Shown here: positions 1-25,161 of the stretch, piece after piece
How positions within the stretch are numbered: position 1 is the first letter of the stretch
Layout of the letters: each line of letters starts with the position of its first letter
Source: a virus
Length of the DNA stretch: 25,161 nt
Virus genome (UHGV): UHGV-1407879
Strand: one strand, 5' to 3'
The notes under the pieces: model-generated
The model's database searches: none
Told to the model about the DNA's origin: nothing
What the model saw: the letters and a program-made list of their open reading frames with translations, nothing else
Translations under genes and position numbers: made by a program

Positions 1-3
1 GAA

Positions 4-369
4 ATGACAATGGATTATTCACAGTTAAGTGATTTTGAAATTAACGTGGCGGTATTCGAAGCCATTCATAACGGATCACCGGATTACAAAGAAGGTGAGA
101 ATGGCGATATGGTGTTTGTCTCATTTGAGGGAGACGTTGTAAACGGAGACGCAGTTGAAGTAGAAGTTGAGCGCGGATCCTTTAACCCATGCGCAAACCC
201 AGCAGACGCATGGCCGATTATTGAAAAATACAGGATTAGCATTATCAATCTCGATGAAGACGAGTGGGGTGCACGCGGTGTGGCCTACTGTAAATCTAAG
301 CGAGCTATACATGAAAATCCCCTCCGCGCCGCCATGATTGTCTTTCTCATGATGCAGAGAATCCAATAA
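4..369 (+). CDS. Hypothetical nin-region protein (121 aa); N-terminus may lie upstream of the window
   Basis: Long ORF directly upstream of ninF, same strand, in the slot where lambda carries ninE; no recognisable motif. Sequence upstream of the start is not visible. Confidence 0.45.
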   Translation: MTMDYSQLSDFEINVAVFEAIHNGSPDYKEGENGDMVFVSFEGDVVNGDAVEVEVERGSFNPCANPADAWPIIEKYRISIINLDEDEWGARGVAYCKSKRAIHENPLRAAMIVFLMMQRIQ

Positions 370-545
370 TGCTTAGCCCATCCCAATCCCTTCAATACCA
401 GAAAGAAAGCGTCGAGCGGGCTTTAACGTGCGCTAACTGCGGCCAGAAGCTGCATGTGCTGGAAGTTCACGTGTGTGAGCACTGCTGCGCAGAACTGATG
501 AGCGATCCGAATAGCTCAATGTACGAGGAAGAAGACGATGGCTAA
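369..545 (+). CDS. ninF: NinF-like small Cys-rich protein (58 aa)
   Basis: Not in the ORF track (under 60 aa). Manual translation from ATG 369 gives [40 protein letters not shown]..., matching lambda NinF from memory; stop overlaps the ninG start. Confidence 0.7.
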
Positions 546-1149
546 ACCAGCGCGAAGACGATGTAAAAACGATGAATGTCGGGAATGGTTTCACCCTGCA
601 TTCGCTAATCAGTGGTGGTGCTCTCCAGAGTGTGGAACCAAGATAGCACTCGAACGACGAAGTAAAGAACGCGAAAAAGCGGAAAAAGCAGCAGAGAAGA
701 AACGAAGACGAGAGGAGCAGAAACAGAAAGATAAACTTAAGATTCGAAAACTCGCCTTAAAGCCCCGCAGTTACTGGATTAAACAAGCCCAACAAGCCGT
801 AAACGCTTTCATCAGAGAAAGAGACCGCGACTTACCATGTATCTCGTGCGGAACGCTCACGTCTGCTCAGTGGGATGCCGGACATTACCGGACAACTGCT
901 GCGGCACCTCAACTCCGATTTGATGAACGCAATATTCACAAGCAATGCGTGGTGTGCAACCAGCACAAAAGCGGAAATCTCGTTCCGTATCGCGTCGAAC
1001 TGATTAGCCGCATCGGGCAGGAAGCAGTAGACGAAATCGAATCAAACCATAGCCGCCATCGTTGGACTGTCGAAGAGTGCATGGCCATCAAGGCGGAGTA
1101 TCAGAAGAAACTCAAAGACCTGCGAAATAGCAGAAGTGAGGCCGCATGA
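538..1149 (+). CDS. ninG: NinG (Rap) recombination-promoting protein
   Basis: 203 aa; Cys-rich N-terminus ([12 protein letters not shown]...CSPEC), basic KR/E-rich linker, conserved CISCG...[14 protein letters not shown] core; synteny ninF-ninG-ninH-ninI-Q as in lambda. Confidence 0.9.
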
Positions 1150-1352
1150 CGTTCTCAGTAAAAACCATTCCAGACATGCTTGTTGAAGCATACGGAAACC
1201 AGACAGAAGTAGCACGCAGACTGAAATGTAGTCGCGGCACGGTCAGAAAATACGTTGATGATAAAGACGGGAAAATGCACGCCATCGTCAACGACGTTCT
1301 TATGGTTCATCGCGGATGGAGTGAAAGAGATGCGCTATTACGAAAGAATTGA
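1146..1352 (+). CDS. ninH: NinH (68 aa)
   Basis: 68 aa, same length and position as lambda NinH; ATGA start/stop overlap with ninG; HTH-like segment [18 protein letters not shown]. Confidence 0.85.
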
Positions 1353-1995
1353 TGGCAGCAAATACCGAAATGTTTGGGTAGTTGGCGATCTGCACGGATG
1401 CTACACGAACATGATGAAAAAACTGGAGACGATAGGATTCGACACCAAAAAAGACCTGCTTATCTCGGTTGGCGATTTGGTTGATCGCGGTACAGAGAAC
1501 GTCGAATGTATGGAATTAATCACATTCCCCTGGTTCAGAGCTGTACGTGGAAACCATGAGCAAATGATGATTGATGGCTTATCAGAGCGTGGAAACGTTA
1601 ATCACTGGCTGCTTAATGGCGGTGGCTGGTTCTTTAATCTCGATTACGACAAAGAAATTCTGGCTAAAGCTCTTGCCCATAAAGCAGAAGAACTTCCGTT
1701 AATCATCGAACTGGTGAGCAAAGGTAAAAAATATGTCATCTGCCACGCCGATTATCCTTGTGAAGAATACGAATTTGGAAAGCCAGTTGATCATCAGCAG
1801 GTAATCTGGAACCGCGAACGAATCAGCAACTCACAAAACGGGATCGTGAAAGAAATTAAAGGCGCGGACACGTTCATCTTTGGTCACACGCCAGCAGTGA
1901 AACCACTCAAATTTGCCAACCAGATGTATATCGATACCGGCGCAGTGTTCTGCGGAAATCTCACATTGATTCAGGTACAGGGAGAAGGCGCGTGA
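1330..1995 (+). CDS. ninI: Ser/Thr protein phosphatase (NinI, lambda PPase-like)
   Basis: Metallophosphoesterase motifs GDLHGC, GDLVDRG, RGNHE. Start placed at internal ATG 1330 ([12 protein letters not shown]...), giving 221 aa as in lambda ORF221; the track ORF begins earlier at 1255 but overlaps ninH. Confidence 0.9.
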
Positions 1996-2615
1996 GACTC
2001 GAAAGCGTAGCTAAATTTCATTCGCCAAAAAGCCCGATGATGAGCGACTCACCACGGGCTACGGCTTCTGACTCTCTTTCCGGTACTGATGTGATGGCTG
2101 CTATGGGGATGGCGCAATCACAAGCCGGATTCGGAATGGCTGCATTCTGCGGTAAGCATGAACTCAGCCAGAACGACAAACAAAAGGCTATCAACTATCT
2201 GATGCAATTTGCACACAAGGTATCGGGGAAATACCGTGGCGTTGCAAAGCTTGAAGGAAATACTAAGGCAAAGGTACTGCAAGTGCTCGCAACATTCGCT
2301 TATGCGGATTATTGCCGTAGTGCCGCGACGCCGGGCGCAAGATGCAGAGATTGCCACGGTACAGGCCGTGCGGTTGATATAGCCAAAACAGAGCAGTGGG
2401 GGAGAGTTGTTGAGAAAGAGTGCGGAAGATGCAAAGGTGTCGGCTATTCAAGAATGCCAGCAAGCGCCGCATATCGCGCTGTAACGATGCTAATCCCAAA
2501 CCTCACCCAACCCACCTGGTCACGCACTGTTAAGCCGCTGTATGACGCTCTGGTGGTGCAATGCCACAAAGAAGAGTCAATCGCAGACAACATTTTGAAC
2601 GCGGTCACACGTTAG
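1992..2615 (+). CDS. Q: Late-gene antiterminator Q (lambda type)
   Basis: 207 aa, essentially identical from memory to lambda Q ([27 protein letters not shown]...; zinc-binding CRDCHGTG...CGRCKG). Confidence 0.95.
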
Positions 2616-2657
2616 CAGCATGATTGCCACGGATGGCAACATATTAACGGCATGATA

Positions 2658-2700
2658 TTGACTTATTGAATAAAATTGGGTAAATTTGACTCAACGATGG
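2658..2700 (+). promoter_or_regulatory. Late promoter PR' with overlapping qut site
   Basis: -35 TTGACT (2658-2663), 17-bp spacer, -10 TAAATT (2681-2686); sequence TTGACTTATTGAATAAAATTGGGTAAATTTGACTCAACGATGG matches lambda PR'/qut from memory, immediately downstream of Q. Confidence 0.8.
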
Positions 2701-2721
2701 ATAAATGCACTCGTTAAATAA

Positions 2722-2757
2722 AGCCCTGAGTTAATAGCTCGGGGCTTTTTGCGTTTT
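2722..2757 (+). terminator. Rho-independent terminator shortly downstream of PR' (tR'-like)
   Basis: Stem AGCCCTGAG (2722-2730) / CTCGGGGCT (2738-2746) with one G-U wobble, 7-nt loop, followed by TTTTTGCGTTTT. Confidence 0.6.
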
Positions 2758-3028
2758 AAGCACGGCCTTTCTGAAAGCACATCAAACCAAATACCAGACA
2801 GACAAAAATAATCACCTTATCCGCTGTGGCTACGGTGCGGTGTGCTTTGCATAAAAGAAAACCAGCTCAATGGCTGGCTTCGTGAAAGCGGGTGGCAAGA
2901 GGTTGCGCTAACAACCTCCTGCCGTTTTGCCCGTGCATATCGGTCACGAACAAATCTGATTACTAAACACAGTAGCCTGGATTTGTTCTATCAGTAATCG
3001 ACCTTATTCCTAATTAAATAGAGCAAAT

Positions 3029-3042
3029 CCCCTTATTGGGGG
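3029..3042 (+). promoter_or_regulatory. sdi stem-loop controlling the S dual translational start
   Basis: CCCC-TTATT-GGGGG hairpin a few nt upstream of the Met1-Lys2-Met3 start of S, as in lambda. Confidence 0.6.
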
Positions 3043-3048
3043 TAAGAC

Positions 3049-3372
3049 ATGAAGATGCCAGAAAAACATGACCTGTTAGCCGCCATTCTCGCGGCAAAGG
3101 AACAAGGCATCGGGGCAATCCTTGCGTTTGCAATGGCGTACCTTCGCGGCAGATATAATGGCGGTGCGTTTACAAAAACAGTAATCGACGCAACGATGTG
3201 CGCCATTATCGCCTGGTTCATTCGTGACCTTCTCGACTTCGCAGGACTAAGTAGCAATCTCGCTTATATAACGAGCGTGTTCATCGGCTACATCGGTACT
3301 GACTCGATTGGTTCGCTTATCAAACGCTTCGCTGCTAAAAAAGCCGGAGTAGAAGATGGTGGAAATCAATAA
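3049..3372 (+). CDS. S: Holin/antiholin S (S107/S105 dual start)
   Basis: 107 aa, near-identical to lambda S from memory ([39 protein letters not shown]...); three hydrophobic segments; MKM dual-start motif. Confidence 0.95.
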
Positions 3373-3832
3373 TCAACGTAAGGCGTTCCTCGATATGCTG
3401 GCGTGGTCAGAGGGAACTGATAACGGACGACAGAAAACCAGAAATCATGGTTATGACGTCATTGTTGGCGGAGAGCTATTCACTGATTACTCCGATCACC
3501 CTCGCAAACTTGTCACGCTTAACCCCAAACTCAAATCAACAGCAGCCGGACGTTACCAGCTTCTTTCCCGTTGGTGGGATGCCTATCGTAAGCAGCTTGG
3601 CCTGAAAGACTTCTCTCCGAAAAGCCAGGACGCTGTGGCATTGCAACAGATTAAAGAGCGTGGCGCTTTGCCGATGATTGATCGCGGTGATATCCGTCAG
3701 GCTATCGACCGTTGTAGCAATATCTGGGCTTCTCTTCCGGGCGCTGGTTATGGTCAGTTCGAGCATAAGGCTGACAGCCTGATTGCAAAATTCAAAGAAG
3801 CTGGCGGAACGGTCAGAGAGATTGAGGTATGA
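3356..3832 (+). CDS. R: Endolysin R (lytic transglycosylase)
   Basis: 158 aa, near-identical to lambda R from memory ([24 protein letters not shown]...); overlaps the S stop. Confidence 0.95.
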
Positions 3833-4266
3833 GCAGAGTCACCGCGATTATCTCCGCTCTGGTTATCTGCATCATCGTCTGCCTGTCATGGGCTGTTAAT
3901 CACTACCGTGATAACGCCATCGCCTATAAAGAGCAGCGCGACAAAGCCGCATCTATCATCTCTGATATGCAGAAGCGTCAACGTGATGTAGCTGAACTCG
4001 ATGCCAGATACACAAAGGAGCTTGCTGATGCTAACGCGACTATCGAAAGTCTCCGTGCTGATGTTTCTGCTGGGCGTAAGCGCCTGCAGGTCGCCGCCAC
4101 CTGTGCAAAGTCAACGACCGGAGCCAGCGGCATGGGCGATGGAGAAAGCCCAAGACTTACAGCAGATGCTGAACTCAATTATTACCGTCTCCGAAGTGGA
4201 ATCGACAGGATAACCGCGCAGGTTAACTACCTGCAGGAATACATCAGGACGCAATGCCTTCGATGA
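3829..4266 (+). CDS. Rz: Spanin inner-membrane subunit Rz (i-spanin)
   Basis: 145 aa; N-terminal TM helix ([20 protein letters not shown]), coiled-coil periplasmic domain, ATGA overlap with R; diverged from lambda Rz but same architecture. Confidence 0.85.
4028..4213 (+). CDS. Rz1: Spanin outer-membrane lipoprotein Rz1 (o-spanin), embedded in +1 frame of Rz
   Basis: Embedded ORF with signal peptide and lipobox (LLGVSAC), proline-rich mature part ([13 protein letters not shown]). Start chosen at ATG 4028; the track ORF begins at 4001. Confidence 0.7.
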
Positions 4267-4646
4267 TAGCGATAATTTTACTCATCATCCTTCACATCTG
4301 GCTCTGTAGACAGGGTGGTGATCACTTCTGGAGTGAATCCAGATTAAACATCTCATTGCTGATGCTTGATATTGAGCATCTGGCGCGCGGTAAGGGGCTG
4401 CGTTGAGATAAGAGCCAGTTCATTACAAAGCCTATCTACTGGTGGGCTTGATAATGAAACCGGAATTTATTCTGGGTAACCAGTTACGGCAGTACAGCGA
4501 AACAACCCAAGCCAGTAAGTGGGGAAATAACACTGGCAGCCACTGAAAGATGAACCTCCTGCCTTATGGCAAAAAAAAGATTCTTTGTGGTGGCGGACTG
4601 ATGGAAAGACATCCTAATCAAGCAACCACTCCACAGGGTCATAATT

Positions 4647-5027
4647 ATGAACGACCAGCAAATCGAAAAAGAAATCGTTGAGAAAGGCAAAACCGCTCCG
4701 AGAATCACTCCGCAGCACATCGAAGACGTGATTAAAAGCGAGCATTACTTTACTGCTTATGATGGACGAAATGGTGCCATTTCCAGCAACGAATATTGTG
4801 GCAGGGGAAAAACAGAAGAAGGCGATCGTGATTTATCACCATTGAAGTTGCTCACTTTCTGCGTACTGGTGCTGAAGAATGGCTTCACCGTCACCGGAGA
4901 GAGTGCCTGTGCAAGCCCGGAAAACTTTGATGCAGAAATTGGTCGGAAGATTGCCCGGCAAAATGCTGTAAACAAAATCTGGATGCTCGAAGGTTACTTG
5001 CTGAAGCAGAAGCTAAGCGAACAGTAG
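4647..5027 (+). CDS. Hypothetical phage protein (126 aa), possibly N4 Gp49 / Sf6 gp66-like family
   Basis: ORF between the lysis cassette and small terminase, the position of gene 66 in Sf6-type genomes; family assignment is from memory only. Confidence 0.5.
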   Translation: MNDQQIEKEIVEKGKTAPRITPQHIEDVIKSEHYFTAYDGRNGAISSNEYCGRGKTEEGDRDLSPLKLLTFCVLVLKNGFTVTGESACASPENFDAEIGRKIARQNAVNKIWMLEGYLLKQKLSEQ

Positions 5028-5130
5028 TTATTACAAAAGCCATTCCCTACAGAGTGGCTTTGATAATGGCTTATACCCTACACGGGATATCTTAACTGAT
5101 ATCCCTTTTAACGGATAAACGGAGCCAACA

Positions 5131-5373
5131 ATGGCAGAGATTATTCCCATGACTGAAGAACAGAAATTCCAGTTAGAGATTTACAAGCTGGTCATGAACC
5201 AGAACGCAGCTGCAGAGGAAGCATTTCAGTTCATTGGCACTGACGAACTGAAGCTTGAGCTATTCAAAATTCACTTCCAGTCAGGCGGCGCTAATTCGGA
5301 TATCACGACCCGCACTATCGAAGCGGTGCGTAAATCGAAGGAAGCGTTAGACCTGTTCACCACCGGAGCATAA
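5131..5373 (+). CDS. Hypothetical small acidic protein (80 aa)
   Basis: ORF ending 2 nt before the TerS start (TAA 5371-5373, ATG 5376), so probably co-translated with the packaging operon. Confidence 0.45.
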   Translation: MAEIIPMTEEQKFQLEIYKLVMNQNAAAEEAFQFIGTDELKLELFKIHFQSGGANSDITTRTIEAVRKSKEALDLFTTGA

Positions 5374-5375
5374 AC

Positions 5376-5819
5376 ATGGCGCGCCCAACAAAGTATCAAG
5401 AGGCGTATGCCGAACAGGCACGCAAACTGTGCTTGCTGGGCTATACAGACGCCGAACTCGCTGACTTCTTTGAAGTTAGCGAGGCAACAATCAACAATTG
5501 GAAATTGGAATATCCGGAGTTTTTAGAGTCCATAAAAAAGGGTAAGGCCGTCGCTGATGCAGAAGTTAGTGATCGTCTTTATCAACGCGCTATGGGCTTC
5601 GTGGCTCCAGACATCGATATTCGTGTTATTGAAAACAGAATTGTCGAAACTCCGCTTAAGAAGTATTACCCGCCTGATACAACTGCCGCCATCTTCTGGC
5701 TCAAGAACAGACAGAAAGATAAATGGCGAGAGAAGCAGGACGTCAACCATACATCTGATGACGGCTCCATGACTCCAAAAGCTCCAGTGTATAACATTGT
5801 AAAAAGCGAGACGCAATGA
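5376..5819 (+). CDS. Terminase small subunit
   Basis: 147 aa directly upstream of and overlapping TerL (ATGA at 5816); N-terminal HTH-like segment (LGYTDAELADFFEVSEATINNWK). Confidence 0.7.
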   Translation: MARPTKYQEAYAEQARKLCLLGYTDAELADFFEVSEATINNWKLEYPEFLESIKKGKAVADAEVSDRLYQRAMGFVAPDIDIRVIENRIVETPLKKYYPPDTTAAIFWLKNRQKDKWREKQDVNHTSDDGSMTPKAPVYNIVKSETQ

Positions 5820-7294
5820 CAGAGCAATGCAGCATTCCTGAAGCGTTTGAGGAATACCTGCAGCCAGCCAGATTCAAGGTAGCTTATGGCGGGCGAGGTT
5901 CCGCCAAGACGCGAACGTTCATAACAATCCTCCTCAATAACGTCATCTATCACGGATGGAAGCTTATCTGTTTTCGTGAGTACATGAAGTCCATCAAGGA
6001 ATCATGCTATGCGGAAATTGTTGAAGAGATTAACCGCCGAAACCTCCACTCACTGGTGACTATTAATAAGACAGAGATATTTGCCAATAGCGGCGGACGT
6101 ATCAGTTTCGACTTCCTGCGCCTTAACGTGGAAAATATCAAAGGTTACGCAAACTTCGATGCCGCCCTTGTAGAGGAAGCAGAAAACGTATCAAAGGACT
6201 CATGGGAAACGCTTATCCCAACGGTACGTAAAGAGTTCTACAGCGCTGAGTATGGTCGAGTGGTTGAGTCGGAAATATGGGTTGCATACAACCCGAAGAA
6301 CAGACTCAGCGATACACATCAGCGCTTTGTTACGAATCGCATATACCCCGACTATGACGAAAACGGTAATCGCTACTGCATCGTCAAGCAGATCAACTAC
6401 ACAGCTAATCCATGGTTCCCGGAAACTCTCCGCAGGGATATGGAGATTATGAAGAAGGCTAATCACGAGCTTTATCGGCATGTGTATCTTGGTGAACCGG
6501 TGGGGGCATCAGAAATGGCTATTATCAAGTTTGCATGGTTAGAGGCTGCAACAGACGCCCACATTAAGCTCGGATGGAAAGCTAAAGGTGCAGTGATTGC
6601 AGCGCATGACCCGTCAGACACCGGCCCAGATGCCAAAGGATATGCAGTGCGACATGGATCAGTTGTTAAGCGCGTATGTGAAGGGCTGCTCATGGATATA
6701 AACGAGGGTGCTGATTGGGCATCTTCATTGGCGGTAATCGATGATGTTGATCATTTCCTGTTTGATGGAGATGGACTTGGAGCAGGGCTTCGTCGACAGA
6801 TAACAGACTATTTCAGTGGAAAGAAAGTCACCGTAACAATGTTTAAAGGTAGTGAATCGCCATTCGACGAAGATGCTCCATATCAGGCTGGGGCATGGAC
6901 TGATGAAGTTGTGCAGGGTGATAACGTCCGCACTATTGGAGATGTATTCCGAAACAAGCGAGCGCAGTTCTATTACACGCTGGCTGACAGGCTTTATCGA
7001 ACATACCGGGCGGTAGAGCATGGTGAATACGCCGACCCTGATGAAATGCTTAGCTTTGACAAAGAGGCTATTGGAGAGAATATCCTCAACAAGTTATTCG
7101 CAGAGCTAACGCAGATCCAACGCAAATTCAACGGCAACGGAAAGCTTGAGCTGATGACCAAAGTCGAAATGAAGCAGAAGCTCGGTATTCCATCTCCTAA
7201 CCTGGCTGATGCGCTGATGATGTGTATGCATTGCCCGGAGTCGGCTGCGCAACCCGACTATTCCAGTTACTCAATTCCTTGTGGTGTAGGTTGA
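5816..7294 (+). CDS. Terminase large subunit
   Basis: 492 aa; Walker A-like YGGRGSAKT near the N-terminus, acidic nuclease-domain residues later; lies between TerS and portal. Confidence 0.9.
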   Translation: MTEQCSIPEAFEEYLQPARFKVAYGGRGSAKTRTFITILLNNVIYHGWKLICFREYMKSIKESCYAEIVEEINRRNLHSLVTINKTEIFANSGGRISFDFLRLNVENIKGYANFDAALVEEAENVSKDSWETLIPTVRKEFYSAEYGRVVESEIWVAYNPKNRLSDTHQRFVTNRIYPDYDENGNRYCIVKQINYTANPWFPETLRRDMEIMKKANHELYRHVYLGEPVGASEMAIIKFAWLEAATDAHIKLGWKAKGAVIAAHDPSDTGPDAKGYAVRHGSVVKRVCEGLLMDINEGADWASSLAVIDDVDHFLFDGDGLGAGLRRQITDYFSGKKVTVTMFKGSESPFDEDAPYQAGAWTDEVVQGDNVRTIGDVFRNKRAQFYYTLADRLYRTYRAVEHGEYADPDEMLSFDKEAIGENILNKLFAELTQIQRKFNGNGKLELMTKVEMKQKLGIPSPNLADALMMCMHCPESAAQPDYSSYSIPCGVG

Positions 7295-7295
7295 T

Positions 7296-9494
7296 ATGGC
7301 AGAAAAAAAGATGACTGACTGGCATCGCAAGGTGCTGTGCAACTTTGATAATGCCTGGTCAGCAACGCAGGATATGCGTGAGCAGATTATTGAGGCTCAA
7401 CGTTTCGTCCGGGTATCCGGCGCACAGTGGGAAGGCAGCACAAACGCTGGTTACTCATTTGATGAAGGCAGATTTGAGCATTACCCGCGCTTTGAACTAA
7501 ATAAGATTGCCCGTGAATGTGATCGCATCATTGGCGAGTATCGACAGAATCGCATCAGCGTTAAATTCAGGCCGAAGGATGACAAGGCATCGGAAGCGTT
7601 AGCCGAAAAAATGAACGGCAAATTCCGCGCTGACTATCAGGAAACATCAGGTGGCGAAGCGTGTGATAACGCATTTGATGATGCTGTAACGGGCGGATTC
7701 GGTTGTTTCCGCATGTGTGCCGATTACGAAGATGAAATGGATCCGAGTAACGAGCAGCGACGCATCAGCCTTCTTCCTGTTTACGACCCGGCGACATGCG
7801 TCTTCTTCGATCAGGACAGCAAACAATATGACCGCTCTGATGCTATGTGGGCTATGGAAATGTTCTCCATGACGCCTAAAGCGTTCGAGGCTGAATACCC
7901 TGATTCCATTGCGGCAAGCCTTTCTCGGGATGTCACTGGTACTCAGTATGACTGGTCAACGCCTGACGCCATCTATGTTGGACGTTACTACGAAGTTCGC
8001 ATAGAGAAGGTGAAGCTCACGGCGTGGCGCAACCCTGTTAGCGGAGAAACGGCAATCTATGATGAAGAGCAAATCAAAGATATTGTCGACGAGCTGACCG
8101 ATGGTGCATTCGAACTGATTGGCGAGCGAACGGTGAAGAAGCGCCGCGTTTATTGCGGTCTTCTGTCTGGCGCTGAATGGCTGGAAGAACCGAAGCGTAT
8201 TCCGGGTGAACATATTCCTCTCATCCCGGTATATGGGCGTCGCTCATTTGTTGATAATCAGGAGCGAATCGAAGGCCACGCAGCAAAAGCGATGGATGCA
8301 CAGCGTCTTGAGAACCTGATGGTTTCCATGATTGCAGATAACGCTACTCAGGCTGGCGGTGATGGCATTCCTATCGTGGATGTTGATTTCATTCCCGGTC
8401 CATTAATGAATCACTGGGCAGAGAGGAATAAGAAAAGACCTGCAGTTCTTCCCATGACCAGCAAGAAGGACAAAAACGGAACGGTCATTTCAGAAGCTCA
8501 GGTTGCTGGCTGGACACCTACGACACAAATGCCGCCAGCTCTTGCCGGGCTATTGCAGTACACCGGAACGGCTATTCAGCAAATTACAGGTGCGTCGCAG
8601 CTTGAGAACATGCCGAGCAACATCGCCACCGATACCGTTGATAGCATTTTTAACCGGATGGATACGCAGTCCTATATCTACATGGACAACATGGCTAAAT
8701 CCATGCGCCGCGCTGGCGTCGTGTGGCTTTCTATGGCGCGTGAGGTCTATGGCAGTGATACGCCGATGCGTATCGTTAATGAGGACGGCAGCGATGACGT
8801 GGCGCTGATGACCGGTGAAGTGGTTGACCGTCAGACAGGGCAGGTTATCGCGCTTAATGACCTTTCGCAGGGCAACTATGAAGTGACTGTCGATGTTGGT
8901 CAGTCGTTCGCTACTCGCCGTGATGCAACGGTTAAGTCGTTACTTTCCATGCTGGCACTTATCCCACCAGGAACGCCGAAGCACGACCTTGTATCGTCGA
9001 TGATTCTCGACAATATGGACGGCGAAGGGATGGACGACCTGAAAGAATATAACCGCAATCAGTTGCTTCTGTCTGGCGTTATCAAGCCGAGAACGCCTGA
9101 AGAACAGCAGATGGTTGAACAGGCGAAACAACAACAGGCCAGTCAGCCAGATCCGGCTATGGTTGCAGCGCAAGGTCAGCTTCTTGCTGGTCAGGCTGAA
9201 TTGCAGAAAGCGCAGAACGAACAGGCAGCCATTCAGGTTAAAGCATTCCAGGCACAGACTGATGCTCAGGTTGCAGCGGCAAATGTTGTGAAAATACTCG
9301 CATCTGCCGATAGTCAGCAGAAATCTGATATCCGCGAGGCTCTGAAACTGCTCGGACAGTTCCAGCAACAGCAAGGAGATAATGCCCGTGCTGATGCAGA
9401 GCTTGTCCTGAAAAGTCAGGCGCAGGGCCATGCGCAGCGCATGGACATCAGCAGTATCCTGCAAAAATCAACTCAGCAACAACCACAGCAGTAA
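7296..9494 (+). CDS. Portal protein (P22 gp1-like)
   Basis: 732 aa; recognisable similarity to P22 portal from memory (GEHIPLIPVYG..., C-terminal glutamine-rich helical barrel KPRTPEEQQMVEQAKQQQASQPDPAMVAAQGQLLAGQAELQKAQNEQ). Confidence 0.9.
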   Translation: MAEKKMTDWHRKVLCNFDNAWSATQDMREQIIEAQRFVRVSGAQWEGSTNAGYSFDEGRFEHYPRFELNKIARECDRIIGEYRQNRISVKFRPKDDKASEALAEKMNGKFRADYQETSGGEACDNAFDDAVTGGFGCFRMCADYEDEMDPSNEQRRISLLPVYDPATCVFFDQDSKQYDRSDAMWAMEMFSMTPKAFEAEYPDSIAASLSRDVTGTQYDWSTPDAIYVGRYYEVRIEKVKLTAWRNPVSGETAIYDEEQIKDIVDELTDGAFELIGERTVKKRRVYCGLLSGAEWLEEPKRIPGEHIPLIPVYGRRSFVDNQERIEGHAAKAMDAQRLENLMVSMIADNATQAGGDGIPIVDVDFIPGPLMNHWAERNKKRPAVLPMTSKKDKNGTVISEAQVAGWTPTTQMPPALAGLLQYTGTAIQQITGASQLENMPSNIATDTVDSIFNRMDTQSYIYMDNMAKSMRRAGVVWLSMAREVYGSDTPMRIVNEDGSDDVALMTGEVVDRQTGQVIALNDLSQGNYEVTVDVGQSFATRRDATVKSLLSMLALIPPGTPKHDLVSSMILDNMDGEGMDDLKEYNRNQLLLSGVIKPRTPEEQQMVEQAKQQQASQPDPAMVAAQGQLLAGQAELQKAQNEQAAIQVKAFQAQTDAQVAAANVVKILASADSQQKSDIREALKLLGQFQQQQGDNARADAELVLKSQAQGHAQRMDISSILQKSTQQQPQQ

Positions 9495-9584
9495 TTAACC
9501 CATAACGTGCAATGGCTGTCTTTATGAGGCCTGGCACCCTATTGCCTTCCGATGGGCTGAACATCGAGTAAACAGGGGTAACAA

Positions 9585-10478
9585 ATGGACCAGATGGCAG
9601 AAAACACACCAGAAGTTGAAATCGAAACCGACGCGTCAGAGCAGATTCCTGATGATGTCGAACTGGCTGAAGAAGTCGAAACAGAAGATGGCAGTGAGTC
9701 CTCCGGCAATGATGCAGAGGAAACTACTGAAACTGATGACGACGAATCAGAGCAGGAATTCTACTTTGGTGACGAAAAGCTGGATTCGCCAACCAGCGAA
9801 GATAGCGCAGAGCATGGACTGGTAAAACACCTGCGCAAGACGATTAAAGAGAAAGACCGCGAGCTGAAAGAGCTGATGCGTCAGTCTCAGAAACCCGTCG
9901 AGCAGCAGCCGGTAATCACTCAACCACCGCGAATGCCAAAACTGGACGATGAGGACATCGGTTTCGATGAAGAAATCTACCAGCAACGCATGGCTAAGTG
10001 GGCAGAGGATAACGGCAAGTACCAGCAACAGGAGATGGCTCGCAAGCAGAAGGAGCAGGAGCTTCAGGCTGCCTATCAAGAGCGATTATCCAAATATCAG
10101 CAACGTGTTAAGGCTCTCAAAGTTCCTGGCTATCAGGAAGCTGAGCAGGCCGTACTCGAGGAAATTCCCATCGAGACACAAAACGCGATCCTGTTTGAGT
10201 CAGAGAAGCCGGAAATCGTTGTTCTGGCGCTCGGTCGCAACGCTGAACTGCGCAAGCAACTGGCAGAAGCTACCAACCCCGTAGCAATTGGTCGTCTGCT
10301 GGAACGTATCGAATCGAAGGCCAGAATCATGCCAAAAGCAAAAACCACGGCAGCCACAACCCCGACAGTTAAGGGGAGCAACGGCGCAGTAATCAATAAC
10401 CTAGACAAACTGAAAGCCAAGGCGCTGGAAACTGGTGACTGGACGCCGTATTTCGCCGCTAAAAAGGCAAAAAAATAA
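9585..10478 (+). CDS. Scaffolding protein (P22 gp8-like)
   Basis: 297 aa, highly acidic N-terminus, coiled-coil-prone middle, basic C-terminal helix-turn-helix-like tail (KLKAKALETGDWTPYFAAKKAKK); between portal and coat. Confidence 0.8.
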   Translation: MDQMAENTPEVEIETDASEQIPDDVELAEEVETEDGSESSGNDAEETTETDDDESEQEFYFGDEKLDSPTSEDSAEHGLVKHLRKTIKEKDRELKELMRQSQKPVEQQPVITQPPRMPKLDDEDIGFDEEIYQQRMAKWAEDNGKYQQQEMARKQKEQELQAAYQERLSKYQQRVKALKVPGYQEAEQAVLEEIPIETQNAILFESEKPEIVVLALGRNAELRKQLAEATNPVAIGRLLERIESKARIMPKAKTTAATTPTVKGSNGAVINNLDKLKAKALETGDWTPYFAAKKAKK

Positions 10479-10496
10479 CCTATCGGAGCATTAAGC

Positions 10497-11750
10497 ATGG
10501 CTAACCAATTAGCAAAAGACCTTGAAATCATGTTCGAAAACTACGTTGAAGGCTTTGAGGCCGCCTGCGTAGTTTCCCGTAACGCTAAAAAATTCCGTCC
10601 CGGTGATACAGCAATGCAGCGAGCAGGTGATGTTCTGTATCGTCCGCAGCATTACCACATGAACATTGAGGAAGGCCTCGACCTCAGCGGAAAAACGCCT
10701 ACAGCACTGGTTCAGCGCCTTGTTCCTTCTGTGTTCAAGGAGCCGAAAAACATTCTGTACACTCTGGATGCGCGTGAAATGCGTGACCCGGAACATAAAA
10801 CTGAAGCTGGTCGCGCCGCAGGTATGCGCCTTGCTGCACAGATTGACTCTGACCTGATTTCCATGGTTACGCAGCGTGCTACTAACGTGATCACGATGGC
10901 TGACTCAACCACAGGTTCACAGGGCCGTGATTTGTGGAACTGTGCGGCAGGTATTGATGCCACCATGACGGCGATTGGTGTACCACAGGGTATCAACCGC
11001 CGCTCTTTCTGGAACCCCTTCAACTACAAAGACCTTGCTGGCGAGCTTGGTCACCGTGCCTATGCTCAGGGCGCAACCCTGACAGCATACGAAAAAGCGC
11101 AGATCCCTCCGGTTGCTTCCTTTGATAGCTACAAGACCGATATTTCTGGTCGTGTTCCGAAGGGTACAGCAACTCCCATTACGCTGGCAGCAGCACCTGC
11201 GCACAAGGTTGAAGCGAAAGATGCCAACGATATGCCAGTGGATAACCGACAGGGGACCATTACGGTATCTGCATCTGGTTTGCAGGTTGGCGATGCGTTC
11301 ACTATTGCTGGCGTGAATTCCGTACACCAGATCACCAAAGATACCACCGGGCAGCCGCAGGTATTCCGCGTTCTGGCAGTAAGCGGAACGACAGTAACTA
11401 TCTCCCCGAAAATTCTGCCGCCTGACAACGCGGATGTCGCCAGCCGACCATATGCAAACGTTGATGCTAACGCGGCAAGTAGCGCAGCAATCACCATTCT
11501 CAACAAAAATGCCGCACCGGCTAACCTGTTCTGGGCTGATGGTTCTGTTGAACTGATGTACGGCAAACTGGCGTTCCCAACTGGTCAGGGGCCACAGGTA
11601 ATGACGGCAACCACCGAGCAGGGCGCTACGCTGATCATGTCTTACGCCTTCGACCACATCAAAGGCGTAACCACTGCTCGTTTCACCACTCTGTATGGTT
11701 GCTCTGTACTTGTTCCTGAATATACGGGCATCGTTATTGCCGGGCAGTAA
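10497..11750 (+). CDS. Major capsid (coat) protein, P22 gp5-like
   Basis: 417 aa; position after scaffold; C-terminal region resembles P22 coat from memory (RPYANVDAN...NLFWADGSVEL). Confidence 0.9.
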   Translation: MANQLAKDLEIMFENYVEGFEAACVVSRNAKKFRPGDTAMQRAGDVLYRPQHYHMNIEEGLDLSGKTPTALVQRLVPSVFKEPKNILYTLDAREMRDPEHKTEAGRAAGMRLAAQIDSDLISMVTQRATNVITMADSTTGSQGRDLWNCAAGIDATMTAIGVPQGINRRSFWNPFNYKDLAGELGHRAYAQGATLTAYEKAQIPPVASFDSYKTDISGRVPKGTATPITLAAAPAHKVEAKDANDMPVDNRQGTITVSASGLQVGDAFTIAGVNSVHQITKDTTGQPQVFRVLAVSGTTVTISPKILPPDNADVASRPYANVDANAASSAAITILNKNAAPANLFWADGSVELMYGKLAFPTGQGPQVMTATTEQGATLIMSYAFDHIKGVTTARFTTLYGCSVLVPEYTGIVIAGQ

Positions 11751-11757
11751 TTTTGGT

Positions 11758-11780
11758 GGGGCTTCGGCCCCATTTTTATT
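11758..11780 (+). terminator. Rho-independent terminator downstream of coat gene
   Basis: GGGGC-TTCG-GCCCC hairpin followed by ATTTTTATT. Confidence 0.65.
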
Positions 11781-11791
11781 GGGAGAAGACA

Positions 11792-11980
11792 ATGGCACGA
11801 ACAATGCTCTATAAGCCTGGCAACATGATCACCTGTGGTCAGTTTGCTGTCGATTACATCATTGTTGATGACGAAGAAGTTAAATCTCACCTGAAAAAAG
11901 GCTGGGTGAAAACTCCTGAAGAAACCGCAACGAAGCATAAAGTGGCTAAGGCGGAAGAAGATGGCGAAAACGAAGGGTGA
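11792..11980 (+). CDS. Hypothetical small protein (62 aa from ATG 11792)
   Basis: ORF with SD-like GGGAGAAG upstream of ATG 11792; the track ORF starts at 11753, but that extension would run through the terminator hairpin. Overlaps the gp4 start by 20 nt. Confidence 0.4.
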   Translation: MARTMLYKPGNMITCGQFAVDYIIVDDEEVKSHLKKGWVKTPEETATKHKVAKAEEDGENEG

Positions 11981-12422
11981 TCTCGTTCTTAAGGCTTTAC
12001 GAAAAGCCGGGCTGTATTCCAATGCCACGTTGACAGATGCTGACCCTCAGGCAATTGAAGATGCCATTAATGACCTCGAAGACATGATGGCAGCATGGCA
12101 GGCTAAAGGTATCGAGCTTGGATATCAGTTTGCTGATACAGAAAACGGCATCATGCCGTTACCTGACGATGATTCAGGTATCCCTGCATGGGCAAATGAT
12201 GGCGTCGCTTTGAAACTCGCTGTGCAAGTGTGCATGGATAACGTCATTCAGCCGTCAGACGCTCTCCTTACCGCTGCTGACAGTGCATATCAGACAATCT
12301 GTATCGCTTTAACCAAAATACCACCACTTGAGCGGCGAAATGACATGCCTCGCGGTAGTGGTAACAAAAGCGCGTTTACGTGGAATCGGTTTTACATCGA
12401 GAAAGGTGATCCGAGTACGTGA
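11961..12422 (+). CDS. Head completion / tail adaptor protein (P22 gp4-like)
   Basis: 153 aa; N-terminus KTKGDLVLKALRKAGLYSNATLTDADPQAIEDAINDLEDMMAAW resembles P22 gp4 from memory. Confidence 0.85.
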   Translation: MAKTKGDLVLKALRKAGLYSNATLTDADPQAIEDAINDLEDMMAAWQAKGIELGYQFADTENGIMPLPDDDSGIPAWANDGVALKLAVQVCMDNVIQPSDALLTAADSAYQTICIALTKIPPLERRNDMPRGSGNKSAFTWNRFYIEKGDPST

Positions 12423-12431
12423 GGTGAATAA

Positions 12432-13850
12432 ATGCCGATTCAGCAACTTCCGCTTATGAAAGGTGTCGGCAAAGACTTTCGAAACGCCGACTATATCGAC
12501 TATCTGCCAGTGAATATGTTGGCTACACCCAAAGAAATACTCAACAGCAGCGGATATCTTCGCTCATTCCCGGGCATTGCCAAACGTTCTGATGTGAACG
12601 GCGTATCGCGCGGAGTTGAGTACAACATGGCGCAGAATGCTGTTTATCGCGTTTGTGGTGGCAAACTGTATAAGGGCGAAAGTGAGGTCGGTGATGTTGC
12701 CGGAAGTGGTCGCGTATCAATGGCGCATGGTAGGACATCACAGGCAGTAGGCGTTAATGGTCAACTGGTCGAGTATCGTTATGATGGCACGGTTAAAACC
12801 GTCTCAAACTGGCCTACAGACAGCGGATTTACGCAGTATGAGATAGGTTCTGTTCGTGACATTACGCGCTTACGTGGGCGTTATGCGTGGTCAAAAGACG
12901 GAACTGATTCATGGTTTATCACTGACCCTGAAGACGAATCACATCCTGACCGTTACAGCGCACAATATCGCGCAGAATCGCAGCCGGACGGTATCATCGG
13001 CATCGGAACATGGCGAGACTTCATCGTCTGCTTTGGTTCATCGACGATTGAATATTTCTCCCTGACTGGCGCAACCACCGTTGGTGCTGCTTTGTATGTC
13101 GCACAGCCATCACTGATGGTGCAAAAAGGCATTGCCGGAACTTACTGCAAAACGCCGTTTGCTGATTCCTATGCGTTCATCAGCAATCCGGCAACGGGTG
13201 CGCCGTCTGTGTATATCATCGGCTCCGGTCAGGTGTCACCAATTGCCAGCGCGAGCATTGAGAAAATCCTCCGCTCCTACACTGCTGATGAACTGGCTGA
13301 TGGTGTGATGGAATCGCTGCGGTTTGATGCTCATGAGTTGCTGATTATCCACCTTCCTCGCCATGTTCTCGTGTACGACGCATCTTCAAGCGCCAATGGT
13401 CCGCAATGGTGTGTACTGAAAACAGGCTTGTATGACGATGTGTACCGCGCTATCGACTTCATTTACGAAGGAAATCAGATAACGTGCGGCGATAAGCTGG
13501 AATCGGTGACCGGGAAATTGCAGTTCGATATCAGCAGTCAGTATGGGCTTCAACAGGAACACCTGCTGTTTACTCCACTGTTCAAAGCGGATAACGCCAG
13601 ATGCTTCGATCTGGAGGTGGAATCATCCACTGGCGTAGCTCAGTACGCCGACCGCCTGTTCCTCTCTGCAACCACTGACGGCATAAATTATGGGCGTGAG
13701 CAGATGATTGAGCAGAATGAACCGTTCGTTTACGACAAACGCGTTTTGTGGAAACGAGTAGGGCGCATCAGGAAAAACATTGGTTTCAAATTGCGCGTTA
13801 TCACGAAGTCACCTGTCACTCTGTCTGGCTGCCAGATAAGGATTGAGTAA
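12432..13850 (+). CDS. Tail hub protein (P22 gp10-like)
   Basis: 472 aa, near-identical over long stretches to P22 gp10 from memory ([16 protein letters not shown]...[32 protein letters not shown]). Confidence 0.9.
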
Positions 13851-14551
13851 TGGCGGATTCGAATCTCAATGAGCCGGTAACAATTCAGGCTACACGACTC
13901 GATACATCAATCCTTCCACGCAATATATTCAGCCAGTCTTACCTGTTGTATGTCATTAATCAGGGGGCTGATGTCGGCGCAATTGCCGGGAAGGCAAATC
14001 AGGCTGGTCAGGGCGCTTACGATGCTCAGGTGAAAAACGATGAACAGGACGTCGAACTGGCTGATCACGACGCAAGAATCACCGCAAACACAAAAGCGAT
14101 AAATCTACTTGAGGTCAGGTTAACAACCGCCGAAGGGAAGATAGTCGTACTGCGTAGCGATGTTGATTACTTGCTGGATGAGGTTATCGATATTCAGGCG
14201 CATCTGGTCACTGTTGACCAAAGACTGGATGGCGTAGAAAGCGATGTATCTGACATTAAGAGTGATTACGTATCGAAAACCGTAACCGAATCGCAGTCTC
14301 TTGCGTCACCGCTGGATGTAAAAACATCATATTCAGTTGATGGAATTCAGGTTGTTGGAGCAAGAAATACCGGATGGACTACAGCCACAGGTACGCCACT
14401 TCTTGGCTCATTCAACGCTAACCAGTCATACACTGTCGGCACTACGTACACACAATCCGAAGTCGCAGCTCTCGCTACAGGTTTGCAGCAGGCGCGGCAG
14501 CGTATTCTGGCGCTTGAAACGGCACTTAGATTACATGGGCTGATTGACTGA
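13850..14551 (+). CDS. Tail needle protein (P22 gp26-like)
   Basis: 233 aa; N-terminus [25 protein letters not shown] and C-terminus ...[12 protein letters not shown] match P22 gp26 from memory; central trimeric coiled-coil repeats. Confidence 0.9.
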
Positions 14552-15000
14552 TGATTACATTCAAACCAACGCGAAACATCGACCTGATAGAAGCAGTCGG
14601 AAATCACCCTGACATTATCGCCGGGAGCAACAACGGCGATGGATACGACTACAAACCTGAATGCCGTTACTTTGAGGTGAACGTGCACGGTCAGTTCGGC
14701 GGAATTGTTTACTATCAGGAGATTCAGCCGCTGACATTCCACGCCATGTACCTGCCAGAGATTCGCGGATTCAGCAAGGAAATCGGGCTGGCGTTCTGGC
14801 GATATATTCTGACTAACACCACCGTTCAGTGCGTCACATCGTTCGCCGCACGCAAATTCCGCCACGGTCAGATGTATTGCGCAATGATTGGTCTTAAGCG
14901 TGTAGGAACCATCAAGAAATACTTCAAAGGCGTGGATGACGTGACGTTTTACAGCGCAACACGCGAAGAACTAATCGACTTCCTGAATCACGGGAGATAG
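14551..15000 (+). CDS. P22 gp14-like protein (head assembly / ejection-associated)
   Basis: 149 aa in the gp14 position between the gp26 and gp7 homologues; ATGA overlap with gp26. Confidence 0.75.
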   Translation: MITFKPTRNIDLIEAVGNHPDIIAGSNNGDGYDYKPECRYFEVNVHGQFGGIVYYQEIQPLTFHAMYLPEIRGFSKEIGLAFWRYILTNTTVQCVTSFAARKFRHGQMYCAMIGLKRVGTIKKYFKGVDDVTFYSATREELIDFLNHGR

Positions 15001-15002
15001 CC

Positions 15003-15695
15003 ATGTTATATGCATTTAAGCTGGGCAGAAAACTGCGCGGCGAGGAACCTTATTGCCCTGAAAAGGGTGGGAAAGGTGGCAGTTCTGATAAAAGCGCAAA
15101 GTATGCAGCAGAAGCTCAGAAGTATGCCGCAGACCTGCAAAATCAGCAGTTCAACACCATCATGAATAACCTGAAGCCGTTTACTCCTCTGGCTGAGAAG
15201 TATGTCGGCAGCCTCGAGAACTTATCGTCTCTGGAGGGGCAAGGTCAGGCACTTAACCAGTATTACAACTCTCAGCAGTATAAAGACCTTGCAGGTCAGG
15301 CTCGCTATCAGAGTCTGGCGGCAGCGGAAGCAACAGGTGGATTGGGTTCCACCGCAACCAGTAATCAGTTAGCAACAATCGCACCAACGCTTGGTCAGCA
15401 ATGGCTATCTGGACAAATGAACAATTACAACAACCTGGCAAATATCGGTCTTGGCGCTCTTCAGGGGCAGGCAAACGCCGGGCAAACATATGCCAACAAC
15501 ATGAGCCAGATTTCACAGCAAAGCGCGGCGCTGGCGGCTGCAAACGCCAACCGACCGTCAGCATTGCAGCAGGGTGTTAGTGGTGCTGCATCCGGTGCGC
15601 TTTTGGGTGGTGGCATAGCCAGTGCTCTCGAGCTATCAACTCCGTGGGGTGCTGGTATCGGTGCTGGTCTTGGTCTGCTTGGCTCGTTGTTTTAA
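15003..15695 (+). CDS. Ejection protein (P22 gp7-like)
   Basis: 230 aa; Q/N/A-rich with glycine-rich hydrophobic C-terminus; position and N-terminus (MLYAFKLGRKLRGEEPY) consistent with P22 gp7. Confidence 0.85.
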   Translation: MLYAFKLGRKLRGEEPYCPEKGGKGGSSDKSAKYAAEAQKYAADLQNQQFNTIMNNLKPFTPLAEKYVGSLENLSSLEGQGQALNQYYNSQQYKDLAGQARYQSLAAAEATGGLGSTATSNQLATIAPTLGQQWLSGQMNNYNNLANIGLGALQGQANAGQTYANNMSQISQQSAALAAANANRPSALQQGVSGAASGALLGGGIASALELSTPWGAGIGAGLGLLGSLF

Positions 15696-15705
15696 GGGGT
15701 AATCA

Positions 15706-17037
15706 ATGGCTACGTGGCAACAGGGTATTAATTCTGGTGGTTTTCTGGCTGGCATTGGTGCGCAAAACGAGAATGCGCCAAAGGCAAGCGACATTAACGC
15801 AACGCTTGGTCTGATCCGCGAAAACAATGAACTGGCTCGCTCAGGTGCAAATAACGTTGGTCTGACCGCGTTACGTGGTCTGGCTGGAGTTGCTGATATT
15901 TATAAGCAGGAACAGCAACAGAAAGCGATTAGTGCGTTCAATAAGGTTCACGCTGATGCATGGGCTTCTGGTGATCCATCGGGACTATTTAAGTTTGCCC
16001 AGGAAAATCCAGCGTTTGTTGCACAGGCACAACAGGCGTTTTCCGGTCTTAATGAGCAGCAACGCAACGATATGGGCGATTTAGCCATGAGGGCTAACGT
16101 CGCTCTTTCTCAGGGACCGGAAGCCTACAGTAAATTCATTACTGACAACAAGGACAGGTTAAATCGCGTGGGTGCGAATGCTGACTGGATGATTCAGACA
16201 GGTATCCAGAATCCAGAGCAGCTATCACACATGCTGACTACTATGACGCTAGGGGCTGTTGGTCCGGATAAAATGCTGGATTATCAGGATAAGATGGTTG
16301 GTCGCCAACTAGAGAAAGGGCGATTGGATGAAAGCATCCGTCAGGCTGATATGGAGAATGCGAGAGGATGGGCAAATATCCAGAACGCTCAACTAGACAG
16401 GGCTCAGCGGGCACAAATGCATAATGATAACGTAGCCCTGAAGTTGCAGGAATTAGGGATGAAACAACAGGAAAGCGGAAAGATTGACCCAAAACTTGTT
16501 CGAGATCTGAATAGTGATATTAATGGGTTCTCAAAGAATTATTCTGCAATGCGCAGTGCTTCTGACAACCTACAAGCCCTTGGGAAGCGCAACACTCCAG
16601 CAGCGCAGTTGGGAATGATTTTCAACTATATGAAATCGCTGGATCCGCAATCTGTGGTACGCGAAGGTGAGCAAGTGCAGGTAAAACGCACTGATGGAAT
16701 ATTCGGCACACTTGGTAACTATGTTAGCCAATTATCTAACGGCAAGATGCTGAATAATGAGCAAGTCCAGGACTTAATCAATACCTCAAAACTGATGGCA
16801 AATACTGAAGGCGAAAAGTTTAACCAGCAAATGGATGATTATCTTTCAACTTATGGAGATTCTCTCCCCAGCGGACTAACTAAGCAATTGCAATCCAGAA
16901 AAGCCAAGCTGTATGAAGATATTCAGCAGCCTGCGCAACAACAGAGCAATAACCAACAACCGACAAATACCCAACAGCAGCAGAGTCAATCCGGATCATA
17001 TACCTCAAAATCAGGCATTCAATTTACGGTGGAATGA
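15706..17037 (+). CDS. Ejection protein (P22 gp20-like)
   Basis: 443 aa; synteny between gp7 and gp16; Q-rich C-terminus. Confidence 0.8.
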
Positions 17038-19160
17038 TGAAAGTAACTGCAAACGGAAAGACATTTACCTTCCCTGATGGTACGAGCACGGAAGATATTG
17101 GCACCGCCATTGATGAGTATTTTACTGGTCAGGCTGTTCAGCAACAAACAGTTAATCAGGCCAATAATGAACCAGCACGTGAAGAACCATCATTGATGCA
17201 ACAAGCTGGCGATTGGCTCACTGGTGGTCAAAGTGCAGGGCAAATTGCAGAACAGGCTGGTCGTGGTCTGGTAAACATACCATTTGATGTATTGCAGGGT
17301 GGCGCAAGTCTGATTAATGCAATCAGCCAGGGGCTTGGTGGGCCAAAAGTATTGGATGATGTTTATCGTCCAGTCGATCGACCGACAGACCCTTACGCGC
17401 AAGCCGGTGAAACAATTGGTGGGGATCTCCTGCCAATTGGCACAGCGGCAAAAGCTGCTGGAGCGCCAGCAAAGCTCGCTGGAGATATCGGTTCCGCAGG
17501 AAACATGATTGCAGGTTCTCTTGCTGATGCTGCAAATCAGGAGGGCGATTTTGCACAAAATGCTGCCATTAACGGTGGTATCAATATTGGTGCTCAAGGC
17601 GTTCTTTCAGGTGTCGGGCGCGTTATTGCGCCAAGGGTTTCACAGGCTCTTGGTGGTGCAGCACTGAATTCTGCTAATGATGTTTCTAGGATGGCAAAGT
17701 CAGGTGCTGGGCGTCAGTCAATTGCCAGTCAGGCCGCTAATGTGTCCGAAGATGTAGCAAAAGCGGCTGAGTCTGCTGGAATTGATATAAACGCATTAAC
17801 ACCAGGAATGCGATCTGGAAGTCGTGGAATTGCACAAGCCGAAGGCGCATTGGCATCAACACCTGGAATTGTTCAGGACGCCCATCAGGCAGCATTTAAC
17901 GAAATATCATCAAAGTTAAGTCGAAACCTTGATGAATTTGGGGCCACATCTGGAACGGCATCAGAAAAAAGTGCGGCTATAAAACAAAGGATTCTTCAAA
18001 ATCTTGATCAGATGAAGGATGCCGAGCGCGCGGCATGGGATGACGTGCGGTCAACAATGCCAAATCAAAAAGCAAGAATGCTAAATGGTAATGCCGTTAT
18101 TCAGGCAGAGCGATCTGCTGGCATACCGCTTACTCCTGAAATGAAACAGTTTGTTCAGGCAAACAATCAAGGTGGAGTAACATTTGATGGCATGAAAGCA
18201 TGGAGAGCGAAATTTGCTGATGCGGAGCAAAAATATAAGCGTAGCGGAGAGGCAAATGCGGCAAGGAGAGCAGGGGAAATACGCCGGGCAATTACTGATG
18301 ATATGCGCACAATGGCGGAAAACGGCGGATTTCTTGATGACTGGCAGAAAGCTAATGATCTGTCTAAAGCGAGGTTATCAGCACAAGAGAGTGCAGAGTC
18401 TGTTTTCGGGCGTGATTTGGCAACAGATGCACTGATTACGAATGGAGTAAAATCCCTTCAATCATCGTCAGCTAAAGGTCTTAATGGTCCTGCTGGATTC
18501 CATTCTATGATCCGCGCGCTGCCAGAATCAGAGCGTGTTCCTGCTATATCATCAATGTTGCAAGATGCTATCTCGCATGGTGTACGTGGTGGCAAAGCTG
18601 ATGCAGCAGGAATTAACCATATCGCAGAGATACTGACTCCACAAAATGTAAAAGCCATTAGCCGATATTCCTCAGAGCTTGGAAGAATTGCTGATGCATA
18701 TGGCACTCTTGCAAGAGCAGCAGTGAAACCTCAGCAGTATATTGAAAGAACAGGTAGAACTGCCAATGTACTACGCGATCTGGATGCTGGTTTATCCAAC
18801 GTCACATCAACAGTGTTAAATGCAATTGCCAATTCAACATCAGGTGCCATTGTTGGTGGCGCTGGAGGAGGCATTGCAGGCGCTGCCGCAGGTGCTTTAG
18901 TTGGCGCTGGGTTAAAAGGCGCTGTATCTAAAATTGCCACCACACGTAGTGGTCGGTATGCGATAGAGAAAGCGGTTCAGGAAGCAACTAAAGCAGTAAG
19001 AGCAGGCGGAAGCAAAGAAGCATTAGCGGCGGCGGAACGCAGATTTATGGCAAATAAGGCCGCCGTAAAAGCAATACGCGAGGCACTAGGAAACGAAGAG
19101 TTCCAGCGTTTAGCAAGGGCTGGAATTGTGGCATCGCTAAGCGGAATGGCACAGGAGTAA
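17034..19160 (+). CDS. Ejection protein (P22 gp16-like), extended
   Basis: 708 aa; last gene of the ejection-protein trio; Gly/Ala-rich segments ([21 protein letters not shown]); ATGA overlap with gp20. Confidence 0.8.
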
Positions 19161-19490
19161 TTAGTCATCCATGGATGGATTGAGCTTATCTCGTGTTGAT
19201 GTGGCAATTTTACCAACATTTTTCAACCAAGATTTTAAGAAGGATATGTCGTCCTTAATATCATGAATATCCTCATTCTTTATACGATCAACCTTATCCT
19301 CTAGGCTCTCTATAGAACGCTCAATGCTAGACAGAGAGATTTTTAAGTCTCCTTGCTCACGTTCCAGTGAGGATTTGAGAGCACAATATTCGTTTTCTAG
19401 AATTCCTATTTTTTTTGTTAGAGAGTGCATTCGATACTCATACACCAAACTAGAAACGACTAATGCAGCCAACAGAAACCATTCAAGCAC
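19161..19490 (-). CDS. Small membrane-anchored coiled-coil protein (109 aa), unknown function
   Basis: GTG start preceded by AAGGAGG with about 5-nt spacing; N-terminal TM helix (LEWFLLAALVVSSLVY) then heptad-rich acidic domain; AT-rich codon usage by eye. Confidence 0.6.
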   Translation of the reverse strand: MLEWFLLAALVVSSLVYEYRMHSLTKKIGILENEYCALKSSLEREQGDLKISLSSIERSIESLEDKVDRIKNEDIHDIKDDISFLKSWLKNVGKIATSTRDKLNPSMDD

Positions 19491-19572
19491 ACCAACCTCC
19501 TTAGTTTTGTGCAGGATACCATGATGTCAGTGCAAGGGGGAGAAAGTCTCCTCATTATCTGATTTGCAATTT

Positions 19573-19608
19573 ACGTGCATATTTAAATATTGCACGTTAC
19601 AACGTGCA
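19573..19608. promoter_or_regulatory. Operator-like triple half-site ACGTGCA / TGCACGT / ACGTGCA in divergent promoter region
   Basis: ACGTGCA (19573-19579), 11-bp AT spacer TATTTAAATAT, TGCACGT (19591-19597), TACA, ACGTGCA (19602-19608); a TTGCAA -35-like hexamer lies at 19564-19569. Confidence 0.5.
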
Positions 19609-19643
19609 TGTGTATGATTGACTTATCAATCACAACACGAGAT

Positions 19644-20657
19644 ATGCTCATGAAAAATGATGATGTTAGTGGGAAGGCCAAAGGCGGTAAGGCACGCGCG
19701 GCAAAAATGACAGCAGAGCAAAGAAAAGAATCCTCAAGAAAGGCTGTTGCCGCAAAAAAAGAAAAAGCTTTATTGCCCGTATCTGCGAATGAGGGAAAGT
19801 TAAAGATCGGTGATGCGGAATTAGATGTCGCGGTTCTCGAAAATGGACGGCGTATCATATCACAAGCTTCTGTTTTTAAAGCATTTGGCCGACCACAAAG
19901 AGGGGGTAGAGCACCTCAAGAAGAGGGTGTGATCAATATGCCCGCTTTTATGGATGCTGCAAACCTTAAAAAATATATAAATCAAGATGTTATGGATGTG
20001 ATCAATAAGGTCAAATACAAGACGATTACTGGCTCCGTCCAGGAAGGTTATGACGCATCCATAATACCTCTTGTCTGCGATGTTTATTTAAAGGCAAGAG
20101 AGGCAGGCGCTATCACCAGGCCAAACCAGTTAGAGACAGCCAAGAAAGCTGAAATTCTGGTGCGCTCATTAGCTAAAGTCGGAATAATAGCGCTTGTTGA
20201 TGAAGCGACGGGGTACCAGCGAGATAGAGAAAAAGATGCACTCGCCAAAATACTCGAGGCCTTTGTCGCAAAGGAAATTCAACCTTATATTACAACATTT
20301 CCTGCTGATTATTATGAAGAGCTTTTCAGGTTAAGGGGCTTAGAATCCCCGCCGGAAAATCCCCGCTTCCGGCCTCAGTATTTTGGCGTTTTGACAAATG
20401 ATATCGTCTACAAGAGATTGGCACCAAACATCCTTGAGGAGCTTAAAAAGCAGAACGTAAAGGCCTCAAAAGGTACAAAGTTGTTTCAGGGGCTGACGCC
20501 AAATATTGGATATCAAAAATTAAGAGAGCATCTGTCATCAACCGTTACGATTATGAAGCTATCTAACGATTATTCAGATTTTATTGCAAAAATGAATCGC
20601 CTGCATCCAAGGTTTGAGGATGTGAAAACAGACGAACTGGATGATTCAGACAAGTAA
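19644..20657 (+). CDS. Hypothetical protein with lysine-rich basic N-terminus (338 aa from ATG 19644; ORF open from 19590)
   Basis: Long ORF with own promoter/operator upstream and terminator downstream. The track start at 19590 is a TTG inside the operator; ATGs at 19608, 19614, 19644 and 19650 are alternative starts. Basic low-complexity N-terminal tail (SGKAKGGKARAAKMTAEQRKESSRKAVAAKKEK) then globular domain. Confidence 0.6.
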   Translation: MLMKNDDVSGKAKGGKARAAKMTAEQRKESSRKAVAAKKEKALLPVSANEGKLKIGDAELDVAVLENGRRIISQASVFKAFGRPQRGGRAPQEEGVINMPAFMDAANLKKYINQDVMDVINKVKYKTITGSVQEGYDASIIPLVCDVYLKAREAGAITRPNQLETAKKAEILVRSLAKVGIIALVDEATGYQRDREKDALAKILEAFVAKEIQPYITTFPADYYEELFRLRGLESPPENPRFRPQYFGVLTNDIVYKRLAPNILEELKKQNVKASKGTKLFQGLTPNIGYQKLREHLSSTVTIMKLSNDYSDFIAKMNRLHPRFEDVKTDELDDSDK

Positions 20658-20661
20658 CAGT

Positions 20662-20686
20662 AACCCACCTTCAGGTGGGTTTTTTG
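20662..20686. terminator. Bidirectional rho-independent terminator between convergent genes
   Basis: ACCCACC-TTCA-GGTGGGT hairpin followed by TTTTT on + strand; A-run on the other side; overlaps the last codons of mnt. Confidence 0.65.
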
Positions 20687-20922
20687 TACAAATCCTTCAG
20701 CGTATCAAACACCATCTTCTTAACAAGCTCTGACTGCTCATCAGCGAGTCGTTCTGCATCGTCGCGATAGCCTGCAATCGGTGATGGTTTTGATAGCGCA
20801 TCCTGAACGATTTGTAATAACTCTGAGTTCATTGACCTTCCGTTAGCCTCTGCTCTTAATTTCAATTTTTCTCTTACTTCCAAAGGCATACGGAAGTTAA
20901 AGTGCGGATCGTCTCTAGCCAT
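20671..20922 (-). CDS. mnt: Mnt repressor (ribbon-helix-helix)
   Basis: 83 aa, near-identical to P22 Mnt from memory (ARDDPHFNFRMP.EVREKLK.RAEANGRSMNSELLQIVQDALSKPSP...). Confidence 0.9.
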   Translation of the reverse strand: MARDDPHFNFRMPLEVREKLKLRAEANGRSMNSELLQIVQDALSKPSPIAGYRDDAERLADEQSELVKKMVFDTLKDLYKKPT

Positions 20923-20945
20923 GCCATCACTCCAAGTTAGTATCT

Positions 20946-21209
20946 CTAACTTTCGTCTTTATTGTTGCTATACATGCATTTCAACTTCTCAACATCATGT
21001 TCAAGATCTATCAATCGTGATGCTATAGTTGCAAGGTCTAGTGCTTGAATGTGTTTATTTTTTTCGGTCCATGCTTCAAGTGCCGCGACCATCTCAGCAT
21101 TTAATGAACGAGAATTAGCCTCAGCCAGTTCAATAAGACGTTCCTTTATCTCTACAGGAAGCCTCAGATTCACTTGAGGGTTTTTGTACTTACGATCAGA
21201 CATTGGCAC
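20946..21209 (-). CDS. Second Mnt/Arc-family ribbon-helix-helix regulator (87 aa)
   Basis: N-terminal RHH signature (NLRLPVEIKERLIELAEANSRSLNAEMVAAL) plus C-terminal helical extension as in Mnt; lies between mnt and the operator region. Confidence 0.7.
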   Translation of the reverse strand: MPMSDRKYKNPQVNLRLPVEIKERLIELAEANSRSLNAEMVAALEAWTEKNKHIQALDLATIASRLIDLEHDVEKLKCMYSNNKDES

Positions 21210-21249
21210 ATCCTGAATAATTTTTTACCACAGGATATGTAGGTATCTA

Positions 21250-21278
21250 TTGACTATCAATGCGTACCTAAATACTAT
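21250..21278 (+). promoter_or_regulatory. Pant-like promoter with overlapping operator repeats
   Basis: -35 TTGACT (21250-21255), 17-bp spacer, -10 TACTAT (21273-21278); palindrome ATTGA-CTA-TCAAT (21249-21261); direct repeats ATGCGTACC at 21260-21268 and 21281-21289. Confidence 0.55.
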
Positions 21279-21308
21279 GTATGCGTACCACATACAACGG
21301 AGGATGCA

Positions 21309-21449
21309 ATGAAGGTAAAAACACTGCGTATGCCAGAGAAGTTAGAAAAAATCCTTGAAGAGAAAGCAAAGGAAGAGTGTCGCTCATTTAGTGCAGAAGT
21401 AATTAAACGGGTGATGGACAGCCTGAAGAGAGAGGGGATAACGGTATGA
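21309..21449 (+). CDS. arc: Arc-like ribbon-helix-helix repressor (46 aa)
   Basis: Not in the ORF track (under 60 aa). GGAGG 6 nt upstream of ATG 21309; translation MKVKTLRMPEKLEKILEEKAKEECRSFSAEVIKRVMDSLKREGITV aligns with the P22 Arc strand-helix-helix pattern (FNLRWPREVLDLVRKVAEENGRSVNSEIYQRVMESFKKEG). Confidence 0.7.
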   Translation: MKVKTLRMPEKLEKILEEKAKEECRSFSAEVIKRVMDSLKREGITV

Positions 21450-21649
21450 GTAAAGAATGTTGTTTCTGCGGCATTAGCGAATCAGACGCTGATCAAACAT
21501 ACATTTACTCTAAAGAAACAGGTCGGATGCTGTGTAGTGACTGCGTGTTGGACATCATAAGATACAAGCATCTTGGATGTTCTGCCAGCATTAGCAATAT
21601 AGGTGAAGTATATGAAGGGAAAGATATAACTGATAGAGCAGAAAGTTGA
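21446..21649 (+). CDS. Small Cys-rich protein (67 aa), putative zinc-ribbon
   Basis: ATGA overlap with the arc stop (translational coupling); cysteine pattern CCFC...CSDC...C. Confidence 0.5.
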   Translation: MSKECCFCGISESDADQTYIYSKETGRMLCSDCVLDIIRYKHLGCSASISNIGEVYEGKDITDRAES

Positions 21650-21712
21650 AGCCCCAACTGCGGTAACAGTCAGGGCTTCGGTATCGTAAAACCACGCATA
21701 GGAATTAACGAC

Positions 21713-22636
21713 ATGAAAAGTATAGCAACAGCAGTATCTACTATCAATGTACCATTCCACGGCGCAGAGCTTTATGTTGTTAATCACAACGGTGAGCCGT
21801 ACACCCCAATGAAACCTATCGTTGAGGGAATGGGTATGGATTGGGCTTCACAGTTTACAAAGTTAAAACAAAGATTTGCTAAAGGTATTGTGGAAATCGC
21901 AATACCTTCAGTTGGCGGTGTGCAGAACATGATTTGCCTTGCTTTACGTAAACTGAATGGCTGGTTGCAAACCATCAGCCCTAACAAAGTCCGCCCTGAA
22001 ATCCGCGACAATGTAATCCAGTATCAAGAAGAGTGTGACGATGTGCTATACGAGTACTGGACTAAAGGCCATGTAGTTAACCCACGCAAAGCTAAAAAGG
22101 CGTTGCCGGGTAAAATCACCACTGAACAGCAGGAAGCCATTAAACAACTCGTCATGAGTCGCGGTCAGTCTCTGCCAAAAGAAAAACAGGCTAAGGCGAT
22201 GATCACCATGTGGTCGTCACTAAAATCCCATTTTGGATGTTCGTACAAAGAAATCAGTGAGGAGCAGTTTACCGAAGCACTATCACTTGCAGCTCGAGTT
22301 CCACTTGAAGGTGAGTTCATTGGCAAACAAGAGAAGAAAACCAACGAGCTTTCTGCAAAAGAAGCAAACAGCCTTGTATGGTTATGGGATTATGCCAACC
22401 GCTCACAGGCATTATTCCGCGAACTGTATCCGGCATTAAAACAAATTCAATCGAACTATTCCGGCAGATGTCATGACTGCGGTTATGAGTTCTCCCGTAT
22501 TATCGATATAGCGAGAGACGTTTTAATCAATCACACACGAGATGTTGATATCAATGAGCCAGACGGACCAACGAATCTTTCCGCATGGATGAGACTTAAG
22601 AATAAAGAATTACCTCCTTCAGTACATAACTACTGA
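21713..22636 (+). CDS. ant: Antirepressor Ant-like protein
   Basis: 307 aa in the position of P22 ant (downstream of arc, upstream of tailspike); assignment by synteny and size, not by recalled sequence. Confidence 0.55.
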   Translation: MKSIATAVSTINVPFHGAELYVVNHNGEPYTPMKPIVEGMGMDWASQFTKLKQRFAKGIVEIAIPSVGGVQNMICLALRKLNGWLQTISPNKVRPEIRDNVIQYQEECDDVLYEYWTKGHVVNPRKAKKALPGKITTEQQEAIKQLVMSRGQSLPKEKQAKAMITMWSSLKSHFGCSYKEISEEQFTEALSLAARVPLEGEFIGKQEKKTNELSAKEANSLVWLWDYANRSQALFRELYPALKQIQSNYSGRCHDCGYEFSRIIDIARDVLINHTRDVDINEPDGPTNLSAWMRLKNKELPPSVHNY

Positions 22637-22654
22637 CAGATAACCAACGCAACG

Positions 22655-22679
22655 ACCCAGCTTCGGCTGGGTTTTTTTA
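22655..22679 (+). terminator. Rho-independent terminator downstream of ant
   Basis: CCCAGC-TTCG-GCTGGG hairpin followed by TTTTTTT. Confidence 0.7.
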
Positions 22680-22814
22680 TGCCCAAAATTCACCGCAGCA
22701 ACTAAGCGGCGATGGCCTTGATGGATAGCACTACACAAAAAGTGTAGTGCAAAAAGCAAACAAATACTCACCGTAGCTACGCTGCGGCGATTCATTGTAT
22801 CTGGAGCAAATTAA

Positions 22815-24965
22815 ATGACAGACATTACAGCCAATGTGATCGTATCGATGCCTTCGCAACTCTTCACTATGGCGCGTTCTTTTAAAGCCGTAGCCAATGG
22901 CAAAATTTATATCGGTAAAATTGACACTGATCCTGTAAATACAGAAAACCAGATTCAGGTCTATGTGGAGAATGAAGACGGTTCTCACGTTCCTGTTTCG
23001 CAACCAATAATCATTAACGCTGCTGGATATCCGGTATATAACGGACAGATTGCCAAATTCGTTACCGTGCAAGGCCATTCTATGGCTGTTTATGATGCGT
23101 ATGGTGCGCAGCAGTTCTATTTTCCTAATGTGCTGAAGTATGACCCTGATCAACTACGGCAGCAATTAGAAGACCCGGATGGAGCTAAAAAATATCCTGA
23201 ATTGCAGATATCTCGGTGGAGGGACGATTGTGATGTAAGAGGGTGGGGGGCAAAAGGCGATGGTATAACAGATGATACATCTGCATTGATCTTGGCTGCA
23301 GAATATGCACGAGAATCATCCAAAACATTACGAGCGGAAGGTAATTTTATTATTACGGAGACATTAAATCTTCGTAATGTCAGCCTCGAAATGACCAATG
23401 CTGTTTTTACCATATCCCACTCAGGAATAGGGGTATTGCTTGGCGGGAATGCATCAAACCCTAACAACCCAAGACAAAACTTCGGAACGATTATCAGAAA
23501 TTCTGGTATTTCATCTGAAACGACACCGGATATTCGTATTATTGGGGCAAAAGGGCAGCATATAAACATTGAGCGTTGCGACTACTTACAGTTATATGCA
23601 AATTATAATGCTTCGGTGGCATCGACGGATTATTCAATAGCATACTCAACCTTTAACCTGAAAAAGGTCGATACAATTCATTTTCTTGGAGTTGAGAACG
23701 GATGGATAAATGAAAACTATTTTTATCTGAATCGTACGAATAATATCATTTTCGCTGATAATCCATATCATCATAACCACAATAAGTTTTATGGTGGAAC
23801 TATGGAGGGGGCAGGTAAAATTGATATTCAAAGAGGTGATAACAATTACTTCTACGGGTTTCGTTTTGAACGATATCCATCATCCCCAACTAACCAACAG
23901 TTGATAATTAACTTTGGTGAATATACGTGGAATAACTCAATTGAGGCTTCATGGTTAAGTTCTCCTTACTATACAAATGAACCATACAATCCATCACCTT
24001 ACACTTATGTAGAGGTAACTGATAATGGCAAGGGGAATGCAGTATTTCATGTTCAGGAAAATATATCCGATGAAGTAACATTGTTTTCTTTAAATGCTAA
24101 CACCCCATTTATATCCAGTGCCAACAATGGAGAAGTTGGTGCATTAGCATATCAAACAGATGTAGATGGTTTATATAATATCCGTCACCTAGTTTCTTCT
24201 AAGTTTGCTTTTATGCGGAATTTTGGGTTGTTATGGGAATCTGGAGATGTACCAGTAAGAAATGGTGATATGTTTACATTCTCAGCAGATACGGCATCGT
24301 TTCGCATTTACCTGTATGCATTAGATGGAGATGGGAATGTCATAACTTCACAAACAGAAGCAATAACTTCTTCTATGCAATGGGATTCATCTAACCATAG
24401 ATATGCTACTGTTGCTAACATTTCTTCCATTAAGATCAGGATTAATAATGAAGGGGTTCCAGTTAGTGCAATTCGTTTAGCTGTGTATTCTGGTGGTAAT
24501 GTAGCGAATACTGCATTTTCATGGCTATGCTTAACTGGTAGATATTACAAAAATAGCACATCCTTGCCAAGGAAAAGCAAAGATAACTTCACCTTAAAAC
24601 AAGGAAAAGCAATTACTTATTATAGTGATACTGATATTAGTATGGCTAACATTGGTTCAGGAATTACCTGTTATAAAACCGATTTATCTGAAATCAAAAT
24701 TAATCTTGTAAGGGGCAGGTATGTAGTGAAATCAATTTCAGGCAGTGAAATATATGTATACCAAGGAACAGTCACTTATTACCCTCCATTCAGTGATGTC
24801 AAATTGGTATATACGGATGGGGTTGAAAATAAATTATTAGATGTGCAAAACATCTCTTCAGGAAAGATTACTCTTGCAGATACAGTACCATCAGCTATAT
24901 CTGCAGGTGATTTTGTAGATGTTATTGTTACGAAGACGAAGTCTATTTTATCCAGTGCGCCGTAA
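22815..24965 (+). CDS. Tailspike protein: P22 gp9-like head-binding N-domain fused to a divergent receptor-binding domain
   Basis: 716 aa; N-terminal ~115 aa closely matches P22 tailspike from memory ([11 protein letters not shown]...[21 protein letters not shown]...VLKYDPDQ). The remainder is unrelated, visibly AT-rich, with a pectate-lyase-fold-like motif ([14 protein letters not shown]). Confidence 0.9.
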
Positions 24966-25161
24966 AACCCCGTTCTGCATGGTATGGAGGATGTCAGCAC
25001 GTGCGTGGGATATGGCAAGCCTGATGGATTTTTCTATGCCGTTGGTGGTGTGCCCGCTGATCTGGCTGTTGAGCCGTTAAATATAAAAAGCCGCAGTAAC
25101 TTGTCATGATAGGATACTGCGGCTGGCTGGTTAACTTTCGATAGTGCGAGTATTGAATGAT

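Follow-up and report, generated by a model that had tools for sequence, protein, structure and literature searches.

A probable late-gene switch of the P22/HK97/HK022 form, with a predicted short terminated leader RNA, in the virus genome UHGV-1407879

The non-coding region 2616-3048 of the virus genome UHGV-1407879, which separates the Q and S genes, is very probably a standard late-gene switch working with a λ/P22-type Q protein, in the allelic form carried by P22, HK97 and HK022. The arrangement is already known, since it is annotated in P22, for which the literature also records a short late RNA, and the sequence of 2616-3048 contains no feature that contradicts the late-switch explanation. 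All positions refer to the window, i.e. the whole stretch of 25,161 nucleotides that was analysed, and the features lie on the + strand unless stated otherwise.

Results

The source phage and the genes flanking the leader

The best matches of the whole 25-kb window are the P22-like podoviruses CUS-3, phiv205-1, E212 and HK620, and the CUS-3/HK620-like matches cover the portal, coat, DNA-transfer and injection proteins. On the left of the leader, the Q antiterminator gene of the λ/P22 'type 1' (1992-2615) encodes a protein which shares 206 of its 207 residues with λ Q (99%) and 202 of 207 with P22 gp23 (98%), and which matches the Pfam family Antiterm (PF03589, E = 1.3e-57). The λ Q and P22 gp23 proteins are reported to be interchangeable (PMC8022706). 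On the right, the first late gene is the holin gene S (3049-3372; Pfam PF05106, E = 2.4e-30), which is of the λ type (320/324 nucleotides identical to λ S) and is followed by open reading frames where λ has R and Rz. The distal leader, S, R and Rz of the window are the λ alleles and not the counterparts of P22 genes 13, 19 and 15. The element is therefore a P22-like phage or prophage with λ alleles of Q and S and λ-like lysis genes. Since it belongs to the P22-like (CUS-3/HK620-like) phages, λ is the wrong reference for it, and P22/HK97 is the right one for its late switch.

Late promoter, qut and pause element

The late promoter PR' (P late, 2658-2686) is located by a promoter scan, by identity with λ and by the P22 annotation. 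It consists of a -35 hexamer TTGACT (2658-2663) and a -10 hexamer TAAATT (2681-2686), separated by a 17-bp spacer which contains the Q-binding element. From the Q stop codon to position -1 (2616-2692), the sequence is identical to λ NC_001416 at all 77 positions (-77 to -1), both hexamers and the spacer included, and by homology the transcript would start at A2693 (+1), which corresponds to λ 44587. In the P22 record BK000583, these hexamers bear the label 'P late or P R'' (37852-37880); the record also annotates 'qut' at 37871-37900 and the 'P late RNA 5' nt' at 37887. Positional homology to the λ +1 and to these P22 features places qut, as delimited in the P22 record (-16 to +14), at 2677-2706. 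It comprises a -35-like TTGACT (2686-2691) and the -10-like AACGAT (2693-2698, +1 to +6), the σ70 pause-inducing element, both identical in λ and P22; the roles of these elements would be those established in the literature on λ Q. In P22, the +1 is also that of the window. Furthermore, the phage Emek record annotates the same promoter and qut together with a rho-independent terminator, and the records of the HK phages mark PR' and qut at the homologous sites.

The window therefore contains the Q gene, the promoter with its Q-binding element, the pause element and the terminator that characterize λ/P22-type (type 1) Q antitermination. By analogy with λ and P22, a σ-dependent pause is expected near +16/+17, after which Q would allow the polymerase to read through the terminator. 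The precise site of the pause may not be the +16/+17 of λ, since the base following the λ pause site, +17, is a G in λ and an A in the window and in P22.

The pentamer TCGTT at +19 to +23 is common to the λ leader, to the short leader of the window and to a third variant found in one IMG/VR locus (L114), whereas +9 to +17 differ among the three. TCGTT can pair with AACGA (+1 to +5) to form a 5' stem. Its conservation may have its origin in an RNA structure, in the downstream limit of qut or in the mere position of the joint.

Mosaic joints relative to λ

An earlier reading of the sequence alone had proposed that the promoter and qut match λ through about +16, that the 6S RNA region beyond is replaced, and that λ-like sequence returns 150-200 bp before S, which would create a recombination joint inside a non-coding regulatory region. 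Pairwise alignment to λ shows that the region is indeed not colinear throughout, the divergent part being 2716-2877. The promoter and qut are roughly conserved as proposed, but the limit at +16 has to be redrawn: identity extends to +8 (2700), the first mismatch is already at +9, and substitutions at +9, +11, +15 and +17 (2701, 2703, 2707 and 2709) precede a CTCGTT (+18 to +23) that again matches λ, whose homology ends after 2715. The left boundary is therefore a zone (2701-2715) rather than a point, delimited by the alignment to λ (19/23 identical from +1 to +23) and by the complete identity of P22 over the same interval (23/23).

Beyond this zone, the 162 bp of 2716-2877 occupy the place of 405 bp in λ (44610-45014), which hold the rest of the 6S RNA, tR', a spacer and the annotated orf-64, all without counterpart in the window. 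In three Smith-Waterman comparisons (the substituted segments, the two terminator regions and the post-terminator spacers), the observed score was reached by 392, 140 and 258 of 500 shuffles. A homology between the window terminator and tR', suggested by a MAFFT alignment, was discarded since the local scores are no better than those of shuffles. With respect to λ, the segment is a true non-homologous substitution. Identity with λ resumes at 2878 (λ 45015), 171 bp before the S initiation codon (ATG, 3049) in both genomes, and 169 of these 171 positions are identical, a return that falls within the interval anticipated. Relative to λ, the non-coding late leader accordingly has two mosaic joints, the first at about +9 to +24 and the second at 2877/2878. 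The segment is replaced in the sense that an unrelated 162 bp stands in the place of the λ sequence; the implication that λ represents the ancestral state is without support, the allele being that of P22.

Relationship to P22 and to the HK phages

From +1 to +72 the window is identical to P22 at 70 of 72 positions (P22 37887-37959). In this interval P22 carries 't late or t R'; antiterminated by gene 23 protein action' (37917-37945), at +31 to +59, the same distance as in the window, the loops being TTTAACCG in P22 and TTAATAG in the window. This homology, together with the annotated t late at the same offset, places the leader among the P22/HK97-type short late leaders. Further downstream the likeness declines: the post-terminator spacer is only 62% identical to that of P22, and the distal leader 72%.

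HK544, HK140, HK97, HK022, mEp213/mEp043 and Sf101 are colinear with the window from Q to R (2400-3400) and 97.3-98.6% identical. The phages of the HK544/HK140/HK97/HK022 group are mostly siphoviruses (Hendrixvirinae), whereas the structural genes of the window are P22-like, and their records leave the terminator without annotation. The transcriptome of phage BTP1 was set aside as a comparison, because tRNA genes follow Q in that phage and its late region is different. A search for tRNA genes in the Q-S region of the window found none; tRNA genes are frequent at the post-Q position in Stx phages, L and Sf6.

The terminator and the short leader RNA

The intrinsic terminator tR' (t late, 2720-2757) is identified by a terminator scan, by folding, by homology to P22 and by the Emek annotation. 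Its stem (2720-2748) comprises 13 pairs, six of them G-C, with a G+C core formed by 2723-2730 and 2738-2745 and a loop at 2731-2737. A T-run, TTTTTGCGTTTT (2746-2757), follows, with a run of five T directly after the stem. Relative to +1, the hairpin extends from +28 to +56 and the T-run ends at +65, in agreement with the prediction by the sequence-only reading of a hairpin some 30-60 nt downstream. The 64-nt leader folds with -23.3 kcal/mol (z = -4.3), and none of 200 shuffles is as stable.

Taken with the position of +1, this terminator predicts a constitutive short leader RNA of about 58-65 nt (2693-2753), laid out as a 5' stem (AACGAUG/CA-UCGUU), an A/U-rich linker UUAAAUAAA, the terminator hairpin and a U tail. 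At about 60 nt, the released RNA would be roughly one third of λ 6S RNA (about 194 nt; the T-run of λ tR' ends at +193), so that the much shorter leader foreseen from the sequence alone is borne out by the terminator position. The existence of this RNA, its exact 3' end and the efficiency of termination are deduced from the λ and P22 literature. In this respect, short terminated late RNAs derived from PR' are described for P22, 21, 82 and φ80 in the passage of PMC7547250 which cites Roberts et al. (1976).

Among the matches listed, the terminator is nearly invariant in 64 IMG/VR loci, and the variation falls mostly in the loop. Comparison of 23 distinct leader sequences reveals no compensatory change in the hairpin. 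The few differences seen alter one side of a pair or disrupt it, and a covariation signal is absent because the hairpin hardly varies. The structure of the hairpin is thus founded on thermodynamics and homology and not on covariation.

Could the hairpin at 2720-2748 be something other than an operative terminator, for instance one that serves RNA stability or processing? In that case, transcripts made independently of Q would end further on, e.g. at the hairpin 2894-2923, and the leader would not be short. The leader does contain further strong hairpins, and terminator scans are imperfect both ways: the simple scan misses λ's own tR' (L001, 1000-1700), so that absent scan matches in these leaders are weak evidence. 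Nevertheless, 2720-2757 has all the canonical features of a terminator (a G+C-rich stem of 8-13 bp, a short loop and five T), whereas the hairpin 2894-2923 is followed by only four T and then GCCC. Moreover, the P22 record labels its homologous site t late/tR', and the short P22 late RNA is among those mentioned in the cited passage of PMC7547250. We consider this alternative very improbable and retain 2720-2757 as the terminator of the leader.

Membership of the 6S RNA family, defined by homology to the 194-nt PR' transcript of λ (44587-44780), is not found, since only +1 to +23 aligns and the rest scores as shuffles do. The short leader RNA is therefore best described as a positional analogue of λ 6S RNA and not as a member of its family. 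A permissive Rfam scan of 2000-3600 gave no match to the leader at E ≤ 1, only a chance snoU85 at E = 0.18, and a full-text literature search with the leader and terminator sequences returned no match.

Distal leader and right joint

The spacer following the terminator (2758-2877, module B) is of the P22/HK97 type and unrelated to λ. It is followed by the λ-like distal leader (2878-3048, module C; λ 45015-45185), which holds the hairpin 2894-2923 followed by GTTTTG (to 2929) and a stem-loop that lies directly before the start of S. Folded as a whole, the 368-nt leader gives z = -4.3. The hairpin 2894-2923 has 12 bp and is shared with λ; it may act in secondary termination or in processing. Its fifth pair is hypervariable from locus to locus (A, G or T opposite C or A, often mismatched), and pair 10 shows a compensatory change from T-A to C-G in P22. 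In one locus (L098) the loop and inner stem are inverted, GTTAGCGC being found instead of GCGCTAAC.

The terminator scan also detects, on the - strand and exactly at the right mosaic joint, a terminator-like hairpin with a T-run (2881-2848). P22 has a minus-strand terminator-like site at the same place (L122, 38078-38043) with another stem (CCCAG/CTGGG against CCAGC/GCTGG), whereas λ has nothing comparable. No convincing leftward promoter which could serve this hairpin is found downstream, in a search extended to 5400.

The records of HK140, ECP1, mEp234 and Sf101 list as a hypothetical protein a 51-aa open reading frame with a GTG start (2842-2997, + strand). As a gene it is probably spurious, since it lacks any Pfam match, lies across the mosaic joint and is cut short in divergent loci.

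Distribution and module combinations

A 201-bp query across the substitution recovers 88 phage records, including HK140, HK544, mEp235, HK97, HK022, Sf101 and many Salmonella P22-like phages, and the 1-kb Q-to-R interval is covered to at least 80% by 105 phage records. In IMG/VR, an exact-pattern scan for the pause region found at least 119 stretches, 83 of those listed having a PR' context. Among these 83 loci of the matches listed, 64 carry the short leader, 17 the λ 6S leader, one a truncated form and one the third variant (L114). The commonest combination among the matches listed is that of the window (33 loci), i.e. the short leader, the P22/HK97-type spacer, the λ-like distal leader and the λ S gene; the spacer itself is present in 43 of about 80 classifiable loci among the matches listed.

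The short-leader segment is found in 334 of 5,426 complete E. coli genomes (about 6%), 262 of them at a coverage of at least 80% and many at 100% identity. The 404-bp λ counterpart is covered to at least 80% in 217 complete E. coli genomes, several of which are laboratory lysogens. The short leader is thus at least as frequent as the 6S arrangement of λ. A scan of GTDB species representatives, which rarely carry this prophage, gave two matches for the leader. One of the two, an exact copy of the enterobacterial short leader, lies in a contig labelled 'MAG: Bacillota bacterium' (L125, JAEZIN010000021.1), most likely a mis-binned enterobacterial prophage contig.

These counts bear on the idea that a λ-type late region was altered recently, and in this prophage alone, by recombination or deletion. 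The near identity of the flanks with λ, 77/77 upstream and 169/171 downstream, would suit such an event. However, at least 88 phage records, at least 64 IMG/VR loci and 334 E. coli genomes contain the same joints and insert, with identities that reach 100%, and the records span several virus genera and hosts and not one clonal prophage. Furthermore, the window is a P22-like phage and not a λ derivative, and P22, obtained from Salmonella decades ago, has the same leader. We give this idea almost no credence: the joints are old, family-wide mosaic boundaries, common to dozens of phages and hundreds of prophages.

In two loci (L065 and L074) the T-run of the short leader is joined directly to λ post-tR' sequence (GCACAACAGGTAAGAGCATT...), and their spacer contains a tRNA-like fragment (GGTTCGATTCCGGC); in two others (L045 and L060) the short leader is followed by other sequences. 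The post-terminator site thus accommodates further module combinations, possibly including tRNA insertions.

A trans-acting role for the leader RNA?

Besides being a by-product of antitermination, the predicted leader RNA of about 60 nt could be a trans-acting regulatory sRNA in lysogens. The precedent is the Stx-phage RNA StxS (Sy et al. 2020), which is made constitutively from PR' in lysogens, ends at tR', is processed from a longer form, binds Hfq, activates rpoS and has rpoS and stx1 as its regulatory targets. The authors of that study suggest that sRNAs may arise from PR' leaders in general and that such leaders may often gain functions (PMC7547250). StxS has the same positional origin as the predicted leader RNA, but Stx phages have another Q/qut type and another sequence. 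The layout of the leader, with a 5' stem-loop, the linker UUAAAUAAA, the terminator hairpin and a U tail, is of the Hfq type, and the leader hardly varies among phages of E. coli and Salmonella. Yet this conservation does not exceed that of the adjoining gene, the leader being 97% and Q 95% identical in nucleotides between the window and P22, and the functions of qut and of the terminator also account for it.

Neither do pairing predictions favour such a role. The pairing of the leader with the E. coli rpoS 5' UTR is equalled by 108 of 300 and 143 of 300 shuffles, against 1 of 300 for the DsrA control, so that the above-chance pairing expected of an StxS-like RNA is not found. For the phage's own late and early-right transcripts, 13 of 40 and 2 of 40 shuffles do as well, which is not clearly above chance. 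The Rfam result at E ≤ 1 also speaks against this reading. An StxS-like function therefore seems unlikely to us, and we regard the RNA as a product of the late-gene switch.

A broader form of the proposal is that the RNA would be made in every lysogen of P22/HK97/HK022-type prophages as a functional sRNA, and that the leader-plus-terminator unit (+9 to +66) would be exchanged as a discrete module, because three or more different sequences are found to follow it. We hold this proposal, too, to be unlikely.

Discussion

The model we favour for the region 2616-3048 follows the scheme of λ and P22. By analogy with these phages, PR' (2658-2686) would fire constitutively from A2693, and the -10-like AACGAT at +1 to +6, with TTGACT just upstream, would hold the σ70-RNA polymerase in a promoter-proximal pause. 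Without Q, the polymerase would resume elongation, stop at the terminator 2720-2757 and free an RNA of about 60 nt. Once accumulated, the Q protein would bind between the -35 and the -10 and load onto the paused polymerase. The Q-loaded polymerase would become terminator-resistant and would read past this terminator and any that follow it, and so transcribe S, R, Rz and the P22-like genes for morphogenesis. The pausing, the loading of Q and the extent of termination in this scheme are transposed from the λ and P22 literature, while the sequence identities, the module boundaries, the terminator structure, the prevalence of the leader and the P22 annotation are direct observations.

The logic is the same in λ: a constitutive promoter, an early terminator and a Q-dependent read-through, with the same promoter, Q-binding and pause elements. 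λ differs by the four substitutions between +9 and +17, by its 405 bp in place of the unrelated 162 bp, and by a longer terminated RNA.

In conclusion, the late leader of this P22-like phage is an ordinary feature, and its recognition matters little beyond a correct annotation. The one point of wider interest is the regulatory role that an abundant, constitutive prophage RNA of about 60 nt might have, a question that has already been posed for PR' leaders generally.

Follow-up and report, generated by a model that had tools for sequence, protein, structure and literature searches.

We are almost certain that the 708-residue protein encoded by the third gene of the ejection-protein cluster in the window (the whole stretch of DNA analysed here, 25,161 nt) is a gp16 'DNA transfer protein' in the allele known from the phages epsilon34, where it is named gp13, and CUS-3, that its length is normal for this allele type and differs from that of P22 gp16 due to the mosaic nature of gp16 genes, and that an inner-membrane role as in P22 may be expected. 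The gene is a common and already described allele of a known protein with nothing new in its length. Among the analyses made none contradicted the identification as gp16.

Gene context, family and length of the gp16 homologue

The cluster of three genes extends from 15003 to 19160 with the gene 16 homologue at its end (Table 1). The open reading frame of 708 aa described in the first-pass annotation was confirmed, and it begins with ATGATG (context ggtggaATGATGa) preceded by GGTGG. The first ATG (17034) overlaps the stop codon of gene 20 as ATGA, while the second one (17037) is the equivalent of the P22 gene 16 start and leads to 707 aa; most or at least many of the NCBI-sourced proteins of the epsilon34/CUS-3 allele have this size. 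Directly upstream are DUF2824 (gp14), P22_gp7 and Inj_translocase, and downstream follow the hkcB/immI region, Mnt/Arc, Ant and a tailspike with head-binding domain. P22, epsilon34, HK620, CUS-3 and Sf6 likewise have gp14-gp7-gp20-gp16 in this order ahead of the immI/tailspike region. The window corresponds to the late region of a P22-like E. coli phage or prophage (Lederbergvirus), 68% of it being covered by CUS-3 at 94.7% identity. The gene 7 product is 97.8% identical to CUS-3 gp7, and residues 1–406 of the gene 20 product are 99.8–100% identical to those of E212, EC.P3 and S.Kent 1-2-1.

Table 1: Coordinates of the features in the window and regions of the AlphaFold2 (AF2) model; residue numbers refer to the 708-aa gp16.
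Feature	Residues	Position	Strand	Details
Gene 7 homologue (ejection protein)		15003..15695	+	230 aa; Pfam P22_gp7, E 3e-132
Gene 20 homologue (ejection protein, periplasmic tube)		15706..17037	+	443 aa; Pfam Inj_translocase, E 2e-106
Gene 16 homologue (ejection / 'DNA transfer' protein)		17034..19160	+	708 aa plus stop; from the list of open reading frames
N-terminal head (exchangeable module)	1-34	17034..17135	+	small beta-hairpin plus helix; AF2 pLDDT ~84
Stretch disordered in the monomer (AF2)	35-207			pLDDT below 50
Conserved core	51-127	17184..17414	+	nearly unchanged in P22, HK620, CUS-3, SE1 and Sf101
Ala/Gly-rich 16-residue insertion relative to P22 gp16	136-151	17439..17486	+	from profile alignment; same residues in HK620 and CUS-3
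Confident all-alpha body (AF2)	210-570			pLDDT 80-94
Central all-alpha body	242-443	17757..18362	+	remote colinear homologue of P22 gp16 aa 201-406
Gly574 in 'ERTGR' motif	574	18753..18755	+	probable equivalent of P22 gp16 G532; extended HH alignment
Gly/Ala-rich uncharged segment (43 residues)	585-627	18786..18914	+	six GxxxG motifs; Kyte-Doolittle maximum 1.63
Gly/Ala region of low confidence (AF2)	587-626			pLDDT below 50
C-terminal helices (AF2)	627-708			pLDDT 74-91
C-terminal tail	667-708	19032..19157	+	absent from P22/Sf6-type proteins; predicted helical, pLDDT 82-91

The assignment to the gp16-type ejection proteins made in the first-pass annotation holds, as can be seen from the third position in the gp7-gp20-gp16 cluster, the identity of 67% to P22 gp16 over aa 1–207 and the match to PHROG 770 ('DNA transfer protein'), which aligns aa 1–667 with positions 1–666 of its 668 (E 2.5e-231) and gives one continuous match for the gp16 of P22, Sf6, HK620 and Sf101 as well. 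PF26808 is the precomputed label both on near-identical copies of the protein and on P22 gp16; scans with NCBIfam and with a Pfam set without PF26808 returned no family match and a PADLOC scan no match. Using at least 95% identity over the body of about 660 residues together with the Gly/Ala segment and the C-terminal tail to define the allele, the protein belongs to it, with 98.0% identity to epsilon34 and 98.6% to CUS-3.

Epsilon34 gp13 (YP_002533472) has the same length of 708 aa and differs by 14 scattered substitutions, the above identity extending over 708/708 residues with 96.6% at the DNA level. Its gene neighbourhood is also the same, including the abutting hkcB-like gene, but gp7 and gp20 of epsilon34 are different alleles (67% identical and largely unrelated, respectively). 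CUS-3 gp16 (719 aa) matches over aa 49–708 and possesses an identical Gly/Ala segment, whereas its N-terminal head is different (MAKAWKDV..., 59 residues compared to 48 here), as is the C-terminal half of CUS-3 gp20 compared to the gene 20 product. Epsilon34 gene 13 has itself been described as 'very similar' to its CUS-3 counterpart (PMC2629481). A large protein database contains 2013 relatives at E<=1e-5; for the top 120, identities are 94–99% and lengths 703–876 aa. Among 5426 complete E. coli genomes, 111 carry at least 80% of the gene.

Regarding the length, the 609 aa given for P22 gp16 in the first-pass annotation are correct (gene 16 at 11484-13313 of NC_002371), and the difference estimated there at about 100 residues is exactly 99. 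That this is an anomaly was not borne out, as the nearest relatives have 708 (epsilon34), 719 (CUS-3) and 722 aa (HK620); a size of about 700 aa, considered there for P22 gp16 and its relatives alike, thus applies to the relatives and not to P22 itself. SE1 (638 aa), BTP1 (655 aa), Sf6 (665 aa) and Sf101 (911 aa) complete the homologues compared, P22 gp16 being the shortest of all. A published size table with the same values for CUS-3, HK620 and P22 also calls P22 the smallest (PMC8954989). The short protein of the family is that of P22; the greater length found here is therefore normal and does not reflect a new insertion.

Mosaic structure and the location of the additional residues

DNA identity profiles in 90-nt bins along the gene revealed where it is shared with other phages. 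Epsilon34 is 85–100% identical throughout, with a drop to 85% in the last 60 bases, and CUS-3 is unrelated over the first ~150 nt and 87–100% identical from there on. HK620 shows 92–98% in nt 181–630, a diverged body (42–84%) and again ~92–98% in the last 150 nt, P22 reaches 62–80% in nt 1–360 followed by random level, and Sf101 90–96% in nt 91–360 only. N7/HZ41 match at nt 1–99 only. The conserved core has a DNA identity of 78–98% to P22, HK620, CUS-3, SE1 and Sf101, confined to the core stretch. Furthermore, four different N-terminal heads occur on one and the same body (identity at least 94%), one of the heads being an SLT transglycosylase as in the database proteins P0045 and P0047. We therefore propose to read gp16 genes as mosaics in which an exchangeable head (aa 1–34/48) would be followed by a near-universal core (aa 51–127), an all-alpha body of about 500 residues that has lost nearly all recognisable similarity to the P22 type, and a long uncharged Gly/Ala-rich segment with a C-terminal tail of 41 residues, both absent from P22. 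HK620 gp16 has the same architecture and belongs to the same length class, with a Gly-rich uncharged segment and the tail being present, but is only 73.6% identical overall due to its diverged body. P22 gp16 shares the head, the conserved core, the position in the cluster and the PHROG and Pfam family, and its central body is remotely homologous; it differs in being shorter, in a body unrecognisable by BLAST and in lacking the tail.

To the body itself, P22 gp16 could be linked by profile comparison. In BLAST it aligns to aa 2–207 only (67% identity, E 8e-81). With aa 208–708 as query against 1.84 billion representative proteins we obtained 47 matches, some of them colinear over the full length at 22–26% identity, and Sf101 gp13 falls into a distant branch of these body relatives. 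Sf101 gp13 and metagenomic relatives (P0149-P0167 and the SLT-domain protein C130_2) have bodies 22–30% identical over the full length and share the C-terminal tail ending in G-h-h-x-x-L-S-G, although many proteins of this type carry an N-terminal SLT head that is absent here and their lengths vary from 600 to 1080 aa. HHalign of the profile containing the window protein and the Sf101-type against a P22/SE1/Sf6/BTP1 profile gave a probability of 95.6% (E 1.1e-8, score 70.8), and controls with reversed, column-shuffled or block-shuffled profiles scored 13–22 (E 0.06–0.75). This link emerged only once the Sf101-type and metagenomic relatives had joined the profile, the bodies being unlinked with shallow profiles of 6 and 4 sequences (probability 5.6%). 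Searching for homologues with the P22/Sf6 profile yielded nothing beyond near-identical proteins of the P22 and Sf6 types, so this side was not deepened. For the last third (aa 444–708 against P22 407–609) the score of 19.9 was not above background (13–21 in controls). Here homology to P22 is suggested by the end-to-end PHROG 770 alignment and by motifs in the same order in both types, namely TG, an uncharged segment and E[KR]A[VL][QN]xA[TA]xAVR.

These comparisons bear on whether the C-terminal ~500 residues could be a non-homologous replacement, that is an unrelated module fused to the conserved gp16 N-terminus. The random DNA identity to P22 after about nt 360, the missing BLAST match after aa 207 and the insignificant profile similarity of the last third would all agree with such a fusion. 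We nevertheless consider it quite unlikely, as aa 242–443 are colinear with P22 201–406 at the above HHalign significance with clean controls, the remote-homology cluster PHROG 770 spans all types over their full length, and the TG and E[KR]A[VL][QN]xA[TA]xAVR motifs keep their order. Highly improbable in our opinion is a P22-type gp16 into which an extra domain of about 100 residues was inserted as one discrete block, possibly for the evasion of an exclusion system, even if the surplus of 99 residues, the clearly P22-like first 207 residues and the existence of additional G/A-rich sequence seem to speak for it. The alignment proposed in the first-pass annotation for locating such an insertion was run and revealed no single one, the difference being spread over four places: +16 at aa 136–151 (one gap of 16 columns in the profile alignment), +25 at aa ~213–240, –4 in the homologous centre and +62 in the C-terminal third, the last mainly consisting of the expanded Gly/Ala segment and the ~41-residue tail. 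A contiguous extra block is thus absent. Moreover, there is no BLAST similarity to P22 beyond aa 207, both proteins can be aligned to PHROG 770 from end to end, the P22 one lacking about 53 internal profile positions plus the tail, and the CUS-3 set, whose gp16 has a 98.6% identical body, is fully excluded by SieA, so that the allele gives no evident escape.

That the extra length is an annotation artefact (an over-extended reading frame, a wrong start or a gene fusion) has a practically negligible probability. The two adjacent ATG codons and the database relative P0076 (862 aa), which is a gp20-gp16 fusion product, might raise this suspicion, but the ambiguity of the start amounts to one residue, the N-terminus matches that of P22 gp16 and the position of the stop agrees with epsilon34, CUS-3 and HK620. 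In addition, gels of epsilon34 virions show gp13 as a protein differing in size from its P22 counterpart and larger than it (PMC2629481). Near the end of the protein, the PHROG 770 profile stops at aa 667 and the global HH alignment at aa 666, whereas in P22 the end of the profile coincides with the C-terminus, and the tail beyond, with its G697, is conserved in the Sf101-type and metagenomic relatives. Because of this conservation it is better to call the P22 type shortened than the 708-aa protein lengthened.

Predicted structure, Gly/Ala segment and SieA exclusion

An AlphaFold2 model was calculated from a 43-sequence alignment (mean pLDDT 67.5; regions in Table 1). In the head it places strands at residues 2–6 and 9–13 and a helix at 19–36. 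The core (aa 51–127) is the most conserved sequence among the alleles and yet lies inside the predicted disordered stretch, which in the model would fit a segment that folds only on a partner. A need for gp16 and gp20 to come as matched pairs has been reported. A sequence search of the PDB gave spurious matches only, to coronavirus spike HR1 constructs, and no solved structure compared with the model was similar; therefore the function is inferred from P22. Foldseek against viral predicted structures found matches with E values from 1e-12 to 1e-4, including SLT-headed proteins. T7 gp16, an inner-membrane/cytoplasmic ejection protein with a predicted membrane-active segment near its C-terminus (PMC8954989), is comparable in being the product of the third and largest gene of a three-gene ejection cluster and in the proposed inner-membrane role, although the protein described here is only about half its size. 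A T7-type lytic transglycosylase domain (PF01464) was not found by the Pfam scan, and neither sequence nor fold similarity to solved structures of T7-type ejection proteins was detected.

P22 gp16 leaves the virion, binds to membranes in vitro and helps DNA to enter liposomes (PMC10883804). As the periplasmic conduit of P22 largely forms without gp16 (PMC10883804), gp16 is placed at the inner membrane. By analogy to P22, the 708-aa protein would be packaged in the head and leave it through the tail as the last of the three, behind gp7 and gp20. Its site of action would then be the inner-membrane end of the conduit across the envelope, where it would allow the DNA to pass into the cytoplasm.

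The Gly/Ala enrichment near the C-terminus pointed out in the first-pass annotation is real, as the best region (aa 592–640) contains 20 G+A per 30 residues compared to 29.4% overall, a value reached in 16 of 5000 shuffles. This region is identical in the window protein, epsilon34 and CUS-3, and a second, smaller G/A-rich patch is found at aa 138–167. Nearly all relatives have an uncharged segment of small residues (8–43 residues) at the same place, with the greatest length in this allele type; the longest uncharged C-terminal stretch of P22 gp16 has 16 residues. From its sequence, the Gly/Ala segment appears to be the part most likely to insert into the membrane or to serve in helix packing. 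Its hydrophobicity is borderline and the AF2 confidence low, which counts against the membrane reading. A further point against it is that membrane binding in vitro persists in P22 gp16 without aa 476–609 (Perez et al., cited in PMC10883804), and therefore the C-terminal hydrophobic segment is not the sole membrane determinant.

Ejection proteins are indeed targets of exclusion systems, as stated in the first-pass annotation, since P22 mutants escaping SieA carry G532W and P546S in gp16 plus changes in gp20 (PMC10883804). According to Leavitt et al., G532 is conserved in P22, L, Sf6, HK620 and CUS-3 (PMC10883804). Its equivalent here is probably Gly574, a nearly invariant column in the 43-sequence alignment, with the alignment of the last third not being statistically supported. 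In the same extended alignment, and under the same limit, P22 P546 falls inside the Gly/Ala segment, and from this motif-level alignment we infer that the segment lies in the region matching the P22 SieA-escape sites. In a P22 hybrid, the gp7/20/16 set of CUS-3 works and supports infection (PMC10883804). The CUS-3 ejection proteins are fully excluded by two SieA types and those of HK620 partly escape (PMC10883804). Because the CUS-3 set is excluded and its gp16 body is nearly identical to the one described here, we predict the epsilon34/CUS-3 allele to be SieA-sensitive, and its length brings no evident advantage against exclusion.

One might go further and assume that the Gly/Ala segment and the extra tail together are the inner-membrane-contacting element of this allele class and that its sequence decides whether SieA-type proteins block DNA entry. 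We regard this as unlikely; if true, it would account for the difference between CUS-3/epsilon34-type gp16, which is excluded, and the HK620 variant, which has the same architecture and escapes in part.

For the mosaic variation among ejection proteins of P22-like phages the gene is a textbook case. As a discovery it has little value, since the allele had previously been sequenced, detected in virions and employed in hybrid-phage experiments. A by-product of the analysis is a residue-level map of the allele with its exchangeable head, conserved core, remotely homologous helical body, Gly/Ala segment and tail, which sets the P22 SieA-escape positions beside the Gly/Ala segment. Such a map could help in designing swaps of segments between the CUS-3 type, which is SieA-sensitive, and the HK620 type with its partial resistance.

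Ejection proteins gp20 and gp16

The segments of gp20 and gp16 are given in the Table. Residues 1-406 of the window gp20 show 99.8-100% identity to phages E212, EC.P3 and S.Kent 1-2-1, after which the similarity switches, and the final ~32 residues resemble the gp20 tails of P22, epsilon34 and BTP1 (65-69%). The head of gp16 that follows (aa 1-33) belongs to the P22/epsilon34 type. On these sequence matches, the gp20 tail and the gp16 head look like one recombination unit. A different head is found in the database relatives P0045 and P0047 (875-876 aa), in which an N-terminal SLT lytic transglycosylase head is joined to the same gp16 body (95-98% identical).

For gp16 aa 35-207 AF2 predicts disorder (pLDDT below 50), and yet aa 51-127 are the most conserved gp16 segment across all alleles, including P22, SE1 and Sf101. 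This conservation despite the predicted disorder suggests that the stretch may fold upon a partner, e.g. gp20.

Features of the ejection and tailspike genes and of the region between them
Feature	Location	Strand	Remark
gp20 + gp16 head	window 15706-17135
gp16 aa 35-207	window 17136-17654		AF2 disorder prediction
hkcB-like ORF	window 19161-19490	-	109 aa
Gene 16-to-tailspike interval	window 19590-22636
P63C-domain ORF	within 19590-22636		355 aa as listed from TTG start
Two Arc/Mnt-family repressor genes	within 19590-22636	-	divergently placed
Cys-rich ORF	within 19590-22636		67 aa, without family
Ant antirepressor	within 19590-22636
Tailspike	window 22815-24965
HK620 gene 16	L003:2824-4992
CUS-3 gene 16	L004:2824-4983
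Sf101 gp13	L006:2362-5097		listed alongside P0045, P0047

Genes downstream of gene 16

The hkcB-like ORF, whose stop codon directly abuts that of gene 16 (0 intergenic bases), holds the position at which P22 has sieA. Its product, a hydrophobic N-terminal helix followed by a coiled coil, has no family match in Pfam, PADLOC or NCBIfam. The interval towards the tailspike differs from immI of P22. In the tailspike itself aa 1-113 form the conserved P22-type head-binding domain. The DNA for the remainder has a G+C content of 36-39%, markedly below that of the virion genes (about 48-50%), which would fit a recent exchange of the receptor-binding module.

gp16 identity and escape from SieA

Leavitt et al. 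2024 (PMC10883804) gave gp16 of HK620 and CUS-3 as 'only 26% identical' and put the partial SieA escape of HK620 down to that difference. In contrast, BLASTP of the GenBank sequences gave 77% identity over the full length. Judged by this value, the gp16 differences between CUS-3 and HK620 relevant to SieA escape are far fewer than that paper implies.

Follow-up and report, generated by a model that had tools for sequence, protein, structure and literature searches.

The variable slot between gene 16 and mnt in UHGV virus genome UHGV-1407879 holds hkcB on the minus strand and a P63C-family gene on the plus strand; by the window we mean the whole stretch of 25,161 nucleotides that was analysed. 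Both open reading frames are real genes, yet they are unrelated and do not constitute a single module: the slot consists of two already catalogued accessory genes put side by side by recombination, and their neighbourhood is one of chance. What is new is that the P63C family, across many phyla, travels with two to four near-palindromic boxes that overlap its own promoter, and that it recurs in lysogeny-expressed slots, among them that of bstA downstream of cI. The cassette formed by promoter, gene and terminator is transferred whole from one genomic context to another, unrelated one. The best joint explanation of the locus, to which we would give about even chances, combines an HkcB protein acting independently as a SieA-like block with a P63C protein that is an autoregulated DNA-binding protein of conflict.

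Results

Organisation of the interval between gene 16 and mnt

The features of the interval are collected in Table 1. The gene 16 homologue at its left border matches phrog_770 (E=2.5e-231), and its product is 74% identical to HK620 gp16 and 35% identical to P22 gp16. The interval between genes 16 and 9 is known from earlier work on P22-like phages as the 'ant moron', the sole highly variable moron of the late operon, in which homologues of hkcB had been recognised in HK620, CUS-3 and epsilon34 (Villafane et al., 2008, PMC2629481). The same region is present here, together with mnt-arc-sar-ant; the window differs from the described ant moron and from the hkcB/hkcC arrangement of HK620 in that the P63C cassette replaces hkcC/orf59a and a second Arc/Mnt-family gene is added. 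What lies between the conserved neighbours gene 16 and mnt is present or absent as expected of a moron, differing in P22, HK620, epsilon34 and several E. coli prophages. Comparison of the slot across P22-like prophages, a check that the sequence-only reading of this DNA had proposed, found different genes between the two borders, and neither of the two genes considered here is core. The view of the slot as horizontally acquired accessory cargo in a variable hot spot, which that reading had put forward, is supported. The low GC content to which it pointed is real (37% in hkcB and 43% in the P63C gene, against 49% in the structural genes) but not specific to the two genes, since immI has 42% and the tailspike gene 38%.

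Table 1. Features of the gene 16–mnt interval (window coordinates)
Feature	Position	Strand	Remarks
gene 16 homologue	17034..19160	+	708 aa ejection / DNA-transfer protein, HK620 type; left border of variable slot
hkcB	19161..19490	-	109 aa, GTG start; adjoins gene 16 stop codon, zero gap
SD of hkcB, AAGGAGG	19496..19502	-	5 nt upstream of GTG start; direct sequence reading
conserved P22-type intergenic segment (CCAACCTCCTTAGTTTTGTGCAGGATACCATGA)	19491..19525		alignment of window, 933W, HK620 and P22
13-codon ORF (MMSVQGGESLLII, then stop)	19522..19563	+	hkcC start codon fused to cassette left end
box 1, ACGTGCA	19573..19579	+	position and spacing kept in orthologues down to 57% identity
box 2, TGCACGT (inverted copy)	19591..19597	+	overlaps -35-like hexamer TTGCAC at 19590-19595
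box 3, ACGTGCA	19602..19608	+	within promoter spacer
-10-like hexamer TATGAT	19613..19618	+	17 nt after TTGCAC; inferred transcription start near 19625
leader motif (A/T)TCACAACACGAG	19629..19641	+	conserved right before start codon, enterobacterial clade
P63C-family gene	19650..20657	+	335 aa from ATG 19650 (most likely start)
hairpin AACCCACCTTCAGGTGGGTT then TTTTTT	20662..20687	+	terminator of plus-strand gene; overlaps mnt stop codon
mnt	20671..20922	-	83 aa, P22 type; Pfam Arc and Repressor_Mnt; right border

The conserved intergenic segment carries the SD of sieA/hkcB on its minus strand and the SD and ATG of hkcC (19522-19524) on its plus strand, and its right end is the left recombination junction of the P63C cassette; the 13-codon ORF that spans this junction is probably an artefact of it. 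The right junction lies just before the hairpin. A terminator closing the two-gene insertion had been proposed before, and a hairpin with a T-run is indeed found, but it is native to the mnt 3' end and occurs in P22 as well. The P22 Mnt operator is absent from the window, so that Mnt does not visibly control the cassette. Rfam recognises no family in the leader, its only match being sar, in immI, and inspection of 19480-19650 by eye revealed no LexA site of the form CTGT-N8-ACAG.

Both proteins fall into existing families

The minus-strand gene, with the strong SD that the sequence-only reading had noticed just before its GTG, was correctly called. Its protein is 98% identical to HK620 HkcB and matches phrog_5962 over profile positions 2-109 of 109 (E=5e-61); its relatives amount to only 26 clusters among 5.8 billion proteins, all of them enteric. 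The prediction for HkcB is one long helix of the coiled-coil type, anchored in the membrane. There is one N-terminal hydrophobic segment, with a maximum Kyte-Doolittle value (KD19) of 1.58 over residues 1-19, which is borderline, followed by one amphipathic, acidic helix, and the AlphaFold model is one continuous helix of residues 2-103 (pLDDT 87), in keeping with the earlier description of one transmembrane helix plus coiled coil.

The zero-gap junction of hkcB with gene 16 is kept in homologues at 50% identity, with hkcB co-directional with mnt. The gene always lies stop-to-stop with gene 16 of the HK620 type and co-occurs with gp16 of that type; the association of HkcB with gp16 may be mere physical linkage. 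Its position and orientation are those of sieA in P22, directly after gene 16 on the opposite strand, and to this extent the slot is sieA-equivalent, as had been claimed, but the equivalence does not extend to homology. BLASTP of HkcB against P22 SieA (type A) gave no alignment at E<=100, and the SieA motif FxRYPxEAxxFNK (PMC10883804) is absent from the HkcB sequence, which together rule out HkcB as a SieA homologue; HkcB also has one hydrophobic stretch where SieA has three or four transmembrane helices.

For the plus-strand gene, the maximal ORF comprises 355 aa from TTG 19590, and the RefSeq annotation has 349 aa from 19608. We set the start at ATG 19650, most likely the true one, because of the N-termini of the homologues, the PHROG alignment and a conserved promoter; the protein of 355 aa with a basic tail that had been described before thus keeps its basic N-terminus and loses 20 residues. 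It matches phrog_2384 (E=8.2e-146; residues 23-354 of the 355-aa ORF, profile positions 2-337 of 338) and Pfam P63C (PF10546; E=3.7e-22, 79.2 bits against a gathering cut-off of 26.1) over residues 201-291 (nt 20250-20522), which turns a faint impression of P63C resemblance into a definite match, and all 31 aligned homologues match Pfam P63C too. The statement that neither protein could be assigned to a family is superseded: judged by these profile matches, hkcB and the P63C gene are members of phrog_5962 and of phrog_2384/Pfam P63C, respectively. Over its full length, the window protein belongs to the family that includes 933W L0095 (WP_000335901.1, 'P63C domain-containing protein') and whose namesake is p63 of Myxococcus phage Mx8.

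The P63C protein is laid out as a basic tail (residues 1-42), a beta/alpha domain (43-152) and a helical C-terminal half. The N-terminus is rich in Lys, Ala and Arg, with 13 K+R in the first 40 residues and a pI of 10.4. Conservation over 140 sequences is highest in a core at residues 181-260 (nt 20190-20429), and D184, E185, T187, G188, Q190, R193, E203, E209, N250, Y254 and R256 are invariant in this C-terminal core. Two relatives carry an IS1595 zinc ribbon instead of the basic tail, and the fusions found in longer relatives, only IS1595 zinc ribbons and one DUF1214, offer no enzymatic clue. The AlphaFold model is of moderate quality (pLDDT 72.7). Structure prediction, also proposed earlier as a check, gave the continuous helix for HkcB; Foldseek of the P63C model against PDB returned nothing below E=0.29; PDB sequence searches with the single protein and with a profile returned nothing either. 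A fold search of BFVD yielded a weak tail of matches to Bro-N, KilA and antirepressor proteins and recovered Mx8 p63 as well. By Pfam, neither the protein nor any of the 31 members has a KilA-N domain. The search of defence models that had been suggested produced no convincing match for either protein: the best hits in PADLOC-DB 2.0 were DpdH for HkcB (E=4.5e-4), over a low-complexity helical region, and, for the P63C protein, a type I specificity-subunit model matched over a short stretch of it (E=0.005), neither of them credible.

The P63C family is large, with about 4,900 clusters (50% identity) at E<=0.001 and about 1,200 at E<=1e-30, and identity remains at 42-50% from E. coli to Actinomycetota, Chloroflexota and Planctomycetota. 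Such identity across phyla is unusually high for an arms-race protein and would fit an enzyme, or a regulator whose target is conserved, equally well.

The two genes have separate histories

The sequence-only reading took hkcB and the P63C gene for one divergent, co-regulated two-gene defence module with a shared operator region. The genes are adjacent and divergent, and their 159-bp spacer contains operator-like repeats. By eye, the spacer also contains a weak minus-strand promoter-like site (-10 GATAAT, complement of 19551-19556, with a -35-like hexamer beside box 1), which stays under the scan threshold, and in two different prophages small membrane-anchored coiled-coil proteins are encoded left of the cassette. 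The distributions of the two genes, however, largely refute a module. A mosaic junction at about 19501-19525 separates them, HK620 homology stopping at 19524 and 933W homology starting at 19501. Any match was found in 363 of 5426 E. coli genomes (RefSeq), and the contiguous pair of hkcB and P63C gene in only 4 of them. HK620, epsilon34, CUS-3, L186 and L187 have hkcB without the cassette, while 933W and many other contexts have the cassette with all its boxes without hkcB, and in other E. coli prophages the same cassette adjoins unrelated left neighbours. The P63C family as a whole has no conserved partner, its neighbours being distributed evenly over the two strands (69/67 upstream, 70/65 downstream). 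Since 933W has the operator-like repeats without hkcB, we assign them to the P63C cassette alone; the idea of a shared operator does not survive this, the two genes belonging to separate mosaic blocks, and we regard a single co-regulated module as very improbable. Relatives were found in 62 (P63C) and 8 (hkcB) of 50,697 phage records.

The P63C cassette is, instead, an insulated unit of promoter, gene and terminator that has replaced hkcC/orf59a of P22. Its terminator is a clear hairpin with a T-run, and its promoter is deduced from the pattern TTGCAN-N17-TAnnnT, which recurs across the family; L016 and L020 have a terminator hairpin immediately upstream of box 1. The copy in phage 933W (L0095) has 99.3% DNA identity to the window, promoter boxes and terminator included, and sits in the nin region of the early-right operon, not in a lysogeny slot. 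Because it retains P22-type flanks, namely the hkcC start codon and the mnt 3' end (the last ~12 mnt codons travel with it), we conclude that the cassette moved from a P22-like phage to Stx phages, and on the evidence of these borders the Stx-phage copy is the derived one. Since the Shiga-toxin phage 933W and related phages carry the cassette, its role could bear on prophage competition in pathogenic E. coli.

Might such a cassette simply be a selfish mobile gene, homing-endonuclease-like or of the addiction type, with the boxes as recognition or regulatory sites and its spread as the explanation of its contexts? It stands alone with its own promoter and terminator and is found inserted between conserved genes of modules as unrelated as the nin region, the ant moron and, antisense, a myovirus baseplate cluster; its 99.3% identical copies occur in different phage types, IS1 transposase genes neighbour 7 of 119 loci, and the invariant acidic core residues could be catalytic. 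Against this, Pfam found no nuclease or transposase domain (HNH, GIY-YIG, LAGLIDADG, PD-(D/E)xK) in 31 members, the PDB searches gave no sequence or fold match to nucleases, and the boxes lie in the gene's own promoter, away from the insertion borders. The 933W junctions, moreover, are remnants of the donor phage (hkcC ATG, mnt 3' end), which argues for ordinary illegitimate or homologous recombination and not for precise homing. We consider a selfish gene distinctly unlikely and an accessory gene carried by prophages the better reading.

Near-palindromic boxes overlap the putative P63C promoter

Family members of many phyla have two to four near-palindromic boxes within the 90 nt before the start codon, with a sequence that varies by clade and a layout that is constant. 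Of 141 unique upstream regions, 46 contain an exact 7-mer in the order X..rcX..X, where 0.25 would be expected. Degenerate boxes reach a density of 13.3/kb upstream, with a peak from -90 to -30, compared with 0.46/kb elsewhere and 0.36/kb inside the gene. The -35 hexamer of a sigma-70-type promoter falls within the central box: the pattern TTGCAN-N16-18-TAnnnT, placed so that a box encloses its -35, is present in 50 of the 141 regions and in 1.2 +/- 1.0 of shuffled ones. A generic consensus promoter scan of the region in the window found sites no more frequent than in shuffled sequence. The association between divergence of the N-terminal domain and box type is small and confounded by phylogeny, and we give it no weight. 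The leader motif of Table 1 is found in the window, in 933W and in L016, L018, L020, L021, L043, L045, L051 and L151. The idea that the three boxes form an RNA switch was dropped because folding of the leader is not significant (z=-1.36); the boxes of the enteric clade also lie upstream of the inferred transcription start.

From the fact that boxes and gene travel together, we infer that the P63C protein binds the boxes. It would be a DNA-binding dimer that occupies its own boxes and represses its own promoter, and such autorepression would hold the protein at a steady low level in the lysogen. Hints of DNA binding come from the weak BFVD matches to Bro-N, KilA and antirepressor proteins and from the two relatives with a zinc ribbon in place of the basic tail.

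A protein of this kind could instead be a transcription factor of lysogenic conversion that reprograms host genes, for example those of virulence or stress. The putative DNA-binding architecture with a promoter of its own, the high conservation across hosts and the copies in chromosomal islands outside recognisable prophages are all compatible with it. Box clusters, however, are found almost exclusively before the P63C gene itself, 42 of them against 3 in 1.32 Mb of flanking DNA and a single one in the 25-kb window, so that no regulon is visible in the flanks and the window sampled; and with hosts as far apart as Streptococcus, Gordonia and Planctomycetota a shared host regulon is unlikely. 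A host regulator appears improbable to us, and control of its own promoter remains the function we favour for the boxes.

Relatives recur at lysogeny loci

In temperate phages and satellites, P63C genes are repeatedly found next to CI-type repressors, antirepressors and integrases. In L016, L017, L020 and ST104 (orf23) the relative lies downstream of cI, in what is the bstA slot of BTP1; in S. pyogenes Javan515 it lies between the repressor and integrase genes, and in Gordonia phage Barco near the integrase gene. Among upstream neighbours Peptidase_S24 leads with 14 of 119, ahead of Bro-N, Ant and AntA, which together make up 12 of 119.

These neighbours raise the possibility that the P63C protein itself belongs to the Ant/Roi/Bro/KilA class of antirepressors or lysis-lysogeny regulators. 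By binding DNA or a repressor it would then tune the induction of the prophage that carries it, or of a neighbouring one, and would not act on incoming phages. Iyer, Koonin and Aravind are said to have defined the P63C domain in 2002 together with modules of this class. The gene adjoins mnt-arc-ant here and in Morganella (L018), and roi in 933W; the C-terminal region weakly matches phrog_2899, 'anti-repressor Ant' (E=0.006), and the structural matches in BFVD point in the same direction. Yet hhalign of the N-terminal domain, the C-terminal domain and the basic tail against Bro-N (Roi) and P22_AR_N was negative, and Pfam detects no antirepressor domain. Antirepressors track specific repressors and diverge fast, unlike a family that keeps 42-50% identity across phyla; many copies reside in non-prophage islands beside PAAR toxin, pyocin or restriction genes; and a promoter that is constitutive and self-limited is not what one would expect of an inducer of lysis. 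Taking these points together, we consider an antirepressor rather unlikely.

Discussion

On the reading that we find most likely, the P63C protein would be an accessory protein that binds DNA, regulates its own gene and takes part in conflict between phages. For both genes we find an exclusion or defence role the most plausible, as hkcB occupies the place of sieA and P63C relatives occupy lysogeny-expressed slots like that of bstA. The searchable literature on P63C, L0095, hkcB and ST104 orf23 contained no functional study and no experiment on HkcB or the P63C protein. In the scenario that we propose, hkcB is most likely expressed from the prophage, and HkcB would most plausibly act, as its position and architecture suggest, as a SieA-like block of DNA delivery by related phages. 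The conserved C-terminal core of the P63C protein would carry an effector activity, directed in a BstA-like manner at the DNA of an incoming or competing phage or at a step of its replication or transcription. A bolder version of this scenario makes the P63C cassette an unrecognised single-gene, multi-phylum, BstA-like prophage defence, in which a DNA-binding protein held at a set level by autorepression would stop incoming phages from replicating or being transcribed. Its clade-specific boxes would have two roles, that of operator and that of a 'self' element by which the resident prophage is spared, and HkcB would be a fourth, structurally different class of gp16-directed injection blocker; we think this unlikely in its full form.

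Irrespective of the details, the P63C family merits attention beyond this locus, with its thousands of members, its 42-50% cross-phylum identity, its lysogeny-expressed slots and its own operator-like boxes. The family is listed in no defence database.

Two known systems provide the nearest comparisons. P22 SieA acts on gp16/gp20 and comprises 162-164 aa (Leavitt et al., 2024, PMC10883804). Like SieA, HkcB is small, predicted to be membrane-associated and encoded by a non-essential accessory gene of P22-like prophages, and the type of HkcB is tied to the type of gp16, the SieA target; unlike SieA, it has 109 aa, with a single hydrophobic segment at the N-terminus and then a long helix that is acidic.

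The comparison for the P63C protein is BstA, the abortive-infection protein of the Salmonella prophage BTP1 (Owen et al., 2021, PMC8585504), to which it shows no homology: hhalign of the two gave a probability of 0.65%, and the PADLOC BstA model, which matches BstA at 1.9e-124, did not match the P63C protein at E<=1. The aba element of BstA consists of terminal direct CCCGCC repeats spanning the start codon, whereas the P63C boxes are near-palindromes in the promoter; and bstA adjoins cI, whereas the window copy of the P63C gene lies in the ant moron and the 933W copy in the nin region. The likenesses are those of organisation. Each is a single gene for a protein of about 300 aa, with a putative DNA-binding alpha/beta domain at the N-terminus and a second domain at the C-terminus, and each has its own terminator. 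Both aba and the P63C boxes are short DNA elements at the 5' end of the gene that differ between variants, and bstA lies between cI and N (PMC8585504), the very slot that the P63C relatives of ST104, L016, L017 and L020 occupy.

Two mosaic blocks in the ant moron

The whole region is the ant moron, for which the epsilon34 genome paper described ten types in sixteen genomes, naming hkcB (PMC2629481), and the locus is a variant of it; the horizontally acquired cargo in a hot spot of the sequence-only reading is accessory cargo of a known variable region. That reading was largely correct as an observation and partly supported as an interpretation. It needs four corrections, which concern how long the plus-strand gene is, whether low GC is specific to these genes, to what the operator repeats and the terminator belong, and whether the two genes form one module.

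The unity of the proposed two-gene module does not survive comparison with other phages. Homology to HK620 spans 19100-19524, from the end of the ejection-protein gene 16 through hkcB into the start of hkcC, and homology to Stx phage 933W spans ~19501-20706 (99.3%). In 933W itself this block sits in the nin region, flanked by a DNA methyltransferase gene and roi. Four-way alignment with 933W places a short intergenic segment, CCAACCTCCTTAGTTTTGTGCAGGATACCATGA (19491-19525), in P22, HK620 and the window alike; it carries the RBS of sieA/hkcB on one strand and the RBS and ATG of hkcC on the other, and immediately after this ATG the window and 933W change to the P63C cassette. Any part of the region occurs in 363 of 5426 complete E. 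coli genomes, with hkcB and the cassette contiguous in only 4. The same cassette stands beside unrelated left-hand genes in other prophages, and hkcB occurs without it in HK620, epsilon34, CUS-3 and prophages of Klebsiella and Salmonella. The two genes, both catalogued before, are neighbours by chance.

The terminator said to close off the module is present as a hairpin with a T-run, but it is native to the mnt 3' end: it overlaps the mnt stop codon, and P22 mnt ends with the same hairpin. 933W keeps this hairpin and ~25 nt of mnt coding sequence past it, ~36 nt (~12 codons) of the mnt 3' end in total. The cassette thus displaced hkcC/orf59a in a P22-like phage; the nin-region copies of 933W and other Stx phages bear ant-moron remnants of P22 type at both flanks, which shows that they passed from a P22-like phage into Stx phages. 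A 13-codon ORF, MMSVQGGESLLII with its stop, runs from the former hkcC ATG into the cassette and lies a short way before the boxes; 933W has it too, and it probably arose only as a by-product of the junction.

Features of the locus and of related loci (window coordinates unless an L-number, denoting a locus with P63C or hkcB relatives, is given)
Feature	Position	Strand	Remarks
hkcB	19161-19490	-	109 aa; GTG start; AAGGAGG 5 nt upstream
hkcB/gene 16 zero-gap junctions	window 19160/19161; L186 5324/5325; L187 3279/3280	opposing	
ORF from former hkcC ATG	19522-19563	+	13 codons
Boxes ACGTGCA/TGCACGT	19573, 19591 (inverted), 19602		before P63C gene
Promoter-like hexamers	TTGCAC 19590-95; TATGAT 19613-18	+	family-wide TTGCA(N)-16-18 nt-TAnnnT pattern
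P63C gene	19650-20657	+	ATG, 335 aa; maximal ORF from TTG 19590, 355 aa
Hairpin and T-run	20662-20687	+	3' of P63C gene
Ant-moron remnants, left	L002 (933W) ~4000-4025; window 19501-19525		hkcC RBS and ATG
Ant-moron remnants, right	L002 5165-5200; window 20662-20706		mnt 3' hairpin and ~12 codons
mnt, P22-type	20671-20922	-	immI region
Second Arc/Mnt-family gene	20946-21209	-	87 aa; between mnt and arc/ant promoter region
67-aa ORF	21446-21649	+	CxxC...CxxC spacing, zinc-ribbon-like; phrog_7150; between arc and ant; start overlaps arc stop
sar antisense RNA	21644-21711	-	RF00262, 85.7 bits; overlaps 3' end of 67-aa ORF, just upstream of ant
Box clusters distant from a P63C gene start	L058 7357-7365; L106 1709-1768; L095 664-721		the only three in 1.32 Mb of flanks

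Gene extents, base composition and the immI region

The minus-strand gene is real as first described, with its Shine-Dalgarno sequence. The length of 355 aa given for the plus-strand protein is that of the maximal ORF, and RefSeq annotates 349 aa from ATG 19608; the N-termini of homologues, the PHROG alignment and a conserved, predicted promoter with its -10 at 19613-19618 all favour the 335-aa form. Its N-terminus is strongly basic, as had been noticed. Both genes are indeed low in GC (hkcB 37%, P63C gene 43%, structural genes 49%), but just as low are the immI genes, at 42%, and the tailspike gene, at 38%, so that low GC characterises the entire right end rather than an AT-rich insertion of these two genes. 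The lowest GC of the window, 35-37%, lies at 23400-25000, where the tailspike gene encodes its C-terminal, receptor-binding part; this would fit a specificity domain that was acquired on its own.

The immI region departs from the canonical form. Even with as many as 3 mismatches allowed, the P22 Mnt operator, AGGTCCACGGTGGACCT, occurs nowhere in the window, which leaves the P22-type Mnt without a visible operator here; the repressor actually at work on Pant may be the 87-aa Arc/Mnt-type protein.

HkcB

Neither protein had been assigned to a known family; both have one. At 98% identity the 109-aa protein is the HkcB of coliphage HK620 (phrog_5962, E=5e-61). Its family is very small: 5.8 billion proteins contain 26 clusters of it, every one enteric, and relatives occur in 8 phage records, all P22-like. 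AlphaFold predicts one unbroken helix (residues 2-103, pLDDT 87) and residues 1 to ~19 are hydrophobic, so "one TM helix plus coiled coil" was a fair description. Even at 50% identity, hkcB homologues always lie stop-to-stop with gene 16 with zero intergenic bases. Carriers have HK620-type gp16 (62-94% identity over the C-terminal 200 aa) and non-carriers P22-type gp16; this fits a functional link, although physical linkage alone could explain the association. In an E. coli EC11 prophage (L014 3680-4009), an unrelated 109-aa protein of HkcB-like architecture, an N-terminal hydrophobic segment followed by a long heptad-like helix, occupies the hkcB slot, where gene 16 is of P22 type and the P63C cassette is again the neighbour; it may represent an analogous protein class.

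The P63C family and its promoter boxes

The faint P63C resemblance first suspected is borne out: the plus-strand protein is a full-length member (PF10546, E=3.7e-22; phrog_2384, E=8e-146). A word-indexed search returned >7,600 homologues, and an exhaustive profile search gave 4,947 clusters at 50% identity (E<=0.001; 1,193 at E<=1e-30), nearly all of 300-370 aa, with full-length identities to the window protein of 42-50% in Actinomycetota, Chloroflexota, Planctomycetota, Acidobacteriota, Verrucomicrobiota and Chlamydiota. Conservation is strongest at residues 181-260, and over 140 diverse sequences it reaches 95% or more at D184, E185, T187, G188, Q190, R193, E203, E209, N250, Y254 and R256. 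Two relatives in the representative library, P0223 and P0250, lack the basic tail and carry instead a zinc ribbon of the IS1595 transposase type.

The operator region had been taken as shared by both genes. The box repeats belong to the P63C gene: the same three boxes, equally spaced, stand ahead of orthologues with as little as 57% protein identity in wholly different contexts, followed in the enteric clade by a conserved leader motif, TCACAACACGAG. Among 141 upstream regions, non-redundant and drawn from many phyla, the layout recurs with clade-specific sequences, most commonly ATGCAAGCAT/ATGCTTGCAT. In 46 of the 141 (0.25 expected) an exact 7-mer appears first as X, then as its reverse complement and then as X again. 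The density of the degenerate box TGCA[AC]G[CT] is 13.3 per kb over the 125 nt that precede the gene, with a maximum between -90 and -30, against 0.46 elsewhere in the loci and 0.36 within the gene; clusters of at least three boxes number 42 ahead of the P63C gene versus 3 in 1.32 Mb of flanking DNA. TTGCA(N) inside the central box, with TAnnnT after 16-18 nt, is found in 50 of 141 regions (1.2 +/- 1.0 in shuffles). The leader matched no Rfam family and its predicted RNA folding is unremarkable.

The simplest reading, from the co-travel of boxes with the gene, is autoregulation, in which the P63C protein would bind its own boxes and repress its own promoter. Co-variation of N-terminal domain with box type is a small effect, confounded by phylogeny. 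Outside the enteric clade a fourth box, e.g. GGATGCTTGCATG, often overlaps the RBS and start codon (among others in L150, L153, L158, L161 and L170; positions -10 to +3); being complementary to the preceding box, it might allow an RNA hairpin to occlude the translation start there, alongside DNA binding.

P63C genes have no conserved neighbour, with strands ~50/50 on both sides. They stand singly directly downstream of a CI-type repressor gene and before N (L016, L017, L020, orf23 of Salmonella phage ST104), a slot held by bstA in BTP1; beside mnt-arc-ant (the window, Morganella L018); between repressor and integrase genes (S. pyogenes prophage Javan515); near an integrase gene (Gordonia phage Barco); in 8.3-kb Streptococcus satellite phages (MK448499, MK448500); antisense within a myovirus baseplate cluster; and in Pseudomonas and Gilliamella-type islands beside PAAR toxin, S-pyocin and restriction genes. 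Peptidase_S24 repressors are the commonest upstream neighbours (14/119), then Bro-N, Ant and AntA proteins (12/119). The 62 of 50,697 phage records with the family are all temperate phages or satellites. Such a distribution is typical of an accessory gene expressed in the lysogen.

Comparison with known exclusion and defence systems

An exclusion or defence role, as proposed, remains the best guess for the slot genes, but not as a single two-gene module. PADLOC models gave no credible match to HkcB or to the P63C protein. Neither the family-wide box architecture nor the lysogeny-slot distribution of the cassette was found in the searchable literature; on these two features the family, large and uncharacterised, is a concrete candidate, open to experiment, for a function that prophages would supply in conflicts between phages.

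The nearest analogue of HkcB is SieA, which acts on gp16/gp20 (PMC10883804). The two genes are alike in position and orientation; however, the proteins share no sequence similarity, the SieA motif is missing in HkcB and the topology differs. For the P63C protein, the nearest functional analogue would be BstA (PMC8585504). Homology was rejected (hhalign probability 0.65%; no match of the PADLOC BstA model, which finds BstA itself at 1.9e-124). The likeness is one of size and of a two-domain layout with a putative DNA-binding N-terminal domain; to this come the slot, which relatives such as L016, L017, L020 and ST104 orf23 occupy, a terminator following the gene, and, at the gene's 5' end, DNA boxes as a putative cognate element.

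Follow-up and report, generated by a model that had tools for sequence, protein, structure and literature searches.

Among the closest described counterparts of the element analysed here are the O_mnt and O_arc operators in the immI region of phage P22, in which short inverted subsites, spaced by roughly a helical turn, lie over a promoter, and where small phage-encoded proteins regulate a moron-like region. The repeat array described below resembles them in arrangement and lies in the same neighbourhood. However, O_mnt and O_arc are bound by ribbon-helix-helix tetramers, whereas the box sequence of this array is unrelated, its candidate binder is not a ribbon-helix-helix protein, and the cassette of which it is part occurs outside P22-like phages as well. 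A second likeness is to toxin-antitoxin operators and to the self-repression of IS1 by InsA, where an element carries its own operator and is expressed independently of context; as in other autoregulated mobile modules, the transposon-borne form of the array lies between transposase and cargo genes. Unlike toxin-antitoxin modules, the phage cassette has no antitoxin-like partner, and unlike the terminal repeats bound by InsA, the boxes are internal and dissimilar to the repeats of their transposon.

The gene beside the array encodes a P63C-domain protein. Unlike Bro-N, KilA-N and antirepressor proteins (Ant, Roi), it has no Pfam Bro-N or KilA-N match, and the residue that tracks the box sequence sits in a separate N-terminal helix. 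Basic-region helices of bZIP and bHLH factors read ACGT-core palindromes, and here too a Lys/Arg/Ala-rich helix goes with half-sites containing ACGTG or GCGTG, but without significant similarity, a leucine zipper or an HLH, so that the likeness is an analogy and not a family assignment. As with phage morons, phages that are otherwise similar may have or lack the P63C gene, and it has its own downstream terminator, with a further terminator abutting the first box in relatives; unlike the usual morons, its control region appears ancient and family-wide, and its cargo seems to derive from an IS1-family transposon. An autoregulatory operator would be of a known kind, while the box family and the candidate DNA-binding module appear to be undescribed.

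Genomic context and structure of the array

The window, meaning the whole stretch of DNA analysed (25,161 nucleotides of the virus genome UHGV-1407879), is the late region of a P22/HK620-like prophage. Genes for DNA-transfer proteins, ending with a gp16-like gene (17034-19160), are followed by an hkcB-like gene on the minus strand (19161-19490; 109 aa, phrog_5962) and then by the long ORF with the P63C domain. The 109-aa protein has a predicted N-terminal hydrophobic segment and coiled coil, and matched defence profiles only weakly and insignificantly (DpdH, E 4.5e-4). Beyond the long ORF lie the genes for Mnt (20671-20922, minus strand), a second Mnt/Arc-like protein of 87 aa (20946-21209, minus strand) and a short Arc-like protein of 46 aa (21309-21449, plus strand), and a Cys-rich ORF of 67 aa (21446-21649, plus strand; phrog_7150) that precedes ant; Ant and then the tailspike come after the Arc-like genes. 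With the 87-, 46- and 67-aa extras, this immI region carries a richer gene set than that of P22.

Positions 19573-19608 read ACGTGCA-TATTTAAATAT-TGCACGT-TACA-ACGTGCA, exactly the three ACGTGCA half-sites, 11-bp AT spacer and 4-bp gap that an earlier note on this DNA had described. We refer to the boxes as S1 (ACGTGCA, 19573-19579, plus strand; ACGTGCAT at 19573-19580 in its 8-nt form), S2 (19591-19597, TGCACGT on the plus strand and hence ACGTGCA on the minus strand) and S3 (ACGTGCA, 19602-19608, plus strand). An AT-rich spacer of 11 bp (19580-19590) separates S1 from S2, and S2 and S3 together form a perfect 8-2-8 palindrome of 18 bp, TGCACGTT-AC-AACGTGCA, of which S3 is the right half. The motif search that the note had proposed found ACGTGCA-N11-TGCACGT, the 7-N11-7 inverted repeat, only once in the window; the 7-mer occurs five times in the 25,161 bases on both strands, three times in the array and otherwise only at 9505 and 14681.

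Judged on the window alone, the array is only modestly unusual: when the window was simulated 2000 times with a first-order Markov model, 89 of the simulated windows (about 4.5%) contained a comparable cluster, defined as three non-overlapping copies of any 7-mer, in mixed orientation, within 36 bp. What gives the array its weight is therefore comparison with other sequences.

The P63C gene and its start codon

The gene downstream of the array (19650-20657, plus strand) encodes 335 aa from ATG 19650 and matches P63C at residues 201-291 (Pfam PF10546, E 3.3e-22, 79.3 bits against a gathering cut-off of 26.1); its product corresponds over its full length to phrog_2384, of unknown function. As the earlier note had stated, the repeats overlap the first in-frame codons of the mechanically called 355-aa ORF (TTG 19590), and they also overlap the RefSeq-style start at ATG 19608. 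The RefSeq/PGAP annotation (e.g. WP_000335901.1, NP_049495.1; 349 aa) starts at this ATG, inside S3. The codons that overlap the repeats are not conserved as coding sequence. Instead, 22 homologues of about 325-345 aa, at 54-99% identity, align from ATG 19650, and positions 19590-19649 are conserved as DNA in relatives even where they are out of frame or interrupted by stops. Because homologues start at 19650 and the preceding stretch is conserved regardless of frame, the comparison indicates that 19650 is the true start, that the product is probably 335 aa and that TTG 19590 and ATG 19608 are wrong. Of the two downstream positions that had been suggested, 19644 and 19650, it is the second that is borne out, with essentially all homologues beginning there.

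PADLOC defence profiles and NCBIfam gave insignificant matches only, both for the P63C and for the 109-aa protein, and a PDB sequence search with the P63C family profile gave no match. A literature search on P63C/PF10546, L0095, 933W transcripts and IS1 passenger genes found no functional or transcript data.

A mobile cassette in unrelated phages

The boxes, the P63C gene and a terminator make up a mobile 1.2-kb cassette (19501-20700, plus strand), 99.3% identical to a part of the nin region of the Stx2 phage 933W, in which it has other neighbours and the gene is L0095. The same cassette is found in many Stx phages and in 363 of 5,426 complete E. coli genomes. Homology to 933W begins 72 bp 5' of the first repeat and ends just past a bidirectional intrinsic terminator (20662-20681), which closes the cassette, is shared with mnt and is kept in the 933W copy; HK620 carries hkcC at the cassette position instead. 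With its own terminator, the same 1.2 kb in 933W and hkcC in its place in HK620, the cassette is by its layout an insulated moron. Alignment with HK620 and 933W places a 13-codon mini-ORF (MMSVQGGESLLII and stop; 19521-19562, plus strand), with a Shine-Dalgarno-like AGGA, at the left junction of the cassette, where it remains as the truncated beginning of an hkcC-type gene. Flanking sequence is still present in the 933W copy, on one side about 25 bp from the HK620-type region upstream of hkcC and on the other approximately the last 8 codons of mnt (window 19501-19525 and 20682-20700; locus L001 3001-3025 and about 4180-4200). These remnants point to a P22-like immI region as the source of the 933W copy, and show the probable course of its movement, from there into a lambdoid nin region. 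The 933W copy has no neighbour like the 109-aa gene, which is therefore not part of the cassette, and the proposal that the array controls a divergent gene pair is doubtful here.

More distant relatives occur in still other contexts. The settings of homologues at 90, 87, 82 and 72% identity are a tail operon, the vicinity of a cI-like repressor, another immI region and a baseplate operon. Each of these homologues has an upstream region of 130-170 bp in which the boxes stand at -77/-59/-48 (or -80/-62/-51) relative to the ATG; their spacers and flanks show no relationship. Over the wider range of 33-90% identity, homologues in unrelated phage contexts likewise keep the boxes at equal distance from the ATG, and in several relatives a strong terminator abuts S1. 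Among homologous cassettes S1 is kept at the same distance from the ATG with single uncompensated changes, and the S1-S2 spacer is kept in length (10-11 bp) but variable in sequence; in an alignment of the 12-sequence clade, TTGCACG of S2 is invariant and the positions of S3 are nearly so. A fourth box position, S4 (19620-19626), is degenerate in the window (GACTTAT), intact in three relatives (TGCACGT; L086, L005, L168) and partial in five (TGCTCGT; L003, L084, L004, L088, L098). The window array is accordingly best described as three of an ancestral four 'P63C boxes', the fourth having probably decayed or been lost.

Repeated and inverted sites are thus inherited together with the gene across genomic contexts, and on this comparative evidence we regard the array as a cis element that belongs to the P63C gene and moves with it. 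The array lies in an immI neighbourhood beside three ribbon-helix-helix genes, and S2 and S3 are 11 bp apart from centre to centre, like the subsites of Arc-type operators, which would fit binding by a prophage repressor (Mnt, its 87-aa Mnt/Arc-like paralogue, Arc or the immC repressor). However, these repressor genes are lacking in 933W and in the tail-operon and cI-adjacent settings, where the gene nevertheless comes with its boxes, and the mnt-arc-ant control region (20923-21712) has no copy of the 7-mer. The earlier note had named the prophage repressors as possible binders, and this part of its proposal finds no support, as the same boxes go with the gene in phages with other immunity systems and in transposons of other phyla.

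Distribution of the boxes across phyla

For 77 P63C genes, sampled from Proteobacteria, Actinobacteria, Chloroflexi, Acidobacteria, Planctomycetes and others, we compared the sequence surrounding the start with equally long coding and far-upstream stretches as controls. TGCAAGCA/TGCTTGCA occurred in 93 copies in 43 upstream regions, against one copy in the coding and none in the far-upstream controls. ACGTGCA had 25 upstream copies in 12 loci, against one coding and three far-upstream copies, and TGCACGCA had 16 upstream copies in nine loci, against none and one. The boxes are variants of one 8-mer, RCKTGCAT, and include GCTTGCAT, GCGTGCAT and, in the window, ACGTGCAT; the commonest is ATGCTTGCAT. 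Over the 77 loci and their controls, RCKTGCAT boxes are found in 2-4 copies 5' of P63C genes and almost nowhere else. One layout, > N10-11 < N2-4 > N10-11 <, with start-to-start distances of 17-18, 11-12 and 16-18 nt, recurs in distant lineages: it was found in the clade of the window, in Nitrosospira (L072), Mesorhizobium (L043), Roseicyclus (L069), Pseudomonas (L020) and others, and the four-box form is present in L072, L043, L069, L025, L019 and L047. In other lineages box orientations and spacings differ.

In IMG/VR the palindrome TGCACGT-N4-ACGTGCA has 102 exact matches, of which 26 lie 50-78 nt 5' of a P63C gene, including those of homologues at only 33-54% identity. The outer box was present in 22 of these 26 and in none of the other 76, and further targets of the composite motif sought in IMG/VR did not turn up outside P63C genes; the composite is therefore specific to the P63C family. 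A chance cluster of a short palindromic word would be consistent with the 4.5% of simulated windows that hold some such cluster and with the 76 occurrences elsewhere of the central palindrome by itself. The conservation of the repeats at a fixed position in many independent contexts is decisive against it, and leaves this explanation with a negligible probability.

The same distribution bears on the identity of the binder. Only the P63C gene is common to all contexts, which makes both the prophage repressors and a host transcription factor unlikely binders. Related boxes occur in Actinobacteria, Chloroflexi and Acidobacteria, a spread across phyla that itself speaks against a host factor. Moreover, the box variant follows the P63C protein and not host taxonomy, with the TGCACGC type (GCGTGCAT) present in Pantoea, Aquincola, Microbacterium, Citricoccus and Solirubrobacterales. 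Taking the evidence on both sides together, we consider binding by a prophage repressor or host factor highly improbable. Separately, the boxes were compared by eye with the consensus sites of the host factors NsrR, PurR, CytR, NikR, LexA and NarL, and these factors were rejected.

N-terminal motif and residue 28

Near its N-terminus the P63C protein carries a basic motif, GGKARAAKMTAEQRKESSRKAVAAK (codons 12-36; 19683-19757, plus strand), of the family form GGxARAxx[L/M]TxExRxx[I/S]AxKAAxAR[W], which is a candidate DNA-recognition helix and which, within the window, is found in this protein alone. In an AF2 model the motif forms two helices, residues 9-18 and 22-40, the second of which contains residue 28; confidence is modest in the motif (pLDDT 54-76), compared with a mean pLDDT of 79 for the rest of the model. 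That remainder weakly resembles Bro-N/KilA/antirepressor proteins, DdrC and the Dachshund/Ski domain, all of them DNA-binding folds matched at low scores, and a Foldseek search of the model against PDB gave no match. Pfam searches with the N-terminal 190 and 113 residues (E<=10) also gave none, and a motif profile against PDB gave insignificant matches only (sIHF, E 0.2; HIF-1alpha basic region, E 5.9).

Codon 28 (Ser in the window; 19731-19733, plus strand) tracks one base of the box. Boxes centred on AAG went with Ile28 in 35 of 35 genome loci and 13 of 13 independent viral loci, and those centred on ACG with Ser or Ala28 in 13 of 13 genome loci and two of two viral loci, so that residue and box centre agreed in all 63 clear cases; with only about 150 bp between box and codon, recombination could have passed the two on together, and this, rather than selection for matching, could account for part of the co-variation. 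Proteins with Ser or Ala form at least five groups, and over residues 42-330 the closest relatives of these groups are of the Ile type. Residue 28 thus appears to behave like a base-contacting residue that reads the third base of the box.

We propose that the array is an operator bound by the N-terminal basic motif of the P63C protein, and that binding represses the P63C gene; we put the probability of this reading at roughly 0.6. In it, three things are inferred: that the protein physically binds, where the promoter lies, and that regulation is negative, namely repression. The P63C protein would bind the boxes through its basic two-helix motif, with residue 28 reading the third base. Of what the earlier note had proposed, a dedicated repressor or autoregulator site tied to this gene is supported, with an autoregulator the best candidate, and prophage repressors as binders are not.

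Proposed promoter, leader and mode of regulation

Alignment suggests a promoter at 19590-19618 on the plus strand, with a -35 TTGCAC (19590-19595, in S2), a spacing of 17 bp and a -10 TATGAT (19613-19618), which together match 8 of 12 consensus positions. A scan of 19100-21800 for sigma-70 promoters (two hexamers, 16-18 bp spacing, >=9/12 matches) found none over the repeats and none on the plus strand in 19404-19986; the proposed promoter is missing from the scan because 8/12 lies below its threshold, and the promoter model therefore comes from the alignment only. A -10-like hexamer (TATAAT, TATGAT or TTTAAT) stands 3' of S3 in all clade members, and in distant relatives the S3-S4 spacer is AT-rich and the S1-S2 spacer is not. 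The earlier note had placed a putative -10 and the transcription start under the half-sites. A -10 in the AT-rich spacer between S1 and S2 is improbable, since that spacer is often not AT-rich, or is directly preceded by a terminator, in relatives, and the hexamer just after S3 also counts against it.

Under the promoter model, S2 would lie on the -35, S3 in the spacer between -35 and -10, and S1 near -50; where S4 is present it would lie on the -10 and start, extending the array over roughly -55 to -1. Bound P63C protein would cover roughly -55 to -15, or down to about -1 with S4 intact, and would shut off its own promoter by occlusion. Such autoregulation would keep expression of the cassette low and steady, whatever the phage or host.

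The boxes might instead be an activator site, serving positive autoregulation or a MerR-like remodelling of the promoter. In most members of the clade 19 bp separate TTGCAC from the best -10, TATAAT, the S2/S3 palindrome falls in this interval, and the -35 is a poor one; a long spacer with a palindrome between the hexamers is a geometry known for MerR-type activators. However, the spacing of TTGCAC and TATGAT in the window is a normal 17 bp, four boxes over about -55 to -1 are more typical of occlusion, and the P63C protein is unrelated to MerR. We consider activation unlikely.

A conserved leader block, TCACAACACGAGA (19630-19642, plus strand), lies 8 nt before the ATG and contains the only Shine-Dalgarno-like GAG. 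It is nearly invariant in 12 enterobacterial cassettes, although its frame relative to the ATG differs. In some relatives CACGAG of this block can pair with an upstream CTCGTG; the window instead has a hairpin, TGATTGA/TCAATCA (19615-19632), at the leader block. In many distant homologues (L047, L051, L053, L057, L061, L074) the last box overlaps the start codon (TGCAAGCATG), and an AT-rich hexamer lies about 8 nt upstream, which suggests leaderless mRNAs whose start may be covered by the operator.

A stronger sigma-70-like site than the proposed promoter (TTGAGA-17-TAGAAT, 10/12; 19375-19403, plus strand) lies outside the cassette, in the HK620-homologous part, and could transcribe through the boxes. 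It lends some credit to an RNA switch, in which hairpins S1:S2 and S2:S3 in a leader initiated upstream would be alternatives controlling translation or termination. S1 equals S3 and each is complementary to S2, and the RNA of 19565-19660 folds better than its shuffles (z -3.1), as that of any inverted repeat would. In the 12-sequence clade alignment, however, there are no compensatory changes, against four uncompensated breaks in S2:S3 and 11 in S1:S2. The terminator abutting S1 places the boxes of several relatives outside the upstream transcript, orientations and spacings differ between lineages, and all copies, direct repeats included, switch sequence along with the protein residue. An Rfam search of the region (E<=1) and of eight related loci returned nothing relevant, and an RNA switch seems very unlikely to us.

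An IS1-family transposon form

P63C genes of many phyla are cargo of an IS1-family transposon. At about 16 distant loci they stand divergent to a gene for an IS1-family DDE transposase-like protein, for which Pfam confirms DDE_Tnp_IS1 in six (L081, L079, L067, L044, L073, L037). The unit measures 2.3-3.6 kb and is made up of this divergent transposase gene, the boxes, the P63C gene and a short convergent ORF; in this ancestral transposon form the array lies between two divergent genes. Inverted repeats of about 20 bp, GGTAGTG(T/G)(C/G)TCAGTTTGAA, flank it on both sides in 10 loci, and eight of these loci also show a matching target duplication at the flanks, of 8 bp in seven cases and of 7 bp in L039, with none seen in L037 or L072. 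Examples are L057 2009-4356, L067 1604-4491, L042 923-4488, L082 1930-5397, L079 2086-5465, L061 1251-4363 and L077 1646-4568.

The finding of the gene inside a transposon with inverted repeats in at least 10 distant loci raises the possibility that the boxes serve DNA transactions, such as transposition or cassette capture, and not transcription. Against this, the boxes of the transposon form occur only internally, between the transposase and P63C genes, and are absent from the element ends; they are also fully conserved in phage cassettes that lack a transposase and terminal repeats. The chance of such a role is slim.

Just 3' of P63C, the transposon form encodes a small convergent protein of 68-129 aa (mostly 75-92 aa) that has no Pfam or NCBIfam family (L037 3975-4226, L057 4012-4290 and L082 3978-4244, all minus strand, and 13 more loci). 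Its C-terminus bears GGKARAxxLTPExRxEIAKKAAxxRW, the same basic motif as in P63C. This partner could compete for the same boxes, or be their true ligand in transposon-borne relatives.

A scan of the window for the transposon repeats found none within four mismatches, and there is no transposase. The phage cassette looks like captured transposon cargo that has kept its operator. In its fullest form, this idea is that the motif shared by P63C and its partner is an undescribed, sequence-specific DNA-binding module, that four RCKTGCAT boxes control a widespread IS1-family cargo transposon, and that temperate phages, such as 933W and P22-like prophages, captured both cargo and operator. We offer it tentatively, at somewhat below even odds.

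Implications for P63C proteins

The P63C proteins are a very large, functionally uncharacterised family, of which more than 7,600 relatives were scored here, and the E. coli carriers of the gene include the Stx2 phage 933W of O157:H7. For the gene in the window the annotated start is corrected from 19608 (RefSeq-style) to 19650. The comparison also ties a widespread phage moron to a transposon of the IS1 family and so suggests a route by which such cassettes spread. If residue 28 sets specificity, an S28I protein would prefer GCTTGCAT (or at least ACTTGCAT) over ACGTGCAT, and the converse preference would be expected for an Ile-type homologue. A family-wide operator together with a candidate specificity residue would be a first experimental handle on P63C proteins, offering a DNA probe of defined sequence, a swap of specificity by a single residue and the prediction that the gene would regulate itself wherever the cassette lands.

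Follow-up and report, generated by a model that had tools for sequence, protein, structure and literature searches.

Antirepressors provide a route by which one phage can de-repress another. The immI region of phage P22 contains a single mnt gene, which is transcribed away from arc and ant, and when P22 superinfects a lysogen, its ant gene is repressed by the Mnt that the prophage makes (Susskind 1980, cited by PMC2629481). A locus with two mnt-type genes in tandem, the arrangement analysed here, was deposited in GenBank in 2007 as part of the phage CUS-3 record. The ‘ant moron’ of CUS-3 was subsequently drawn by Villafane 2008 (PMC2629481), with the statement that CUS-3 apparently lacks arc; this statement is superseded because a divergent arc gene, denoted arc46 below, is present. 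The searchable literature contains no statement that the proximal gene of the tandem is its cognate repressor, and none on an operator-less P22-type mnt or on the stacking of Mnt alleles.

Layout of the locus

The locus lies in a window (the whole stretch of DNA that was analysed) of 25,161 nt from the UHGV virus genome UHGV-1407879. The tandem of same-strand Mnt-type genes reported in the first-pass annotation is confirmed: the open reading frame listing and translation yield two intact ribbon-helix-helix (RHH) genes, head-to-tail on the minus strand, and both products match Pfam Arc. No small protein of the locus has an NCBIfam match above the cut-offs. The features, in window coordinates, are the following.

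20662..20681, no strand assigned: GC-rich hairpin AACCCACCTTCAGGTGGGTT that closes the RHH85-mnt operon at its 3' end (terminator scan)
20671..20922, minus strand: distal P22-type mnt, 83 aa (Pfam Arc and Repressor_Mnt; alignment with P22 Mnt)
20923..20945, minus strand: junction of 23 nt between RHH85 and mnt (alignment of P22, CUS-3 and SEN22)
20946..21203, minus strand: RHH85, 85 aa, first gene of the leftward operon (Pfam, AlphaFold2, hhalign, PHROG)
21232..21260, minus strand: promoter-like site of the RHH85-mnt operon, TTGATA-17-TATCCT (consensus scan)
21240..21270, centre 21255, no strand assigned: O2, a 31-bp imperfect palindrome TAGGTATCTATTGACTATCAATGCGTACCTA, candidate operator (inverted repeat)
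21250..21278, plus strand: Pant-like promoter for arc46-orf67-ant, TTGACT-17-TACTAT (consensus scan)
21278..21296, no strand assigned: O1, a 19-bp palindrome TGTATGCGTACCACATACA, candidate operator (palindrome and conservation)
21309..21449, plus strand: arc46, divergent Arc-like repressor, 46 aa (Pfam Arc, 2.9e-9; PGAP Arc family)
21446..21649, plus strand: orf67, 67 aa, zinc-ribbon-like, CxxC-x21-CxxC (phrog_7150, 3.4e-50)
21644..21711, minus strand: sar, an antisense RNA to the ribosome-binding region of ant (Rfam RF00262)
21713..22636, plus strand: ant antirepressor, 307 aa, with the tailspike gene next (Pfam P22_AR_N and P22_AR_C)

The rightward operon encodes an antirepressor of the P22 type, with matches to P22_AR_N (3.2e-44) and P22_AR_C (9.2e-29) and 56% identity to P22 Ant. 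The sar RNA between arc and ant scores 85.7 bits (gathering threshold 43; E-value 8e-18) and is accompanied by a promoter-like site on the minus strand (21747-21719; 10 of the 12 positions match). Upstream of ant, arc46 encodes a small RHH protein of the Arc family, without a C-terminal extension, that is 38% identical to P22 Arc and is co-inherited with RHH85 in seven of the eight genus-level loci. The ATG of orf67 overlaps the arc46 stop codon; the gene is 98.5–100% conserved in the tandem loci and missing from SEN22, and is an accessory insert in the ant operon.

The hairpin that overlaps the mnt stop codon has a T-tract on the plus strand only and none on the minus strand. In P22, this hairpin is found after mnt, and in SEN22, it comes directly after a solo homologue of RHH85.

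A mosaic immI region

Alignment with P22, CUS-3 and SEN22 locates the breakpoints of the locus. The P22 homology ends just past the mnt Shine-Dalgarno sequence (~20944) and restarts at the arc-ant intercistronic sar terminator (~21640), so that Omnt, Oarc, Pant, Pmnt and arc of P22 have all been replaced. The cassette in between (~20946-21640, ~700 bp) contains RHH85, the divergent overlapping promoters, the two palindromes, Arc46 and orf67. By sequence comparison, the locus is a mosaic immI built from two different Mnt/Arc/ant switches. The initial description, in which the proximal gene had been inserted between mnt and the operator region, does not hold, given that this operator region is not that of P22 and that the cassette took the place of the P22 operators together with arc. 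Each gene takes the role first given to the other: RHH85 is native to the control region, and the supernumerary one is the near-canonical mnt, which has no P22 operator in cis.

This assignment is borne out by the distribution of the module. RHH85, the operator core and a small Arc are found together, with no P22-type mnt beside them, in SEN22, Photorhabdus, Xenorhabdus, Chimaeribacter, Klebsiella and Citrobacter, and further solo prophages with the RHH85 module come from Salmonella and from strains MRE162 and LR-25 of E. coli. Arsenophonus and Phlomobacter likewise have a gene of the RHH85 type opposite a small divergent Arc, and ant is usually there as well. Among complete E. coli genomes, the module is found in 111, and 44 of these have the tandem. 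Outside the tandem loci, RHH85 is the sole mnt-like gene of its module. Because the module is common without a P22-type mnt, RHH85 would be the resident maintenance repressor and the near-canonical mnt supernumerary. The SEN22 arrangement, where the hairpin comes directly after the RHH85 homologue and there is no P22-type mnt, makes RHH85 the positional equivalent of mnt.

RHH85 as a member of the Mnt family

For the proximal gene, the start at ATG 21203, which gives a protein of 85 aa in place of the 87 aa of the first-pass annotation, is more likely than GTG 21209, because an AGGA motif precedes the ATG by 7 nt but directly adjoins the GTG, and because PGAP and the CUS-3 record both use a 258-nt CDS.

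The N-terminal part of the protein is an RHH domain (Pfam Arc, 3.4e-10). In the AlphaFold2 model (pLDDT 80), helices span residues 17–29 and 34–48 and are followed by a long helix at 57–83 (pLDDT 86–92). The best sequence match in the PDB is 1mnt (phmmer, 1.7e-5). The top Foldseek matches of the model are Arc-operator structures with probability 1.0 and weak E-values (0.05 or higher); for so small a domain, the informative values are the ranking and the probability alone. The family profile of RHH85 aligns with that of Mnt over residues 7–82 versus 4–83 (hhalign probability 98.3%, one gap of 6 residues), and RHH85 and the P22-type Mnt both match PHROG 795 along their entire length. RHH85 is, then, a full-length Mnt-family member with an RHH domain and a predicted long C-terminal helix, and the Mnt-like C-terminal extension that had been noticed at first pass is supported by the predicted helix, the profile alignment and the PHROG match. 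The narrow Pfam model PF11423 (Repressor_Mnt) has no match in RHH85, so that homology of its oligomerisation helix to that of Mnt is likely rather than certain.

The 141 homologues of RHH85, 77–88 aa long, are spread across Enterobacterales. The N-terminal arm and beta-strand of the family (R-YK-PQ-NLRL) are invariant among them, and the C-terminal 30 residues have a heptad-like conservation pattern. Compared with the SEN22 homologue, dN is 0.116 and dS is saturated. Neither of the two genes is thus an open reading frame that arose by chance. The possibility that RHH85 is a decayed duplicate of mnt, with which the initial proposal would have fallen, can be rejected in view of the 141 length-conserved homologues, the strong purifying selection and the identity to the P22-type Mnt of only ~32%. 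The recognition strands of the two proteins differ, PQVNLRLP in RHH85 versus PHFNFRMP in the P22-type Mnt, so that RHH85 is expected to have a distinct operator specificity, as had been surmised.

The control region probably belongs to RHH85

The 105-bp control region between RHH85 and arc46 is unlike that of P22. RHH85 is transcribed divergently from arc-ant, and the predicted promoters of the two operons overlap, with the conserved palindromes O1 and O2 on top of them. The –35 hexamers of the two divergent promoter-like sites share position 21255 and are both spanned by O2. The –10 hexamer of the Pant-like promoter is that of P22 Pant and is conserved across genera, and the hexamers of the minus-strand site likewise remain promoter-like across genera. 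The promoter calls rest on position and on this cross-genus conservation because the scan as such is not significant (five sites found versus 4.7 expected from shuffles).

O1 lies at the predicted start of the Pant-like promoter, the position held by Omnt in P22. In O2, 11 of the 15 pairs match, a score that is reached by 63 of 2000 shuffles and is modest when taken alone. O1 and the right arm of O2, 21 bp apart, both carry GCGTACC. Another candidate, the second operator proposed at 19560-19610, is rejected: its ACGTGCA boxes belong to, and travel with, the P63C cassette and are missing from the other tandem loci.

The 57-nt core that contains both palindromes (21240-21296) is 86–100% identical in 12 aligned loci (84% in Chimaeribacter), and the intergenic bases that flank it are near random. 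This core is conserved despite the fact that the repressors of the distant genera among the aligned loci are only 48–59% identical, in keeping with a recognition strand that does not vary within the RHH85 family. In the covariation comparison for O1 and O2, neither palindrome varies, nor does the RHH85 strand, and the Arc-like strand shows only conservative change (T to S); the pairing of RHH85 and Arc46 with one palindrome each is suggested only by analogy with P22. Taken together with the distribution of the module, the arrangement points to RHH85 as the putative cognate maintenance repressor of the local immI module.

By analogy with P22 Mnt, RHH85, probably as a tetramer, would bind the conserved palindromes in the lysogen. 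Binding would shut the Pant-like promoter and free the leftward promoter that overlaps it, the effect that Mnt has in P22, and RHH85 would thereby favour its own promoter. During lytic growth, Arc46 would shut both promoters, again on the P22 model, and sar would add antisense control as in P22. The module would represent a second Mnt/Arc operator system, with candidate sites, that is conserved from E. coli to Photorhabdus and includes prophages of the UPEC/K1 strains UTI89 and RS218.

The distal mnt is intact but lacks a P22 operator in cis

The distal gene was correctly recognized at first pass as a near-canonical mnt: its product is identical to P22 Mnt in 77 of the 83 positions (93%), with a dN/dS of 0.06. 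It matches both Pfam Arc (1.1e-27) and Repressor_Mnt (PF11423; 7.3e-19, residues 53–80), its N-terminus, MARDDPHFNFRMP, is that of P22 Mnt, and the recognition residues R2, H6, N8 and R10 are present. The gene has no Pmnt and has kept its own Shine-Dalgarno sequence (GGAG) in the 23-nt junction behind RHH85. The consensus and terminator scans gave no promoter or terminator match between RHH85 and mnt, from which co-transcription of the two genes is inferred.

With up to 5 mismatches allowed in the window and up to 4 in both the complete CUS-3 genome and all tandem loci examined, the scan found no copy of the 17-bp P22 operator Omnt (AGGTCCACGGTGGACCT), and the operator is absent at up to 3–5 mismatches from every RHH85-module locus scanned. 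The scan did recover its positive controls, P22 Omnt and the Omnt-like palindrome in phage L, and detected an exact Omnt in a prophage of E. coli O111:H8. The distal Mnt thus departs from the family pattern in which a cognate operator overlaps the promoter of the adjacent ant.

The absence of Omnt bears on the initial proposal, or a variant of it, in which the local antirepressor promoter is a target of both Mnt-type proteins, the second one forming an additional cis layer, for instance, through binding of the P22-type Mnt to the TAGGTAC arms of O2. These outer arms match the Omnt arms (TAGGTCC) in six of seven positions, so that the P22-type Mnt may bind there weakly in cis, and both proteins would be made in the lysogen if the genes are co-transcribed. 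However, the arms are 17 bp apart in O2 as against 5 bp in Omnt, and a module with RHH85 alone works in many genera. Furthermore, the 57-nt control core is identical between solo and tandem loci; the control region is the same with and without the P22-type mnt, and therefore nothing has been added to it for this gene. Such double control in cis appears improbable.

A related possibility is that RHH85 and the distal Mnt form mixed oligomers of new specificity through their C-terminal helices or RHH domains, as might be imagined for two proteins of the same architecture encoded in one operon. With only ~32% identity between the two, C-terminal helices that align with a 6-residue gap, a PF11423 match in only one of them, and distal alleles with very different C-termini that pair with a nearly invariant RHH85, mixed oligomers seem very improbable.

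Remnant or repressor in trans

The junction 23-mer is present in eight IMG/VR contigs, and these contigs, the window and CUS-3 together comprise nine distinct distal mnt alleles that are 76–98% identical to each other. None of the nine is truncated, and their recognition residues are invariant; in comparisons with dS of ~1, omega in the N-terminal, DNA-binding half of the distal Mnt is 0.03–0.08.

This constraint is an argument against the view that the distal mnt is a functionless remnant of immI cassette recombination, whose persistence would be due to its recent origin and its use as a homologous ‘boundary’ in more recombination. The mosaic breakpoints within mnt that are seen in the P22/CUS-3/SEN22 alignment are of the kind expected of such a remnant. 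Identity between some of the distal alleles and solo mnt genes that are linked to an operator, with one solo Mnt 100% identical to a distal tandem allele, shows that the gene is often re-imported by recombination, and therefore part of the constraint has probably been exerted elsewhere and brought in with it; the intactness and the low dN/dS of the distal alleles may thus reflect selection in the solo contexts rather than behind RHH85. In allele L021, from a tandem locus, an otherwise invariant RHH position is changed (S30L), which may indicate relaxed constraint on the distal Mnt. The remnant view also draws on the 67 of the 111 E. coli modules that do without a P22-type mnt, on the description of orphan mnt genes as possible remnants in the case of phage L (PMC8022706), and on the lack of an effect of mnt deletion in prophage Gally on the survival of LF82 in macrophages, the sole assay reported (PMC9928086).

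Apart from the nine full-length alleles, however, several observations speak against a remnant. The native ribosome-binding site is kept. The tandem is known in two junction forms: in Salmonella, the RHH85 partner is only 79% identical, the junction is slightly different and a ClpP-like gene lies behind. In one locus (L028), the Mnt allele found behind RHH85 differs in its recognition strand, and in Arsenophonus, there is an independent pair of RHH genes. On balance, the remnant explanation, under which the locus would be a case of ordinary immI mosaicism, is considered rather unlikely.

The alternative is that the distal Mnt acts in trans. The P22-type Mnt would be made from the RHH85 promoter, as cargo of a lysogen-expressed operon, and would bind the Omnt of superinfecting or co-resident phages of the P22-immI type, keeping their antirepressor off. 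The foreign Ant could then not inactivate the resident repressor, and the prophage would be protected against de-repression by the Ant of two immI types. Possible targets in trans are common in E. coli: the P22-type operator region is present in 181 of 5426 genomes. The combined reading, a mosaic immI in which RHH85 is the local repressor and the distal Mnt acts on the ant promoters of other phages, is given an even chance of being correct. If so, carrying the repressor for a foreign ant promoter would be a simple form of lysogeny defence that is not described in the searchable literature, and a role in trans would explain the ‘orphan’ mnt genes that are scattered among P22-like prophages.

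The distal slot as a cargo site

Across relatives, the slot behind the RHH85-type gene accommodates varied cargo within the same operon. Its contents include the P22-type Mnt in E. coli and Salmonella, a Mnt allele with the recognition strand PQFKLRLP in Salmonella, a Rap1a-domain protein and several unknown proteins. In Arsenophonus, the slot is occupied by RHH79, a protein that is not related and has a C-terminal helix. Given this variety, the slot behaves as a lysogen-expressed moron site, and judging from its contents, Mnt-type repressors have entered it more than once.

An extension of the trans role to the slot as a whole can be offered tentatively. In P22-like prophages, the slot might hold a stack of heterotypic Mnt alleles (P22 type, PQFKLRLP, RHH79), and the array of such alleles would form a modular, recombination-swappable ‘anti-antirepressor immunity’ that acts in trans to silence ant in other immI types. 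This reading as a whole is put somewhat below an even chance. Were this the case, the resident repressor would be defended against de-repression by superinfecting or co-resident phages.

Comparison with known systems

The locus occupies the same position as P22 immI, between the homologue of gene 16 and the tailspike gene, and shares with it sar, an ant with P22_AR domains, and a Mnt-type gene that points away from arc-ant and is read from one of two overlapping divergent promoters. It differs from P22 immI in that the operators, the promoters and arc are a heterologous set (O1, O2, Arc46), two Mnt-type genes are contained in one operon, the P22-type Mnt has neither Omnt nor a promoter of its own, and the extra orf67 is inserted between arc and sar.

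A close relative is the ‘ant moron’ of the CUS-3/UTI89 prophage (CP000711; King 2007), which has the same tandem at 96.9% nucleotide identity. The window differs from it in the cargo gene to the left (P63C) and in the 3' part of mnt. Two mnt CDS are annotated in the CUS-3 record, in which arc46 and orf67 are left without annotation; the PGAP annotation of the tandem module has three Arc-family genes. In SEN22 (KT630648), the RHH85 homologue is 84% identical, the control core has one mismatch in 57 nt, the Arc is also small, and the same hairpin comes after the repressor gene. SEN22 differs in having a single Mnt-type gene, with neither a P22-type mnt nor orf67, and a transposon interrupts its ant.

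An orphan Mnt-family gene in a prophage without the cognate ant is also found in phage L/ST64T and in Gally. Phage L has kept an Omnt-like palindrome upstream of its mnt, whereas the orphan in the window has no operator and no promoter and lies behind another Mnt. The locus is a variation on the known P22-type immI system rather than a new kind of system.

An unannotated gene next to arc and the CUS-3 annotation

The gene that follows arc46, the 46-aa Arc-like gene heading the antirepressor (ant) operon, overlaps the arc46 stop codon with its ATG (ATGA).

21446-21649, + strand: orf67, 67 aa, with the motif CxxC-x21-CxxC

This gene matches phrog_7150 (3e-50) and is conserved at 98.5-100% in the loci that carry the tandem of RHH85 (the Mnt-family repressor gene) and distal mnt (the P22-type gene behind it); it is absent from the Salmonella phage SEN22 and from MRE162, and ORFs of 73 or 89 aa take its place in other loci. 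The orf67 motif is reminiscent of the ClpX-type C4 zinc ribbon, and the protein may serve as an extra regulator of ant.

In CUS-3 and in the PGAP annotation of strain E50, orf67 has no annotation. The arc gene has been described as missing from CUS-3 and HS-1 (PMC2629481); because the CUS-3 segment annotated as the non-coding 'bsq2 boundary sequence' (CP000711, 6505-6986) contains both arc46 and orf67, this published absence is a gap in annotation.

Flanking and accessory genes

The left flank of the repressor operon holds the following features.

19161-19490, - strand: 109-aa predicted coiled-coil protein with a hydrophobic segment at the N-terminus, phrog_5962
19573-19608: three ACGTGCA boxes, at 19573, 19591 (inverted) and 19602, upstream of the P63C-domain gene
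19590/19651-20657, + strand: P63C-domain gene, phrog_2384

Together, the three boxes look like an operator array ahead of the P63C-domain gene and travel with the P63C cassette, both being present also in L024; they have no relation to the operators of Mnt and Arc. The 109-aa protein is 50% identical to the product of a CUS-3 gene annotated as hkcB, and its gene has a conserved place beside the homologue of gene 16 in these prophages.

Behind RHH85-type genes, the repressor operon carries variable cargo (L015, L016, L029-L042), namely, a Rap1a-domain protein (PF18602) or proteins of 69, 104+161, 135, 157 or 193 aa, and some loci have a YafO toxin gene, SieA or a Panacea-domain gene close by. 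This part of the operon resembles a hotspot of accessory or defence genes expressed in the lysogen.

Tandems in other hosts

Prophages of Salmonella enterica (L025-L027, 2781-3571; L028, 1893-2147) encode a tandem of the same kind as the window, with an RHH85 homologue that is 79% identical, 8 extra P22 nucleotides retained at the junction, and a ClpP-like protease gene (PF00574) overlapping the end of distal mnt; the recognition strand of distal Mnt differs in L028 (PQFKLRLP). The tandem of Arsenophonus nasoniae (L007) is an independent one.

L007 3001-3243: RHH85 homologue, followed by 100 nt
L007 3343-3582: 79-aa RHH protein

The second protein of this pair has a C-terminal helix and is unrelated, and the pair lies opposite an Arc-like and an antirepressor-like gene.

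Sequence variants and the orphan mnt of phage L

The base directly 5' of the RHH85 ATG (21204) is T, i.e. A on the coding strand; the matching position is C in the aligned CUS-3, E. coli E50/MRE162/LR-25 and IMG/VR loci, with yet other bases in more distant genera. The substitution is private to the window. One distal Mnt allele, in an IMG/VR contig (L021, 2750-2998), has the change S30L in the RS pair, which is otherwise kept by every RHH protein of the alignment; this change may be inactivating and hints that constraint has weakened in one lineage.

In phage L, a perfect 17-bp palindrome, AAGACCACGGTGGTCTT (L005, 2910-2926), is kept ~63 nt upstream of the 'orphan' mnt; it resembles a variant of Omnt, the P22 mnt operator, and yet, arc and ant have been lost.

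Follow-up and report, generated by a model that had tools for sequence, protein, structure and literature searches.

The 105-bp gap between two divergently oriented genes for ribbon-helix-helix (RHH) proteins in a P22-like prophage is probably the two-way control switch of a distinct and widespread version of the P22 antirepressor immunity module, one with its own repressor pair and its own boxes. The module is a variant of the well-known P22 immI circuit and not a new kind of element. In the reading that we prefer, and that on balance is probably correct, positions 21204-21308 of the window (the whole 25,161-nt stretch of DNA that was analysed) would act as a bidirectional promoter/operator switch in a self-contained immI variant and would be read by that variant's own RHH repressors. 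The gap is very likely the functional counterpart of the P22 region that carries Pant, Pmnt, Oarc and Omnt, with different operators, given the divergent RHH genes, the arc-like/ant operon with its sar, the lack of any P22 operator and the conservation of the core of the gap. A literature search for experimental work on the CUS-3-type immI module (transcription start, reporter or binding) found none.

Over this region the window is 96.8-97.9% identical to phage CUS-3 (CP000711), a level that holds for mnt, RHH87, the gap, the arc-like gene, ORF67 and the start of ant, and an E. coli STEC346 prophage is 99.9% identical to the region. The module lies in the immI slot, flanked by the ejection-protein genes and the tailspike gene, and its order of mnt-like gene, gap, arc-like gene, sar, ant and tailspike matches that of P22. 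A P22-type immI gene layout was found from the open reading frames, the Pfam matches and the synteny with P22 and CUS-3, and the ORF map and Pfam likewise bear out the earlier note's description of a compact divergent region between Mnt-like genes and arc. Compared with the P22 immI record, homology ends near 20942, a few bases past the mnt Shine-Dalgarno sequence, and picks up again near 21642, at a hairpin upstream of ant. A cassette of about 700 bp, consisting of RHH87, the gap, the gene for a 46-aa Arc-like protein and ORF67, thus stands in place of P22 Pmnt, Oarc, Pant and Omnt together with arc. The features of the region are collected in Table 1.

Table 1. Genes, RNA, predicted promoters and sequence elements of the immI region, with positions in the window.
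Feature	Position	Strand	Description
P22-type mnt	20671..20922	-	83 aa; co-oriented with and downstream of RHH87
RHH87	20946..21203	-	85-aa Mnt-like ribbon-helix-helix protein; Shine-Dalgarno (SD) AGGA 21214..21211
Intergenic control region	21204..21308	.	105 bp, from ORF map and sequence; RHH87 leftward, arc-like gene rightward
Inverted repeat CACATCCTG / CAGGATATG	21207..21239	.	Pairs the P_L -10 with the RHH87 Shine-Dalgarno sequence
P_L	21232..21260	-	Predicted leftward promoter (Pmnt analogue); -35 TTGATA 21260..21255, 17-nt spacer, -10 TATCCT 21237..21232
Dyad A: TATGTAGGTATCTATTGA-cta-TCAATGCGTACCTAAATA	21236..21274	.	Centre 21255; both -35 elements and spacers; contains S1 and S2
Box S1 (TAGGTATC)	21240..21247	+	In P_L spacer; TRSGTAYC match
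P_R	21250..21278	+	Predicted rightward promoter (Pant analogue); -35 TTGACT 21250-55, 17-nt spacer, -10 TACTAT 21273-78
Box S2 (TGCGTACC)	21261..21268	+	In P_R spacer; core of first ATGCGTACC repeat
Dyad B: TGTATGCG-TAC-CACATACA	21278..21296	.	Centre 21287; S3 central; over P_R -10/+1
Box S3 (TGCGTACC)	21282..21289	+	Over predicted P_R start; core of second ATGCGTACC repeat
Arc-like gene	21309..21449	+	46-aa RHH protein; first in rightward operon; SD GGAGGA 21299-21304
ORF67	21446..21649	+	Cys-rich 67-aa protein between arc-like gene and ant; start overlaps arc-like stop
sar antisense RNA	21644..21711	-	Rfam RF00262, 85.7 bits, E 5e-17; just upstream of ant
ant, antirepressor	21713..22636	+	Pfam P22_AR_N 3e-44, P22_AR_C 9e-29

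For comparison we gathered 80 IMG/VR loci with RHH87 as query and 80 with the Arc-like protein as query, and added genomic loci from Morganella, Shewanella, Erwinia and Xenorhabdus, which together gave 56 unique versions of the core. This core is a 61-bp stretch (21236-21296) that is 82-98% identical among relatives and is kept from E. coli to Morganella and Shewanella; where it stays at that level, the RHH87 gene has 59-76% and the arc-like gene 53-65% nucleotide identity. It is present in 145 of 5426 complete E. coli genomes (~2.7%) and, among isolated phages, only in CUS-3 and SEN22. Almost all of the RHH87-seeded loci carry the core, the exceptions being those labelled L013 and L038, and nearly all of the Arc-like-seeded loci pair the Arc-like protein with an RHH87-type protein bearing the sequence Y[KR][NH]PQVNLR[LM]P. 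RHH87 and the core therefore occur together in related loci, a few rearranged or unscored ones apart. No recombinant locus that splits RHH87 from the Arc-like protein was found in the 80 + 80 loci, so the comparative data cannot assign boxes to proteins.

Both regulators have an Arc-type RHH domain, with matches to Pfam Arc (PF03869) above the gathering score for RHH87 (3.3e-10) and for the Arc-like protein (2.9e-9), the latter being 38% identical to P22 Arc over 39 aa. RHH87 belongs to the same PHROG as Mnt and is 33% identical to it over 76 aa, in an alignment that extends to residue 83. Its AF2 model has the two RHH helices followed by a 27-residue C-terminal helix (57-83). Profile searches of the PDB matched Arc and Mnt, the model matched 1par and 1baz, and a fold search with the model returned the RHH fold only, at E-values that are weak for so small a domain. 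A match to the 'Arc family' entry 9pio was set aside as irrelevant, since that structure comes from a ClpXP substrate study. Pfam PF11423 (Mnt tetramerisation) matches the P22-type Mnt (7e-19) and does not match RHH87. The N-terminus of RHH87, with the sequence given above, is invariant in homologues while the C-terminus drifts or is replaced. The recognition strand nearly matches that of P22 Arc, in which Gln, Asn and Arg likewise face the DNA.

The second leftward gene encodes a protein that is 93% identical to P22 Mnt and has an identical DNA-reading N-terminus, and it follows RHH87 in only ~11 of the 80 loci. The pairing of core and RHH87 is nearly universal, and on this pattern RHH87 is the predicted cognate Mnt analogue of the control region and the P22-type Mnt is an orphan, a status to which the lack of any P22 Omnt or Oarc sequence in the window also points. 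The 'extra Mnt-like protein' of the earlier note is thus correctly called Mnt-like, but it is not the extra one: RHH87 appears to be the partner that belongs to this region, and the distal mnt, which that note had not picked out as an orphan, is the occasional companion. In the rightward operon, ORF67 has no Pfam match, belongs to phrog_7150 (function unknown) and is present in 16 of the 80 related loci. The sar RNA was found over the ant start, and ant is the regulated output of the immI module.

Two promoters are predicted in the gap, each with 9 of 12 consensus positions matched. The rightward one, P_R, is the TTGACT-17-TACTAT promoter that had been noticed earlier, for which the term 'near-consensus' was slightly generous. 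The leftward one, P_L, had not been noticed. P_L and P_R are mirror images about 21255, and their -35 hexamers, TTGATA and TTGACT, stand back to back with 21255 as a common base; no other promoter-like site occurs in the gap. Transcription is predicted to start near 21285 from P_R and near 21225 from P_L. Promoter-like matches were found 3 times in 1.3 kb where 3.5 were expected, a count that is not above chance, and the promoters were therefore judged by position and conservation. The -35 of P_R is TTGACT in 54 of the 56 unique cores, and its -10 is TACTAT in 39 and TAATAT in 9 of them. Ten different hexamers occur at the P_L -10, of which TAnnnT is kept in 55 of 56 cores; conservation of this kind across otherwise varied hexamers is, as far as alignment can tell, the signature of a working -10 element. 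Both promoters accordingly have the hexamers of a sigma-70 promoter, at a spacing within the usual 16-18 bp, and relatives retain A2 and T6 of the -10. Natural variants strike exactly the P_R -10, which is TGCTAT in two cores, and Erwinia tracheiphila prophages lack exactly one 21-bp unit, the P_R -10 included. We also considered a leftward promoter superimposed on P_R in the P22 manner. Its minus-strand -35 would be poor (CCGTTG, or TTGTAT at the wrong spacing) and the stretch is not conserved, so TTGATA-17-TATCCT is preferred as the leftward promoter.

The gap also contains repeats and dyads, for which chance levels were taken from 2000 dinucleotide shuffles of its 105 bp. The direct repeat ATGCGTACC reported earlier, in two copies 21 bp apart bracketing the -10, was confirmed at 21260-21268 and 21281-21289 (21 bp from start to start), the first copy falling within the P_R spacer and the second directly after the P_R -10. 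These are the only two copies in 25 kb, where 0.12 were expected, and an exact direct repeat of at least 9 nt was reached in 2.3% of shuffles. The pattern TRSGTAYC matches at 21240, 21261 and 21282, exactly 21 bp apart, of which the first (box S1, 21240-21247) is new to this analysis. Being exactly two helical turns apart, S1, S2 and S3 would lie on one face of the DNA. Within the CGTAC of S2 the first C, the T and the A are invariant, the G is kept in 53 and the second C in 51 of the 56 unique cores; the GTA of S1 is kept in at least 42 of 56, and S1 and S3 follow T-R-S-R-T-A-Y-C across the unique cores. For the orientation of S1 relative to S2, direct and mirror arrangements tie, with 5.5 and 5.9 matches of 9.

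The 5-3-5 palindrome described earlier over the -35 is present as ATTGA (21249-21253), cta and TCAAT (21257-21261), centred on 21255. The two back-to-back -35 hexamers largely explain it, and it is not necessarily an operator itself. It sits inside the larger dyad A, whose 18-nt arms (21236-21253 and 21257-21274) are complementary at 14 of 18 positions (78%), a symmetry reached in 0.15% of shuffles; the outer parts of dyad A, TAGGTA and TACCTA, fall within the spacers of P_L and P_R. Dyad B, a further element absent from the earlier note, matches at 7 of 8 arm positions here and at all 8 in natural variants that have G at position 21290. Its outer arms TGTAT/ATACA are conserved, and taken alone it is statistically unremarkable, being reached in 25% of shuffles.

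Searches for the P22 operators and other known sites gave no matches. The P22 Omnt sequence (AGGTCCACGGTGGACCT) was not found with up to 3 mismatches in the 25-kb window, its half-site GTGGACC was not found anywhere in the 25 kb, and the Arc-type TAGA-N5-TCTA (TAGANNNNNTCTA) was not found in the window; within the gap there is only a single TCTA. No LexA box was found in or near the gap. The arrangement that defines the P22 region is likewise different here: no Omnt lies over the Pant start, no Oarc with two TAGA boxes lies between -35 and -10, and the promoters stand back to back rather than superimposed on opposite strands. The earlier claim that the operators differ from those of P22 is borne out by these searches, and the analogy drawn with the overlapping Omnt/Oarc arrangement very likely holds for function and fails for overlap geometry, as the two promoters meet only at their -35 elements. 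RHH87 has the Gln, Asn and Arg of Arc yet there are no TAGA boxes, and so the recognition rules of P22 cannot be transferred to this module.

In the mechanism that we propose, P_L would transcribe RHH87 and then the orphan P22-type mnt, P_R would transcribe the arc-like gene, ORF67 and ant, and S1, S2 and S3 would be RHH subsites on one helix face. In the lysogen, RHH87, as a Mnt-like oligomer held together through its C-terminal helix, would occupy S2 and S3, including dyad B, and would thereby clamp the -10/+1 region of P_R and keep ant silent; at higher occupancy it would also bind S1 and damp its own promoter, P_L. After infection, Arc-like protein made from P_R would bind dyad A across both -35/spacer regions and turn down P_L and P_R, as Arc does in P22. 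The P22-type Mnt would have no action on the gap.

The most serious competitor has both RHH proteins reading the same TRSRTAYC boxes, with the switch arising from differing oligomeric states and affinities: RHH87 would bridge the 21-bp-spaced boxes and the Arc-like protein would bind as dimers, without separate Omnt-like and Oarc-like operators. We regard this as a real but lesser possibility. In locus L013 the two partners have nearly the same recognition strand (ISPLGIRIP and IAPLGIRIP) and face one repeated box family, which keeps the explanation a serious one, and the Xenorhabdus partners do likewise (PLGVRIP and PLGLRIEP); a single box family is evident here as well, in three in-phase copies, and three types of Arc-like N-terminus occur over an unchanged core. 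The recognition strands of the present pair differ, however, with Q-x-N-x-R in RHH87 and V-x-T-x-R in the Arc-like protein, and the region has two distinct operator-sized dyads, A and B. Differences in N-terminal residues are moreover what reportedly gave P22 Arc and Mnt their distinct specificities in the 1989 work of Knight and Sauer. An improbable alternative is that promoter geometry and an old 21-bp duplication (21243-63 / 21264-84) produced the palindrome and the repeats as by-products without any operator role, and that the RHH proteins act elsewhere or on other elements. The two -35 hexamers do account fully for the 5-3-5 palindrome, both 21-bp units carry the promoter-like core ACTAT, and the Erwinia deletion shows that recombination between the repeats occurs naturally. 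Such by-products would not be expected to have spacer positions that are free of promoter constraint and yet near-invariant (S2 CGTAC in at least 51, S1 GTA in at least 42 of 56 cores), or boxes that are conserved from E. coli to Shewanella while the flanking genes drift to 53-76%; in addition, the DNA-reading N-terminus of RHH87 goes with the core and, like it, does not vary, and there is no other candidate site between the divergent genes.

Less probable again is that the dyads act as RNA and not as protein-binding DNA, dyad B serving arc-ant or late read-through transcripts as a 5' hairpin or attenuator and the 21207-39 hairpin hiding the RHH87 ribosome-binding site. For the leftward RNA 21240-21200 a fold of -13.1 kcal/mol (z -3.5) is predicted that buries the RHH87 SD, several relatives have similar hairpins of different sequence, and dyad B was detected as a terminator-like stem on the minus strand. 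Against this, shuffled sequences fold as well as the rightward RNA 21270-21330 (z 0.21); the predicted P_R start falls inside dyad B and the predicted P_L start inside the leftward hairpin, so that neither would be complete in its own transcript; and no consensus fold of the leftward hairpin was found across relatives, among which it is strong in those from E. coli and Salmonella and weak or absent in other lineages. The explanation to which we give least credence is that the boxes are read by the P22-type Mnt, by a host factor such as LexA or by the primary phage repressor. The P22-type mnt is in the same leftward operon, and LexA control of the antirepressors of Gifsy-type prophages is known (PMC3121763), but the searches for a LexA box, for Omnt and for its half-site came out empty over the stretches given above, and ~85% of related loci have the same boxes without a P22-type mnt.

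Compared with P22 immI (Sauer et al. 1983, X01916), the module that we read as a switch with its own RHH repressors occupies the same slot between ejection-protein and tailspike genes and follows the same plan: the RHH genes for the Mnt-like and Arc-like proteins diverge, arc opens the ant operon, and sar is kept. The P22 rightward promoter likewise has a -35 region starting TATTGAC, a 17-nt spacer and TACTAT in the -10 region, and in both systems one dyad of operator size covers the -35/spacer and another covers +1, the distance between their centres being 32 bp here and 29 bp in P22. The differences are in promoter geometry and sites. The two P22 promoters share one 34-bp stretch, on opposite strands (302-307/325-330 and 330-335/307-312), -10 over -35, whereas the promoters here diverge, with overlap confined to their -35 elements; and where P22 has one operator of 21 bp and one of 17 bp, there are three in-phase boxes at 21-bp spacing here. 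The Mnt analogue here has Arc-like reading residues, the Arc analogue is only 46 aa long with a 2-residue N-terminal arm, and an extra Cys-rich ORF lies between arc and ant. The spacing of dimer sites in Arc and Mnt tetramers is half of the 21 bp seen here, and the bridging of 21-bp-spaced sites by RHH87 is speculative.

The 'ant moron' of CUS-3 (CP000711; PMC2629481) is essentially the same module. Its annotation names both RHH genes mnt and gives the gap, arc-like gene and ORF67 no label other than 'boundary sequence bsq2', so that the arc-like gene as such is unannotated there, and the gap is unannotated in E. coli RefSeq genomes. Villafane et al. (2008) described CUS-3 as apparently lacking arc (PMC2629481), and that paper has no description of the arc-like gene or the operator layout. 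The CUS-3 tailspike is an endosialidase, while the window has a different 716-aa protein.

Small RHH dimers that bind repeated short boxes, direct or inverted, around promoter elements include omega of pSM19035, CopG, MetJ and ParG. Their repeats, as described, are contiguous 7-8-bp or roughly 10-bp units, and the boxes here are 21 bp apart. Also similar in layout are an L013-type module (IMG/VR UViG_2541047931_000005) and a Xenorhabdus-type module (X. taiwanensis AP028978). In both, the Mnt-like and Arc-like genes diverge, two copies of a box, 21 bp apart, lie around the rightward -10 and another lies upstream, and older mnt genes are stacked downstream, RHH87 itself being the orphan there. 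Their boxes differ (CTACACYGTG / TAGCTA), and both of their regulators have one recognition strand, unlike those of the module here. A module of other specificity with the same layout supports the architecture that we describe.

With its Arc and Mnt proteins, P22 immI is a textbook example of how RHH proteins recognise DNA and of the logic of overlapping promoters. The present module solves the same regulatory problem in a second, natural way, with other operators and another promoter geometry, in which a Mnt-like protein with the DNA-reading residues of Arc faces DNA without Arc boxes, and it can be tested directly with two small proteins and a defined target of 61 bp. It also settles a point left by PMC2629481, in which CUS-3 was said to be apparently without arc, as an Arc homologue of 46 aa is present. 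With the module in ~2.7% of complete E. coli genomes, K1/UPEC lineages among them, the finding bears on the silencing and induction of CUS-3-like prophages. We suggest, tentatively and as a possibility that is doubtful at present, that the P22-type mnt may be prophage cargo expressed from P_L that silences in trans the ant of superinfecting or co-resident phages with P22-type immunity. If so, it would shield the lysogen from induction by a foreign antirepressor, and stacked Mnt specificities would amount to cross-immunity, with the old mnt kept at each replacement of the cassette.

The -10 box of the predicted rightward promoter, which lies between the gene for the Mnt-like ribbon-helix-helix (RHH) protein RHH87 and the arc-like gene, is a target of natural lesions. 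Two Erwinia tracheiphila loci (L092 and L093, reverse complement of 1400-1515) lack exactly one 21-bp repeat unit, the -10 included, a loss that recombination between the direct repeats could account for, and in two E. coli-type cores (L042 and L048) TACTAT is changed to TGCTAT. In L013, an IMG/VR variant of the P22 immunity module immI that has a different specificity, the rightward -10 (TTGACT-16-TAGTAT) is flanked by two of the three CTACACYGTG boxes, and the Mnt-like and Arc-like proteins of this locus have one recognition strand in common.

On the leftward side, the inverted repeat just upstream of the RHH87 gene folds as RNA with an energy of -13.1 kcal/mol (z -3.5). Among the relatives, the fold is strong in those from E. 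coli and Salmonella; the others have a weak version or none, and no consensus fold was found for the repeat.

Features of the window and of related loci.
Feature	Location	Strand	Description
Hairpin AACCCACCTTCAGGTGGGTT	window 20662-20681		GC-rich; T-run on plus strand
Inverted repeat CACATCCTG / CAGGATATG	window 21207-21215 / 21231-21239		leftward -10 box paired with RHH87 ribosome-binding site
ORF67	window 21446-21649	+	67 aa, Cys-rich (CCFC ... CSDC); phrog_7150
sar antisense RNA gene	window 21644-21711	-	Rfam RF00262, 85.7 bits; directly upstream of the antirepressor gene ant
Tailspike	window 22815-24965	+	716 aa; P22-type head-binding N-terminus
immI control region, different specificity	L013 1136-1240		box CTACACYGTG x3, spacings 21 and 36 bp
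Second-RHH N-termini, four types	slot 3' of RHH87, L007-L086		MARDDPHFNFRMP; RDIAPYSVRMP; NIAPFGLRMP; EEPQINIRVS

Where Mnt-like genes are stacked, only the member nearest the arc side has operators of its own. The window has RHH87 followed by a P22-type mnt (20671-20922, minus strand), L013 has three consecutive genes (1202-2036) of the ISPLGIRIP, RHH87 and P22 types, and in Xenorhabdus (L087, 1272-1761) the distal orphan is RHH87 itself; at every one of these junctions the Shine-Dalgarno sequence and intact ORF of the older gene are preserved. Directly 3' of the RHH87 gene and co-oriented with it is hypervariable cargo (L007-L086, about 1730-2500) comprising lipoproteins, a ClpP-like protease, GmrSD, unknown proteins and also a second RHH protein. 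The RHH87 homologue of phage SEN22 (NC_028696.2, 15621-15878) is annotated "partition protein ATPase", a label also borne by PHROG 795, which has P22 Mnt among its members; this looks like a misannotated RHH repressor and a propagated error.

The hairpin between the P63C-domain gene (19590-20657) and mnt, which are convergent, looks like the terminator of the rightward gene and possibly of the leftward operon too. In the rightward operon, the ATG of ORF67 overlaps the arc-like stop codon (ATGA). ORF67, which has no Pfam match, is present in 16 of the 80 related loci, and its DNA occurs, unannotated, in many O157:H7 genomes at ~97% identity. The sar gene is kept inside the block where P22 homology has resumed. 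Further downstream, the receptor-binding part of the tailspike is unlike the CUS-3 endosialidase, which implies that the host surface target of this phage differs from that of CUS-3.

Follow-up and report, generated by a model that had tools for sequence, protein, structure and literature searches.

A close described counterpart of the locus studied here is the secondary-immunity (immI) region of phage P22, in which the divergent promoters Pant and Pmnt overlap and the arc stop codon, TAA, is followed directly by AGTTGAAGCCCC..., with the hairpin that is also found in our locus, and then by the antirepressor gene ant. A second point of comparison is the immI region of phage P1, in which a small ORF, icd, lies upstream of ant and is under antisense c4 control, and a third is provided by phage inhibitors of host AAA+ proteases, of which T4 PinA and T7 gp4.5 act against Lon. 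Pant fires early after infection or without Mnt and is then shut off by Arc (PMC2629481, PMC8022706). Lambda O, MuA, SspB, RssB, and trigger factor all dock on ClpX at its N-terminal zinc-binding domain (ZBD), the binding pocket of which is lined by Phe16 of the CxFCG motif (PMC7804408). Here, we describe an open reading frame, ORF X, that lies between arc and sar in a P22-like E. coli prophage and has the signature residues of a ClpX-type zinc finger.

The analysed DNA (the window; 25,161 nucleotides of virus genome UHGV-1407879) contains the late region of a P22-like (Lederbergvirus) prophage, in which genes for a tailspike with a Head_binding domain and for a P63C-domain protein are followed by an immI cassette (Table 1). 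The closest phage record is that of the Escherichia coli K1 phage CUS-3, with 97.5% identity over 21200-21760. It has counterparts of arc, ant, mnt, and sar, arranged together with the divergent promoters in the same order as in P22, and the Pant and Pmnt candidates overlap each other (21232-21278). The cassette is of the P22 type in that it encodes ribbon-helix-helix repressors of the Arc/Mnt family, an Ant with the P22_AR_N and P22_AR_C domains, which also matches phrog_245 (E 5e-97), and a sar RNA gene placed over the ant ribosome-binding site. It differs from P22 in two respects: it carries two mnt-like genes, i.e., the tandem Arc/Mnt-family pair at 20671..21209 on the minus strand (PF03869, E 3e-10 and 1e-27; PF11423, E 7e-19), and it has ORF X between arc and sar, where P22 has nothing. 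In a 100%-identical stretch of STEC346, PGAP annotates the arc homologue as 'Arc family DNA-binding protein' and makes no call for ORF X. A 2008 comparison concluded that CUS-3 is without arc (PMC2629481); contrary to this conclusion, the arc homologue is present in CUS-3, where ORF X is unannotated and arc and ORF X lie together under a 'boundary sequence' feature.

Table 1 Features of the immI cassette in the window
Feature	Position	Strand	Product or basis
Arc/Mnt-family repressor gene with Mnt C-terminal domain	20671-20922	-	83 aa; PF03869, PF11423
Other Arc/Mnt-family repressor gene	20946-21209	-	87 aa; PF03869
Candidate Pmnt promoter	21260-21232	-	Consensus match only
Candidate Pant promoter	21250-21278	+	Consensus match only
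arc homologue, first gene of the Pant operon	21309..21449	+	46 aa; PF03869, E 2.9e-9
ORF X	21446..21649	+	67 aa; phrog_7150 match
Hairpin GAAGCCC...GGGCTTC	21648-21680		Inverted repeat
sar antisense RNA	21644..21711	-	Rfam RF00262
Candidate Psar promoter (TTGATA, 17 nt spacer, TG-TATACT)	21719..21747	-	Consensus match only
ant antirepressor homologue	21713..22636	+	307 aa; P22_AR_N, E 3e-44; P22_AR_C, E 9e-29

ORF X encodes the protein MSKECCFCGISESDADQTYIYSKETGRMLCSDCVLDIIRYKHLGCSASISNIGEVYEGKDITDRAES, in which 6 of the 67 residues are Cys. A preliminary description of this DNA had placed a Cys-rich ORF at these coordinates, overlapping the arc stop codon and inserted between arc and ant in comparison with P22, and all three points are borne out. 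The ATG of ORF X (21446-21448) overlaps the TGA stop codon of arc (21447-21449) in an ATGA junction, as is usual for translationally coupled genes. A GAGGGG Shine-Dalgarno sequence at 21432-21437, 8 nt 5' of the ATG, is contained within the last arc codons, which encode ..LKREGITV. Because the arc stop codon of P22 runs straight into the hairpin and ant, ORF X represents an insertion between arc and the sar hairpin relative to P22, which has only the hairpin between arc and ant. At its 3' end, the final two codons and the TGA stop codon of ORF X are built from the conserved 3' end of sar, so that the last 6 nt of sar overlap the end of the ORF and the stop codon sits in the base of the sar hairpin, while the ant ATG follows at a distance of 63 nt. 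We also considered a 101-aa antisense ORF (21482-21787, minus strand) as a gene and rejected it, since it runs through sar and the beginning of ant and since none of the minus-strand frames stays open in the other inserts described below.

The sar gene matches RF00262 over its full length (positions 1-68; 85.7 bits with a gathering score of 43; E 5e-18), and the RNA shows complementarity to the ribosome-binding site of ant in its 5' part. The candidate Psar promoter, with 10/12 consensus matches and an extended -10 element, lies within the first ant codons and is placed to start sar near 21711. The stem-loop that the preliminary description had drawn between ORF X and ant exists as an inverted repeat, but it is the 3' terminator hairpin of sar rather than an element of the ORF, and P22 has this hairpin without the ORF. 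On the minus strand, the fold of sar has an energy of -29.8 kcal/mol and a z-score of -5.1 versus shuffled sequence. A role of the hairpin as a plus-strand terminator for ORF X was rejected, given that no T-run follows it and that the plus-strand fold of the region reaches a z-score of only -1.4.

In related prophages, the arc-to-sar interval consists of conserved flanks that enclose five sequence-unrelated inserts, with a nucleotide identity of 53-59%, which is the level of random alignment. The left flank, a AAGAGAGAGGGG(A/G)T..GGTATGA junction found before all five cargo types, comprises the codons for the Arc C-terminus LKREGxxV together with the Shine-Dalgarno sequence and the overlap of start and stop codons, while the right flank, (A)GT(T)GAAGCCCC, is the sar end. 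ORF X of this window is cargo type a (67 aa). Type b (68 aa) is found in Salmonella (P0014, P0019) and is 25-30% identical to X; type c (60 aa) is found in E. coli AR_0118 and is named 'ClpX C4-type zinc finger protein'; type d (74 aa) is found in E. coli AVS0453 and contains CDFC...ICNKCI; and type e (73 aa), which belongs to phrog_11805 and is without the Cys motif, is found in E. coli DP051 and E15. The motif CxFC...[IL]CxxC[VI] is present in four of the five types. In each of the five inserts, the +1 frame alone is stop-free across the whole slot (60-74 codons, 36-39% GC) and the other five frames are interrupted; the chance that the named frame would be open is ~1% per insert, by a hand estimate from base composition at ~38% GC. 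This restriction of openness to the +1 frame in five unrelated inserts is the strongest evidence that ORF X is coding, and we consider it almost certain from these sequence comparisons that X is a real gene. Among 5426 complete E. coli genomes, the slot contains type a with an intact 5' end in 70 and frameshifted in 302, type c in 10, type d in 23, and type e in 51. The arc-to-sar interval is best explained as a cargo slot whose contents would be exchanged by recombination.

The exact X protein is present on at least 1000 public contigs, including a few from Salmonella, always under the name 'hypothetical protein', and matches phrog_7150 with an E of 3e-50 over 67/67 positions. We fetched 43 loci, 29 of which carry intact X, in six alleles. 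In these 29 loci, the arc alleles are 59-100% and the ant alleles 47-100% identical, and the pairing of near-identical X with such diverse arc and ant alleles indicates that X moves as a nearly invariant block among immI backgrounds. In the remaining 14 loci, as well as in O157:H7 and O145 genomes, the cassette is located in lambdoid prophages between tail genes L and K, and X in these prophages has a +1 T frameshift at codons 6-7 (the 302 frameshifted genomes, mostly EHEC of O157:H7 and O145); in the O157:H7 cassette, arc is truncated too. Conservation of the reading frame in related prophages, which the preliminary description had proposed as a check, is thus seen in the intact E. coli copies and in Salmonella but not in the lambdoid-prophage copies. 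The Salmonella homologue keeps the start overlap and the stop codon within the hairpin, and it retains C6, F7, C8, G9, C30, and C33, as well as C5 in all but two variants. The E. coli X alleles differ at two synonymous and three nonsynonymous sites, dN/dS is ~1.2 between two Salmonella alleles at a shallow depth that leaves the comparison underpowered, and no purifying selection on X was seen in these shallow, underpowered comparisons; amino-acid variants are mostly in the C-terminal tail.

Relatives of X are few. Two scans of the GTDB species-representative genomes searched revealed none, a word-indexed protein search returned near-identical or truncated copies only, and tblastn against 50,697 phage records matched CUS-3 alone. 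In a full HMMER search of a representative set of 1.84 billion proteins, the only relative was the Salmonella type b protein P0014, and we discarded the other matches, which were spurious and were made up of several stretches in eukaryotic proteins with TPR or Ig repeats. The literature searched, on phage ClpX-type zinc fingers, ZBD decoys, and immI cargo, contained no description of X or of a free phage ZBD in immI. In databases, X is present under the label of hypothetical protein and in a PHROG without assigned function, and its kind of domain is known as well; what is new is the divergent family, the precise position of its genes between arc and sar, and the recurrence of ZBD-like cargo.

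The preliminary description had suggested that X is a zinc ribbon. A zinc-binding mini-protein is indeed very likely, but motif and profile match point to the ClpX-type C4 domain, a treble clef, as the better description. The putative zinc-finger core, which is a divergent one of the ClpX C4 type, spans residues 1-40 and has C5/C8 and C30/C33 in CCFCG...LCSDCV, and residues 41-67 form a tail that is predicted to be disordered. The spacing of the ligands (C5-x2-C8, 21 residues, C30-x2-C33) fits the ClpX-type four-Cys arrangement of two CxxC pairs around a spacer of ~18-20 residues, and CCFCG and LCSDCV correspond in the alignment to CSFCG and ICDECV in E. coli ClpX, with the ClpX-type signature residues present. 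Across 20 family members, C6, C8, C30, and C33 are invariant, while Tyr replaces C5, which would be the first ligand, in two. In hhalign, the family of types a and b matches a ZBD profile built from 54 distinct domains of IMG/VR loci at 93% (P 3.3e-7) across both knuckles. The observed score of 33.2 was not reached by any of 150 shuffles in which the Cys residues were fixed (mean 14.3, sd 3.9, max 27.2), and against the same profile RING segments reached 1-5%, type d 84%, and type e 0.2%; by these measures, X has homology to the ZBD at the profile level beyond its Cys pattern. Type c is a bona fide ZBD (PF06689, 42 bits; PDB 1OVX and 2DS5, E 2e-7), and phrog_5259 is matched by both X and type c. 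PF06689 is also the only Pfam family for P0014 (13.2 bits) and the top one for type d (18.9 bits), both scores being sub-threshold, and P0019, whose UniRef name is 'ClpX-type ZB domain-containing protein', scores 10.2 bits on it.

Compared with the ClpX ZBD itself (PF06689 zf-C4_ClpX; PDB 1OVX, 2DS5-2DS8), X shares the predicted single C4 site formed by CxFCG and [IL]CxxC[VI], the Phe of CxFCG, and, in its low-confidence model, a helix after the second knuckle. It differs in being free-standing without an AAA+ module, in having a spacer of 21 residues versus 18 in E. coli ClpX, and in having SKxT for AGP, the extra Cys6, and the 27-residue disordered tail. The type c protein WP_047668240, which is found in P22-like prophages such as that of AR_0118, has the same slot, the same flanks, and a similar size, whereas it is a canonical ZBD in a 90% cluster separate from that of X, and BLASTP aligns the two in the knuckle region only (9/31 identical, E 0.024). 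Free-standing ZBD genes of small size are frequent in viral contigs, where 35 of 74 loci encode proteins of <=150 aa. Next to the 74 other viral ZBD genes, no ant, arc, mnt, or ClpP-like genes were found, and thus only this cassette connects a ZBD gene with immI.

Other measures place X less clearly. X has no match at E<=1 in Pfam, does not reach the gathering threshold of PF06689 (27 bits), and has no match in NCBIfam; a plain HMM from the ZBD domains gives X only 7.1 bits (E 0.11 among 446 ORF segments); and PDB sequence searches with X or the family profile returned weak RING matches, none of them significant, with ClpX absent. The AF2 models, made from the single sequence and from a 4-row alignment, are poor (mean pLDDT 55-56, core 62-71, tail <50), and in the low-confidence core a beta-hairpin, a strand, and a helix at 31-39 after the second knuckle give a treble-clef-like arrangement. 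In a zinc ribbon, both zinc knuckles sit on beta-hairpins within a three-stranded sheet, and no ligand comes from a helix. Foldseek of the model against PDB and BFVD gave nothing significant. A cross-brace finger of the RING or ZZ kind was rejected: such fingers have eight ligands and two zinc ions, versus four to five conserved Cys and no conserved second site in the X family. Based on this mixture of profile, HMM, and model evidence, we call X a divergent ClpX-type ZBD-like finger rather than a threshold-passing member of PF06689, and we consider it probable that its zinc finger is of the ClpX ZBD type.

In the model that we propose, X is a true small gene that belongs to the immI (Pant) operon of a CUS-3/P22-like prophage and would be cotranscribed from Pant with arc and ant. 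Ribosomes that end at the arc stop codon would restart at the overlapping ATG or, alternatively, load at the conserved GAGGGG. Because X lies in the Pant operon and Arc shuts Pant, X would be made together with Ant in a short burst, and only after infection or on loss of Mnt, before Arc closes the promoter. The product would be a single-zinc treble-clef finger of ~40 residues with a disordered tail of 27 residues, its finger being either derived from, or convergent on, the N-terminal ZBD of ClpX. As a free look-alike of this domain, it could engage the ligands that the ClpX N-domain normally binds, or else pair with that domain directly. The ligands at stake would be the tails of adaptors (SspB, RssB) and substrates that depend on the N-domain, e.g., replication proteins of the lambda O type, and the result would be a transient shift in the targets of host ClpXP that favours a phage protein, such as Ant or a replication protein, or acts against a ClpXP-dependent host response. 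The logic would resemble that of T4 PinA and T7 gp4.5 as small early phage proteins that modulate a host protease, while fold and target differ and the activity of X is only proposed. That X acts as a ClpX-directed decoy or modulator is possible rather than probable. Taken as a whole, the combination of an immI gene, a ClpX-ZBD-like finger, and a perturbation of ClpXP is our best explanation, and we advance it tentatively, with somewhat less than an even chance of being right.

The neighbourhood of X-type genes offers one circumstantial hint in the same direction, a non-canonical ClpP paralogue, whose co-occurrence with X may reflect linkage only. A 178-aa gene of the ClpP family lies directly downstream of mnt in 6/6 Salmonella type b loci and in 10 of the 29 E. 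coli loci with intact X, and is absent from this window. Its product matches PF00574 (E 1e-11) and PDB 9UXT (E 1.4e-34), which is PpClpP1, a ClpP with a truncated N-terminus that assembles into mixed rings together with canonical ClpP and has no ClpX binding of its own (PMC12900304). We speculate that the slot has repeatedly captured mimics of the ClpX N-domain, in four unrelated lineages, and that these, with the truncated ClpP paralogue, rewire ClpXP during the Pant burst, an extended version of our model that we regard as unlikely.

X could instead be a zinc-finger mini-protein with a partner other than ClpX, such as Ant, Arc, the prophage repressor, a nucleic acid, or a target in host defence or takeover, in which case the resemblance to the ClpX ZBD would reflect a shared treble-clef scaffold only. 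A fold search with the X model fits this alternative, in that generic treble-clef, RING, and ZZ fingers precede the ClpX ZBD, which appears at rank 34; moreover, at the level of single sequences the family scores 38% for the ClpX ZBD and an equal 38% for the RNF4 RING segment, while the family has conserved motifs of its own (SKxT and YK) and a variable tail. An early-burst operon under Pant would also be a natural place for anti-defence or takeover genes, for which a dN/dS near 1 would fit an arms race. These points have to be set against the match to the ZBD profile, which beats every Cys-fixed shuffle and which RING segments fail to reproduce, and against the canonical PF06689 protein in the same slot. 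For a tightly co-evolving partner encoded in the operon, there is the further difficulty that identical X is paired with very different arc and ant alleles, even though the Arc C-terminus and the C-terminal domain of Ant are nonetheless conserved. X may also be a small anti-defence or regulatory protein, as the preliminary description had suggested. Overall, we consider a partner other than ClpX to be a credible but rather improbable alternative to ClpX.

Translation through the slot, rather than its product, might be what matters, if ribosomes tune the opening of the sar target and hairpin and hence the translation of ant and its pairing with sar. All five cargo ORFs share the start that overlaps arc and the same TGA from the right flank, type e is unrelated in sequence, dN/dS is ~1, and in P22 the arc stop codon is itself 4 nt from the hairpin, all of which would be expected if only the position of the ribosome counted. 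Yet P22 reaches the same geometry without any insert, a zinc-finger motif is common to four of the five cargo types at a nucleotide identity no higher than that of random alignment, and the gap of 63 nt between the X stop codon and the ant ATG argues against direct coupling to ant. The analogy to P1 icd extends to a small ORF before the antirepressor gene in an operon under antisense RNA control; it does not extend to sequence, as X is without similarity to any P1 protein (tblastn, phage collection), nor to layout, as X does not overlap ant and sar targets the ribosome-binding site of ant, not that of X. We therefore rejected X as a leader ORF of the Icd type, tblastn having matched CUS-3 only and the gap separating X from ant, and we consider a function of translation by itself to be improbable.

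Finally, a decaying or neutral passenger without current function, to which the excess of frameshifted over intact copies (302 versus 70 of 5426 genomes), the truncated neighbouring arc in O157:H7, the lack of purifying selection at shallow depth, and the absence of relatives among the GTDB species-representative genomes searched might point, is highly improbable, because the frameshifted copies belong to a single cassette, carried by lambdoid prophages in a small number of intensively sampled EHEC lineages, whereas six intact alleles exist among P22-like prophages, the exact protein occurs on at least 1000 contigs with varied flanks, and a homologue with 25-30% identity keeps frame, length, and ligands.

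The immI region of P22 is a textbook circuit, yet X is absent from the CUS-3 record and from RefSeq annotation. If X mimics the docking domain of ClpX, nature would have supplied a compact protein that modulates the specificity of ClpXP, and antirepressor-mediated immunity would be linked to host proteolysis. If the extended version of our model is true, the mimics and the ClpP paralogue would form a phage toolkit and represent a class of factors for host takeover or anti-defence, tied to the control of the antirepressor, that has not been described before. The conserved flanks of the slot offer an easy way to search for more small early phage genes.

The position upstream of mnt in the immI cassette is a second cargo region in addition to the arc-to-sar interval, because different prophages carry different genes there. 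The window has an open reading frame with a P63C domain (listed with a TTG start codon), and other prophages have Panacea-domain, PIN, HicAB or ClpP-like genes at the same place. Between the P63C-domain gene and mnt lies a hairpin with a T-run beside it on the plus strand only, and this element looks like an intrinsic terminator. In Rfam it resembles the 3' end of sroH below threshold, scoring 23 bits where the gathering score is 80, and we read this as terminator similarity only. In prophages with X-type genes (the Cys-rich 67-aa ORF X or its relatives), mnt is directly upstream of a 178-aa ClpP-family gene that is missing from the window; the encoded protein matches PF00574 (E 1e-11), and its closest solved structure is PpClpP1 (PDB 9UXT, E 1.4e-34), a non-canonical ClpP truncated at the N-terminus.

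Coordinates of cassette features in the window and in comparison loci (L-numbers, each with its own coordinates)
Feature	Locus	Coordinates	Remarks
355-aa ORF, P63C domain	window	19590-20657	PF10546, E 4e-22; variable region upstream of mnt
Hairpin	window	20662-20681	perfect 8-bp GC-rich stem; between P63C-domain gene and mnt
Tandem Arc/Mnt-family genes	window	20671-21209	minus strand
Distal gene of the pair	window	20671-20922	
arc	window	21309-21449	
Codon 5 of X	window	21458-21460	
arc homologue	L001 (CUS-3)	3110-3250	equivalent to window arc
Entire mnt-arc-X-sar-ant cassette	L003, L004, L005	about 2020-3730	
73-aa cargo (phrog_11805)	L159	2197-2418	
73-aa cargo (phrog_11805)	L161	2086-2307	
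ClpP-family gene	L071-L076	about 2967-3504	minus strand
ClpP-family gene	L008, L011, L015, L019, L022, L024, L029, L030, L032	1956-2489	
ClpP-family gene	L026	757-1107	

Where P22 has a single mnt, the window has two tandem Arc/Mnt-family genes, and the Mnt C-terminal domain (PF11423) is found only in the distal one. A published comparison reported that arc is apparently absent from the ant moron of CUS-3 (PMC2629481); contrary to that report, an Arc-family gene of 46 aa does exist there (PF03869, E 2.9e-9), unannotated in the GenBank record, in which the region is covered by a feature named 'bsq2; boundary sequence'.

Within the arc-to-sar slot, a fifth cargo type is a 73-aa protein with no assigned function and no zinc motif; 51 of the 5426 complete E. 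coli genomes carry it. As for X itself, alignment with ClpX makes Cys5 the expected first zinc ligand, and Tyr replaces this residue in two natural variants (P0026 and P0034); the adjacent Cys6 is invariant and may be the actual ligand or be able to stand in for Cys5. One assembly, a single 2.5-kb contig from the Logan collection, encodes a 112-aa Arc-X fusion (P0001) through a junction change that removes the arc stop; the fusion may be natural but rare, or it may come from an error in sequencing.

Lambdoid prophages in O157:H7 and O145:H28 chromosomes (L003, L004, L005) contain the cassette flanked by the gene for minor tail protein L on one side and a C40 peptidase gene on the other. X carries a +1 T frameshift in these copies, an allele present in 302 of the 5426 genomes, and arc is truncated too in the O157:H7 cassette. 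The presence of the whole mnt-arc-X-sar-ant cassette inside lambdoid prophages, between tail genes, shows that the cassette moves as a module.

Follow-up and report, generated by a model that had tools for sequence, protein, structure and literature searches.

The window analysed here is the whole stretch of 25,161 nucleotides of the virus genome UHGV-1407879. It contains a tailspike gene that the list of open reading frames places at 22815..24965 on the plus strand, running from ATG to stop and encoding 716 amino acids plus the stop codon. The sequence-only reading had described a chimeric tailspike with exactly these coordinates, and the protein encoded there is indeed made of two unlike parts. 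The gene is intact, and the features that define its layout and surroundings are listed below.

21713..22636, plus strand: ant (antirepressor), the last immI gene, a 307-aa frame directly upstream of the tailspike that marks the P22/CUS-3-type order
22654..22673, plus strand: hairpin resembling a terminator, between ant and tailspike (8-bp stem, 5 of the pairs GC, and then a T-run)
22803..22806, plus strand: ribosome-binding site GGAG, 9 nt before the ATG, as read from the sequence
22815..24965, plus strand: tailspike gene (list of open reading frames; exact protein on at least 10 public contigs)
22815..23153, plus strand: head-binding (virion-anchor) domain, aa 1-113 (Pfam PF09008; PDB sequences of Sf6 and P22)
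23154..23246, plus strand: helical neck or linker, aa 114-144 (short helices at 111-144 in the AlphaFold model; three-way DNA alignment)
23247..23284, plus strand: crossover zone of 38 nt, aa 145-157, 13 residues (ends of the blastn matches; three-way alignment)
23247..24104, plus strand: right-handed parallel beta-helix, aa ~145-430, presumed to be catalytic and capsule-binding (AlphaFold model)
23544..23870, plus strand: candidate active-site groove with K246, Y277, E300, Y318, H320, E331, R350 and E352 (invariant alignment columns)
24105..24962, plus strand: C-terminal beta-rich domains, aa ~431-716, of the same mobile module (AlphaFold model; Dep-ORF8 homology reaching the last residues)
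24919..25080, plus strand: remnant of a small membrane-protein gene (13 of 25 residues identical to the C-terminus of the 95-aa frame of PS_131_S11)
24957..24965, plus strand: 3' junction of the module (blastn coordinates; translations)

Judged by its sequence, the window is a P22-like (Lederbergvirus) E. coli prophage of the CUS-3 type. Its best phage match was the E. coli K1 prophage CUS-3, with 94.7% identity over 68% of the window. Both are collinear, and the matching part includes the portal, terminase, coat and ejection proteins as well as ant, whose region shows 94% DNA identity to that of CUS-3. The domains PF10547/PF10548 were found on the ant product of identical length in sister contigs. 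Along the window come gp16, the small immI genes (P63C, Arc/Mnt), ant and the tailspike, which is the last late gene after immI/ant; public contigs carrying the exact 716-aa protein repeat this order. In those contigs the tailspike is the last phage gene and adjoins torT-torR-torCA; in other strains, a near-identical tailspike closes the prophage at argW, followed by intS. What lies downstream of the tailspike in the sister copies is a prophage end or an integrase. The integration site of CUS-3, argW, is also used by the E200086 and W46 copies, whereas the exact window protein adjoins torT instead.

Regarding the N-terminal part, Pfam assigned the Head_binding domain PF09008 over its full length (positions 1-113 of 113; E 1.7e-66; 222 bits, the cut-off being 24), and found no other domain in the 716-aa protein at E<=1. 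A PDB sequence search retrieved Sf6 gp14 (E 8e-64) and P22 (E 1.6e-48), both confined to aa 1-118, and the matches to P22, Sf6 and HK620-type tailspikes end at aa ~117. The P22-type head-binding start of some 115 residues recognized from the letters alone is thus confirmed, and the N-terminus is that of a P22-like tailspike (Lederbergvirus gp9 type). The neck that follows is still of the CUS-3 type, with the identity falling after ~23182 in the three-way DNA alignment.

The two parts have different nearest relatives. Homology to CUS-3 begins upstream of the start codon and stops at 23284 (gene nt 470, aa 157), the N-terminal 470 nt being 93% identical to the gene of the CUS-3 K1 endosialidase tailspike. 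A 771-aa protein of strain E-1246, which has another N-terminus and lies in another E. coli prophage context, gave instead 99% identity, starting at 23247 (gene nt 433, aa 145) and running as far as 24957 (nt 2143). The 38-nt overlap between both matches, 23247-23284, is the sole stretch common to all three sequences in the three-way alignment. The junction is clean at the nucleotide level. It corresponds to the first rung of the beta-helix and holds the conserved motif GAKGDGxTDDT, which shows 70-83% amino-acid identity in K5-lyase-type and PF12708 tailspikes with quite different catalytic parts. From these alignments we infer that the stretch coding for GAKGDGxTDDT acted as a homologous-recombination site for module exchange. 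The locus would then show, at the nucleotide level, how a single conserved motif of 38 nt allows the same receptor module to pass between unrelated phage tails.

An exchange of host-range modules had been proposed before, and the confinement of CUS-3 identity to nt 1-470 and of E-1246 identity to nt 433-2143, together with the several N-termini described below, agrees with it. The position of the junction did need correction: a boundary does exist near residue 115, where the head-binding domain ends (~113), whereas the junction of the exchange lies further on, at aa 145-157 (23247-23284). Upstream of it, the tailspike resembles that of CUS-3 in phage type, in the ant-tailspike order, in carrying a putatively capsule-specific module on a P22 anchor and in its first 157 residues. 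Beyond aa 157-158, where the homology to siaK1 ends, the two differ: CUS-3 continues with a sialidase module and has neuO downstream, whereas in the window the anchor is followed by a beta-helix module from another family, with no endosialidase catalytic module and no neuO. At the 3' end, identity to the copies of PS_131_S11 and E-1246 is lost at 24957, 8 nt before the stop codon. The last residues are SSAP in the window, and the other copies terminate four codons sooner. Those copies are followed by a complete 95-aa frame for a two-helix membrane protein, of which the window keeps a remnant only. As this frame had no match in Pfam and is a mere remnant here, we did not count it as part of the system.

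The exchanged part also stands out by its base composition. The last 1674 nt (gene nt 475-2148) have a GC content of 0.364 and a GC3 of 0.283, compared with an average of 0.478 for the 22.8 kb upstream and 0.43-0.47 for the first 470 nt of the gene. Among 2114 equally long upstream segments, none fell below 0.411 (chi-square P = 2e-19). The visibly lower GC noticed in the sequence-only reading is hence a measurable drop, 36.4% against 47.8% upstream. According to these results, residues ~145-716 are best explained as a horizontally exchanged low-GC module, comprising the beta-helix and the C-terminal beta domains.

This module is found on several different anchors. Proteins 92-98% identical to aa 120-716 carry PF09008, PF18668 (Tail_spike_N) or an unassigned region of ~200 aa (203 aa) at the N-terminus. 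Among relatives with 40-48% identity, we found a PF12571 tail-collar N-terminus in Aeromonas and a very short SP6/K1-5-like N-terminus in Vectrevirus PDP21P3/P6, and the relatives in Pasteurella phages have a T7 gp17 N-terminus. The copies of the module that other genomes carry show 96-99.5% DNA identity. When 1.84 billion cluster representatives were searched exhaustively with HMMER, 401 relatives came up, 71 of which reached E<=1e-30; of the 150 top-ranking ones that were listed, roughly 15-20 aligned over nearly the whole module. The clusters of 716, 771, 757 and 766 aa add up to about 540 member sequences. A profile scan of one genome per species with a tight alignment gave no relative; by taxon, the relatives described here come from E. 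coli, Pasteurella and Aeromonas. Neither Pfam nor NCBIfam offered a curated family beyond the head-binding domain, and the PHROGs profile that matches aa 135-712 at 1020 bits, phrog_18162, is named only 'tail fiber protein'. By sequence, the module belongs to the unnamed family phrog_18162, to which it is homologous over its full length and whose only characterised member that we found is Dep-ORF8.

To look at the fold, we used an AlphaFold2 model built on 33 homologues. Its mean pLDDT was 80, with values >90 across most of aa 140-716 and a poor head-binding domain, since the alignment missed it. The model shows a right-handed parallel beta-helix followed by beta-rich domains that may serve trimer assembly or extra sugar binding; the Peptidase_S74 chaperone domain (PF13884) was not detected by Pfam at the C-terminus. 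A pectate-lyase-fold-like motif had been seen in the letters. The fold is indeed a beta-helix and the motif is the GAKGDGxTDDT of its first rung, but PF12708 did not match the tailspike at E<=1. In the E-1246 homologue, PF12708 reached E 0.0015 and 18.8 bits (cut-off 27) over a 24-residue motif only.

Eight residues of the beta-helix (K246, Y277, E300, Y318, H320, E331, R350 and E352) are invariant across the family down to 31% identity. They lie on successive rungs, with E300 in GWINEN, Y318 and H320 in YxHNHN, E331 in MEG and R350 and E352 in RFER, and could form the catalytic groove. The best structural neighbours with low rmsd are uronate lyases and epimerases, and most of the top neighbours are lyases, epimerases or hydrolases. 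These fold matches are generic, the likeness to chondroitinase B being no better than that to dozens of unrelated beta-helix enzymes. Because the predicted substrate contains 4-linked glucuronate and the low-rmsd neighbours are uronate lyases and epimerases, we lean slightly towards cleavage by beta-elimination (lyase) over hydrolysis, although a hydrolase would be just as compatible with the three stacked invariant glutamates.

Comparison with known enzymes set the module apart from most of them. With P22 gp9, whose target is the Salmonella O-antigen, the protein shares the head-binding domain (2xc1 against aa 2-117) and the general design of a trimeric beta-helix tailspike. The receptor-binding part is different: full-length 2xc1, which includes the endorhamnosidase catalytic domain (gp9 ~120-666), aligns with aa 2-117 only, Foldseek gave a TM of 0.18 at 16% identity and no P22 tail domain was found by Pfam. 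A whole-length alignment of the C-terminal domain with the P22 endorhamnosidase would have spoken against a chimera, and it was not obtained. The K5 lyase KflA (2x3h) was not among the PDB sequence matches at E<=1. A K5-lyase-type tailspike, 9vvr, matched aa 113-254 only (E 2e-15); unlike the K5 lyases and K1-5-type phages, with no homology beyond aa ~113-254, the window tailspike has no Peptidase_S74. The same PDB search gave no match at E<=1 to known chondroitin or hyaluronan lyases or hydrolases, and by sequence the module could be placed in none of PL6, PL8, PL16, GH56 or similar curated families. It is in this respect unlike chondroitinase B (PL6) and the other chondroitin and hyaluronan lyases.

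By contrast, BLASTP aligned aa 133-711 with residues 361-967 of gp17 of Pasteurella multocida phage PHB02 (Dep-ORF8), with 31% identity and an E value of 7e-76. The homology covers the whole module and includes the invariant motifs GW(I/V)NEN, HNHN, (M/L)EG and RFER, and the Dep-ORF8 homologue in phage F108 is the best structural match of the module in BFVD. The capsule of P. multocida type A is hyaluronan, which differs from chondroitin solely in the C4 configuration of the hexosamine. In experiments, Dep-ORF8 is active as a depolymerase that requires the capsule, a polymer of the glycosaminoglycan type. Recombinant Dep-ORF8 gave translucent spots on 31 of 31 P. multocida type A strains, from as little as 2.8 ng, and had no effect on capsule-minus mutants (PMC6090149). 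PHB01, a phage of type D strains, differs from its sister PHB02 mainly in gp17 (PMC6356340), and was absent from the matches to the module. Dep-ORF8 differs from our tailspike in its T7-type gp17 N-terminus, its host genus and its type A capsule substrate, and at 31% identity it cannot fix the specificity of the module. A closer relative, 48% identical, lies in Vectrevirus PDP21P6 directly after a gene for a K5 (heparosan) lyase (1041 bits to PDB 2x3h), as in dual capsule-specific phages such as K1-5. Our literature search on the Vectrevirus PDP21 phages found nothing relevant.

In order to approach the receptor, we turned to the bacteria that carry the module. Following the case of CUS-3 and K1, our premise was that a prophage tailspike reports the surface of the host that was infected. 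Hence, we took the complete E. coli genomes that carry the module, 15 out of 5426, and typed their kps loci, with the following result.

Variant A of kps region 2: 9 carriers (PS_131_S11, E200086, 100117, 100248, AST240, AST20, E-1246, fS10a and JNE070796)
Variant B of kps region 2: 2 carriers (EC11 and MS14385)
Genuine K4 kps region 2: 2 carriers (23CRST013 and PEC011)
KfoC-type variant of kps region 2 particular to S87: 1 carrier (S87)
K2-like (glycerophosphotransferase-type) region 2: 1 carrier (W46)

In all but one of the carriers (14/15), the kps locus is of the K4 or a K4-related type and includes a homologue of the chondroitin polymerase KfoC. As an upper bound of the background, we counted all genomes in which the shared kfoG/kfoF part had any match at all, 110 of 5426 (at most 2%). 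The hypergeometric P for 14/15 against <=110/5426 is about 1e-23, in a set of complete genomes that is a biased and partly clonal sample and in which lysogens show hosts infected in the past, not the current receptor. One could argue that the association is purely clonal; we rejected this, since it survives with a P of about 4e-10 when only the 7 independent combinations of kps locus, backbone and site are counted. The carriers include an O166:H15 strain (according to its record title), isolates from dog and prawn, and MS14385, presumably of ST131.

The group 2 kps region 2 of PS_131_S11 has five genes, among them a 689-aa GT2, a UDP-glucose dehydrogenase and a GalE-type epimerase, and the GT2 scores 1129 bits against the crystal structure of KfoC, the chondroitin polymerase of K4. 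Variant B is 87% identical to variant A, with an extra gene of the pyruvyl-transferase family, and both together occur in only 45 of the 5426 genomes. The genuine K4 arrangement, with an IS3-family element and a KfoC scoring 1455 bits to PDB 2z86, is present in 20. It speaks against a K4-type polymer in all of them that the KfoC homologues of kps variants A, B and C are only 73-86% identical to K4 KfoC or to each other; the polysaccharides of these variants are predicted from gene content. Across the carriers, several kps variants are combined with two kinds of phage backbone and with different integration sites, and two diverged alleles of the module (20AR0300 and N1131) are also in variant B hosts. 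Hosts with K4 and hosts with variants A and B have almost identical alleles of the module (96-99.5% in DNA), which suggests that the shared backbone, not the side groups, is recognised. The specificity had been considered unpredictable from sequence alone, a statement overtaken by the host-capsule association and the characterised distant homologue, which lead to a specific receptor prediction in the K4 family.

Taken together, we consider it probable that the gene encodes a functional CUS-3-like tailspike whose module binds and depolymerises a K4-family, chondroitin-type capsule. Capsule-dependent depolymerase activity, demonstrated for Dep-ORF8 only, is predicted for the module from the kps loci of its hosts. 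The K4 capsule has a chondroitin backbone (PMC10272209). In the proposed mechanism, the head-binding domain (aa 1-113) would fix the tailspike trimer to the tail hub, and recombination within the GAKGDGxTDDT-coding stretch would have joined the module to this anchor. Trimers on the virion would bind the K4-type capsule, by analogy with P22, CUS-3 and Dep-ORF8, and the module would cleave the GlcA-GalNAc backbone made by KfoC-type polymerases in K4-family group 2 capsules. The virion could then tunnel through the capsule to the outer membrane.

The receptor might nonetheless be another surface polymer. If the module depolymerised a K2-like, K5 or other acidic polysaccharide, the excess of K4 would be due to chance or sampling. 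W46, with the module and a K2-like region 2, fits this idea, as does the PDP21P3/P6 homologue from Vectrevirus, which comes without a recorded host. We think it unlikely, given a K4-family locus in 14/15 carriers against a background of at most 2%; capsule switching after lysogeny would easily explain W46, and the K5 lyase is another protein, which matches significantly at the junction motif only. An O-antigen endoglycosidase like those of P22, Sf6 and HK620, with the capsule association as a by-product of lineage, would agree with the closest backbone relatives (P22, HK620, Sf6 and Sf101, all among the matches, use the O-antigen) and with the beta-helix fold common to those enzymes. Yet carriers that appear serologically diverse, going by record titles, share KfoC-type kps loci, which led us to reject O-antigen specificity as very unlikely. 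Besides, the nearest backbone relative, CUS-3, is capsule-specific, the sole characterised homologue needs the capsule and in Vectrevirus the homologue stands next to a K5 capsule lyase.

As for activity, a module that only binds or modifies the capsule, for instance as an esterase, leaving the backbone uncut, is quite improbable: charged and aromatic residues on successive rungs are kept invariant even in distant members of the family, Dep-ORF8 produces translucent spots at nanogram amounts and the top fold neighbours of the module are mostly lyases, epimerases or hydrolases. The 3' rearrangement, through which the downstream 95-aa gene was lost and the final residues were altered, could also be read as a sign of a decaying relic of a defective prophage, without current function. 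Such decay is extremely hard to reconcile with the 716-codon frame being intact with its ribosome-binding site, the exact protein recurring on at least 10 contigs, the high DNA identity (96-99.5%) of the other copies and the matching late genes of a CUS-3-like phage in the window.

A mosaic tailspike is an ordinary, textbook architecture, and the value of this one lies in its predicted K4 specificity; we found no report of a K4-specific phage, tailspike or enzyme in the searchable literature. Capsules of the K4 type mimic host glycosaminoglycans at the molecular level, and chondroitin is produced industrially from them. A depolymerase acting on K4 would serve as a typing reagent and as a capsule-stripping antivirulence tool, as with Dep-ORF8 and EndoE, and possibly for making defined chondroitin oligosaccharides.

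More tentatively, and with less confidence than for the K4 prediction itself, the module and its Pasteurella relatives could represent an unclassified beta-helix family for unsulfated glycosaminoglycan capsules, drawn by enterobacterial phages from a low-GC, Pasteurellaceae-like gene pool. Its members may act on chondroitin/K4 in E. coli and on hyaluronan in P. multocida, and may have been acquired in parallel with the low-GC KfoC-type capsule genes. If so, chondroitin or hyaluronan on the mucosal surfaces of the host might be a further target that such a tailspike binds or cuts. The GC content is 0.36 for the module, 0.33 for kps region 2 and 0.40 for the Pasteurella homologue. Both the module and kps region 2 are far under the E. 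coli and phage background, which is compatible with, rather than proof of, one common low-GC source.

Capsule loci related to K4 fall into at least three variants of kps region 2, whose KfoC-like polymerases (KfoC being the K4 chondroitin polymerase) share 73-86% identity with K4 KfoC or among themselves. The additional genes seen in K4 are missing from variant A; variant B includes a pyruvyl-transferase-family gene. Of 5426 complete genomes, about 45 have one or other of these variants, O166:H15 strains among them.

L006 23597-31709, kps region 2, variant A
L007 3001-12247, kps region 2, variant B
L009 9001-15545, kps region 2, S87 variant
L008 9001-20642, kps region 2, K4

Strain W46 is the sole carrier of the receptor-binding module without a KfoC-type locus.

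L012 (NZ_CP163115.1) 19673-25123, W46 kps region 2, CDP-glycerol glycerophosphotransferase type, K2-like

This K2-like region 2 may reflect a capsule switch following lysogeny, or may be a sign of broader specificity.

A relative of the module is also found in the lytic podovirus Vectrevirus PDP21P6, which has two neighbouring tailspike genes and whose database record names no host.

L013 (OZ035822.1) 1870-3837 and 3923-5719, paired tailspike genes

The first encodes a K5 lyase (1041 bits against PDB 2x3h), and the second a 598-aa protein with a very short N-terminus and 48% identity to the module. PDP21P6 would be a dual-specificity phage resembling K1-5, possibly targeting heparosan and a chondroitin-type capsule.

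When window 23154-23284 was compared with CUS-3 (L001 3840-3970), identity was uneven before the junction, falling from about 95% to about 75% after approximately 23182 (residue ~123), which suggests a second, older exchange point within the tailspike neck.

Downstream of the tailspike, other strains have a 95-aa ORF encoding a hydrophobic, two-helix protein with no match in Pfam. As it is present behind the tailspike on both prophage backbones, this ORF moves together with the module.

L002 8174-8461, L003 9742-10026 and L011 8174-8461, copies of the ORF, 3' of the tailspike
Window 24919-25080, remnant, diverged 3' end only, overlapping the tailspike stop

Upstream, the gene content of the immI/moron region varies across prophages with an identical tailspike: the window has a P63C-domain gene, and the others have PIN, SocA_Panacea or SIEA genes.

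Window 19161-21649 and L014-L018 1-2900, immI/moron region between gp16 and ant
Window 21446-21649, conserved 67-aa Cys-rich ORF (CCFC...CSDC) immediately before ant

The 771-aa tailspike of E-1246 is preceded, at a distance of about 2 kb, by an inserted ISEcp1-blaCTX-M-15 unit that adjoins a truncated BRO-N gene. Hence, this prophage remnant harbours a resistance insertion.

L003 2866-5259, ISEcp1-blaCTX-M-15 unit, with remnants of Tn3 and IS26 flanking it
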